Below, piece by piece: positions 1-64,000 of a DNA stretch of 64,000 nt. The notes beneath the pieces were generated by a model. It searched no databases. It saw nothing but the letters and a program-made list of their open reading frames with translations, and was not told where the DNA came from. The translations under genes and the position numbers were made by a program. This DNA is from an uncultured beta proteobacterium. GTDB taxonomy: Bacteria; Pseudomonadota; Gammaproteobacteria; Burkholderiales; Casimicrobiaceae. Where the stretch lies: contig CAWKAQ010000011.1 in assembly GCA_963847585.1 (NCBI GenBank), forward strand, positions 89,771-153,770, written 5' to 3'. Position 1 is the stretch's first letter, and each line of letters opens with the position of its first letter.

Positions 1-421
1 GGCGGTGCCGGCCGAAGGCGTCGACGCGGTCAAGACCTTCGTCATCGACTGCGTGCTCGATGCCGGCGGCAAGACCTGTCCGCCGACGATCGTCGGCGTC
101 GGCGTCGGCGGCACCGCCGACCTGTGCGTGCACCTGGCCAAGATCGCCGCGACGCGGCCGCTGGGCACGCATTGCGCCGATGCCGAGGGCGCGAAACTCG
201 AGGACGAGCTCTCGCACGCGGTCAACATGCTCGGCGTCGGACCGCAGGGCCTGGGCGGCGACTCGACGGCGTTCGCCGTGCACGTCGAGCTCGCCGCGAC
301 GCATATCACGATGAACCCGGTCGCGGTGAACATGCAGTGCCATTCGGCGCGGCGGGCAGCGCGGCGATTACCACTGCCGGCGTCAGTTACGGCTTCTGAA
401 GCATGGCGCACCACGATCTGA
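1..421 (+). CDS. Fe-S hydro-lyase alpha-type subunit (class I fumarate hydratase / L(+)-tartrate dehydratase family), C-terminal part; 5' end outside window
   Basis: ORF 5..421 has VGVGVGGTADLC, GVGPQGLGGDSTAFAVHVELAATH and NMQCHSARR, typical of the alpha-type subunit, and is followed directly by the beta-type subunit. The tail is ambiguous. Frame 1 reads ...AAITTAGVSYGF with a stop at 397..399, 3 nt before the next ATG, so a frame break near 350-365 is possible. Confidence 0.6.
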   Translation, partial: AVPAEGVDAVKTFVIDCVLDAGGKTCPPTIVGVGVGGTADLCVHLAKIAATRPLGTHCADAEGAKLEDELSHAVNMLGVGPQGLGGDSTAFAVHVELAATHITMNPVAVNMQCHSARRAARRLPLPASVTASEAWRTTI

Positions 422-1026
422 CGACGCCGATCACCGAGGCGCAAGCGCGCGCGCTGCGAATCGACGATTCCGTCACCTTGAACGGGCCGCTGTTCGGCAT
501 TCGCGACGCGACGCAAATCGCGATGTTCGATCGCGGCCGGGCGACGCGCTTCGATCTCGCCGGCCATGCGGTCATCCACACGGCGCCCAACGTGAAAAAG
601 GTCGAGCGTTCGCCCGAGCATCCAGCCGGCTACGCGCCGCTTTGCATCGGCACGACGACCTCCTCCCGGATGGAGCGCTTCACCCGTCCGTTGCTCGAGC
701 GCTGCGGTGTGCGCCTCGTCATCGGCAAAGGCGGGCTCGGCGCGGCATCGCTCGCGGCGTTCGGCGAGCTCGGCGGCGCCTACCTGGCGATCGTCGGCGG
801 CACCGCGGCACTCGAGACGACCTGGATCGAAGCGATCGAGGACGTCGATCTCGACGACCTCAATCCCGAGAGCTTGTGGCGATTTCGGGTCCGCGGCTTC
901 GGCCCCCTGCGCGTGGCGATGGATAGCCACGGCGGCAGCCTGTACACGTCGGTCGATGCCGATGCGCGCGGCAAGCGCGCAGCGGCGCTCGCGGCGCTCG
1001 GCGTCAATCCCCGCCCGGCACGCTGA
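403..1026 (+). CDS. Fe-S hydro-lyase beta-type subunit (fumarate hydratase / tartrate dehydratase beta family)
   Basis: 207-aa ORF with ATG at 403. LNGPLFGIRDATQIAMF, HAVIHTAPNV, CIGTTTSSRME and VIGKGGLG fit the beta-type catalytic domain. It is adjacent to the alpha-type subunit, and its stop abuts the next start (TGAATG at 1024..1029). Confidence 0.65.
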   Translation: MAHHDLTTPITEAQARALRIDDSVTLNGPLFGIRDATQIAMFDRGRATRFDLAGHAVIHTAPNVKKVERSPEHPAGYAPLCIGTTTSSRMERFTRPLLERCGVRLVIGKGGLGAASLAAFGELGGAYLAIVGGTAALETTWIEAIEDVDLDDLNPESLWRFRVRGFGPLRVAMDSHGGSLYTSVDADARGKRAAALAALGVNPRPAR

Positions 1027-2756
1027 ATGCGCCGGTTCAAGAGCGACATCCTGATCCTCGGCTCGGGCGGCGCGGGCTTGTTCGCGGCGCTGCATGCTCA
1101 CGCCGCCGACCCGTCGCTGTCGATCGCGATCGCCGTCAAGGGTCTGCTCGGCAAATGCGGCTGCACGCGCATGGTGCAGGGCGGCTACAACGTCGCGCTC
1201 GCCGCCGGCGATTCGGTCGAGCGACACTTCATGGACACGATCGAAGGCGGCAAGTGGCTCCCCGACCAGGATCTCGCCTGGGCGCTGGTCAACGGCGCGA
1301 TCGAGCGCATGCACGAGCTCGAGAACGAGCTCGGCTGCTTTTTCGACCGCAATGCCGACGGAACCGTCCACCAGAAGGCGTTTGCCGGACAGACGTTCGA
1401 CCGCACGGTGCACAAAGGCGACCTGACCGGCATCGAGATCATCAACCGGCTGTCCGAGCAGGTGTGGGCGCGCGGCATCGCCCGGCTGGAAGAGCATCGC
1501 GCGCTCGAGTTCATTCTCACCGCCGACGGCTCGGCGCTGGCGGCGGTGCTGCTGGTCGACATGCGCACCGGCGAATACGTGCTCGCCGAAGCGAAGGCGG
1601 TGCTGCTCGCCACGGGCGGCGGCCCGACGATGTATCGGTACCACACGCCGTCGGGCGACAAGAGCTGCGACGGCCTGGCGATGGCGCTGTCCGCGGGCCT
1701 GCCGCTGCGCGACATGGAAATGGTGCAGTTTCATCCGACCGGACTGCTCGCCGGCCCGCATACGCGGATGACCGGCACCGTGCTCGAGGAGGGCCTGCGC
1801 GGCGCCGGCGGCTATCTGCTCGACGGGCGCGGCGTGCGCTTCATGCAAAGCGTCGATCCGCGTGCCGAGCGCGCCACGCGCGATATCGTCTCGCGCGCGA
1901 TCGATGCCGAAATGCGCGCCGGGCGCACGACACCGCACGGCGGCGTCTGGCTGTCGATGGCGCATCTGGGCGCCGAAAATGTGCGGCGGCAGTTCAAGGG
2001 GATGGTCGAGCGCTGCGCCGATTGCGGCTTCGACCTCGCCGACCGCGTCGAAGTCGTGCCGACCGCGCATTACATGATGGGCGGCGTCGAGTTCGCCGCC
2101 GATTGCACGACGGCGCTGCGCGGATTGTTCGTCGCCGGCGAGGATTCGGGCGGCGTTCACGGCGCCAACCGGCTGGGCGGCAACGGCGTGGCCAATTCGA
2201 CGGTGTTCGGCGCGATCGCCGGCGATGCGATGGCGGCCTGGGTCGCGCGCGAAGGCGCGTTTCGCGATGCCGATAGCGCGTCGATCCAGGCGGCGCTCGA
2301 CCGGGCCGAGGCGCCGTTCGGCCGGGGCGAGGACGCCGACCTGGACGCGATCCGCGAGCGTTTGTTCGCGACGATGTGGGACGACGCGGGCATCGTGCGC
2401 GACTCCCTCGGCCTCGCGCGCGCCGCCACCACGCTGGAGACGCTCGCCGATGAACTCGGCGCCTATGCGCTACCCGCCGGGGCGCGCGAACGGGCTTTCA
2501 ACCTGAGCTGGCACGACTGGCTCAACCTGGGGAGCCTGGTCGAGGTCAGCCGTGCGATCGTCGCGGCCGCCGCCGCGCGGCGCGAATCGCGGGGCGCGCA
2601 TTTTCGCGCCGATTATCCCGATACCGGGGACCTGGCCGCGTCGGCCTACACGCGCGTGCGCCGGCAGGAACGGCCGGGAAACTCGCCGTCGACGCCGTGC
2701 CGGTGCGGTTCACGCGGGTCAAGCCCGGCGAATCGCTCCTCTCGACATCGAGCTAG
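1027..2756 (+). CDS. FAD flavoprotein of the succinate dehydrogenase / fumarate reductase / L-aspartate oxidase family (frame break near 2670-2678)
   Basis: Dinucleotide fold DILILGSGGAGLFAA, then ANRLGGNGVANS and RESRGAHFRADYP. After ~2670 a plausible tail (KLAVDAVPVRFTRVKPGESLL, stop 2754..2756) continues in frame 3. The listed 647-aa ORF instead runs on as Arg/Ser-rich read-through. Confidence 0.7.
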
Positions 2757-2858
2757 CGGCGAAGCGGCAGCCGCCGCGAGCCGGCGGCAGGCGCGGCCGT
2801 CATACGGGTGTCATCTGCACAGGGCAAGAATGGGGTCAAGACTTCGAGAAGGCACGCT

Positions 2859-3191
2859 ATGGCTGTCCGCGCCGAGGGTTACTGCCGGATCATGGAGCAG
2901 CTCGGGGAGAAGCAGGATTTCGAAGCGGAGCTCAGCCGGCTCGGGTATCGGCACGAGGATTTCTCGTTGATGGTCCGTCGCGCGCAGCTGTCCGGGCCGG
3001 TCGACGGGTGGACCGCAAGCTACACCGTCTGCGTGACCGATCTGCGGACGTCGCGCTCGAATGTCTACTGGGGAGGCCCCCGCATGCATTGGGTCGCGCA
3101 GTTCGCGTCCGATCTCGCGCGTGGGTTCTTCGGCGAGCCGCGAATACTCCGTGCGTCTCCGGTCCCCTGGCGCGAGCGCGCCGGCGGATAA
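2859..3191 (+). CDS. hypothetical small protein (about 110 aa)
   Basis: ORF 2808..3191. The internal ATG at 2859 has a GAAGG-like Shine-Dalgarno 8 nt upstream (MAVRAEGYCRIMEQLGEKQDFEAELSRLGYRHEDF...). I recognise no family. Composition is less Arg/Ala-skewed than the shadow ORFs. Confidence 0.3.
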   Translation: MAVRAEGYCRIMEQLGEKQDFEAELSRLGYRHEDFSLMVRRAQLSGPVDGWTASYTVCVTDLRTSRSNVYWGGPRMHWVAQFASDLARGFFGEPRILRASPVPWRERAGG

Positions 3192-3207
3192 ACCGCCTAG
3201 GTTGCTC

Positions 3208-5348
3208 TCAGTTCGCTGACGCGCGACGGCGCGTGAGCTCCATCAGCCAGGCCTGAGTGCCTGCGGTGACTGCTCCTTTGCCATCCGGCGGTACCTGCTG
3301 CTGACGGTAGGTTCCGTCCGGCTGCATTACCCACGCCTGTCGGCTGTCCTCGAGGCATGCCTGCAGTATTTCCCAAAGCCGCTCGCGCAGCGGCCGGCCG
3401 TTGATAGGAGTGGCCGCTTCCACCCTTTGCGAAAGATTGCGCATCATCCAGTCGGCGGAGCCTATGTAGAACTCGCCGGCAAGCGGATCCTCCTCGCCAT
3501 TGGAGAAATAGAAGATGCGCGAGTGCTCGAGGAACCGGCCGATGATCGAACGCACGCGAACGTTGTCGGTCCAGCCCGCAACGCCGGCGCGAAGACAACA
3601 GAAACCGCGGACGATCAAGTCGATCTTGACGCCTGCGCGCGAAGCCGCCACCAGCGCCGAAGTGATCTCCAGATCGTCGACCTGGTTGAGCTTGGCGATG
3701 ATATGGCCCGTCCGACCCGCTTCGCAGTGCGCGGCTTCGCGCTCGATCATCTCCAGGAAGCGTTGCCGCATGTTCATCGGCGCGACCAGCAGTTTCTGGA
3801 ATTGCGGTCCCTGCGAATGGCCGGTCAGGTAATGAAACAGGTTGACGATGTCGGCCGTTATCGCCGGATCCGCGGTAAGGAGCCCGACATCGGTGTAGGA
3901 GCGCGCCGTCTTGACGTGATAGTTGCCGGTGCCGATATGCGCGTAGCAGCGCAGCCCCATCCCGTGCTGGAGCACGACCAGCGCGATCTTGGTGTGAGTC
4001 TTGAGTCCGAGTACGCCGTAGGTTACGTGTGCGCCGACTTTTTCGAGCTGTTGCGCCCAGTGCAGGTTGCGCGCTTCATCGAATCGTGCGGTCAGCTCGA
4101 TGACGCAGGCGACCTGCTTCCCCGCTTCAGCGGTCTGGACCAGCGAGCGCACGAACGGCGTGTCGTCGCCGACGCGATAGACGGTCATCTTGATCGCGAG
4201 CGTCCGGGGGTCGTCGGCCGCCTGATGGATAAAGCGTTCGACGCTCGAATCGAAGCTCTCGTACGGATGGTGGATCAGGATGTCGCCGGCATCGATTGCG
4301 GTGAAGATATCGGACTCCGCCTCGGCGAGCCGGGTGACGGGCTGCGGAATCCACGACAGGGTCGCGCAATGCCGGAATGTCGAGCGCGGCGATCTGAAAC
4401 AGGTCGGGGTAATCGAGCATGCCCGGCAGCTCGAACACGTCGACATCGGTCAGTTCGAACCGCTCCATCAAGGCGAGGCGGACGGCCGGATCGGCATTGG
4501 GGCCGAAATCCACGCGGACGACCGGCTCGAATCGCCTCTGCCGGACGGCGTCGGTGACGACGTCGCGAAGACTCTCGCCTTCGTCGTCCTCGAGGTCCAT
4601 TTCCGCGTTGCGCAGGATCCGGAACAAGGTGCCGGAAATGATCGTCATCCCGGGCAGCAACTTGTTCGCGCTGCGGTAAATCAGTTCCTCGAGCGCGAGA
4701 AAACGCCGCTGATCGGATGGAACGTCGGCTTTGAGCTCGAACCACGCCGGAAGCTCCGGCGGAATCTTGACCCGCACCATCCGTGCTTCGATCGACTCCT
4801 CGCTGGCGATGACGAACGCCCAGTTGGTCGACAAGTTCGACATGAACGGGAAAGGATGGGTGGGGTCGAAGCTCAGCGGGGTGAGCGCCGGTGAGACATG
4901 GCTGTCGAAATACGACGCTTGCCTCTTCCGCCTGCGCCGGGCTGAGCTGTTCCCACGTTGCGATGACGATGCCGTGCGCAGCGAGCAACGGCAGCAGCGC
5001 CTTGTAGCAATCTGCCTGCTCGTCCAGCATTTTCAGGACGATGCCTCGTATCGCGAGCAGGCGAGTACGCGCGTCCCCCTCGCGGGAGAGCGGGTCTTCG
5101 CGGTCCTCGATCAACGCCTTGCCGCGAAACATCCCCACGCGTTTCATGAAAAACTCGTCCAGATTCGACGTCACGATCGCAAGGAACTTGAGCCGTTCGA
5201 GCAATGGCGTGCGCTCATCGAACGCCTCGTGCAGGACGCGTTCGTTGAATGCGAGCCACCCGAGGTCGCGATCGAGCCAGGCATGCTCGAGCAATGCCTT
5301 GCGGTCGATCGTCCCGCGGAGTGCGGACTCGGTGGTGCGGTCGTTCAT
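3208..5348 (-). CDS. ppk: polyphosphate kinase 1 (two frame breaks, about 4913 and 4360)
   Basis: Three overlapping minus ORFs join into one PPK1. N-terminal part: NERVLHEAFDERTPLLERLKFLAIVTSNLDEFFMKRV. Middle part: YFDSHVSPALTPLSFDPTHPFPFMSNLS. C-terminal part: ILIHHPYESFDSSVERFI and LKTHTKIALVV. Each junction is explained by one extra base. The ATG is at 5348..5346. Confidence 0.85.
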
Positions 5349-5692
5349 CGGATCCTCGGCGGCGACGAGTTCTCCTGAGTCGCGCGGTTGTCGCTGGAAG
5401 TTGCGCTTTCTTCCGGCAGAGGGTTCATCGGGTGCCGCCCAACGAGGGCCTCGCGCGCCCGCCGGCTCGCGAACAATGCCACGTAATCGGTCACTCGGGC
5501 GGTTTGTTTCAGCCGCGCAAATTCTGATTCGTAGGCGTCCTTGACTTCGGACACCGGGCAACTCAACTCCTCGGCAAGCGCTTCGATTGCATGTTTCGCT
5601 GGTTCGTCCGAGTCGCTGCGATCTAAATTCACGGAAGACTCCACAGAAGGTTGCTCGATTGATGATTGGACCCGCGTACCGGCGCGTTGCAT
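5345..5692 (-). CDS. small acidic protein, DUF3562-like, translationally coupled to ppk
   Basis: 115-aa ORF. The core HAIEALAEELSCPVSEVKDAYESEFARLKQTARVTDYVALFASRRAREAL resembles, from memory, the DUF3562 family of Burkholderiales. Its TGA overlaps the ppk ATG (ATGA at 5348..5345). The true start is uncertain. Confidence 0.4.
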   Translation of the reverse strand: MQRAGTRVQSSIEQPSVESSVNLDRSDSDEPAKHAIEALAEELSCPVSEVKDAYESEFARLKQTARVTDYVALFASRRAREALVGRHPMNPLPEESATSSDNRATQENSSPPRIR

Positions 5693-5824
5693 CCCGGCTG
5701 GATACCGTGTTCGAGACCGGATGCAAGCGTCAATACTCTACCCGGAAATGGGGCGATTGCACACGCAGGCCAATCTAAGAAAATCGTCACAGAATTGCAA
5801 CATTCAGCGAAGCGCCGCAGGGCG

Positions 5825-5842
5825 GTGTAATCGCACTGTAAT
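5825..5842 (+). promoter_or_regulatory. Pho box (PhoB binding site) at the -35 position of the pstS promoter
   Basis: GTGTAAT-CGCA-CTGTAAT is two 7-bp direct repeats with 11-bp periodicity (consensus CTGTCAT-A(A/T)A(T/A)-CTGTCA(C/T)). It sits 10 bp upstream of a -10-like CACAAT (5853..5858), upstream of pstS, in a locus that also encodes phoB and phoR. Confidence 0.5.
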
Positions 5843-5888
5843 ACTCGGGTCTCACAATCCGGGCATGACACCAAGACGAGGAAACAAA

Positions 5889-6941
5889 GTGCGAGACACC
5901 AGATCGAAATTCCATCTGCTGGCGGCAGTGGTTGCGGCTGGCCTGCTGGCGGCCGTGTCGGCACAGGCGATGGACATCACCGGCGCCGGCGCGACCTTTC
6001 CGTATCCGATCTATGCGAAATGGGCGGAGGCGTACCGGGCGAAGACCGGCGTGGGCTTGAACTATCAGTCTATCGGCTCCGGCGGCGGAATAAAGCAGAT
6101 TCAGAACAAGACGGTCGACTTCGGCGCGTCGGACATGCCGATGAAGCCCGAAGAACTGGACAAGGACGGCCTGTTGCAGTTTCCGACCGTCATTGGCGGC
6201 GACGTGCCCGTCATGAACCTGGAAGGCGTGGGAGCGGGGCAACTGAAGCTGACCGGTCCCATGCTCGCCGATATCTATCTGGGCAAGATCACCAAGTGGA
6301 ATGACGCTGCGATCACCAAGCTGAACCCGACCCTCAAGATGCCCGATTCGGAAATCACCGTCGTGCACCGTTCGGACGGCTCGGGCACGACCTTCATCTG
6401 GGTGAATTACCTGTCGAAGGTCAGCCCGGAGTGGAAGGAGAAGGTCGGCGAGGGCACGTCGGTCGCGTGGCCGGCAGGCGTCGGAGGCAAGGGGAACGAA
6501 GGCGTGGCCTCGTACGTGCAACGCGTCAAGGGCTCGATCGGTTATGTCGAGTATGCGTACGCCTTGCAGAACAAGATGAACTACGCGCAGATGCAGAACC
6601 GCGACGGCGCTTTCGTCAGCCCGTCGGCCGACACCTTCAAGGCCGCGGCGGCCGGCGCCGACTGGAGCAAAGCGCCGGGCTATTATCTGGTGCTGACCGA
6701 CCAGCCGGGCAAGAATTCCTGGCCGATTTCGGGTGCGACGTTCATCCTGATGTACAAGAGCCAGGCCAAGCCCGAAACGGCGAAGGAAGTGCTGAAGTTC
6801 TTCGATTGGGCCTATTCGCCGGAAGGCGACAAGCTGGCCGGTGCTCTCGACTATGTGCCGCTGCCGGACGCCGTCACCAACCAGATCCGGACCACCTGGA
6901 AGTCGCAGATCAAGGACGCTTCCGGGAAGCCGGTATTCTGA
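5889..6941 (+). CDS. pstS: phosphate ABC transporter periplasmic phosphate-binding protein
   Basis: GTG at 5889 lies 5 nt after GAGGAA. An in-frame ATG at 5865 is an alternative, but it lies inside the predicted promoter. Signal peptide [18 protein letters not shown], then [20 protein letters not shown] and [14 protein letters not shown]. Confidence 0.9.
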
Positions 6942-7171
6942 TAGTCTGGCGGCCAAAAGCGTCCGCGTACCCGGCGCCCGGCAGACCCGCCACCGCCACG
7001 TTCTTTCCAATAGGCGCTGCTCCCGGCCGCCGCGCCGTTTCGGGAGCGGCGCGGCTGGCCGACGATTACGCCGAGGGTGACGTGCACACACCGGTCATGC
7101 AGATAATCGCGTCCACCATCCCGGTTACAATCGAGTTGTTGCCACGCACAGCATCTGCGGTCACCTCCAGG

Positions 7172-8122
7172 ATGCCCAAGCCCAAACAGCGAAGCACGCG
7201 GTTTCAGGACGCGCTGTTCCGCTGGTTCACCCGTTCTTTTGCTTTCCTGGTGTTGGCAATCCTGCTGGGGATCATCGTCTCGTTGATCTACGGCAGCCTG
7301 CCGGCGATGCAGAAATTCGGCTTCGGATTTCTGGTCAATGCCGAGTGGAATCCCGTCACCGAGAAGTTCGGCGCGCTGGTGCCGATCGTCGGAACGCTCG
7401 TGACGTCCTTCATTGCGTTGCTGATCGGCGTGCCGGTGAGCTTCGGCATCGCGCTTTTCCTGACCGAGATGTCGCCGCTTTGGCTCAAGCGTCCGCTCGG
7501 AACCGCGATCGAGTTGCTCGCCGCGATTCCAAGCATCATTTACGGGATGTGGGGGCTGTTCGTTCTTGCGCCCCTGTTCGCCGATTACCTGCAGCCGTGG
7601 CTGATTGCAACGCTCGGCGCAGTACCGCTGCTCGGCGCGATGTTCAAAGGGCCTCCTCAAGGCATCGGCGTTCTTACCGCGGGATTCGTTCTTGCGATCA
7701 TGGTGATCCCCTTCATCGCATCGGTGATGCGCGACGTGTTCGAGATTGTTCCCCCGGTGCTGAAGGAGTCGGCGTATGGCATCGGGTGCACGACCTGGGA
7801 GGTGGTTCGCAACGTCGTGCTGCCGTATACCAAGGTCGGCGTCATCGGCGGAATCATGCTCGGTCTCGGGCGGGCACTCGGCGAAACGATGGCCGTGACG
7901 TTTCTGATCGGCAATGCCCACCGCCTGACGGCGTCGATCCTCGCGCCGGGCAACAGCATTGCGTCGGCGCTGGCGAATGAATTCACCGAGGCCGTCGGCG
8001 ATCTGTACACGTCGGCGTTGATCGAACTCGGGTTGATCCTTTTCGTGATCACCTTCATCGTGCTCGCGCTGGCGAAACTGCTTCTGCTGCAACTGGCCAG
8101 AGGCGAAGGCAGAAAGACCTGA
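7172..8122 (+). CDS. pstC: phosphate ABC transporter permease PstC
   Basis: ATG at 7172 within ORF 6431..8122. It is a multi-span membrane protein with the ABC permease motif [17 protein letters not shown], in canonical pstSCAB order. Confidence 0.9.
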
Positions 8123-8135
8123 TGAGGTCGATGCG

Positions 8136-8978
8136 ATGAAGTCACTCTATTCCCGTCGGCTGCTCGTGAATCGCTTCAATCTCGCCATGTCGATGATGAC
8201 GATGGCGTTCGGGTTGTTTTTTCTGCTGTGGATTCTGTACACGTTGTTCGCAGCGGGTTTTCAGGCTTTCAGCGTCGCGCTTTTCACACAGATGACGCCC
8301 CCGCCGGGCAGCAAAGGCGGGCTGCTCAATGCGATCATGGGCAGCCTGCTGATGGCGACGATGGGCACGCTGATCGGCACGCCCGTTGGGATCTTCGCCG
8401 GGATCTACCTTGCCGAATACGGCAACCGGGGCTGGCTGGCGCCGGTCACCCGGTTCATCAACGACATCCTGCTGTCGGCGCCGTCGATCGTCATCGGGCT
8501 GTTCATTTACGAGATGTACGTCTTCCAGGTCGGCCATTTCTCGGCGTGGGCGGGGTCCCTGGCGCTGGCGTTGATCGTGATTCCGGTGGTCGTTCGCACG
8601 ACCGAGAACATGCTCAGACTCGTTCCCGACAGCCTGCGCGAAGCGGCGGTGGCTCTTGGTACGCCGCAATGGAAAATGATCCTGATGGTGACCCTGAAGG
8701 CGGTCCGCGCCGGCGTCATCACCGGAATCCTGCTCGCGATCGCGAGAATCTCGGGCGAAACCGCGCCGCTGCTGTTCACCGCCTTGAACAACCAGTTCTG
8801 GACAACCAACCTCAACGCGCCGATGTCGAATCTGCCGGTGGTGATTTTCCAGTTCGCGATGAGCCCGTACAGCGACTGGCAGGAACTCGCCTGGGCTGGT
8901 GCGCTGCTTATCACGCTGACAGTGCTGGTGCTCAACATCGTGGCGCGTCTGTTCTTTCGACAGACGGCAGCCAAGTGA
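8136..8978 (+). CDS. pstA: phosphate ABC transporter permease PstA
   Basis: 280-aa ORF, membrane protein, with the permease motif [15 protein letters not shown]. Position is between pstC and pstB. Confidence 0.9.
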
Positions 8979-8994
8979 AATCCGGAGCCTTTAG

Positions 8995-9807
8995 ATGAAC
9001 CTCGAAGCTGTCGCGACTCGCGCCGAGGCGGGCGCCAAGGGTGCCGCATCCCTTCCGGTCAAGATATCGATCCGGCACCTGGATTTCTTTTACGGAAAGT
9101 TCCATGCGCTGAAGGACATCAACCTGGACATCGCCGCCGGTCGCATCACGGCATTCATCGGTCCGTCTGGTTGCGGCAAGTCGACATTGCTTCGGACAAT
9201 GAACCGCATGTATTCGCTTTATCCCGGCCAGCGCGCGACCGGCGAGATCCAGTTCGGCGGCAGGAACCTTCTTCATTCGCGCATCGATCTCAATATGCTT
9301 CGCGCCAAGATCGGCATGGTGTTTCAGAAGCCGACCCCCTTTCCGATGTCGATCTACGACAACATAGCGTTCGGCGTGAGGTTGTACGAGACTATGAGCT
9401 CGCGCGCGATGGACGAACGCGTCGAATGGGCTCTGACCAAGGCGGCGATGTGGGACGAAGCCAAGGACAAGCTGAAACAGAGCGGCATGGCGCTTTCCGG
9501 CGGCCAGCAGCAGCGGCTGTGCATCGCGCGCGCAGTCGCGGTCAAGCCCGAAATTCTCTTGCTCGACGAGCCGACGTCCGCGCTGGATCCGATATCGACC
9601 GCCAAGATCGAGGAGCTTTTGAGCGAGCTCAAGGCCGACTATACGATCGTCATCGTGACGCACAACATGCAACAGGCCGCGCGCGTCTCGGATTACACTG
9701 CGTACATGTACCTGGGCGAGCTGATCGAGTTTGGCGCGACCGACGAGATATTCCTGAAGCCGAAGCGCAAGGAAACCGAGGATTACATCACCGGCCGGTT
9801 TGGCTGA
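8995..9807 (+). CDS. pstB: phosphate ABC transporter ATP-binding protein
   Basis: 270-aa ORF with Walker [10 protein letters not shown], signature LSGGQQQRL and Walker [13 protein letters not shown]. Confidence 0.95.
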
Positions 9808-9838
9808 TCCGCCGGCACCGCGAAACGAGGACAGGACA

Positions 9839-10543
9839 ATGAGCGATCACACGCACAAGCAGTTCGACGCCGAGATGGAGGAAATACGCTCCGGCGTGCT
9901 GGCGATGGGCGGACTGGTCGAGACGCAGCTCACGCGCGCGATCGATGCGCTCAAGCATCCCGACATATCGACCTGATCGCTTCGGTCGCCGACCGACGAG
10001 CGGGCGATCAATCAGATGCAGGTCAGCATCGACCAGCAGTGCAGCCAGATCATCGCCAAGCGCCAGCCGGCGGCGATCGACCTGCGCATGGTGCTGACGG
10101 TGGTGAAAATCGTCAACGAGCTGGAGCGGATTGGCGACGAGATCAAGAAAATCGCCTACAAGGCGCAGCAGATGCAGCGTCCGGAGCGCCTGTCGAATGT
10201 CCGTTTTCACGAAATCACGCGTGCTGCCGAGCTCGCCGAAAGCAATCTGCAGCTCGCGCTGGACGCCTTCGCCCGCCTCGACGTCAACGCCGCCGCGCAG
10301 GTCGTCAGCAACGACGAGGCGATCGACTCCGCATTCCTGTCGATCCTGCGCCAGCTGATCAGCTACATGATGGAAGACCCGCGCACGATCACTCCTGCGC
10401 TCGAGATCGTCTTCATCGCCAAATCGATCGAGCGCATCGGCGACCACGCGAAAAACGTCGCCGAAAATGTCGTTCACGTGGTCAAGGGCAAGGATGTCCG
10501 CCACGCGACCGCCGAGCAGATCCGCGCCGAGGTGGCGGAATGA
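9839..10543 (+). CDS. phoU: phosphate signalling regulator PhoU (in-frame TGA at 9974..9976 caused by a local out-of-frame stretch)
   Basis: ATG at 9839 follows GAGGA. N-terminus MSDHTHKQFDAEMEEIRSGVLAMGGLVETQL and C-terminal part (ORF 10016..10543: IIAKRQPAAIDLR, ELERIGDEIKKIA, SIERIGDHAKNVAE) are in the same frame. Between ~9966 and ~9994 the PhoU-like residues DLIASVAD read in another frame. Confidence 0.85.
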
Positions 10544-10547
10544 GCCG

Positions 10548-11255
10548 ATGGCCGCGCGCTTAGGCACTTCGATTCTGGTCGTCGAGGACGAACCGGCGAT
10601 CCAGGAGCTGCTTCGACTGAGCCTGGGTGAAGCCGGCTTCGACGTGCACGCGGTCGCCGACGCCGAGGGAGCGCACGCGGAGATCCGCCGCGCGTTGCCC
10701 GACCTTGTCCTCCTGGACTGGATGTTGCCCGGCCAGTCCGGACTGGCGCTGGCGCGCACGCTGCGCGCCGATGCGCGCACGCGCGAGCTGCCGATCATCA
10801 TGCTGACCGCGCGCGGCGACGAGACGGACAGGGTCGCCGGGCTCGAGGCCTGGGTCGACGATTACGTGACCAAGCCGTTTTCCCCGCGCGAGCTGCAGGC
10901 GCGGATCAAGTCGGTGCTGCGCCGGCGCGCACCCGAGGCAGCGCAGGAAATGCTGGCTATCGGCGCGTTGCAGCTCGACCCCGCCGCCCATCGCGTCACC
11001 GCCGCCGGCGCGGCGGTCGATCTCGGGCCGACTGAGTTCCGTCTGCTCAAGTTCCTGATGGCGCGGCCGGACCGCGTGCATACGCGCACGCAACTGCTCG
11101 ATCAAGTCTGGGGTGATCACGTGTACATCGAGGAGCGCACGATCGATGTCCACATCCGCCGCCTGCGGCTCGCGCTCGAGCCGCACGGACAGGAGCACAT
11201 GATCGAAACCGTGCGCGGCACCGGATATCGGCTTGCCGCGGCCAAGCGTCCGTAG
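10548..11255 (+). CDS. phoB: phosphate regulon response regulator
   Basis: ATG at 10548, 4 nt after the phoU stop. Receiver domain ILVVEDEPAIQELL and LVLLDWMLPG, winged-helix TEFRLLKFLMARPDRVHTRTQLLDQVWG and TVRGTGYRL. Confidence 0.9.
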   Translation: MAARLGTSILVVEDEPAIQELLRLSLGEAGFDVHAVADAEGAHAEIRRALPDLVLLDWMLPGQSGLALARTLRADARTRELPIIMLTARGDETDRVAGLEAWVDDYVTKPFSPRELQARIKSVLRRRAPEAAQEMLAIGALQLDPAAHRVTAAGAAVDLGPTEFRLLKFLMARPDRVHTRTQLLDQVWGDHVYIEERTIDVHIRRLRLALEPHGQEHMIETVRGTGYRLAAAKRP

Positions 11256-11306
11256 GCGGGCCGCGGACGGCGGTGCGCTGCGCGTGTCGCCGCGGCGGAA
11301 GCGGCG

Positions 11307-12674
11307 ATGAGCCCGGTGTGGCTGAGCGGTCTCGCGGCGGTGGCGCTGGTGGCGCTCGCGGCGTTGATCGCGGGGCTATCCGGCGGCGCGGGCGCCGCCT
11401 GTGCGGTGGTCGCCATCGGCGCGATCGTGGTCGTCGGATGGCATCTGTTGCAGCTCGACCGCCTGCTGCGCTGGGCAGCGGGGCCGATCGATGCGCAGGT
11501 CCCCGAAGGCCGCGGCGCCTGGGGCCGCGTCTTCACCGCGCTCTACCGACGAATGCGCCTGCGCTCGGCGCGGCAGCGCGACTTGAGGCTCGCTCTCGAA
11601 CGCTTCGAAAGCGGCGCGGAAGCGATGCCGGAAGGCGTCGTCGTGCTCGACGGCAACAACCGCATCGAGTGGGCCAACTCGCGCGCCGAGCGGCATCTGG
11701 GCATCGACGGCAGGAAGGACCGCGGCGCGCCTATTGTCAATCTCGTGCGCCAGCCAGCGTTCGTCCACTACCTGGCCGGCGGCGAGACCGGCGAGCCGCT
11801 GGTGCTGCAGTCGGCGCGCGACAGCCGCGCTGACCTTGTCGCTGCAGATCGTTCCGTTCGGCGTCGAGGAAAAGCTGCTGATGAGCCGCGACATCACCCG
11901 GCTGGAAGCGGTGGCGCGGGTGCGCCGCGACTTCATCGCCAATGTCTCGCACGAGCTCAAGACGCCGCTGACCGTGCTGTCGGGCTTCATCGAGACGCTG
12001 GCCGACGTGCCGCTGGACGAGCCGCAGCGAAAGCGCTGTCTCGCCTTGATGGGCGACCAGGCGCAAAGCATGCAGCGCCTGGTCGACGACTTGCTGACCC
12101 TGTCGACGCTGGAAAGCGAGGAAAGCCCGCTACGCGAAACCGAGTTCGCGATCGTCCCGTTGCTGCTTGCGCTTTCGGCGGACGCGAAGGCCCTGTCCGC
12201 GGGCAGGCACGAAATTGCGTTGACGATCAACCATGCGGCAACGGTCCGCGGCAGCCGCGACGAGCTGGCGAGTGCATTCGGCAATCTGATCAGTAATGCG
12301 GTGCGGTACACGCCCGACGGCGGCCGTATCGCGCTCGACTGGCGCGTCAATCGAAAGCGGCGGCGAATTCAGCGTCGCCGACACCGGAATCGGCATCGCC
12401 GCCGAAGACATCCCACGGGTGACCGAGCGATTCTATCGCGTCGATCACAGCCGTTCGCGCGCGACCGGTGGCACCGGCCTTGGCCTGGCCATCGTCAAGC
12501 ACGTGCTGATGCGTCACCAGGGTGAGCTCCGGATCGAGAGCGAGCCGGAGCGAGGCAGCTGCTTCACGGCAAGGCTGCCGCTCCGCCGCGTCGTGGCCGA
12601 AAAGAGCGAGTTGCCCGCGCCGCGGCTGCCGAGGGCGCCGGCGAACCTCTACCAATATCTCATCGCCGCGCTGA
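11307..12674 (+). CDS. phoR: phosphate regulon sensor histidine kinase (frame breaks about 11823 and 12349; 3' end unresolved)
   Basis: N-terminal TM segment plus PAS-like region (ORF 11307..). H-box [16 protein letters not shown] (frame of ORF 11734..). N/G boxes [14 protein letters not shown] and [13 protein letters not shown] (frame of ORF 12296..). The last frame has no stop until 13072. The first stop in any frame is TGA 12672..12674, reachable by one more +1 shift, so the end coordinate is tentative. Confidence 0.7.
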
Positions 12675-13960
12675 ACAGGCTCTTCAGGTCGTCGCGCGAG
12701 ACGTCCTTCGGCGCATTGCGGATCACGCGGTATTGCGGCTCGGCGCCGGTCGCCAGCGCGTCGACGTCGGCGGCGCCGAAGCCCAGCGCCGCCAAGCCGT
12801 TGGGCATGCCGGCGGAGCGCATCAGCTCGACCACGCGCCCGGCGAGCGCCTCGCCCGCGTCGTCCGCGCCGGCGTCCGCGCGTATCGGCGCCCAGACAGT
12901 TCGCGGCGTGCAGATGGCGCTCCGGGCACGACGGCGCCGTGTATCGCCAGACCGACGGATTGTTGAGCACGACCGCCATGCCGTGCGGAACCAGCGTCTT
13001 GCCGGGCGGGTAGCCGGGCACATGGAAATCGCGCGCGAGTCCGGAGACCGCGTACGACAGTCCGTGCGGTAAATGGCAGCCCGCGGCGTTGAATGCGATC
13101 CCTGCCTGCATCGCCGCATACATCATTTCAGTGCGCGCCTCGATGTCGGCCGCATCGCTGACCGCGCGCACCAGGAACTTGCCGACCGCGCGCAGCGCCT
13201 CCGAGGCCAGGCCGTCGGAAAACGGATTCGCTCCCTGAGACACCGGCCGGCTCGCACCGCGGGCAGGATTCAGGCGGCGCGGCCACGCGCGCGCGGTCAG
13301 CGATTCGAGCGCGTGGCTCATGCAGTCGAAGCCGCTGGACGCGACGACGTTCGGCGGCAGCGTCGTGGTGACGTTCGGATCGACCAGCGCGACCGTCGGA
13401 ATCAGTCGGCGCGAAATGATGCCGGTCTTGGCGTTGATCTCGGTCAGATTGAAAATCGAGATGCCGGTCATCTCGGAGCCCGTACCCGATGTCGTCGGAC
13501 ACGCGATATGCGGCCGCAGCGCGCCGGGAACCCGCTGTCCGGCGCCGATAGGCGCATTGACGTAAGTCATGAATTCGGCCGGATACGTGGCGTAAAGATT
13601 CGCCGCCTTGCAGGTATCGAGCACCGAGCCGCCGCCGACCGAGACATAGCCGTCGAATTTGCCTTCGGCGGCGAAACGCGAGGCGGCCTGGAACGATGCC
13701 GTCGTCGGCTCGACCATCACCTCGTCGTAGATCGCCACGTCGATCTGCGCGGCGGACAGCGAGCTCATCACCGTCGCCAGGTGCTGCGACCTCGCAAGCG
13801 TCCCGTCGGTGAACAGCGCAACGCGCTTGAGTCCCAGGTCCTGCGCGTGGGCGCCGGCTTCGGCCAGGCAACCGGCGCCGAAGGTGAACGTAGGCATCCC
13901 GACGGTGAAAGCCTTGTCGCTGTCCGCGGTCAGCGCGAAGTCGGTATGGCAGCAGCTCAT
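12649..13960 (-). CDS. iron-containing alcohol dehydrogenase family oxidoreductase (frame break about 12877)
   Basis: ATG at 13960. [30 protein letters not shown] and [11 protein letters not shown] are typical of the Fe-ADH family. The C-terminal 90 aa continue in ORF 12649..13119 (...[19 protein letters not shown]...MRYW). Confidence 0.75.
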
Positions 13961-15586
13961 CGAATCTCCTTTACGGACGGGCCCGAAGCGTTGGCATCGC
14001 GCAGGATCAGATCGGCCGCCTTTTCGGCGATCATGATCACGGGCACATTGGTGTTGCCCGACGTCAGCGTCGGCATGATGCTGCAGTCGACCACGCGCAG
14101 GCCGTCGAGGCCGTGCACGCGCAATTCGGGATCGACCACCGCCTGGCGGTCGCGGGCGTCGCCCATCTTGCAGGTGCCGCTGGGATGGAAGATCGTTCCG
14201 CCGGTGTTCCGGGCGAATTCCAGCAGATCCGCGTCGGACTCGACCGCCGGCCCCGGCCGGTACTCGCACTTGACGTACGGCGAGAGCGCACCGGTTGCCG
14301 CAAGCCGGCGCGCAAGCCGGATGCCGGCAACCAGCGTCTCCCGGTCGGCTTGTGTCGACAGGTAATTCGCTTGCATCGCGGGCGCGGCCAGCGGATCGGC
14401 CGAGCGGATGCGCACCCATCCTCGCGATTGCGGGCGAAGCTGGCAGACCGACATCGTGAACCCGGAAAAGGCGTGTGTGGGCGAGCCGGCCATGTCGGAC
14501 GAAAGGGTCGCGATATGGAATTGCACGTCCGGCGTCGCTGCGTCCGGGCAGGCGCGCGCGAATATGCCGCCCTGGTTGATGCCGACGGCCATCGGTCCGT
14601 CGCGCGTGAACAGATAGTCGATACCCATGCCTATCGTGCGCCAGAAGCTGGCGAGGTCGTCGTTGGTCGTGATCGGCCGTGTGCATTCGTAGATGACGCG
14701 CGCCTGCAGATGGTCCTGCAGATTTTCGCCGACGCCGGGGAGCTCGTGCACGACGGGGATGTCGAAGCTGCGCAGAAGCGCCTCCGGTCCCACGCCGGAG
14801 AGTTGCAGCAGCTGCGGAGTCTGCACCGCACCGGCGCAGAGCAGGACTTCGCGGCGCGCGCGCGCGGTGTGCTCGTCGCCGCGTCGACGATAGCTGACGC
14901 CGCCGGCGCGGCGCCCGTTGAACGCGATCCGCGCCGCCTGCGTGCCGGTCTCGATGCGGAGGTTCTGCCGCCGCCGCGCCGGCTCGAGATAGGCGACGGC
15001 GGTGCTGCAGCGCCATCCGCGGCGGGTCGACAAATGATAATAGCCGGCGCCTTCCTGCGCCGCGCCGTTGAAATCGTCGTTGCGGGCGATGCCGAGCTCG
15101 CCGGCGCCTGCGATGACCGCATCGATCAATTCGTGCCTGCGGCCGATCGGCGAGCACCACAGCGGTCCGTCGCGTCCGTGATATGCCGGATCGCCGCCAA
15201 CCGAGTGCTCGAGCGCGCTTGAAATAGGGCAGCACCTCGTCGTAGCTCCAGCCGGCGTTGCCCGCCGCCGCCCAGCGATCGTAATCTTCCCGCTGACCGC
15301 GCACATAGATCAGCCCGTTGATCGAGCTCGAGCCGCCGAGCGTCTTGCCGCGCGGCCAGTAGATCTTCCGGCCGTTCATGCCGGGATCGGGCTCGGTGTA
15401 GAAGCACCAGTTGTAGCGTGCGTCGAACATCGTTTTGGCGTAGCCGATCGGCACATGGATCCAGGGGTAGGTATCCGGCGGTCCCGCCTCGAGCAGCAGC
15501 ACCGAGTAGCGACCGTCGGCGGTCAGACGGTTGGCGAGCACGCAACCGGCCGATCCCGCGCCTACGATGATGTAGTCGTACTGCAT
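13957..15586 (-). CDS. GMC-family (choline dehydrogenase-like) FAD oxidoreductase (frame break about 15212)
   Basis: N-terminus [22 protein letters not shown] and [14 protein letters not shown] (upper frame). The remainder is in ORF 13957..15306 ([27 protein letters not shown]). Its TGA overlaps the ATG of the downstream Fe-ADH gene (ATGA at 13960..13957). Confidence 0.8.
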
Positions 15587-15662
15587 TCGGCGGATTCTAC
15601 GCAAGCATGGCCGCGCGGGCGCCAGTGCGGCGCGCAGTAATCCGGGCAAAACGAGGCCTGGT

Positions 15663-15692
15663 TTGACACTTGGGAATGGAAATTGCTAAACT
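15663..15692 (+). promoter_or_regulatory. sigma70-type promoter of the tRNA-tuf operon
   Basis: TTGACA (15663..15668), an 18-nt spacer, then TAAACT (15687..15692), about 20 nt upstream of the first tRNA. Confidence 0.45.
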
Positions 15693-15713
15693 ATGCGGTT
15701 TCCCGGTTTCGAC

Positions 15714-15798
<85 letters not shown>

Positions 15799-15924
15799 GC
15801 GAAGAATTCAGGGGTCAGAAGACAGGGGATGGACAGGCGACGGAAAGTTAAGCTTAAGCGGGCTTGGGTGCGGGCGGAACGGTTATTTCGGGTTGGCGAC
15901 ATCTGAATTCTCAATTCCTGAATC

Positions 15925-15998
15925 GCGGGTGTAGCTCAATGGTAGAGCAGAAGCCTTCCAAGCTTATGACGAGGGTTCGATTCCCTTCACCCGCTCCA
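15925..15998 (+). tRNA. tRNA-Gly (anticodon TCC)
   Basis: Acceptor stem GCGGGTG/CACCCGC, D-arm GCTCAATGGTAGAGC, anticodon loop CTTCCAA, T-arm GGGTTCGATTCCC, encoded CCA. Confidence 0.9.
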
Positions 15999-16096
15999 GA
16001 ATTTGCCCTTTTCCGGTCATCGGTGCGGCAAGGAGCGGTTCGACGGCATTCGCGGCAGCTCGCATGGGCGGGGTCGCTCGAAAGGTAGCAGGCGGC

Positions 16097-16171
<75 letters not shown>

Positions 16172-16236
16172 CGGACTGTACGCGGTAAGAAGAGCGCATC
16201 GGCGGGCGAAAGAACAGACAGCAAGGAGCAACAATC

Positions 16237-17432
<1,196 letters not shown>

Positions 17433-17463
17433 GGAGCGCGGTTAAGGATCGGCAACGACTAAT

Positions 17464-17539
17464 AGGCCAGTAGCTCAATTGGCAGAGCGGCGGTCTCCAA
17501 AACCGCAGGTTGGGGGTTCGATTCCCTCCTGGCCTGCCA
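17464..17539 (+). tRNA. tRNA-Trp (anticodon CCA)
   Basis: Acceptor stem AGGCCAG/CTGGCCT, anticodon stem-loop GCGGT-CTCCAAA-ACCGC, T-arm GGGTTCGATTCCC, encoded CCA. It occupies the classical position between tuf and secE. Confidence 0.9.
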
Positions 17540-17662
17540 CCGGAAGGTGGCGGCGCGGAGCAAGGGCGATGAATCGGGACGATGAACGTTGCAACGACAG
17601 GTGCCGGCGGCCGGCGCCATGTTGAACGCGGGCCGCAGAATTCTGTCATCACAAAGGTAACG

Positions 17663-18014
17663 ATGCTGGACAAGATCAAATTGGCCCTGGCGGCGGCGCT
17701 GGTTGTCGCAGGAGTGTGGGGCTTCTACCACTTCAGCGACACCGCGTCGGTGCTGCGCGTGCTGATGGTGCTCGGCGGCCTGCTGGCCGCCGGCGGCGTT
17801 GCCTGGCTGAGCGAGCCGGGCAAGCAGCTTGTTCGCCTTCGGCCAGGAGGCATGGGCCGAGGCGGCGAAGGTTTCGTGGCCGACCCGCAAGGAAACGCTG
17901 CAGACGACGCTGATCGTTTTCGCCTTTGTCGTCGTCATGGCGATTTTCCTGTTCGCCGTCGATTCGTCGCTGGCGTGGATGGTCAAGCTGGCAACCGGGC
18001 GGAGCGAGGGATGA
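17663..18014 (+). CDS. secE: preprotein translocase subunit SecE (+1 break at 17831)
   Basis: [24 protein letters not shown]... then [44 protein letters not shown] (ORF 17829..18014). Its TGA overlaps the nusG ATG (ATGA at 18011..18014). Confidence 0.8.
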
Positions 18015-18547
18015 GCGACAAGAAATGGTTTGTCGTGCACGCCTACTCGGGCTTCGAGAAAAGCGTGCAGCGCGCGCTGACCGAGCGCATCAAGCGCTCG
18101 GAGCTGGGCGAGCAGTTCGGCAAGATCCTGGTCCCGGTCGAGGAAGTCGTCGAGATGAAGAACGGCGCCAAGGCGATCTCCGAGCGCAAGTTCTTTCCGG
18201 GCTACGTGCTGGTCGAGATGGAGATGACCGACGACACCTGGCATCTGGTGAAGAGTACGCCGAAGGTGACTGGTTTCGTCGGCGGCACGGCGAACAAGCC
18301 GACGCCGATCACGCAAAAGGAAGTCGACGCGATCCTGCGGCAGGTGCAGGAAGGCGTCGAGAAGCCGCGCCCGAAGGTGCTGTTCGAAATGGGCGAGGCG
18401 GTGCGGGTCAAGGAAGGACCGTTCACCGACTTTCACGGCAACGTGGAGGATGTGAACTACGAGAAGAGCAAGCTGCGCGTGTCGGTCACGATTTTCGGCC
18501 GGTCGACGCCGGTGGAGCTGGATTTTTCGCAGGTCGAGAAGGCTTGA
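18011..18547 (+). CDS. nusG: transcription termination/antitermination factor NusG
   Basis: [23 protein letters not shown]..., [11 protein letters not shown], and the KOW region [43 protein letters not shown]. Confidence 0.95.
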
Positions 18548-18684
18548 TATGTCAGTGCGCGTGGCGCTATCTGTCTGAGCGTCAGCTACGCCGACGCTCA
18601 ATCCGGACGGGCTCGTGCTGAACGGGGCTTTGATGTAACCGGGGAGGGCGCAACGCGTCCGCTTGCACCCACCAGGAGTAGGCA

Positions 18685-19119
18685 ATGGCAAAGAAAATCG
18701 TCGGTTACATCAAGTTGCAGGTGCCGGCGGGCAAGGCGAATCCGAGCCCGCCGATCGGGCCGGCGCTGGGCCAGCGCGGCCTCAACATCATGGAGTTCTG
18801 CAAGGCGTTCAATGCGCAGACGCAGAAGCTCGAAGCCGGTCTGCCGATTCCGGTGGTGATCACGGCGTTCGCCGACAAGAGCTTCACCTTCGTGATGAAG
18901 ACGCCGCCTGCGACGGTGCTGATCAAGAAGGCGGCCAAAGTCGACAAGGGCAGCCCGAAGCCGCACACCGACAAGGTCGGCAAGCTGACCCGGGCGCAGG
19001 CCGAAGAGATCGCAAGGACGAAGACCCCGGATCTGACCGCAGGCGATCTCGACGCCGCCGTGCGGACGATCGCGGGAAGCGCCCGCAGCATGGGCATCAC
19101 CGTCGAAGGGGTGAAGTGA
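18685..19119 (+). CDS. rplK: 50S ribosomal protein L11
   Basis: 144-aa [46 protein letters not shown]. Confidence 0.95.
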
Positions 19120-19121
19120 TC

Positions 19122-19857
19122 ATGGCGACGACAGCGAACAAGGACACCCCGCATCTTTCCAAGCGCATGAAGGTGGTGCGCGGCAAGATCGATCACGTCA
19201 AAGTCGTACCCGATCGACGAGGCGCTGAAGCTCGTCAAGGAAACGGCGACCGCCAAATTCGACGAGTCGGTCGACGTCGCCGTCAACCTTGGCGTCGACG
19301 CCAAGAAGTCGGACCAGACGGTGCGCGGCTCGGTCGTGCTGCCGGCCGGCACCGGCAAGAAGGTTCGCGTCGCCGTGTTCGCGCAGGGCGACAAGGCCAA
19401 GATCGCCACCGAAGCGGGCGCCGACATCGTCGGTTTCGACGATCTCGCGGCCAAGGTCAAGGAAGGCTTCATGGACTTCGACGTCGTGATCGCGACGCCG
19501 GACGCGATGAAGGTCGTCGGCCAGCTCGGCCAGATCCTGGGTCCGCGCGGCCTGATGCCGAACCCGAAGGTCGGCACCGTTTCTGCCGACGTCGGCACGG
19601 CGGTCAAGAACGCCAAGGCGGGTCAGGTGCAGTATCGCACCGACAAGGCCGGCATCATCCAGTGCACGATCGGGCGCGCGTCGTTTACGCCCGATCAGCT
19701 CAAGACGAATCTCATGGCGCTGATCGAGGCGCTGAACAAGTCGAGACCGCAGGGCACCAAGGGGATTTATCTGAAGAAGATCAGTCTCTCGAGCACGATG
19801 GGTGCCGGCGTGCGGGTCGACTCTTCGGTGTTCGGTCAGCAGCAGACGCACGCGTAA
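19122..19857 (+). CDS. rplA: 50S ribosomal protein L1 (+1 break at about 19206)
   Basis: [28 protein letters not shown], then [41 protein letters not shown]... (frame of ORF 19321..19857). Confidence 0.9.
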
Positions 19858-20132
19858 GCGAAGCGAGGCAAGAAACGAATTTGAGGGAACGCCGAACGGG
19901 CGAGGCGGGGTTGGATGCACCAACCTCATTTCGCCGGTGCGGCGCGCCGTCAAAGACCGCAGGAGCGAAGGCTTAAAACGGGTTGCGAAAGACCCGATCC
20001 GGCGATAGATGGTGTCCCGAAGACAGGATTTTTCCTGACGTAAGGTCACCGCGGGAACCGTTCGGAAACGTTCGGACGGCGTGGAATCGGCGGCGGCAGG
20101 TGGCCGCGGTTCCGAAATGATGGAGGCAGACC
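19858..20132 (+). promoter_or_regulatory. rplJ 5' leader (candidate L10/L12 autoregulatory leader)
   Basis: A 275-nt non-coding spacer between rplA and rplJ, at the position where proteobacteria carry the L10 leader. I did not fold it. Confidence 0.35.
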
Positions 20133-20657
20133 TTGGGTCTTAATCTGGAGCAGAAGCAAACGGTAGTCGCCGAAGTGGCGAAGCAGGTTGCCGGCGCGCA
20201 AGCGATCGTCCTGGCCGAGAACCGCGGCATGGCGGTGGCCGCGATGACGCAGCTGCGGGCCAGGGCACGGGCATCCGGCGTGTATTTCAGGGTGGTCAAA
20301 AACACCCTGGTGCGCCGGGCAGTCGCCGACACGCCGTTCGCCTCGCTGGCCGACAAGATGGTCGGTCCGCTGGCGTATGGCATCGGCGCCGATCCCGTCG
20401 CCGTGGCGAAGGTGCTGAACGACTTCGCCAAAGGCAACGAGAAGTTCGTCATTGCGGGCGGTGCGATGCCCGGGCAGCTGATGTCGGCCAAGGAGATTTC
20501 CGCCTTGGCCTCGCTGCCTTCGCGCGAGGAATTGATCGCCAGACTGCTCGGCACGATGCAGGCGCCGATCGTCAAGCTGGTCCGGACGATGAACGAGGTT
20601 CCGGGCAAGTTCGTGCGGACGCTCGCCGCGGTGCGCGATGCCAAGGCTGCCGGCTAA
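20133..20657 (+). CDS. rplJ: 50S ribosomal protein L10
   Basis: TTG start 6 nt after [45 protein letters not shown]. Confidence 0.9.
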
Positions 20658-20707
20658 GCCGGCGCAACGACTACCGAATATTCAACCTTACGATTCAGGA
20701 GAACGAA

Positions 20708-21085
20708 ATGGCTGTTCAACAAGTGGAAATCCTCGACAAGATCGCGTCGATGACCGTGCTCGAGCTCTCCGAGCTCATCAAGGCGATGGAAGAGAAGTTC
20801 GGCGTATCTGCTGCCGCTGCCGTGGCGGCCGCTGCACCCGCCGCCGCCGCCGCGGCGCCGGCCGCCGAGGAGCAGACCGAGTTCACCGTCGTGCTGACGG
20901 CGATCGGCGACAACAAGGTCAACGTGATCAAGGCCGTGCGCGAAATCACCGGGCTGGGCCTCAAGGAAGCCAAGGACCTGGTCGACGGCGCGCCGAAGCC
21001 GGTCAAGGAAGGCATCAACAAGGCCGATGCCGAAGCGGCCAAAAAGAAGCTGGATGACGCCGGCGGCAAAGCGGAAATTAAGTAA
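20708..21085 (+). CDS. rplL: 50S ribosomal protein L7/L12
   Basis: 125-aa ORF with an Ala-rich hinge, then [32 protein letters not shown]. Confidence 0.95.
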
Positions 21086-21540
21086 CGCGAGTAAGCGCGG
21101 AGCAGGGGCCCCGCGTAGCGGGGATGCGACCGCGAACGAGCGCACCGGCAAGCATAGCGGGGAATGACGCAAAACCGGGTCCGCTGAAACATGATGCAAG
21201 CATGAGCGGTGGGTCCGCCAAAAGCGGGTCCATCGCCTTCGTCTCGGGGAGCGCGCAAGCGCTTCCAGATGCCGAAGACAAGCGAGTCAGCGGCGCCTCT
21301 TGAAAGCCCTCGAGGCGGCCGCATATAGGCTTGCTTATCTTCGTCTTCTGAACCGACTGCAGAAGACAGGTTTGGTCGGACGGTGCAGCAGGCCGTCGTC
21401 CGCCAGCGGTTGGTAGTGGCCAACCACCATCCCAAGGGGCGCAATGCCCCGCTTCAGTCGATGAACCAAGGTGACGAGCCGGCTGCTTTCTTAGCGGTTG
21501 CCGGCGCGCGCCCGAAACATCGCCCGAGAGGTCAAGGCCA

Positions 21541-25618
<4,078 letters not shown>

Positions 25619-25691
25619 TGCCAGCCTCGGCAACGGTTCTCACGGGATTTGCACAGTTGCAGCTCGGACACGGAATATTCGGGAGTAACGC

Positions 25692-29921
<4,230 letters not shown>

Positions 29922-29937
29922 CAGTGCAATCGTGACT

Positions 29938-29972
29938 AAAAAGCCGGCGGATCGATCCGCCGGCTTTTTTTT
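29938..29972 (+). terminator. rho-independent terminator after rpoC
   Basis: Perfect palindrome GCCGGCGGATC/GATCCGCCGGC (29943..29964) followed by T8 (29965..29972). An A5 tract precedes the stem, so it may act bidirectionally. Confidence 0.85.
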
Positions 29973-30039
29973 GCCGCCATTGCCCGACCGGAGCCCCTTT
30001 GAGCACTCCTGCGCCCCGGGTTTGGCGCGGTCGGATGCG

Positions 30040-30068
30040 TTGACATACCGAGCATAAGCCCTTAAAAT
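30040..30068 (+). promoter_or_regulatory. near-consensus sigma70 promoter upstream of rpsL
   Basis: TTGACA (30040..30045), a 17-nt spacer, then TAAAAT (30063..30068). Confidence 0.55.
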
Positions 30069-30190
30069 TGACGGTCTTTTCGCCCCTCACCGGGTTTTGG
30101 CTCGGCCTTGAAGCCGGGTGCCGGTGGGGCGCGCGTACCCGGCCGCATCGCCCCGTTGTTCGGGACCATGTCGGCCGAGGCGCAAGAAAG

Positions 30191-30228
30191 GTGGCCTGGG
30201 CAGACGATGCCGAGGCCACTTTGATTTA
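30191..30228 (+). terminator. terminator-like hairpin inside the rpsL leader (attenuator or end of a short transcript)
   Basis: GTGGCCTGGGCA-GACGA-TGCCGAGGCCAC is a 12-bp stem with one mismatch, followed by TTTGATTTAT. It lies about 120 nt downstream of the predicted start and 90 nt upstream of the rpsL ATG. Confidence 0.4.
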
Positions 30229-30318
30229 TGTGCTTCAAAAAATCGCGTCCGGAAAACGGTTTGCCGCGCTTGTCGGCATACCGGCCCGGGCGGTGGAAAA
30301 ACGAGCGGAACGGAAAGC

Positions 30319-30696
30319 ATGCCAACGATCAATCAGCTGGTGCGGAAGGGCCGCGTGGCCCCGGTTTCGAAGAGCAAGGTGCCGGCGCTGAAGCGCAGCC
30401 CGCAGAAGCGCGGCGTGTGCACGCGCGTCTACACGACCACGCCGAAGAAGCCGAACTCTGCGCTGCGCAAGGTCGCCAAGGTGCGGCTGACCAACGGCTT
30501 CGAGGTCATCAGCTACATCGGCGGCGAAGGCCACAATCTGCAGGAGCACTCGGTCGTGCTGATTCGCGGCGGCCGCGTCAAGGACCTGCCTGGCGTTCGC
30601 TACCACATGGTGCGCGGCGCGCTCGATACGGCCGGCGTCAAGGATCGCAAGCAGAGCCGCTCCAAATACGGCGCCAAGAAGCCCAAGGCGGCTTAA
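30319..30696 (+). CDS. rpsL: 30S ribosomal protein S12
   Basis: [12 protein letters not shown]...[34 protein letters not shown] at 30319 within ORF 30118..30696. Confidence 0.95.
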
Positions 30697-30719
30697 AGAC
30701 TGAACGGAACGAGAAGCAT

Positions 30720-31190
30720 ATGCCACGACGCAGAGAAGTTCCCAAGCGCGAAATCCTGCCGGATCCGAAATATTCGAACAGCGATGTTGCGAAGTTCGTC
30801 AACGTGCTGATGAGCCAGGGCAAGAAATCGGTCGCCGAGCGCATCGTCTACGGCGCTTTCGAATCGATCGCGAAAAAAGGCGGCAAGGATCCGCTCGAGG
30901 TCTTCAACCAGGCGCTGTCGAATTCGAAGCCGATGGTCGAGGTCAAGAGCCGGCGCGTCGGCGGCGCGAATTTTCAGGTGCCGGTCGAAGTACGTCCGGT
31001 GCGCCGGGTTGCGCTGGCGATGCGGTGGCTCCGCGAAGCGGCGCGCAAGCGCGGCGAGAAGTCGATGGGCCAGCGGCTGGCGGCCGAGCTGATCGAAGCG
31101 TCCGAGGGGCGCGGCGGCGCGGTGAAGAAACGCGAAGAGGTGCACCGGATGGCCGAAGCGAACAAGGCCTTCTCGCACTTCCGCTTCTAG
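30720..31190 (+). CDS. rpsG: 30S ribosomal protein S7
   Basis: [31 protein letters not shown]...[15 protein letters not shown] at 30720. Confidence 0.95.
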
Positions 31191-31261
31191 ACGGACAACA
31201 TGAACCAGCGGCGGCGGACCCGAGTGGCAATTCCCCGCAGGCATTCAGGCATTGAGAAAAC

Positions 31262-33332
<2,071 letters not shown>

Positions 33333-33402
33333 AGCGGATGATCAATCGCGACAGTCCCGACAATCCCGACAAGGGACTCTGAGAAGTAACAAGGAAGACA
33401 TC

Positions 33403-34601
<1,199 letters not shown>

Positions 34602-34712
34602 CGCTTGGCTGATGCGTCGGAGCAATCCAGCGCGTACGCTTGGACAGTGCTCGATTCGCTCGGAGCAAAACTCGCTAATTACAAGATAGCGCGAATTAAC
34701 TGAAAGCTGAAC

Positions 34713-35024
34713 ATGCAGAACCAGAGAATCCGCATCCGCCTGAAGGCGTTCGATTACAAGCTGATCGACCAGTCGGCGCAGGAAATCGTCGAGACGGCGA
34801 AGCGCTCGGGCGCGGTCGTCAAGGGCCCGGTGCCGCTGCCGACCAAGATCGAGCGCTTCGACGTCCTGCGCTCGCCGCACGTCAACAAGACTTCGCGCGA
34901 CCAGCTCGAGATTCGCACGCATCTGCGGCTGATGGACATCATCGATCCGACCGACAAGACCGTCGACCAGCTGATGAAGCTCGATCTGCCGGCGGGCGTC
35001 GATGTGGAGATCAAGCTCCAGTAG
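34713..35024 (+). CDS. rpsJ: 30S ribosomal protein S10
   Basis: [34 protein letters not shown]...RTHLRLMDI. Confidence 0.95.
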
Positions 35025-35152
35025 CACGGCGCGAGAACGCGCAGTTTGGTGTATGGTAGTAGGCAACGGTGTTCAGAGAAGATGCCGCAAAGTTTAAGAG
35101 TTGAATGACGCTGCCGGTCAATCGTAATCGGCGGCTTTGAAGGAAGACGAAA

Positions 35153-35809
35153 ATGAGTCTAGGACTAGTCGGCCGCAAAGTCGGCATGACGCGAATTTTC
35201 ACCGACGACGGCGCCGCCGTTCCGGTGACGGTGCTCGACGTCGCCAACAATCGCATCACCCAGATCAAGACCCAGGAGGCCGACGGCTACACCGCCGTGC
35301 AGCTCACCTACGGCAAGCGTCGCGCCAGCCGCGTCAGCAAGCCGCAGGCCGGACATCTGGCCAAGGCCGGCGTCGAGGCGGGCGAGCTCCTGAAGGAGTT
35401 TCCGGTCTCGGCCGAGCAGCTCGCGAGCCTCAAGCTCGGCGAGACGGTCAGCGTCGAGACCTTTGCCGTCGGACAGCTGGTCGACGTTTCCGGCACGACC
35501 AAGGGCCGCGGCTTTTCCGGCGCGATCCGGCGCCACCATTTCAGCTCGAATCGCGCCTCGCACGGCAATTCGCGCTCGCACAATTCGCCCGGCTCGATCA
35601 GCATGGCGCAGGATCCGGGCCGCGTGTTTCCGGGCAAGCGCATGGCCGGCCAGTATGGCAACGTCAACCGCACCGTGCAGACACTGAAGGTCGTCCGCGT
35701 CGATGCGGCCCGCGGCCTCCTGCTGGTCAAGGGCGCGGTTCCCGGCGCCGACGGCGGCCATATCGTCGTCCGGCCGGCGGCCAAGGCCCCGCTGAAGAAG
35801 GGGGCCTGA
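35153..35809 (+). CDS. rplC: 50S ribosomal protein L3
   Basis: [28 protein letters not shown]... 218-aa ORF. Confidence 0.95.
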
Positions 35810-35811
35810 AC

Positions 35812-36437
35812 ATGGATCTGAAACTGATCGACGACAGCGGCAAGTCCGCGGCGACGCATGCCGGCATCCGACGCGCTGTTCGGACGCGAATACAACGAAG
35901 CGCTGATTCATCAGCTGGTGACCGCATACCAGGCCAACGCGCGCAGCGGCAACCGCAAGCAGAAGGGCCGCGCCGACATCAACAAGTCGCACAAGAAGCC
36001 CTGGGCGCAAAAGGGCACCGGCCGTGCGCGCGCCGGCCAGGCGAACAGTCCGCTGTGGCGCGGCGGCGGCAAGATCTTCCCGAGCTCGCCCGACGAGAAC
36101 TTCTCGCAGAAGGTCAACCGCAAGATGTTCCGCGCCGGCATCGCCGCGATCCTGTCGCAACTGGTTCGCGAGAACCGCCTGTCGGTGGTCGAGCAGTTTG
36201 CGCTCGATGCGCCGAAGACGAAGCTGTTCGCGCAAAAGATCAAGGGATTCGGCCTGACCGGCAGCGTGCTGGTCGTCACCGACAAGTTCGACGACAACGT
36301 ATTCCTGTCGTCGCGCAACCTGCCCGGCGTGCTGGTGCTCGAGGCGCGCGCAAGTCGATCCGGTCAGCCTGGTGCGCTTCGACAACGTGCTGCTGACCAA
36401 GGCCGCGGTCGCGCAATTCGAGGAGATTCTGGGATGA
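35812..36437 (+). CDS. rplD: 50S ribosomal protein L4 (+1 breaks at 35857 and 36350)
   Basis: [15 protein letters not shown] / [58 protein letters not shown]... / [28 protein letters not shown]. Its TGA overlaps the rplW ATG. Confidence 0.9.
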
Positions 36438-36863
36438 GCCCGACCAAGCCAACGGCGGCAACGAAGGACTCGGCCAAGACGACCGCGAAGGCGGCCGCGA
36501 AGACGACCGACAAGAAGGCCGCGAAAACGTCGGCCAAGACGCCGGCGAAAGCGCCCGGGCCGAAATACAAGCCCGAGCGGCTCCTTACGCTGCTGCTCGC
36601 GCCGACGGTATCCGAAAAGGCGACGCAAATCGCCGACCAGCATTCGCAGGTCGTTTTCAGAGTCATGCAGGACGCGACCAAGCCCGAAGTGAAGGCGGCG
36701 GTCGAGCTCCTGTTCAAGGTCGACGTCGAGGCGGTGCGAATCGCCAACGTCAAGGGCAAGGCCAAGCGCTTCGGCGCCTACAGCCGGCCGGCGGCGCCAC
36801 TGGAAAAAGGCGTACGTGAGCCTGAAGCCGGGCCAGGAAATCAACTTCGCCCAAGAGGGCTGA
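36434..36863 (+). CDS. rplW: 50S ribosomal protein L23 with Lys/Ala/Thr-rich N-terminal extension (+1 break at 36785)
   Basis: ATGA overlap with rplD. A ~45-aa tail ([45 protein letters not shown]) precedes the L23 core ([17 protein letters not shown]...[13 protein letters not shown]...KRFG). The end [25 protein letters not shown] reads in the next frame. Confidence 0.85.
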
Positions 36864-36864
36864 C

Positions 36865-37701
36865 ATGGCACTGATCAAAGTCAAACCCACATCGCCCGGC
36901 CGTCGCTCGCTGGTCAAGGTCGTTACCAAAGAGCTGCACAAGGGTGCGCCGTTCAACGCGCTGACCGAAAGCAAGAAGCGCGGCTCGGGCCGCAACAACA
37001 ACGGCCATATCACGACGCGGCACAAGGGCGGGGGACACAAGCAACACTATCGCCTGGTCGATTTCCGCCGCAACAAGGACGGCATCGCGGCGACGGTCGA
37101 GCGGCTCGAATACGATCCGAACCGCAGTGCGCATCTGGCGCTGCTGCTCTACACCGATGGCGAGCGCCGGTACATCGTCGCGCCCCGCGGCGTCGCGGCC
37201 GGCACGCAGCTGATGAGCGGCTCCGAAGCGCCGATCAAGGCCGGCAATTGCCTGCCGCTGCGCAATATCCCGGTCGGCACGACGATTCATTGCGTCGAGA
37301 TGCTGCCGGGCAAGGGTGCGCAAATCGCGCGCTCGGCCGGCGCATCGGTGCAGCTCCTGGCGCGCGAGGGCGCGTATGCGCAGCTGCGCATGCACTCGGG
37401 CGAGATCCGCAAGGTGCATGTCGACTGCCGCGCGACCATCGGGACCGTCGGCAACGAGGAGCACAGCCTGCGCTCGATCGGCAAGGCCGGCGCCAACCGC
37501 TGGCGCGGCATCCGCCCGACAGTGCGCGGCATTGCGATGAATCCGGTCGACCACCCGATGGGCGGACGCACCAATGGCGGCGGAGGCAGGCACCATCCGA
37601 TGTCGCCGTGGGGGACGCCGAGCAAGGGTTACCAGACGCGTCGCAACAAGCGCACCGACGGCATGATCGTTCGCCGCCGGCAAGCCGCGAAAAAGGGATA
37701 A
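36865..37701 (+). CDS. rplB: 50S ribosomal protein L2
   Basis: Intact 278-aa [22 protein letters not shown]..., [20 protein letters not shown]. The conserved DHPHGGGEG motif reads [13 protein letters not shown] (see findings). Confidence 0.93.
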
Positions 37702-37707
37702 GGGACC

Positions 37708-38005
37708 ATGGCACGTTCGATCAAGAAGGGACCGTTCGTCGATCATCACCTGCAGGCGAAGGTGGAGGCGGCGCGAGCGACGTCGGACAAGCGTCCGATC
37801 AAGACCTGGTCGCGACGCTCGACGATCACGCCCGATTTCGTGGGCCTCACGGTCGCCGTGCACAACGGCAAGCAGCACATTCCGGTGTACGTGTCCGAGA
37901 ACATGGTCGGGCACAAGCTCGGCGAGTTCGCGTTGACCCGCACGTTCAAGGGGCACTCCGCCGACAAGAAGGTCGCGGCGCCGCACGCCGCCGCCGAAGA
38001 AGTAA
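37708..38005 (+). CDS. rpsS: 30S ribosomal protein S19 (likely +1 break near 37995)
   Basis: [20 protein letters not shown]...[37 protein letters not shown]. The listed frame has no stop and runs into rplV. A +1 shift gives ...AAAKK with TAA at 38003..38005, just before the rplV Shine-Dalgarno. Confidence 0.85.
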
Positions 38006-38015
38006 GGAGCAAGAC

Positions 38016-38357
38016 ATGGAAACCACAGCGATCCTGCGCGGCGTGCGCCTGTCGGCCCAGAAGGGACGGCTGGTCGCCGACCAGATCCGCGGCCTGCCGG
38101 TCGACCGGGCGCTCAACGTGCTCGCCTTCAGCCCGAAGAAGGGCGCCAAGATCATCAAGAAGGTGCTCGAGTCGGCGATCGCCAATGCCGAGCACAACGA
38201 CGGCGCCGACGTCGACGAGCTCAAGGTCCAGACGATCTATCTCGACAAGGCGACCAACCTGCGCCGCTTCACCGCGCGCGCCAAGGGCCGCGGCAACGTG
38301 ATCCTGAAACAGACCTGCCACATCCACGTCACCGTCGGTGACGGCAAAAAAGGATAG
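38016..38357 (+). CDS. rplV: 50S ribosomal protein L22
   Basis: [64 protein letters not shown] at 38016 follows GGAG. Confidence 0.93.
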
Positions 38358-38360
38358 CTC

Positions 38361-39083
38361 ATGGGACAGAAGATCAATCCGACCGGGTTCCGCCTTGCCG
38401 TCAACCGCGACTGGGCATCGAAGTGGTACGCCAACAGCAAGCATTTTCCGACGATCCTGAACGAGGACATCAAGGTCCGGGCCTACCTGAAGAAGAAGCT
38501 GGCGCACGCGTCGGTGGGCAAGATCACGATCGAGCGCCCGGCCAAGAACGCGCGGATCACGATCCACAGCGCGCGCCCGGGCGTCGTCATCGGCAAGAAG
38601 GGCGAGGACATCGAGACGCTGCGCGCCGAGCTGCGCAAGATGATGGGCACCGAGGTGGGCCTCAACATCGAGGAGATCCGCAAGCCCGAGATCGACGCGC
38701 AGCTGGTCGCCGACTCGATCGCGCAACAGCTGGAGAAGCGGATCATGTTCCGCCGCGCGATGAAGCGCGCGATGCAGAATGCGATGCGGCTGGGCGCGCA
38801 GGGCATCAAGATCATGAGCGCGGGACGGCTCAACGGCATCGAGATCGCGCGGACCGAGTGGTATCGCGAAGGCCGCGTGCCGCTGCATACGCTGCGCGCC
38901 GACATCGACTACGGCTTTGCCGAGGCGAAGACGACCTATGGGGTCATCGGCATCAAGGTCTGGGTATTCAAGGGTGAAGTGATGCCGCGCAACGGCGAGC
39001 CGCAGGCGGCGCCGGCACCGGCGCCGGAAGCGCCGAAGCGCGTGCGCAAGAGCGCGGGAGTGAAGAATGCTGCAGCCAGCTAG
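38361..39083 (+). CDS. rpsC: 30S ribosomal protein S3
   Basis: [24 protein letters not shown]... 240-aa ORF. Confidence 0.95.
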
Positions 39084-39483
39084 AAGGAAATACCGCAAGG
39101 AGCAGAAGGGCCGCAACAAGGGTGTTGCGACCGTCGGCGCCAAGGTGAGCTTCGGCGAGTACGGTCTGAAGGCTACCGGCCGCGGCCGTCTCACCGCCCG
39201 CCAGATCGAGGCGGCGCGCCGCGCGATGACGCGCCACATCAAGCGGGGCGGCAGAATCTGGATCCGCATTTTCCCCGACAAGCCGGTGTCGCAGAAGCCG
39301 GCCGAAGTCCGCATGGGGAACGGCAAGGGCAACCCGGAGTACTACGTCGCCGAAATCGTGCCGGGCAAGGTGCTCTACGAAATGGATGGCGTCGACGAGG
39401 CGCTGGCCCGGGAAGCGTTCGCGCTCGCCGCGGCAAAGCTGCCGATCAGGACGATATTCGTGCATCGATTGCTCGGCGGTTAG
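39067..39483 (+). CDS. rplP: 50S ribosomal protein L16
   Basis: [19 protein letters not shown]...[27 protein letters not shown]. Confidence 0.95.
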
Positions 39484-39500
39484 GCCCTGAAGAGGACACG

Positions 39501-39707
39501 ATGAAAACCTCCGAACGCAGGAAAGATTTGAACGCGAAGTCGCCCGAAGAGCTCAATACCGAGTTGCACGCGCTGCTGCGCGAGCAGTTCGGGTTGCGCA
39601 TGCAGAAGGCGACCCAGCAGCTCACCAATCACTCGAAGCTGACGGACGTCCGGCGCAACATCGCCAGGGTCCGAACGCTGCTCCACCAGAAGGCGGGACC
39701 GGTATGA
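39501..39707 (+). CDS. rpmC: 50S ribosomal protein L29
   Basis: 68-aa ORF, ...[25 protein letters not shown]. Its stop overlaps the rpsQ ATG (ATGA). Confidence 0.9.
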
Positions 39708-40019
39708 ACGCGCAAGCCAATACGCAGGACGCAGCGGCGGCATCGCCGCCGGCGCGCGACCAAGGGCAGCCTGATCCAGACGCAGATCGGGCGCATCGTC
39801 AGCGACAAGATGGACAAGACCGTGACCGTCCTGGTCGAGCACCGCGTCAAGCATCCGCTGTACGGCAAGGTCGTCACGCGCTCGCGCAAGTACCACGCGC
39901 ACGACGAGAGCAACGAGTACAAGGAAGGCGACCTGGTCGAGATCGAGGCCTGCCGCAAGCTGGCCAAGACCAAGGCCTGGCGGGTCAAGCGCTTGATCGA
40001 AAAGGCCAAGGTGATCTAA
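39704..40019 (+). CDS. rpsQ: 30S ribosomal protein S17 (+1 break at 39758)
   Basis: [18 protein letters not shown] / [50 protein letters not shown]... (ORF 39810..40019). Confidence 0.88.
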
Positions 40020-40040
40020 GCCTTTGATTGCGCGCGGGAC

Positions 40041-40069
40041 TTGCGCAGAAGCATAAATCCTGCCATACT
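40041..40069 (+). promoter_or_regulatory. possible spc-operon promoter
   Basis: TTGCGC, a 17-nt spacer, then CATACT, within the 189-nt S17-L14 spacer. The match is weak. Confidence 0.25.
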
Positions 40070-40208
40070 TTTCGTTTCCCCGGCCGCCAGCTGGGTGCAA
40101 GGCTAAGTGAGGCTCTAATTCAGGCGCTGGCGGCGGGCTACCCTTACGGGTTCCAAAACTGGCCGCCGCCAGCACGTGCCGCAGCGGGTCAAGTTGGAGA
40201 TTGTTGCA

Positions 40209-40577
40209 ATGATTCAGATGCAGTCAATGCTCGATGTCGCCGATAACACCGGCGCCCGCCGCGTCATGTGCATCAAGGTGCTCGGCGGCTCCAAGCGACG
40301 CTATGCGCACATCGGCGACGTGATCAAGGTCACCGTCAAGGATGCGGCGCCGCGCGGTCGGGTCAAGAAGGGCGAGATCTACAACGCGGTCGTCGTGCGC
40401 ACCCGCCAGGGTGTCCGCCGCGACGATGGCGCCAAGATCAAGTTCGACAGCAATGCGGCGGTGCTGCTGACCCCGAAGCTCGAGCCGATCGGCACGCGCA
40501 TTTTCGGGCCGGTGACGCGCGAGCTGCGCACCGAGCGTTTCATGAAGATCGTCTCACTGGCGCCGGAGGTGCTCTGA
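40209..40577 (+). CDS. rplN: 50S ribosomal protein L14
   Basis: [36 protein letters not shown] at 40209 follows GGAG. Confidence 0.95.
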
Positions 40578-40579
40578 CC

Positions 40580-40897
40580 ATGCGCAAGATCAAGAAAGGC
40601 GACAACGTCATCGTCATCGCCGGACGCGACAAGGGCAAGCGCGGCAGCGTCACCCAGATCGTCGATGCCGAGCACGTCGTCGTCGCCGGCGTCAACCAGG
40701 TGAAGAAGCACATGCGGCCCAACCCGATGAAGAATCAGCAGGGCGGCATCGTCACCAAGGAAATACCGATCCACGTTTCGAACGTGGCGGTGTACAACCC
40801 GGTCACGCAGAAGGCGGACCGGATCGGATTCCGCACGTTGAACGACGGCCGCAAGGTCCGGTTCTACAAGTCCAACGGCGAAGTGCTCGGAGCATGA
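40580..40897 (+). CDS. rplX: 50S ribosomal protein L24
   Basis: [24 protein letters not shown]... Confidence 0.93.
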
Positions 40898-41439
40898 CGA
40901 TGGCGCGTCTGAAGGAAATCTACAAGAACGAAGTCGTGCCGGCCCTGACCGCGCAATTCGGCTACAAGTCGGCGATGCAGGTTCCGCGCATCTCCAAGAT
41001 CGTGCTGAACATGGGTGTCGGTGAAGCGATCGCGGACAAGAAGATCCTCGACAACGCCGTCGGCGACCTGCAGAAGATCTCGGGTCAGAAGCCGGTCATC
41101 ACCAAGGCCAGGAAGTCGATCGCCGTCTGGAAGATCCGCACCGGCTACCCGATCGGCTGCATGGTGACATTGCGCCAGCAACGGATGTACGAATTCCTCG
41201 ACCGCCTGGTGTCGATCGCGCTGCCGCGGGTGCGCGACTTCCGCGGCGTGTCGGGCCGCTCGTTCGACGGCCGCGGCAATTTCAACATGGGCGTCAAGGA
41301 GCAGATCATTTTCCCCGAGATCGAGTACGACAAGATCGACGCGCTGCGGGGCATGAATATCACGATCGCGACGACGGCAAAGACCGATGCCGAGGCGAAG
41401 GCGCTGCTCGCCGCGTTCAAATTTCCGTTCAAGAACTGA
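40894..41439 (+). CDS. rplE: 50S ribosomal protein L5
   Basis: ...[46 protein letters not shown] overlap with rplX (a second ATG at 40900 is also possible). Confidence 0.95.
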
Positions 41440-41453
41440 AGACCGAGGACGCC

Positions 41454-41759
41454 ATGGCTAAAACGGCTGTCATCAACCGCGATCTGAAGCGCCGCAAGAT
41501 GGTGAAGAAGTACGCCAAAAAGCGCACCGAGCTTATTGCGGTCATCAACAACTTCAAGCTGTCCGAGGACGTGCGTCTCGATGCGCGGCACAAGCTGCAG
41601 CAGCTGCCGCGCGACGCCAGCCCGACCCGGCTGCGCAACCGCTGCAAGCTGACCGGCCGCTCGCGCGGCGTGTACAGCAAGTTCGGCCTCGGCCGCAACA
41701 AATTGCGCGAGATCGCGATGCGGGGCGAAATCCCCGGCGTGGTCAAGGCCAGCTGGTAG
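41454..41759 (+). CDS. rpsN: 30S ribosomal protein S14
   Basis: [24 protein letters not shown]...[16 protein letters not shown]...[11 protein letters not shown]. Confidence 0.95.
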
Positions 41760-41768
41760 GGGTGACTC

Positions 41769-42164
41769 ATGAGCATGACTGATCCGATCGCCGACATGCT
41801 GACGCGTATCCGCAACGCGCAGCTCGCGGAAAAAGCCACCGTGCAGATGCCGGTGTCGAAAGTGAAGCTGGCGATCGCCAAGGTGCTGAAGGACGAAGGC
41901 TACGTCGAAGGCTTTGCCGTCGTCGGCGACGAAGCCAAGCCGCAGCTCGAGATTTCGCTCAAGTACTACGCCGGTCGGCCGGTGATCGAGAAGATCGAGC
42001 GCGTGTCGAAGCCCGGCCTGCGCATCTACAAGAGCAAGGACGATATCCCGCGCGTGATGAACGGGCTGGGAATCGCCATCGTATCCACGTCGCATGGCGT
42101 GATGACCGATCGCAAGGCGCGCGCCACCGGGGTCGGCGGCGAAGTGCTCTGCATCGTTGCCTGA
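41769..42164 (+). CDS. rpsH: 30S ribosomal protein S8
   Basis: [28 protein letters not shown]... Confidence 0.95.
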
Positions 42165-42179
42165 CGAGGAGCGAGAGCG

Positions 42180-42707
42180 ATGTCCCGTATCGGCAACAAT
42201 CCGATCAAGCTGCCGGCAAAAGTCGAAGTGACGATCGCCGGCGGCGAGATCTCGGTCAAGGGTCCGCTCGGCTCGCTGTCGCGGCGCTTCGGCCCGACGG
42301 TCAGCATCGAGCAGTCCGGCGACACGCTGACCTTCAAGGCGGCGAACGCCGAGGCGGGCGCGATGCACGGCACGATGCGTGCGCTGGTCGCCAACATGGT
42401 CAAAGGCGTCACCGACGGTTACCAGAAGCGATTGACGCTGGTCGGCGTCGGCTACCGGGCGCAGGTCGCCGGCGACAAGCTCAACCTGTCGCTCGGCTAT
42501 TCGCATCCGGTCGTTCACCAGATGCCCAAGGGCGTCAAGGCCGAAGTTCCGGTGCAGACCGAGATCATCGTCAAGGGTGTCGACAAGCAGCAGGTCGGAC
42601 AGGTCGCCGCGGAAATCCGCGCCTACCGTCCGCCTGAGCCGTACAAGGGCAAGGGCGTGCGCTACGCCGACGAGCGGGTCGTGATCAAGGAAACCAAGAA
42701 GAAGTAA
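42180..42707 (+). CDS. rplF: 50S ribosomal protein L6
   Basis: [31 protein letters not shown]...[14 protein letters not shown]. Confidence 0.95.
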
Positions 42708-42741
42708 GCGGCTTGGCCGAAAGACTGGAGATCTGAGGTTC

Positions 42742-43095
42742 ATGAACAAGAGAGAAGCTCGTGTCCGCCGCGCCCGCAAAACCCGGGCGCGCATCGCCGA
42801 GCAGCGGGCAAACCGGCTGGTCGTCAGCCGGTCGAACAGTCACATCTACGCGCAGATCATCGCGCCGGACGGCGACAAGGTGCTGACCAGCGCCTCGACG
42901 CTCGAGGGCGACATGCGCAAGGACACGAAGAACGGCGGCAACCGCGCGGCGGCGACGCTGATCGGCAAGCGCATCGCCGAAAAGGCGAAGGCGCTGGGCA
43001 TCGAGACGGTCGCCTTCGACCGCTCGGGGTACAAGTATCACGGCCGCGTCAAGGCGCTGGCCGAGGGCGCCCGCGAGGGCGGCCTGAAGTTCTAG
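42742..43095 (+). CDS. rplR: 50S ribosomal protein L18
   Basis: [18 protein letters not shown]...[26 protein letters not shown]. Confidence 0.95.
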
Positions 43096-43120
43096 CGCCA
43101 TACAGAGGACGGGACCGAAC

Positions 43121-43654
43121 ATGGCAAAGCCGATGGGCAGGCAGCAGGGCAGGCAGCAGCAGGACGATCGTGGCGATGGCCTGCGCGAAAAGATGATCAG
43201 CATCAACCGCGTCACCAAGGTGGTGAAGGGCGGACGCATCCTCGCGTTTGCGGCGCTGACGGTGGTCGGCGACGGCGACGGGCGGGTCGGCATGGGCAAG
43301 GGGAAGGCGAAGGAAGTTCCGGTCGCGGTGCAAAAAGCGATGGAGGAAGCGCGGCGCCGGATGATCAAGGTGCGTCTGAAAGGCGGCTCGCTGCACCACG
43401 CGGTCGTCGGCCGCCACGGCGCGACCAAGGTATTCATGCAGCCCGCTTCCGAAGGTACCGGCGTCATCGCCGGCGGCCCGATGCGGGCGGTATTCGACGT
43501 CGTCGGCGTGACCAACATCCTGGCCAAGTGCCATGGATCGACCAACCCGTACAACGTCGTTCGGGCGACGCTCAACGCGCTCGAGAATTGCAGTGCGCCG
43601 GCGGACATCGCGGCCAAGCGCGGCCTGACGGTCGAGCAGCTGACGGAGGCCTGA
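43121..43654 (+). CDS. rpsE: 30S ribosomal protein S5
   Basis: ...[47 protein letters not shown]... Confidence 0.95.
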
Positions 43655-43656
43655 CG

Positions 43657-43873
43657 ATGGCAGGCGGACAAGAAAGTTGCGGCTGCGCCGAAGCGACTGC
43701 GCGTGACGCTGGTGCGCGGACTGATGGGAAAGAAGCCCGATCACCGCGCGACGGTCGCGGGACTCGGCCTCAAGTGGCGCAGCCACTCGGTCGAAGTCGC
43801 CGACACGCCGGAGATTCGCGGCATGCTGGCCAAGATCGGCTACATGCTGGCGGTGACCGAGGCGAAGGCTTGA
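43657..43873 (+). CDS. rpmD: 50S ribosomal protein L30 (+1 break at about 43666)
   Basis: ATG at 43657, 2 nt after the rpsE stop. After MAG the L30 sequence [68 protein letters not shown] reads in the next frame (stop 43871..43873). Confidence 0.8.
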
Positions 43874-43940
43874 GTTGCTTTTGCGGAAAATGGACCCATC
43901 TGGCCCTGTTGGGCCGATGAATGCGATCGAGGACACGACG

Positions 43941-44384
43941 ATGCGGATGAACACGATCAAGCCTGCGGCCGGCAGCAACAAGGCCAGACGCCGCGTCGGC
44001 CGCGGCATCGGGTCGGGGCTCGGCAAGACCGCGGGACGCGGTCACAAGGGCCAGAGCTCGCGCAGCGGCGGCTTCCACAAAGTCGGCTTCGAAGGCGGCC
44101 AGATGCCGCTGCAACGGCGGCTGCCCAAGCGCGGCTTCGTCTCGCGCATGCGCGACGACACGGCGGAAGTGCGCCTGTCCGATCTGGCCAAGCTGCCGGT
44201 GACCGAAATCGACCTGCTCGCGCTGAAGGCGGCCGGGATCGTGCCGGCGCTGGCCAAGACGGCGAAGGTGATCAAGACCGGCAAGCTCGACAAGGCAGTC
44301 AAGCTGTCGGGCCTCACCGCAACCAAGGGCGCGCGCGCGGCGATCGAAGCCGCGGGCGGCAGTCTGACGGAACTGAGCGAATAG
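43941..44384 (+). CDS. rplO: 50S ribosomal protein L15
   Basis: [44 protein letters not shown]. Internal ATG of ORF 43875..44384. Confidence 0.93.
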
Positions 44385-44394
44385 GCAGAACGAA

Positions 44395-45717
44395 TTGGCC
44401 ACGACCAACCCGGCGCAGAAAAGCGGGAGCCGCTACGCGGACCTGAAAAAGCGCGTGCTGTTTCTGATCGGCGCGCTGATCGTCTATCGGATCGGCACGC
44501 ATATCCCCGTGCCGGGGATCAACGCGGCCATTCTCGACGAGCTGTTCCGCTCGCAACAGGGCGGCATCCTCGGGCTGTTCAACGTTTTCTCCGGCGGCGC
44601 ACTGCAGCGCTTCTCGATTTTCGCGCTGGGCATCATGCCGTACATCTCGGCGTCGATCATCATGCAGCTGTGCACGGTGGTCGTGCCGACGCTCGAGGCG
44701 CTGAAGAAGGAAGGCGAAGCGGGCCGGCGCAAGATCACGCAGTACACGCGCTACGCGACTCTGGGACTGGCGTTCTTCCAAGGGCTGGGCATCTCCATCG
44801 CCCTCGAGGCGCAGCAGGGGCTGGTCATCGAGCCCGGGCTCGCGTTCCGCTTCCTGTCGGCGACGACGCTGGTCACCGGCACGATGTTCCTGATGTGGCT
44901 TGGCGAGCAGATCACCGAGCGGGGCCTGGGCAACGGCATTTCACTGATCATCTTCGCCGGGATTGCGGCCGGCCTGCCGCGGGCGATAGGCCAGACGCTG
45001 GAGCAGGTCAACACCGGCGCCTATTCGGTGCTTCTGGTCCTCGGCATCGCGGTCCTGGTCATCGCGGTCACTGCCTTTGTCGTGTTCGTCGAAAAGGCAC
45101 TGCGCAAGATCCAGGTCAATTATGCGAAACGGCAGGTCGGCAACAAGGTCTATGCGGGCCAGCAGTCGTTCCTGCCGCTGAAGCTCAACATGGCCGGAGT
45201 GATTCCGCCGATCTTCGCCTCGTCGATCATCCTGTTCCCGGCGACGCTGGGGCAGTGGTTCGGCTCGAGCGAGAATACGATCTGGCTGCGCGACCTGGCG
45301 TCGACGCTGGCGCCCGGCCAGCCGGTGCACGAGATCCTGTACGCGGCGGCCATCATATTCTTCTGCTTCTTCTATACGGCGTTGCAGTACAACCCGAGGG
45401 AGACAGCGGACAACCTGAAGAAGAGCGGCGCGTTCATTCCCGGGTACCGGCCCGGCGAGCAGACGTCGAAGTACATCGAGAAGATCACGCTGCGGCTGAC
45501 TCTGATCGGTTCGCTCTACCTGGTCGTCGTGTGCTTCATCCCGAACTTCCTGATCGCGTGGAAGAACGTCCCGTTCTACTTCGGCGGCACGTCGCTGCTG
45601 ATCATCGTGGTGGTGACGATGGACTTCATGACCCAGGCCTACGCCTACATGATGTCGCAGCAATACGAGAGCCTGCTCAAGAAGGCGAACTTCAAGGGCG
45701 GCTTGCCCACGCGCTGA
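44395..45717 (+). CDS. secY: preprotein translocase subunit SecY
   Basis: Intact 440-aa ORF with TTG start. [45 protein letters not shown]. Confidence 0.95.
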
Positions 45718-45935
45718 TGTCAAAGGAAGAAACGATACAGATGCAGGGGGAAATCCTGGAGACGCTGCCCAACGCGACGTTCCGGGTGAAGCTGGAAAAC
45801 GGTCACGTAGTGCTGGGACACATCTCCGGCAAGATGCGGATGCACTACATAAAGATTTTGCCGGGCGACAAGGTGACGGTGGACCTGACGCCGTACGACC
45901 TGTCGCGGGCGCGGATCATTTTCCGCGCCAAATGA
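45717..45935 (+). CDS. infA: translation initiation factor IF-1
   Basis: [70 protein letters not shown]. Its ATG overlaps the secY TGA by 1 nt. Confidence 0.95.
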
Positions 45936-46017
45936 TGCCCGGACCGGCAGGCAGGGTTCGGCAGCAGCGGAGATTTCAGCGGCGCGTTGATGCGCGACGA
46001 TTGACGGAGAAACGGCA

Positions 46018-46131
46018 ATGAAAGTACTGGCATCGGTGAAAAAGATCTGCCGCAACTGCAAGATCATCCGGCGCAACGGGGTGGTGCGAGTCATTTGCAC
46101 GGAACCGCGTCACAAGCAGCGTCAAGGTTAA
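46018..46131 (+). CDS. rpmJ: 50S ribosomal protein L36
   Basis: Read by hand, since it is below the ORF-track cutoff: [37 protein letters not shown], stop TAA. Confidence 0.92.
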
Positions 46132-46156
46132 CGGATCAGAACGATAGGGTAGGCAT

Positions 46157-46561
46157 ATGGCCCGCATTGCAGGCGTCAACATTCCGAATCACCAGCACGC
46201 CGACGTCGCGCTGACGGCGATCTATGGCATCGGCCGGGCGCGCGCCCGGGCGATCTGCGTGGCCGCCGGCGTCGACGGCATGAAGAAGGTGAAGGACCTG
46301 TCCGACGCGCAAATGGACAAGCTGCGCGAGCTGGTCGGCCGGTACACGGTCGAGGGCGACCTGCGCCGCGAAGTGACGATGAGCATCAAGCGGCTGATGG
46401 ACCTGGGCTGCTACCGCGGCGTGCGGCACCGCAAGGGCCTCCCGGTACGCGGCCAGCGTACGCGCACCAACGCGCGCACACGCAAGGGTCCGCGCAAGGC
46501 GCGCCAATCGCAGATGACCAAGGGAACCGGCAAGCCCGCAGGCAAGCCCGCGCCCAAATAG
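46157..46561 (+). CDS. rpsM: 30S ribosomal protein S13
   Basis: [30 protein letters not shown]... It carries a short extra Lys/Pro/Gly tail ([14 protein letters not shown]). Confidence 0.95.
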
Positions 46562-46611
46562 ACCCGGCGACCGGATTCTTCAGGAACGAGCAAGGAACAA
46601 GGAAATAGCGA

Positions 46612-47016
46612 ATGGCACAGGCACCAACCAAGACCGGCACCACGCGAGCGCGCAAGAAGGTGAAGAAAAGCGTATCCGAAGGGATAGCGCACATTCACGC
46701 GTCGTTCAACAACACGATCATCACGATCACCGACCGGCAGGGCAACGCGCTGTCGTGGGCGACGTCGGGCGGCGCCGGCTTCAAAGGCTCGCGCAAGTCG
46801 ACGCCGTTCGCCGCGCAGGTCGCCGCCGAATCCGCGGGCAAGGCGGCGCAGGAATGCGGCGTCAAGAACCTCGAGGTGAGGATCAAGGGGCCCGGACCCG
46901 GGCGCGAGTCCGCGGTGCGCGCGCTCAATGCGCTGGGACTGAAGATCACCAGCATTTCGGACGTGACGCCGGTGCCGCACAACGGCTGTCGTCCGCCGAA
47001 GCGCCGCCGTATCTGA
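46612..47016 (+). CDS. rpsK: 30S ribosomal protein S11
   Basis: ...[31 protein letters not shown]...[13 protein letters not shown]. Confidence 0.95.
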
Positions 47017-47078
47017 TGCTTTCGCGGATTGCGATCGCCCGATAACGAACATTCAATAGTGCAACTAGGATAGCAAAC

Positions 47079-47702
47079 GTGGCTCGATACCTCGGACCCA
47101 AATGTAAGCTGGCGCGAAGGGAAGGCACCGACCTTTTCCTGAAAAGCGCGCGTCGATCGCTCGACTCCAAGTGCAAGCTGGACTCCAAGCCGGGTCAACA
47201 TGGCGTGAAATCCGGCATGCGCCAATCGGACTACGGCAACCAGCTGCGCGAAAAGCAGAAGCTGCGGCGCACCTACGGCATCCTCGAGCGGCAATTCCGC
47301 CGCTATTTCACGATGGCGGCGCAGCGCAAGGGGTCGACCGGCGAAAATCTGCTGCAGCTTCTTGAGTCGCGGCTGGACAACGTCGTCTACCGGATGGGCT
47401 TCGGCTCGACCCGGGCCGAGGCGCGACAGCTGGTGTCGCACCGCGCGGTCGTCGTCAACGGAAAGATCGTGAACATCCCGTCGGCGCTGGTCAAGGCGAG
47501 CGACATCGTTGCGGTCAAGGAAGGCGCCAAGACGCAGCTGCGCATCGTCGATGCGTTGCAGCTCGCCGAGAAGATCGGATTTCCGTCGTGGGTCGAAGTC
47601 GACGTCAAGAAGATGGCGGGCACGTTCAAGGGTGCGCCGGACCGGTCCGAGTTCGGCCAGGACATCAACGAAAGTCTGGTCGTCGAGCTTTATTCGAAGT
47701 AA
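47079..47702 (+). CDS. rpsD: 30S ribosomal protein S4
   Basis: GTG start. [23 protein letters not shown]... 207 aa. Confidence 0.95.
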
Positions 47703-47753
47703 GCGGCACGGCATTTGGCCGGCATCGCTTAGGATTTGCCTTAAGGATTCCGC

Positions 47754-48732
47754 ATGCAGAGCAATGCTTTCTTGAAACCGCGCATCATCGATGTGCAGAG
47801 TACGTCGCCGTTCCACGCCAAGGTCGTGATGGAGCCGTTCGAGCGCGGCTACGGTCATACGCTGGGGAACGCGCTTCAGGCGCGTGCTCCTGTCGTCGAT
47901 GCCCGGCTACGCGCCGACCGAGGTCAAGATCACCGGCGTGCTGCACGAATATTCGGCGCTGGACGGAGTTCAGGAGGACGTCGTCGACGTGCTGCTGAAC
48001 CTCAAAGGCGTCGTGCTCAAGCTGCACAACCGCGACCACGTGACACTGAAGCTCGCGAAGACCGGCGAAGGCCCGGTGACCGCGGCCGACATCGAGCCGA
48101 ACCACGACGTCGAGATCATCAATCCCGAGCACCTGATCGCGCATCTGACCGCGGGCGGGAAGATCGAGATGGAGATCAAGGTCGAGAAAGGCCGCGGCTA
48201 TCAGCCGGCAACGGTCCGGACCAAGCCAGACGGCGGACGCAGCATCGGCAACATCCTGCTCGATGCCTCGTTTTCGCCGGTTCGCCGCGTCAGCTATGCG
48301 GTCGAGAGCGCGCGGGTCGAGCAGCGCACCGACCTGGACAAGCTGGTGATGGACATCGAGACCAACGGCGTGATCGAGCCCGAGCAGGCGATACGTTACG
48401 CGGCGAGCATCCTGGTCGAGCAGCTCGGCGTGTTCGCCGACCTGAAGGGCACCGAAGCGCCTACCGAGCAGCGTTCGATGCCGCAGGTCGATCCGATCCT
48501 GCTGCGTCCGGTCGACGATCTCGAGCTGACCGTGCGTTCGGCCAATTGCCTGAAGGCCGAGAACATCTACTACATCGGTGACCTGATCCAGCGCACCGAG
48601 ACCGAACTGCTGAAGACGCCGAATCTCGGCCGGAAGTCGCTGAACGAGATCAAGGAAGTGCTGGCTTCGCGCGGCCTTTCGCTCGGGATGAAGCTCGAGA
48701 ACTGGCCGCCGGCGAACCTCGACCGGCCGTAA
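47754..48732 (+). CDS. rpoA: DNA-directed RNA polymerase subunit alpha (+1 break at 47878)
   Basis: [41 protein letters not shown] / [26 protein letters not shown]... (ORF 47884..48732) with the C-terminal domain [22 protein letters not shown]. Confidence 0.93.
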
Positions 48733-48743
48733 GGGAAAAGATC

Positions 48744-49225
48744 ATGCGCCACCGCCACGGATTGCGTAAACTCAATCGCACCAGCAGCCACCGCCTCGCG
48801 ATGCTGCGCAACATGACCAATTCCCTGCTGACGCACGAAGTCATCAAGACGACGCTGCCGAAGGCGAAGGAATTGCGCCGCGTCGCCGAGCCGCTGATCA
48901 CGCTGGGCAAGACGCCGACGGTGGCGAACCGCCGCCTGGCGTTCAATCGGCTGCGCGACCGCGCCGTCGTCAGCAAGCTGTTCGACGAGCTCGGGCCGCG
49001 TTTCGCCAAGCGGCCGGGCGGTTATCTTCGCATCCTCAAGTACGGATTCCGCCAGGGCGACAACGCGCCGATGGCGCTGGTCGAGCTGGTCGACCGCGGT
49101 CGGAAGCCGACGCGGATGCCACCGTCGAGAACAAGGCCGCGGCACCCAAAGCCAAGGCTGCGGCGCCGAAGGCTGCGGCGCCCAAGGCCAAGGCATCGCG
49201 GGCCACTGCCAAGGCTGCCGCCTGA
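48744..49225 (+). CDS. rplQ: 50S ribosomal protein L17 with Ala/Lys/Pro-rich C-terminal tail (frame break near 49098-49102)
   Basis: [24 protein letters not shown]...[14 protein letters not shown]. The tail [41 protein letters not shown] then reads in frame 2 with TGA at 49223..49225, about 20 nt before a terminator. The listed frame instead gives an Arg/Pro-rich run-on to 49298. Confidence 0.85.
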
Positions 49226-49243
49226 ACGACGCCGACGAGAATT

Positions 49244-49272
49244 AAGCCGGGCTTTCGCGCCCGGCTTTTTTT
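49244..49272 (+). terminator. rho-independent terminator after rplQ
   Basis: GCCGGGC-TTTCGC-GCCCGGC stem-loop (49246..49265) followed by T7 (49266..49272). Confidence 0.8.
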
Positions 49273-49307
49273 CGCCCTGCGTCAGGCGGCTCGCGTAACA
49301 TAGTCTG

Positions 49308-50317
49308 ATGGCAGACACCGTCCTGGTCACCGGCGGTGCGGGCTATATCGGTTCGCACATCGTCGTCGAGCTCGCCCGCGTCGGCCATCAGCCGATCGTC
49401 GTCGACAATTTCTGCAACAGCTCGCCATCGGTGATCCCGCGCCTGCGTCGCATCACCGATCGGCACGATAACGTCCATCACGGCCGACGTGCGCGACAAG
49501 GCCGCCTTGTCGAGGATCTTTGCCGAGCACGCGATCGCGGCGGTCGTGCATTGCGCGGGATTGAAGGCGGTCGGCGAGGGCGAAGCGCAACCGCTGAGCT
49601 ACTACGACAACAACGTCGGCGGCGCCATCGCGCTGGTCGCGGCCATGGCGGACGCAGGCGTCAAGCGGATGGTGTTCAGCTCGTCGGCGGCCGTTTATGG
49701 TCAGCCGGACAAGAATCCGGTCACCGAAGACGCACCGTTGCGCCCGCAGAACGTCTACGGCCGCACCAAGCGCATCGTCGAGCAGCTGCTCGAGGACCTC
49801 GCCGCCGCCGATCGCTCATGGCGAATCGCGCTGCTGCGCTACTTCAATCCCGCCGGGGCGCACAGCAGCGCGGCAGATCGGCGAGGCGCCGTCGGGCAGG
49901 CCGAACAACCTCGTCCCTCTGCTGGCCGGCGTCGCCGCCGAAAAGCTCGCTGAAATCGCCATCTACGGCGACGACTGGCCGACGCCCGATGGGACCGGCG
50001 TGCGCGACTACATACACGTGATGGATCTGGCCGCGGGGCACGTAGCGGCTCTCGCCTATCTGGCCGCGACGCCGGGTGCCGTCGCGCTCAATCTGGGCAC
50101 CGGACGCGGCCATTCGGTACTCGAATTGATCGCCGCATTCGAACGTGCCTGCGGTCGGACGATACCGCGGCGGGTCGCGCCGCGCCGGCCCGGCGACGTC
50201 GCGACTTACTATGCCGATCCGGCGCGCGCCGAAGCGGTGCTGGGCGTGCGCGCGCGGCGCGACATCGATGCGATCTGCGCCGACGCGTGGCGATGGCAGC
50301 AGCGCTCCGGCGAGTGA
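49308..50317 (+). CDS. galE: UDP-glucose 4-epimerase (+1 breaks at about 49476 and 49873)
   Basis: VLVTGGAGYIGSH / ADVRDKAALSRIF...FSSSAAVYG...YGRTKRIVEQLL...LRYFNPAGAH / QIGEAPSGRPNNLVPLL...VRDYIHVMDLAAGH. The three successive frames join into one SDR-type epimerase. Confidence 0.85.
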
Positions 50318-50372
50318 GCCCCCGCATGCCGAGCCATGGCGCCCGCGGCATGGTCACGCGCGAAAACAAGCA

Positions 50373-50678
50373 GTGGAACGCTTCTACACCGCGCTGAATC
50401 GATTCGACGCCTACCTGTTGCTGCACCGGCTGCAGCATGCCGGCATCAGCGCGCACGTCTTCAACGAGCACGCGTCGAGCATCGTCGGCGAGGTTCCGCC
50501 GGACGTCGCCCAACCGCAGGTTTGGCTGGCGAACGAACGGGACCGCCCGCGCGCGGAAGCCGTGTTGGCCGCGCTGGCGCGCGAGCGCGGCCAATCGGGC
50601 AGCGTCTTCTGCCGCTCGTGCCACGAGGAAAATCCGGCGAACTTCGAGCTGTGCTGGCAGTGCGGCGCGAGTCTCTAG
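50373..50678 (+). CDS. DUF2007-like small protein with C-terminal zinc-ribbon (CxxC...CxxC)
   Basis: VERFYTALNRFDAYLLLHRLQHAGISAHVFNEH...VWLANERDRPRAEAVL then CRSCHEENPANFELCWQCG. GTG at 50373 is the first plausible start in this frame. The start is uncertain. Confidence 0.5.
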   Translation: MERFYTALNRFDAYLLLHRLQHAGISAHVFNEHASSIVGEVPPDVAQPQVWLANERDRPRAEAVLAALARERGQSGSVFCRSCHEENPANFELCWQCGASL

Positions 50679-50724
50679 CGCTTGCGCCCGGGCGTGGCAC
50701 GAACGCCGCGCCCGGAGTACGCGC

Positions 50725-51210
50725 CTACGCCGGCGGCTCGTCGTCGAGCAACGCGCGCGCGCGCGCCTCGACGGCGGGATCACGGGTCGGCGCCGAGGCG
50801 GACGCGCTCTGCCGCCGCCGCAAGACCTGCCACCACACCAGGCCGCCGCCGGCGAGCAGGGCAAACGGGCCGAACCACAACAGCCACGTCGTGCGCTTCA
50901 GCGGCGGGTCGTACAGCACGAAGTCGCCGTAGCGGGCGACAAGATAGTCGCGGATTTCGGCATCGTTCTTCCCGGCGAGGGCCTGCTCGCGCACTTCGCG
51001 GCGCAAATCGCTGGCGAGATCGGCGTTCGAATCGGCAAGCGTCTGATTCTGGCAGACCAGGCAGCGAAGCTCGGTTTCGAGCTTCTTGAGCCGCGCTTCG
51101 AGCGCCGCTGAGGGCGCGACCGGCGGCGCATCGGCCGCCTGCACAGCGCCGGCGATGATCGTGATCGCGATCGCCATCAGCCATGCGCCGATCGCTCCGC
51201 GCGCCATCAT
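50725..51210 (-). CDS. ccmH: cytochrome c-type biogenesis protein CcmH
   Basis: Signal peptide, then LRCLVCQNQTLADSNADLASDLRREV (the LRCxxC motif) and a C-terminal TM segment. Its ATG overlaps the ccmG TGA (ATGA at 51210..51207). Confidence 0.88.
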   Translation of the reverse strand: MMARGAIGAWLMAIAITIIAGAVQAADAPPVAPSAALEARLKKLETELRCLVCQNQTLADSNADLASDLRREVREQALAGKNDAEIRDYLVARYGDFVLYDPPLKRTTWLLWFGPFALLAGGGLVWWQVLRRRQSASASAPTRDPAVEARARALLDDEPPA

Positions 51211-51737
51211 TGCTGCAGCTGCCGGACCAGCGGAAGAATCTTCTGCTGCAGCGCCTCGACGGTCAGTGGTCCGATCTGCTTGTAGCGGACGACGCCTGCC
51301 TTGTCGATCAGGAATGTCTCGGGCACGCCGTACACGCCGTAGTCGATGCCGACCTTGCCGTCGCTGTCGACGATCGACGCGGTGTACGGATTCCCGTGCT
51401 GGGCGAGCCACGCGAGGGCGTCGCCGGCCTTGTCCTTGTAGTCGAGACCGTACACCGGGACGACGTTGGTCTTGGCAAGCTGCAGCAGCAGCGGATGCTC
51501 GACGCGGCAGGACACGCACCATGACGCCCAGACATTGAGCAGCCATACCTTGCCCTTGAGATCGTCGGACCCGAGCGTTTTTCCCGCATCGTGCAACTGC
51601 ACCAGTTGAAATGCCGGCGCGGGCTTGCCGATCAGCGGGGACGGCACCTCGTGCGGATCGCGTCCCAGTCCGACCCAGAGAAACGCGAGCAGGACGACGA
51701 AGACCGCCAGCGGTATCGACCACCGCAGCATCTTCAT
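51207..51737 (-). CDS. ccmG: thiol:disulfide interchange protein CcmG/DsbE
   Basis: MKMLRWSIPLAVFVVLLAFLWVGL..., thioredoxin motif WASWCVSCRVEHP, GVYGVPETFLID. A GTG at 51752 overlapping the ccmF stop is an alternative start. Confidence 0.9.
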   Translation of the reverse strand: MKMLRWSIPLAVFVVLLAFLWVGLGRDPHEVPSPLIGKPAPAFQLVQLHDAGKTLGSDDLKGKVWLLNVWASWCVSCRVEHPLLLQLAKTNVVPVYGLDYKDKAGDALAWLAQHGNPYTASIVDSDGKVGIDYGVYGVPETFLIDKAGVVRYKQIGPLTVEALQQKILPLVRQLQQ

Positions 51738-51748
51738 CGACGATACGG

Positions 51749-53740
51749 TCACTCGGCCGCCGCGATGCCGGCCAGCGCGCCAAGCCGCCGGCGCACCGCG
51801 AGGCGGTAGCGCCGATCGGAAACGGCGACAAAGCCGCCGAGCGCCATGACGAACGCGCCAAGCCAGATCCAGTCGACGAACGGTTTCAGATAGATGCGCA
51901 CACCCCACGCGCCGGCGGTCGCGCCGTCACCGCCGACCGCCTCGCCAAGCGAGACATAACGATCGCCGGAGAGTGCAGTATCGATCGCCGCGATGGTCAT
52001 CGTCTGGCCGGATGCGTTGTAAATGCGCTTTTCCGGATGCAGCGTCTCGATCAGGTGCCCGTCCCGGCGAACCTCGACGGTGCCGACCAGCGCCCGGTAA
52101 TTCGGGCCCGGCGCGGGCGTTACGCCGAGGAAAGCGAATTCGTACGGGCCGACGGCGACGCGCTGCCCGACGTCGAGCCGCACGTCGCGTTCGATCTCGT
52201 ACCCCTTGACCAGCGTGACGCCGACGATGAAAACGCCGACGCCGAAGTGCGCGAGCAGCATGCCGTAATAGGAGGGCGGATTCGCGGCGAGCCTCGCCCA
52301 CAGATTGCCGCGATGCGAGCCTTTGAGCCGCTGCCACAGATTGACCGCGGTGGTCGCGAACAGCCACAGCGCGAGAAACAGACCGACGGCGATCAGCGGC
52401 GACCAGCGCCCGAGCACGAACGGCAGCAGCAGCGCGCTGACCAGCGCGACCGCCAGCGCCCATTTGAGTCGTGCCGCAAGCTCGGGCACCGCGGCGCGGT
52501 TCCACCGCGCGATCGGACCCACACCCATCAGGAAGACGGCTGGCGCCAGCAACGGGTAGAACACCGCTTCGAAGTACGGCGGCCCGACCGAAATCTTGCC
52601 CAGGTCGAGCGCGTCGAGGAACAGCGGGTAGAGCGTTCCGAGCAGCACGCTCGCCATCGCGACGATCAGCACGATGTTGTTGGCGAGCAGCATCGACTCG
52701 CGCGAAACCAGCGCGAACGAGCCGCCGAGCCCGACGCTGCCGGCGCGCCAGGCGAACAGTGCCAGCGAGCCGCCGATCACGATCGCCAGAAAGGCGAGGA
52801 TGAACACGCCGCGCGCCGGATCGGTCGCGAAGGCGTGCACCGAGGTGAGCACGCCGGAGCGCACCAGGAAGGTCCCGAGCAGCGACAGCGAAAAGGCAAG
52901 GATTGCGAGCAGCACCGTCCAGCTGCGGAAGGCGCCGCGCTTCTCCGTAACGGCCAGCGAATGGATCAGCGCGGTGCCGGTGAGCCAGGGCATGAACGAT
53001 GCGTTCTCGACCGGGTCCCAGAACCACCATCCGCCCCAGCCGAGCGTGTAGTAGGCCCAGCCGCTGCCCAGCGCGATGCCGGTCGTGAGAAACGCCCACG
53101 CGACCGTCGTCCAGGGTCGCGACCAGCGCGCCCAGGTCGCATCGAGACGGCCGCCGATCAGCGCCGCCAATGCGAACGCGAACGCGACCGAAAAACCGAC
53201 ATAGCCCATGTACAGCAGCGGCGGATGGAACACCATGCCGGGATCCTGCAACAGCGGATTCAGATCGCGCCCTTCGGGTGCGGGCGGGATCAGCCGGGCG
53301 AACGGGTTCGAGGTGAACAGCAGGAACAGCAGGAAGCCGACGCTGATCAAGCCCATCACCGACAGCACGCGCGCGGCCAGCGCGTCAGGAAGATTGCGCG
53401 AAAAGGCCGACACGGCGCAGCTCCAGCCGGTGAGCATCAGGGCCCACAGCAACAGCGATCCTTCGTGCGAGCCCCAGGTTGCCGCGATGCGGTAGTGCAA
53501 TGGCAATTCCGAGTTCGAGTTGGAGGCGACGTTCTGCACCGAAAAATCGTTGGTTGCGAACGACCATGCGAGACACGCGAACGCGACGGCGACAAGCACG
53601 AATTGCATCCGCGCCGCCGGCCGCGCCAGCGCCATCATCCGCTGGCGGTTGAGCGCGGCGCCCAGCATCGGGACGATGCCCTGCGTTGCGGCGACCAGCA
53701 GCGCCAGGATCAGTGCGAAATGGCCGAGCTCTGGGATCAT
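51749..53740 (-). CDS. ccmF: cytochrome c heme lyase subunit CcmF
   Basis: Intact 663-aa [18 protein letters not shown]..., [11 protein letters not shown], and the Trp-rich motif [12 protein letters not shown]. Confidence 0.95.
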
Positions 53741-54204
53741 CTGTCCGCCTTTGTCTCGTGCAGGCTCGGCATCGTCATTCCCTGCCTCGCTTTGTCGATT
53801 GCCGCCTGTGCCTGCGGCGGCATGTAGTTGGCATCGTGCTTGGCAAGCACTTCGGTAGCGTGGAAGCTGCCATCGGCCGCCAGCGATCCCTGCGCGACGA
53901 CGCCTTTGCCCTCCTTGAACAGGTCGGGAAGGAGGCCCGTGTAGCTGACCGGTATCGTGCGCGCGGTATCGGTCACACGGAAGTGCACGGTCAGGCTGTC
54001 GCGGTCGCGGGTGAGACTGCCTGCCTCGACCATGCCGCCGATGCGAAACGGGCGGCCGCGCGGTGCTTCGTTGGCAGCGACCTGCGACGGCGTGAAGAAG
54101 AACACGAGATTGGACTGGAACGCGTTGAGCACCAGCGCAGTGGCGACGCCGAGCAGCGCGAGCCCGCCCGCGATCCAGCCGAAGCGGCGCGTCCGCGGCT
54201 TCAC
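53737..54204 (-). CDS. ccmE: heme chaperone CcmE
   Basis: GTG at 54204. [29 protein letters not shown]...FFFTPSQV...[11 protein letters not shown]...[13 protein letters not shown] (the heme-binding His region). Its TGA overlaps the ccmF ATG. Confidence 0.9.
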
Positions 54205-54360
54205 TGCGAAGGCTCCCGGCCGCCGGCCGCGCGTCGCGCCGCGCGCGAGACGCGCACGGACCAGGACGAGTTCGGCGGCGATCGCCAGTGCGCAGGCCGC
54301 GTACGAGCCCCAGACGTAGAATCCGTACCCGCCCATGGAGAAGAATTCGGCGATGCTCAT
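54201..54360 (-). CDS. ccmD: heme exporter protein CcmD (3' end unresolved; reads in frame into ccmE)
   Basis: [34 protein letters not shown] is the typical CcmD. Its ATG overlaps the ccmC TGA. As written there is no stop before ccmE. A TGA at 54203..54201 (GTGA with the ccmE start) is reached only after a +1 shift in the last ~30 nt. Confidence 0.75.
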
Positions 54361-55101
54361 CGCGCGGCCTTGGCTGCGAGCGCGACCTCGCCCGCCCATC
54401 CGGCGTGGCGCTCGCGTTCGAGGATTATCGCGCGCACGCGGGTCAGCGCGATGGCGATGGAATAGAACCAGGCGGCCAGCGCCATCAGCAGCATGCCGGC
54501 CAGCATCACCGCGGCCATCGTCGGTGCCGACGTCAGGCTGACGCTCGCTCCCTGGTGCAGCGTGTTCCACCATTTCACCGAGAAATAGATGATAGGGACG
54601 TTGACCGCGCCGACCAGCGCCAGCAGCGCGCTGGCGCGATCGGCGCGGCGCGGCTCGTCGATCGCCTGGCGCAGTGCCATGTAGCCGAAGTAGAGGAACA
54701 GCAGGATGAGCTCCGAGGTCATTCGCGCGTCCCAGGCCCAGTAGGTGCCCCAGGTGGGCTTGCCCCAAAGCGCGCCGGTGATCAGCGCCAGGGCGGTGAA
54801 CAGCGCGCCGGTCGGGGCCAGCGCCTGCGCCATCATCGCCGCCAGGCGGGCATTGAACATCAGCGACATCGCGCACCAGAAGGCCATCACCAGGTAGATG
54901 AACATCGACATCCACGCCGTCGCCACGTGCACGAATATGATCCGGTACGCGTCGCCCTGTTGCGCGTCGGTCGGCGCTGCGATCAGCCCGAGATAGAGTC
55001 CCGCCGCCGCAAACACCGCCGCGGCGCCGCCGAACCACGGCGTGAGGCGCGCAGCCAGCGGAAAGAACGACGCCGGTGACGCGAAATCGGAACCAGTTCA
55101 A
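54357..55101 (-). CDS. ccmC: heme exporter protein CcmC (+1 break at about 55083)
   Basis: TTG start 8 nt after GGAGG (MNWFRF), then [33 protein letters not shown]...[19 protein letters not shown] and the WWD motif [15 protein letters not shown] (ORF 54357..55016). Confidence 0.88.
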
Positions 55102-55117
55102 CGAAGCTTCCTCCCGA

Positions 55118-55828
55118 TCAATCGAGCGCCATGCGCACCGCGGCCGCAGCGGCGAGCGTCGCGCCGACCAGCGAAGCCATCAGCGCGGCTGCGAGCAGCG
55201 ACAGCTCGGCCGTGGCGCCCAGGCCCGTGCGCACCGTATCGACCGCGCCTGCGCCGAAAATCAGGACCGGAACGTATAGCGGCAGGACCAGCAGCGCCAG
55301 CAGCGCGCCGTTGCGCAAGCCCAGCGTCAACGCGGCGCCGACGGCGCCCATCAGCGACAGAGTCGGCGTTCCCAGCAACAGGCCGAGCGCCAGCACGGTG
55401 AGCTCGTCGCGCCCGAGGCCGAATTGCAGTCCCAGCAGCGGCGAGGCCGCCACCAGCGGCAGGCCGGTTGCGAGCCAGTGCGCCGCTATTTTACCGGAGA
55501 TCAGGGCCGGCAGCGGATACGGCGACAACGCCATCTGCTCGAGCGTGCCATCGGCGAAATCCATCGCGAACAGGCGCGGCAGCGCGAGCAGCGAGGCCAG
55601 CAGTGCGGCGATCCAGAGCACGCCCGGCCCCAGCGCACGAAGCAGCGCCGGGTCGGGACCGACGCCGAGCGGAACGAGGGCGACGACCATCACGTAGAAC
55701 AGCAGCTGCACGCCGAGCTCGGCCTTCGAGCGCAGTGCGAGGCGCAAATCGCGCCGCATCGCCCACGCCACTCCGTGCCACGCACCGGGCGGCGAGGGCG
55801 CTTGCGCCTGTGCTTCCACTGCCGTCAT
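55118..55828 (-). CDS. ccmB: heme exporter membrane protein CcmB
   Basis: MTAVEAQAQ...[27 protein letters not shown]...[11 protein letters not shown]... Its ATG overlaps the ccmA TGA (ATGA at 55828..55825). Confidence 0.9.
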
Positions 55829-56440
55829 GACAACGACAGGCCGCGCACCGACGATCCTGACAATGCGATGTCCTGATGGGTCGCGATAATCGCCATCCCG
55901 CCTCGAGCGAGGTGCGTCCCTATCACGTCGCACAGCAGCGCGACGCCTGCGGTGTCCAGCGCCGCAGCCGGTTCGTCGAGAATCCAGAGCGGACGCGGCA
56001 CCAGCGCCAAACGCGCCAGGCCGATGCGTCGACGCTGGCCCATCGACAGCGCGCGCGCCGGCAACGCGCGCTGCCGCTCGAGCGACCACAGAGCGAGCGC
56101 GGCGACGATCGCATCGCTGGCGGCGCTGCCGTCGTGCAGGCTCGCGAGCGAAGCGAGATTTTCCTCGGCGGTCAGCTCGTCCTTCAACGCTGCGGCGTGG
56201 CCGATGTAGGTGACGCGCCGCACGCAAGTCAGGATCGAATGGCGCAACCGGAACGCCTCGCCACGACAATGTGCCCTGCGCGGCATGCGACAGGCCTGCC
56301 GCAGTGCGCAGCAACGTCGTCTTGCCGCTGCCATTGGCGCCGGTCACCAGCAAGGCGTCGCCGGGCGCCAGCTTGAAATCGATGCCCGAGAATAAGGTCG
56401 TGGTGCCGCGCTGCGCGGCCAGCTGCTTCGATTCCAGCAT
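55825..56440 (-). CDS. ccmA: heme exporter ATP-binding protein CcmA (+1 break at about 56255)
   Basis: MLESKQLAAQRGTTTLFSGIDFKLAPGDALLVTGANGSGKTTLLR (Walker A), then YIGHAAALKDELTAEENL, LSMGQRRRIGLARL and WILDEPAAALD in ORF 55825..56334. Confidence 0.88.
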
Positions 56441-56579
56441 CGAACCTGCGCGGCGGATGGAAGGGTCCCGATTATAGCCCGGCGCTGCATCGCTTCCCCG
56501 GGCGAGGGGCGGCTGAGCGGCGGATGTGCTAAGGTTGCGCCCGGTCGCCGTTCAAATCCCGCCCGGCTAGGACTTGTCG

Positions 56580-57751
56580 ATGCCTCGGTCGTCCGGAGTC
56601 GCAGTGCGCCTCGCCCGATGCGCCGCCGCGTGCATGCCCGCGATACTCGCGCTCGCAGTCGTCACGCTGACGACCCCCGCGCGGTGCTATCACCGCCATT
56701 CGTCCCGAAGAGCCCGCTGATCGCCGAAGTCGGGACGTCCGTTCATGGCGAGCTTCATCCCGATGAACAGCCATCTGCCCAAGTATCCGGTAGATGTGGT
56801 CGCTCAGTCCGGGCAATTGCCTGGCGGGATCCGGGATCAGCACTGGATGCCAATACCGGGACGCTGTCGGGTACGCCGGTCAAAGCGGGGACGTTCAACT
56901 GCATCGATCGTCGCCATCGACACCTTTCCCGATCCGATCACGACGGCGCAGAGGGCGTTCACCCTGGTGATCGAGCCGGACTGTGCTCGAACCGTCGATC
57001 AGCAGCGGTGCGCCGCCACCGGCGACGGCGGGCTCGTCCTATGCATTCCTGGTGAGCGCGACCGGCTCGTCCGGCGCCGGTGCTGTCGGTCGCCGGGCTG
57101 CCGGCCGGTCTTTCCTTCGATGCCGCGTCGGATCAGATCAGCGGCACGCCGGAGGCCGCGGGTGCGTCGACTTGACGGTCACGGCGAACAACGGCTGCAA
57201 CGCGGCGGCGGTGCAGACATTCACGCTCACCGTAGACCGCGCGGCGACGACGCTGTCGCTGGCCGCGCTGCCACAGGTCGCCGTGTTCGGGCAGCCGGTG
57301 ACCGTAGCGCTGGTCGCGTCCGGAGGTCCGGCGTCGCCGCAGGGTGCGGTCCAGCTTTGCGTACGCGGCACCGGGACGTTCTGCGGGCCGCCATTCGACA
57401 CCGTGCCGCCCGGCCACGCCGCCGGAAAACATCGCCGCGCCGCTGTCCGGTGCGCTCGACCCGAACGGCCGCGCCGACTTCCGCTTGACGGGGCTGACGA
57501 TCGACGCCTTCACCTTGTCGGCCTTCTACGCGGGCGACAGCTCGCACTTGCCGGCAGGCGCGGGACCCGTCGATGAGCTGGTGATCAAAGGCGTCCTGTT
57601 GCCGTTGACGCCGGACGGGAAGGCGAGTCGTGCGGCGTCGGGATCCGACCCGGGCGCGATTCCCGCGCTTTCGTCGATCGGATTGGCACTGCTTTCCGTC
57701 GCGGTCGCGGCGCTGGCGATGGCGGCACTGCGCCGGCGGACGCGCCGCTAG
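56580..57751 (+). CDS. secreted Ig-like repeat protein with IPTL-CTERM-type C-terminal sorting tail (at least ~8 frame breaks; possibly a pseudogene)
   Basis: ATG at 56580 gives a signal-peptide-like [34 protein letters not shown]. Pieces in all three frames join into Ig-like units ([87 protein letters not shown]..., [25 protein letters not shown]). It ends [32 protein letters not shown]. Confidence 0.55.
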
Positions 57752-57762
57752 CTCGTCTGGCC

Positions 57763-59978
57763 GTGCGTCTCGCCGCCGGGACGCTCGCCACGTGGCTGAT
57801 CGGCGCGCCGCGCTGGCTCGTCGGGCTGCTGATCATCGCCGTCTTCCTGCTGCATCCGCTGACGCAGTTCGGCAAGACGACGCTGCTGGCCAAGCTCGAA
57901 GCGATCTCGTACGACACGCGACTCAAGTTGACGTTGCCGAATCGTGGCGATCCGCAAGTCGTCATCATCGACATCAACGAGCCCAGCCTGCAGCGCGAAG
58001 GACGCTGGCCCTGGTCTCGCGACAAGCTGGCGCGGTTGACGACCCAATTGCTGGATCACTATCAGGCGCGAGCCGTCGGGTTCGACGTCGTGTTCGCCGA
58101 ACCGGACCGATCGTCGGGCATCGACGTCCTCGAGCGGCTGGCGCAGCGCGACCTCAGGGAAGACCGCGGCTATGTCGCGACGCTCGACAGGCTGCGCCCC
58201 GAGCTCGACTTCGACGCGCGGTTCGCCGACGCGATTCGCGGCAGGCCAGTCATCCTGGGGTTCGGCTTCACCTACGAGGCGCAGCAGATCGGCGCTCTCC
58301 CGCCGCCGTTGTTCCGCGCCCAGGACATCGGCGGCGGCATCATTCCGATCCAGGCGGCCGTCGGCTATACGGCGGCCATCGCGGAGCTCGCGCAGGCGGC
58401 CGCGGGCAGCGGACATGTCGACCCGTTTTTCGATGCCGACAACGTCGTGCGCCGCGTTCCGATGGTCGAGCTCTATCGCAACGCCTACTACCCGGCGCTG
58501 TCGCTGGCAATCGCGCGGGTCGTGCTCGAAGCGAAGCGGGTGACACCGCATTTCGATTCCGACCAACGGCTCGACGGTTTCGATATCGGCGGATTGGCCC
58601 TTCCCACCGCGGCGGACGGAACGGCGCTGATCCCGTTTCGCGGCAACGCCCAAGACTTTTCGCTACTATTCGGCCGCCGACGTGCTGGCGGGCAGCGCAC
58701 CGGCGGATTTTGCCGGCGCGATCGCGCTGGTCGGAACGACGGCCAAGGGACTGCAGGATCTGCGCCCGACTCCGCTGGCCGCCGACTTTCCCGGAGTCGA
58801 AATTCACGCCAGCCTGCTTTCGGGCATGCTGAACCAGGATTTGAAATCGGTTCCGGCGAACGCGAACGCGATCGAGGCGCTGATGATGCTGCTGACCGGG
58901 CTGGTCGTGCTGTTCGTCATCCCGTATCGGGACCCGGTGTTCAATGCCCTGGGCGTCGTCGCCGTCATGGGCCTGGTGGCCGCGGCGAACCTTCTGCTGT
59001 GGATCAAACTGAACGAAGTCGTACCGGTGGCCGCGACCTTGCTGATGCTCGCGGTCCTGTTCGGCTGGAACATGCTGGCCGGTTTCATGCGAGAGGAACG
59101 CAAGATCCGCAAGGTTTCGGCGATGTTCGGCGAGTACGTGCCGCGCGAGCGGGTCGCGCAAATGGTCGAAAGCGGAGAGAGATACAGCATGGTCGGCGAG
59201 AGCCGCACGATGACCGTGCTGTTCTGCGATGTGCGCGACTTCACGGCGCTGTCGGAAAACCTGCCGCCGCGCGAACTGTCGGCGATGCTGAACGCCTACC
59301 TGACGCCGATGACCGAGATCATCCACGCGCACCACGGAACGGTCGACAAGTACGTCGGCGATGCGATCATGGCCTTCTGGGGCGCGCCGATCGACAATCC
59401 GAATCACGCGCGCGACGCCGTTCTCGCCGCGCTGGCGATGCAGCGCAGAATGTCGTCGCTGGCACGAGGAGTTCAACAAGCGCGGCTGGCCCAGAGCTCG
59501 CCATCGGCGTCGGCATCAACAGCGGCGCGATGAACGTCGGCGACATGGGCTCGGAATTCCGCAAGGCTTACACGGTGCTCGGCGACGCGGTCAACCTCGC
59601 ATCGAGGCTCGAGGGATTGACCAAGGAGTACGGCGTCGCCGTCATCATCGGCGAGGACACGCGCGCCGCCGTGCCCGACATCCGCTGTCGCGAGATCGAT
59701 CGCGTGCGCGTAAAGGGCAGGGCGAACCCGGTCACGATATTCGAGCCCCTGCCGGAGGCGGAAGAGTCGACGCGCCGGCGAACTCGCGGCGTGGGAGAAA
59801 GCTCTGCTGCAATACCGCGAGCGGCGCTTTGCCGATGCGGCGGACGTCGCTTGCCGCCCTTGCCAGCGCGCATCCGGCAACGCGTCTCTACGCCTATTTC
59901 GCCCAGCGCTGCGCGATGTACGCCGCGGCACGACCGCCGGCGGATTGGGACGGCGCCACCAACTTCGCTACGAAATAG
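57763..59978 (+). CDS. CHASE2 sensor domain - class III adenylate/guanylate cyclase (five +1 breaks: about 58660, 59462, 59493, 59767, 59849)
   Basis: GTG start and a TM segment. The CHASE2-like periplasmic domain has [27 protein letters not shown] and FDVVFAEPD, and is followed by three TM segments. The cyclase core has [48 protein letters not shown] and [15 protein letters not shown]. The tail ...[15 protein letters not shown] has its stop at 59976..59978. Confidence 0.8.
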
Positions 59979-59998
59979 CCTGCGCCCGCCTGAGTGCG

Positions 59999-61535
59999 CT
60001 AGCAGCCGCCGGGCCCGCATTTGCGATACCCGACGACGCCCTCGATCACGCTGCCGGTGCGGGTGTTGAAATAGTAGTCCATGCCGATGCCGGACCCGCC
60101 GGGGCCCGCGAAAAAGCCGGCGAAGTTTCCGGCGACCAGCGGTTGACAAGCCGCCGCCGGCGCAACCCGTCGCTGCGCCGCCCGACGCCGCCGGTCGAGA
60201 AGCGGCCATTGACGATGCTGGCCGTGCCGCCCATCGTATAGTTCGCATCGTTGAAGCCGGCGGTGAGACCGGAGAGCCCGAGTTGAGCGGTGGTGAAGTT
60301 GACGTTGACCGTGCCGCCGGACACCAGCGTACCGACGGCGCCGGTGCCCGAATCGGTCGGCCGCGTGCCGCCGACCGCCGCGTACGAAACCTGTCCGGAT
60401 GTCGGCAGCGCCGTCGCCGTATTGCCGTAAATGTAATGCAGGTCGCCGCCGTCGTTGTGAACCAGCTGATTCCCCAGCGCCTGCGTAATCGTCGATCCGG
60501 GCCCGGACCAGCGGCCCCAGTTGAGCCCGCTGCCGGCGGCAAAGCCTGACGGGATCGACCCGTCGCTGCCGACGTCGGTCAGCGCTGCCGAGCCGAGATC
60601 GGCGCGAGAGCGAGCCGTTGTGGAACGAATGCAGCGCGCCGCCGACGATGCCGACCTGCAGACCAGGATTCGACGTCGAGTCGAGCTCAAGCGTGTAGCG
60701 ATCCGACCCGACGACGATCGTCTGCCCGGGCGCGAGCAAGCGCGAGTCGAGATCCTCCGTTGCCATGAACGTGAACGGCGCCTGCGGCAACGCCGGCGGC
60801 GGCGCGGTTTCGGGCACCTTGGCAAAACGCAATTCGGTCGGCGCGGTGCGCGCGACGCGCGCGCGCCGCTCGAGCTTGTCGGAAAGAAAATCAGGCGGTC
60901 CGAGCCAGCGCAGCGGCGCTTGTCCATCGGGCACGTAGAAAAATTCGTCGGCGCCGAACTCGCCGCTGCCGAAACCGTTGGCGACGACGACGCCGCCTTC
61001 GTAGGCCCCGCCGTACATTCCGGAACCCACCTCGGCGCCGCGGTTCCTGCACTGGCCGGCGGCGCAGATCTGGACCTGATAGTGCGTACCGCGAATGCCT
61101 ATCGTCGCCTGCGTGGTCAACAGCTGGTACTGGTCGCGGTTCAGTTTGCCGATCTGTCCGGTCAACGTGCGGAATCCGCCGCGCACCAGCCGGAAGACCG
61201 CGGCCTCGCTGCCGTCCTGCTTGCCGGTGAAATTGAAGCGCTCGATGCGAAACTCGGTGTCGGGCTTGAGCGCGACCAGCGCGTCGTCGCTGAAGCGGAT
61301 CTGCGCATAACTGTCGGCTCCGGTGACGACGCTGTCGCCGGCGCCGACCAGCGCGCCCGCGGCCAGACGGACTACGCTCGCCGCCACGGACGACGCTGAC
61401 GTCGCCGACCGACAACAGGACCTTCCCGGCCGTCTGCGCAAAGGCGAAATTCACGGTGAGCGCGCAGACGAGCAGCAAGCCGAAACGCAACGCGAGCTTG
61501 CACCGGAGCGAGATGGCCGTGCTATTTGAATTCAT
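59999..61535 (-). CDS. secreted FecR-domain protein with TbpB-like C-terminal beta-barrel region (four frame breaks: about 61373, 60604, 60180, 60149)
   Basis: The signal peptide [33 protein letters not shown] has no canonical lipobox. FecR-like region: [66 protein letters not shown]-terminal region: [43 protein letters not shown]...[27 protein letters not shown]...GVVGYRK. The ATG lies 11 nt upstream of the upstream gene's stop. Confidence 0.6.
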
Positions 61536-62886
61536 AGCGAACTTTCAATACGCCGAGGTGGCGCGTGTATTCGTAGAGCTCGAGATTGGACGTGTTTTTC
61601 GCATACCGGTATTCGCCGCGCACACTCAGATTCCGGTTGACCAGGTAGATCGCACCGAGGCCCACGCCCAGGTTGCGGTCGCGCCGCGTCACGTCGAGCA
61701 GCGGGATCGGCGCGTCGTAGTCGCTTTGCGCGTACGCGAGGCCGGCGTTCAGCGCCCAGAAGGGCGACGGTGAAACGGTGACGTCGACGCTCGCGCCGAC
61801 GATGCCGCGACCGAGATCGCCGCGGCCCTCGCGATTGTGCTCGTCGCCGTAGAATACCGTCGCGTTGAGCACCGGCTGCCAGCGGCGCAGCCACACTTGC
61901 CGATAGCTGGCGCTCAACGCGCTCAAATCGGCATCGCGTGCGGCGTTGTCGCCGGCGTAAGCGATGCGCGCGTATTGCGGCGCAAGCGCGAACGAAGACA
62001 GTTCCGAGACTTGTCGGCGCCACTCGAAGACGACGCCGTCGGCCCAGCGATAGCGCGATCCGTCGAGCGCGATCTCGCCGTGAGCATACGCCAGGGAGTA
62101 CTCGTTGCGATCGGCCCGATAGCTCGCGCCGGCCGCCGCGCCGTAATTCGCCAGATTGAATTCCGAGGCTGACGCGTAGAACGTGCCGCCGCCGTAGACG
62201 CTGGCATTGACCGTCAATCCGGCGGACAGAGGATGGCGAATCTCGGCGCCTGCCGCCAGCCATCCGAACGCCGACTCCTTTTGGACGCCGAAAGCATCGA
62301 CGGTGACCGGACCCAGCACCGGCAACCCGATGCTGGCTTGCGCAACGCCGGCATTGGCGTTGCTGTCGTAACCGCCGCCGAGCTCGACGAACGCCGTGCG
62401 CCGCCCGCGATAGCGGGCCTCGCGATCGGTCAGCGCCGCAAGATAGCGATCGATGCCGGCCTGCACCTCCGGTGGCGGCTGGCTTCGGGCCACTGCCTCG
62501 AATTCTTCGCGCGAGCGCACGTCGTCGCCGGCGTAGAAATAAGCGCGCGCCAGCTCGAGGCGGGCGCGCGCGTCGTCGGGAAATTGCAGCACGTAACGCT
62601 CGAGTGCCAGGACGCCTTCGCCGGAGCGGCCGATGTCGACGGCCGCGACGCCGCACCACAGATCGAATTCCGGCGGGCGCTCGGGGGCGTCGATCGACGT
62701 TGCGCAATGGCGGGCGTACGCTGCGGCGGAGTCGCCGGCCTCGACCGCGGTGCGCAAGTCGTCGACCGGAGCGGCGAGGGCGGCAATCGCGAAAGCGCTC
62801 GAGCACACCGCGATCGCAACGATCGCCGCATGCCGGCGCGGGCTCGAACGCTGCGCCAAGGAGTCGCCGTCCGAACGCTGTGCCAT
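61522..62886 (-). CDS. Slam / DUF560-like outer-membrane protein (TPR N-domain plus beta-barrel; proposed type XI secretion component)
   Basis: Intact ORF 61522..62925. The likely start is the ATG at 62886 (MAQRSDG...AIVAIAVCSSAFAIAALA signal peptide). TPR-like LALERYVLQFPDDARARLELARAYFYAGDDVRSREEFEAV and PPPEVQAGIDRYL, then about 300 aa of alternating beta-strand pattern from GGGYDSNANAG to [11 protein letters not shown]. Confidence 0.55.
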   Translation of the reverse strand: MAQRSDGDSLAQRSSPRRHAAIVAIAVCSSAFAIAALAAPVDDLRTAVEAGDSAAAYARHCATSIDAPERPPEFDLWCGVAAVDIGRSGEGVLALERYVLQFPDDARARLELARAYFYAGDDVRSREEFEAVARSQPPPEVQAGIDRYLAALTDREARYRGRRTAFVELGGGYDSNANAGVAQASIGLPVLGPVTVDAFGVQKESAFGWLAAGAEIRHPLSAGLTVNASVYGGGTFYASASEFNLANYGAAAGASYRADRNEYSLAYAHGEIALDGSRYRWADGVVFEWRRQVSELSSFALAPQYARIAYAGDNAARDADLSALSASYRQVWLRRWQPVLNATVFYGDEHNREGRGDLGRGIVGASVDVTVSPSPFWALNAGLAYAQSDYDAPIPLLDVTRRDRNLGVGLGAIYLVNRNLSVRGEYRYAKNTSNLELYEYTRHLGVLKVRYEFK

Positions 62887-62961
62887 GCCCGCGCCGCCCT
62901 CCCGAATTTGGCTGGCGGCGATCATAGCACGGCATCGCGATGCTTCCGGCGGAACGACGGC

Positions 62962-64000
62962 CTACGGTACGACCTGGTCTATCGTGATGCGCAAGCCCGT
63001 CGCGCCAGGCTTGACCGGCCCGCTTTTGCCGAACAGGTCACCGGGCTGCGGAAGCGCATTGCCGGTTTTGCGACAGGCGCGCTTCGACGATCACTTCGCT
63101 CGCACTCGAGAGCTTGGCCCCCGCGGCCATGCTCATCGCATCGTCCAGCGCGAAGTCCTTCGGCAATTCGCTGGCCGCAATGCGCATCGCGGCCAGCGGC
63201 ATGCGCGGTCCAGTCGGAGCGCGCGCGAAAATGAAAACGGTGTCGGTCGGTGCGACTTTTGACGCCAGACTCGGGCTCACTGCGACATGACCGCTGATCG
63301 CGCCGCCGTTGCCCGCGGCGCTGGCGCGCGGACCCGGCGCTCGCATCGTGTTCACCGCATCCGGCGCTCCGCCACCCAGCTCCGCGATCACGGCGGCAAC
63401 CTGCGTTGCGTCCTCGGAGCCGGGGGGCAACTGCGCGGCGAGCCGGTGCCAGTAGGCGAGCGCCTTGGCAGGATCGTGTGCCTCCATCGCCGCCGTCGCC
63501 GCCAAGGCCAGCGCCTTCCCGTGTTTCGGATCGATGGCCAGTGCGCGCTCTACCAGCGCGAGCGGCTTGCCGGCGAGGTGGCGACCCTGCACCATCCCCA
63601 ACGTATCCGCGTAATCGGCGAGCAGATCGGGGTCTGTCCGGCGCCCGCGCGAGCGCCTTCGTGTACGCTTCCGCCGCCGCGGGAAAGCGACCAAGCACGT
63701 AATACGAGCGCGCCAGCAGCGCCCAACCTTCGGCGTTGTCCGGATGCTGCTCGAGCCGACGCTCCAGCGCGCCGACCATCGCGGCGATCTGCGGGTCGCT
63801 CAATTCCTGTCCCCCGTCGGTGGCCGCGGCGACGGCGGAGGCTGCCGGATCGCCGAGACGGCCGTAGAGGAAGATCGCCAGCACCGGAATACCGACCAGC
63901 AGTCCTATCGCCAGCGGCCAGGAGGGCCGTGCTGTCGCGCCGCGTGCGGGCGAGCGGTGCGGCGCGCCGATTTCGTCGGCAACGCGCTGCGCAAGATCCG
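62962..64000 (-). CDS. ccmI: cytochrome c-type biogenesis protein CcmI/CycH, C-terminal ~345 aa (5' end outside window; +1 breaks at about 63635 and 63070)
   Basis: WPLAIGLLVGIPVLAIFLYGRLGDP, then the TPR region QHPDNAEGWALLARSYYVLGRFPAAAEAYTKALARAPD/DPDLLADYADTLG...ALAIDPKHGKAL, then TVFIFARAPTGPRMPLAAMRIAASELPKDFALDD and the tail KTGNALPQPGDLFGKSGPV...ITIDQVVP (stop 62962..62964). Confidence 0.8.

Follow-up and report, generated by a model that had tools for sequence, protein, structure and literature searches.

We propose that two adjacent genes of a Casimicrobiaceae-like soil betaproteobacterium encode a type XI (Slam/DUF560) exporter and its cargo, a protein with a FecR-type domain, and that this pair is most likely tied to a neighbouring gene for a CHASE2-domain cyclase; on the basis of sequence comparisons and structural models, we assign to this reading a probability of roughly 0.6. 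The locus is part of the window, that is, the whole stretch of 64,000 nt that was analysed. In the periplasm, the outer-membrane protein would recognise the C-terminal barrel of the FecR-domain protein; this protein, or at least its handle and barrel, would then be carried across the outer membrane in the manner of TbpB or hemophilin exported by Slam, and this exporter-cargo system would be functionally tied to the convergently encoded cyclase.

The first gene is contained in an unbroken open reading frame on the reverse strand (61522..62925, 467 aa). Because its homologues are 453-454 aa long (487 were found at this length), the start codon is likely to be Met14, at position 62886, which gives a protein of 454 aa (61522..62886, reverse strand). 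The original prediction took this protein to be Slam/DUF560-like, and the assignment was borne out by a Pfam match of the 467-aa frame to SlipAM/DUF560 (PF04575), which scored 41.7 bits (cut-off 22) and aligned residues 224-462 with positions 46-284 of the 288 in the model. BBP2_2 was matched as well, TPR_19 and TPR_16 scored 24.5 bits each, which is near or below their cut-offs, and some of the homologues carry the name "surface lipoprotein assembly modifier." In the AlphaFold2 (AF2) model (pLDDT 85.4, pTM 0.75), residues 16-160 form helical repeats, and a periplasmic TPR-like region is predicted at about residues 38-160 (62407..62775, reverse strand) from these helices together with the TPR_19 and TPR_16 matches. 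DSSP assigned 14 long strands between residues 162 and 453, at pLDDT of about 90, and the barrel is thus predicted to be of the 14-stranded class that had been expected. It would span residues 162-454 (61525..62403, reverse strand), as delimited by the AF2 model and the SlipAM match, and starts with GGGYDSNANAG, a motif which had already been pointed out and which is invariant in 52 homologues. When the barrel alone was used for a structural search, the closest among the matches listed was the 14-strand OmpG (TM 0.65-0.68), and no Slam structure was present among the 50 PDB matches listed. Given that relatives from distant loci score weakly or not at all on SlipAM, the family appears to lie at the edge of DUF560. 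By sequence and model, the first gene codes for a protein of the outer membrane in which a TPR region, located in the periplasm, is joined to a predicted 14-strand barrel.

The second gene (59999..61535, reverse strand), closely linked to the first, encodes 510 aa once four 1-nt insertions, considered below, are removed. The stop codon of the outer-membrane protein gene (61522-61524) falls within its first codons, and the coordinates proposed earlier, with the stop 11 nt past the ATG at 61535 and an overlap of 14 nt, hold; in the predictions of two gene callers the orthologue begins 15 codons further on, so that a gap of 31 nt would replace the overlap. Residues 1-33 (61437..61535, reverse strand) read as a Sec-type signal peptide with a basic n-region, a hydrophobic core and a cleavage site between NFAFA and QTAGK. 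No lipobox is present and the consensus of 57 relatives contains no conserved cysteine upstream of C157, in agreement with the signal-peptidase-I type of leader that had been suggested. The signal peptide is followed by a beta-rich FecR-type domain at about residues 35-210 (60905..61433, reverse strand), also part of the original prediction, which Pfam recognises over residues 67-155 with 40.8 bits against a cut-off of 24; AF2 places strands throughout residues 35-210, and C157 and C162 are invariant columns among the 57 relatives. FecR domains are classically periplasmic, which is awkward for full export of the protein. A proline-rich and probably disordered linker, delimited by the AF2 model and by the sequence itself, covers about residues 211-292 (60659..60904, reverse strand), with residues 219-281 having pLDDT below 50 and no secondary structure. 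A motif of 24 letters and the cysteine pairs recorded in the original prediction are present and conserved among the relatives.

The remaining part of the protein, a C-terminal module of about 220 aa, appears to consist of a "handle" and a barrel. The handle occupies about residues 293-375 (60409..60658, reverse strand), contains the motif LNWGRW and another of 11 letters, and has W339, G340, R341, W342, H366, and Y367 invariant in the 57 relatives. A putative 8-stranded TbpB_B_D-like barrel would extend over about residues 376-510 (60002..60408, reverse strand), with GVVGYRK as its last strand and C457, C462, C505, and C510 as invariant positions; its boundaries were set through the relative P0357, by motif alignment and profile/Pfam coordinates rather than by residue-level alignment. 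A profile of 218 positions built on the module (A3) retrieved, at E ≤ 1e-3, 743 protein clusters defined at 50% identity among 1.84 billion representatives, with one to five copies of the module per protein. P0357 is among its matches (E = 1.5e-14), and the aligned part of P0357 in turn passes TbpB_B_D (PF01298) with 34.4 bits against a cut-off of 26. TbpB_B_D was recognised in 4 of 60 relatives and FHBP_C (PF08794) in 1 of 60; P0345 scored 40.9 bits. By contrast, the C-terminal 220 aa of the window protein gave no Pfam or NCBIfam match even at E ≤ 10, and none was found in its intact counterpart P0001. The module profile had no match among PDB sequences even at E ≤ 10, and fHbp scored no higher than shuffled controls against a broad module profile. 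The AF2 model of the FecR-domain protein is poor (mean pLDDT 57.9, residues 465-510 below 50), shows no 8-strand barrel, and yielded nothing significant with Foldseek. The TbpB_B_D link therefore rests on a minority of relatives, as direct matches were obtained neither from Pfam or the PDB nor with AF2 or fHbp. The earlier suggestion of a TbpB-like C-terminal barrel is supported by sequence homology by way of intermediates (from A3 through P0357 to TbpB_B_D). At the level of sequence profiles, the module is a homologue of the barrel present in type XI cargo, and the second gene product is best described as a Sec-exported, non-lipidated protein in which a FecR domain and a proline-rich linker precede a handle and a TbpB-type barrel.

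The association of the two genes across genomes bears on the reading as exporter and substrate. In all 56 Casimicrobiaceae loci, the outer-membrane protein gene is located directly upstream of the module gene on the same strand, and the pair is kept where the flanking cycH gene has been lost. Because the 63 close loci come from essentially one family, this synteny is partly inherited. The same arrangement is found in nine of nine distant loci, with gaps of 8-70 nt, and all nine upstream genes encode homologues of the outer-membrane protein of the window (E values from 5e-144 to 6e-31), so that the predicted co-occurrence in related genomes holds at both distances. The module is attached to different N-terminal domains: FecR-type domains, with one to five modules, are the most frequent (82 of the 149 top representatives), the others being Lipase_3/phospholipase-like, Peptidase_M23, or unassigned. 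In every informative locus, the module is accompanied by a homologue of the outer-membrane protein whatever its N-domain, a constancy which fits an exporter with its substrate.

The pair can be compared with type XI systems that have soluble cargo (hemophilin Hpl/HphA with its secretor) and with Slam1 and TbpB. As in these systems, a protein in which a TPR region precedes a DUF560 barrel of 14 predicted strands is encoded next to a Sec-dependent protein with a C-terminal handle and a barrel of the TbpB_B_D type, the latter recognised here by sequence, and a variable N-terminal domain is joined to a constant targeting module. There are also differences: the N-domain of the window cargo is FecR-type, the barrel is too divergent for recognition by Pfam, the locus contains neither a TonB-dependent receptor nor a metal or heme context, the conserved neighbour is a CHASE2 cyclase, and the host is a free-living soil betaproteobacterium, unlike the animal-associated cluster 1 organisms. 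A survey of type XI cargo likewise described N-terminal "effectors" that vary while the targeting module stays the same (Grossman et al. 2025). FecR is absent from its about ten cargo architectures and is mentioned there only as a neighbouring regulator (Grossman et al. 2025), which upholds the earlier suggestion that a FecR-type domain would represent a novel class of cargo. The closest parallel to the relatives with several modules is provided by the multi-TbpBBD "Sphingomonas/Psychrobacter surface proteins," predicted type XI cargo with tandem handle-barrel pairs (Grossman et al. 2025). Our module profile matches, in four copies, a 1938-aa protein of Pacificimonas (Sphingomonadales) encoded downstream of the same kind of outer-membrane gene. 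The Sphingomonas/Psychrobacter surface proteins have N-termini of proline-threonine repeats, whereas the window protein has a FecR domain and a single module.

The conserved neighbour of the pair is a convergent gene (57763..60048, forward strand) for a CHASE2-domain adenylate/guanylate cyclase of about 757 aa, the 3′ end of which overlaps the FecR-domain gene by about 50 nt. The gene is frameshifted and was delineated by tblastn with the intact orthologue of locus L001; Pfam identifies CHASE2 and Guanylate_cyc. The original prediction made no use of this gene. The cyclase gene is convergent in 53 of 55 Casimicrobiaceae loci. It is also adjacent in two other lineages, being divergent in the distant locus L069 and co-directional in L070, where the cargo gene is followed by one for a cNMP-binding protein. 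Immediately upstream of the cyclase gene is one (56580..57751, forward strand) whose Ig-like (He_PIG/Big_3_5) product bears an IPTL-CTERM sorting signal (Pfam IPTL-CTERM and Big_3_5, with He_PIG in orthologues); this gene is kept in most related loci and is possibly, judging from this conservation, a fourth member of the gene set. The cyclase is an argument that the periplasm may be where the FecR domain acts, and since CHASE2 sensors, which are periplasmic, recurrently have FecR-type domains as partners, export or display could control the supply of the FecR domain to the cyclase, or a surface event could be relayed. Under the first option, export or surface display of the module would set the amount of FecR domain available to the cyclase; under the second, the FecR-domain protein would relay a surface event to it; either would alter the output of cAMP/cGMP. 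Two described gene sets resemble this arrangement in that a protein with a signal peptide and a FecR domain is encoded beside a CHASE2 sensor, namely, a Burkholderia operon for a LysM-FecR protein and a CHASE2 kinase, and a Campylobacterota cluster for a CHASE2 cyclase, a FecR-domain protein, a TPR protein, and a phosphodiesterase. The Burkholderia protein has LysM where the window protein has the barrel module, the Campylobacterota cluster is likened by gene content, and neither paper draws a link to type XI secretion or a TbpB-type barrel. By analogy, the Campylobacterota "TPR domain-containing protein" could be a counterpart of the window's outer-membrane protein.

It is unlikely, although this is the best surviving alternative, that the type XI pair is genuine and the cyclase a mere neighbour, the FecR-domain protein being an adhesin or binding protein, secreted or displayed at the surface, that takes no part in signalling. 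The outer-membrane protein and the module are paired in every informative locus, whereas the cyclase was not found within the examined flanks of four or five distant FecR-type loci, including L066, L076, L077, and L078. Moreover, some relatives have an adhesin-like appearance, with three to five modules in proteins of 1000-3351 aa, and there is a weak match of the N-domain to the models of LipL45 and Lsa33, owing to the FecR domain they have in common. Leptospira provides a precedent in two FecR-domain proteins, of which LipL45 has been described as a lipoprotein and Lsa33 as a surface adhesin. Against a bystander role stand the persistence of the cyclase beside the pair in nearly all Casimicrobiaceae loci and its adjacency in three gene orientations in three lineages, observed only beside FecR-type cargo and not with cargo of the lipase or Pacificimonas type. 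The presence of a cNMP-binding protein in the L070 gene string and the independently known pairing of FecR with CHASE2 point in the same direction.

Our preferred reading, in which the cargo is exported, also has to be weighed against a fixed signalling bridge between the two membranes. There, the outer-membrane protein would be a docking site rather than an exporter and the FecR-domain protein would remain periplasmic, with its barrel module binding the TPR region or plugging the barrel and its FecR domain contacting the CHASE2 domain. Such a bridge would suit the classical location of FecR domains and their pairing with periplasmic CHASE2 sensors, as well as the long linker of about 80 residues, which is disordered in the model. 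[quoted passage not shown] We nevertheless regard a bridge as improbable. The same pairing is found with N-domains of the lipase-like and M23-peptidase kinds, as are typical of secreted effectors, the module is homologous to a domain so far known in exported cargo, and proteins with three to five modules are hard to picture as periplasmic plugs.

That the cargo gene is a decaying pseudogene and the system dead in this organism is very unlikely, despite four frameshifts within 1.5 kb. Three-frame translation shows the gene to be spread over three frames, and alignment to the relatives L004 and L003 located insertions of one base each at 61372, 60604, 60181, and 60152 (span 60152..61372), within about 3 nt of the four breaks noted earlier (about 61373, 60604, 60180, and 60149). 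Around the locus, about 60 single-base indels per 8.5 kb are distributed across all neighbouring genes and are equally dense in the cyclase and He_PIG genes, cycH, and the ccm genes. Joining the frames gave a 510-aa protein that matches the intact P0001 along its whole length (100%) with 98% identity, and since the intact relatives, also of 510 aa, are this similar, the four insertions look like assembly noise. The nearest relative, L003, has different indels, located in its outer-membrane gene, and the related contigs carry the names of metagenome bins, which makes assembly error plausible. We infer from these comparisons that the frameshifts in the window are assembly errors rather than signs of gene decay.

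Least credible of all is that a FecR anti-sigma regulator of the usual kind, serving iron uptake, lies beside a Slam gene by chance, as in hemophilin loci, for although FecR regulators often adjoin type XI genes, this protein has no cytoplasmic anti-sigma domain or transmembrane helix, its cleavable signal peptide leads straight into a FecR domain that is fused to a cargo-type module, and the intact relatives L001 and L002 have no ECF sigma factor or TonB-dependent receptor gene within 10 kb. The likeness to FecA-FecR-FecI is one of logic only, a FecR-type domain being placed between an outer-membrane barrel and an inner-membrane signalling output; the window system is without a TonB-dependent transducer, an anti-sigma domain, or a sigma factor, and its output would be a cyclic nucleotide.

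A more speculative extension of the exporter-cargo reading, which we put forward only tentatively and by analogy, is that the Slam-like protein, the FecR-handle-barrel protein, and the CHASE2 cyclase form a new trans-envelope sensor. The type XI machine would thread the handle-barrel module or modules to the surface, where they would bind a ligand as TbpB and hemophilin do, the long linker would return through or along the barrel, and the N-terminal FecR domain would remain in the periplasm and switch the cyclase. In that case, a secretion system would have been turned to a new use, the coupling of a surface receptor to cAMP/cGMP synthesis, and CHASE2 would acquire a defined partner upstream of it.

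To our knowledge, the demonstrated cases of type XI secretion are limited to a handful of animal-associated systems exporting metal-, heme-, or host-binding proteins, and the cargo of many environmental DUF560 proteins has remained largely obscure. The locus described here points to a large class of such cargo, comprising the 743 clusters retrieved with the module profile, the commonest passenger of which is a FecR sensor-type domain found repeatedly beside CHASE2 cyclases. The conserved gene neighbourhoods suggest a previously undescribed link between type XI secretion and signalling. If this link is true, the cargo repertoire of type XI secretion would widen beyond nutrient capture to include signalling, the pairing of a constant module with an outer-membrane protein would predict cargo where the Pfam barrel model is blind, and CHASE2 sensors, the ligands of which have long been obscure, would gain a concrete upstream partner.

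The outer-membrane gene (61522..62925, minus strand) is an unbroken ORF, and since its homologues are 453-454 aa long, Met14 (position 62886) is the probable start of translation. The product scores 41.7 bits with the Pfam SlipAM/DUF560 profile (cut-off 22) and aligns to most of the model, with TPR matches close to threshold in its N-terminal part, and the GGGYDSNANAG motif, singled out in the original prediction, is invariant across the protein family. The AlphaFold model, built with 52 homologues, is confident (pLDDT 85.4, pTM 0.75) and consists of helical repeats (residues 16-160) followed by 14 long strands (162-453). The best barrel-only superposition found by Foldseek was with the 14-strand OmpG, and no Slam structure was among the 50 matches listed. 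The top matches were BcsC and PelBC; the BcsC/PelB/PgaA type heads the list because it shares the TPR-plus-barrel layout. Assignment to this type of polysaccharide exporter was rejected, given that the model has 14 strands, that Pfam prefers SlipAM and that the gene which invariably adjoins this one encodes a barrel-module protein and not a polysaccharide synthase. Judging by its sequence and predicted architecture, the protein is of the DUF560/Slam type.

The next gene on the same strand (59999..61535) encodes the candidate cargo. As had been proposed, the two genes overlap by 14 nt, with the stop of the outer-membrane gene falling within the first codons of the cargo gene, whose ATG is at 61535; in an orthologue of the latter, two gene callers set the start 15 codons later. 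The cargo, which after frame joining has 510 aa and shares 98% identity with the intact relative P0001 along its entire length, begins with a signal peptide that ends in AFA before Q and lacks a lipobox, followed by a FecR domain (Pfam, 40.8 bits), a proline-rich linker of ~80 residues predicted by AlphaFold to be disordered, and a conserved C-terminal module of ~220 aa; three cysteine pairs are invariant across the whole protein.

The provenance of this module was not apparent from direct comparisons. Neither in the window protein nor in P0001 does it match any Pfam or NCBIfam family, and a sequence search of the PDB with the module profile gave no match. Equivalent PDB searches with two further module-bearing proteins yielded one chance-level match for P0357 and, for P0345, a non-significant one (E=0.14) with the barrel of NHBA/GNA2132. 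When 95 module segments were combined into a broad profile, it scored an approximate fHbp sequence no better than 200 shuffles. The AlphaFold model of the cargo (57 relatives) has a pLDDT of 57.9 and is unreliable at the C-terminus (<50), and because of its poor quality the Foldseek search against the PDB, which returned nothing with E<0.1, was uninformative. An exhaustive search of 1.84 billion representatives with the module profile was informative and recovered 743 clusters at E<=1e-3. P0357 is matched over the whole module (E=1.5e-14), and the same stretch of it passes the Pfam TbpB_B_D threshold (34.4 bits vs 26); in a Pfam scan of 60 relatives, TbpB_B_D was detected in four and FHBP_C in one. 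By sequence homology, the module therefore belongs, as a divergent member, to the superfamily of barrels by which type XI cargo is recognised. Motif alignment with P0357 places a putative handle at about residues 293-375 and a putative barrel at about 376-510.

The module is combined with varying passengers. In 82 of the 149 best representatives, the same FecR-type N-domain precedes between one and five modules in tandem, and these proteins can be as long as 3351 aa. Other N-domains are lipase/phospholipase-like, M23 peptidases or without assignment. The set of close loci comes from 63 species-level genomes, almost all of them Casimicrobiaceae. At every locus with enough sequence (56 out of 56), the outer-membrane gene lies directly upstream of the cargo gene on the same strand, and the pair is kept where the flanking cycH is lost. 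At nine informative loci of distant relatives, including those of a lipase-type protein and of a Pacificimonas protein with four modules, a gene of 435-470 aa is located 8-70 nt upstream of the module gene, and all nine encode homologues of the window outer-membrane protein (E 5e-144 to 6e-31). The pairing thus holds at all informative loci, so that the same outer-membrane protein always adjoins the module. Read from sequence, an unchanging C-terminal module that carries different passengers and lies beside an invariable outer-membrane protein is what characterises a dedicated exporter with its substrates, and the arrangement matches the effector-pedestal-barrel scheme of a 2025 cargo survey. 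One genome, MAG SMAG_U4049, carries two paralogous module copies (loci L012 and L051), 80% and 55% identical to the window C-domain, each with its own CHASE2 cyclase.

The original prediction made no use of the neighbour on the other side, a CHASE2-domain adenylate/guanylate cyclase gene (57763 to ~60048), which we find convergent to the cargo gene, the 3' ends of the two overlapping by ~50 nt. The convergent arrangement recurs in 53 of 55 Casimicrobiaceae loci, and the cyclase also adjoins a FecR-type cargo in two further lineages, in differing orientations. In one of these, the distant locus L070, a cNMP-binding protein is encoded just after the cargo gene. This Pyr_redox/4Fe-4S protein (L070:11939-14371) overlaps the stop of the four-module FecR protein by 4 nt and is encoded in one string of genes with the CHASE2 cyclase and the Slam-like outer-membrane protein. 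No CHASE2 cyclase was seen at the loci with non-FecR cargo (lipase-type, Pacificimonas), and at several distant FecR-type loci the flanks examined contained none. A pure secretion pair to which the cyclase is unrelated, set against the recurrent convergent arrangement, appears improbable.

An Ig-like (He_PIG/Big_3_5) protein gene with an IPTL-CTERM sorting signal (56580-57751, plus strand) lies directly upstream of the cyclase gene; it is kept with the cyclase in most loci and occurs without it in L047 and L064. In the 56580-63998 region, comparison with the intact relatives L001 and L002 shows that the genes for the outer-membrane protein, the FecR protein, the CHASE2 cyclase and the Ig-like protein form a block of four between cycH/ccmI (62974-63998, minus) and ccmABCDEFGH (~50.7-56.4 kb, minus), so that the cytochrome c maturation cluster is split. 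The block is still there in about nine related loci that have no cycH. In two distant lineages (L002:476-7047 and L070:14378-19942), the module is flanked by the same gene set, encoding a small unannotated protein, an FHA and multiheme-cytochrome-like protein, an HbpS-like protein and a large SH3 or unannotated protein, a hint of additional conserved partners that may be linked to redox or heme. Distant locus L069 harbours, near its CHASE2 cyclase and Slam-like pair, a second FecR-domain protein of 253 aa without the barrel module (L069:533-1294), adjoining a YjbH-like gene. Elsewhere in the window, rpoB, rpoC and fusA (22460-33382, plus) mark a core chromosomal region, the probable cause of the strong purine and AT skew at ~16-56 kb.

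Building on the established domain content, module homology and pairing rule, we favour, with a probability of about 0.62, an exporter and its cargo that are functionally linked to the CHASE2 cyclase. The outer-membrane protein would recognise the C-terminal barrel of the cargo and carry the handle-barrel part, if not more, across the outer membrane; the FecR domain would communicate with the cyclase. Under full export, secretion would deplete periplasmic FecR; with the barrel outside and FecR inside, the cargo could act as a surface-to-cyclase relay. A cargo that is never exported and serves as a fixed bridge is less probable still than the pure secretion pair.

The cargo gene is spread across three reading frames in the window, and its four frame breaks, localised much as originally suggested, correspond in an alignment with two relatives (L003 and L004) to single-base insertions at 61372, 60604, 60181 and 60152. 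A pseudogene is nevertheless unlikely, and this reading was rejected: relatives are intact and indels occur throughout the region, with ~60 single-base indels relative to the two relatives in the surrounding 8.5 kb (55500-64000), affecting all genes but the one for the outer-membrane protein. Because of these indels in nearby genes, and because those of the closest relative differ, the breaks are best read as assembly noise rather than decay. Related contigs come from metagenome bins and carry the annotation Casimicrobiaceae, Burkholderiales. Indels probably run through the whole window in a pattern resembling unpolished assembly error, and they fuse or split ORFs such as ccmA+ccmB (55118-56440), ccmD+ccmE (53737-55101) and the CHASE2 cyclase. 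A classical FecIR regulator is likewise unlikely and was rejected, because the cargo has no anti-sigma domain and neither a sigma factor nor a TonB receptor is encoded within 10 kb in L001 and L002.

In the type XI literature, FecR appears only as a neighbouring iron regulator and in none of the approximately ten cargo architectures listed there, and the environmental DUF560 groups outside cluster 1 include no characterised member. In Burkholderia, FecR-domain proteins are known to be encoded beside CHASE2 sensors; a CHASE2/FecR cluster of Campylobacterota also holds a 'TPR domain-containing protein', mentioned in passing without a secretion reading; and in S. meliloti an outer-membrane protein is reported to act upstream of CHASE2 cyclases. 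The locus points to a large unrecognised class of cargo and provides CHASE2 sensors with a candidate upstream partner that can be tested.
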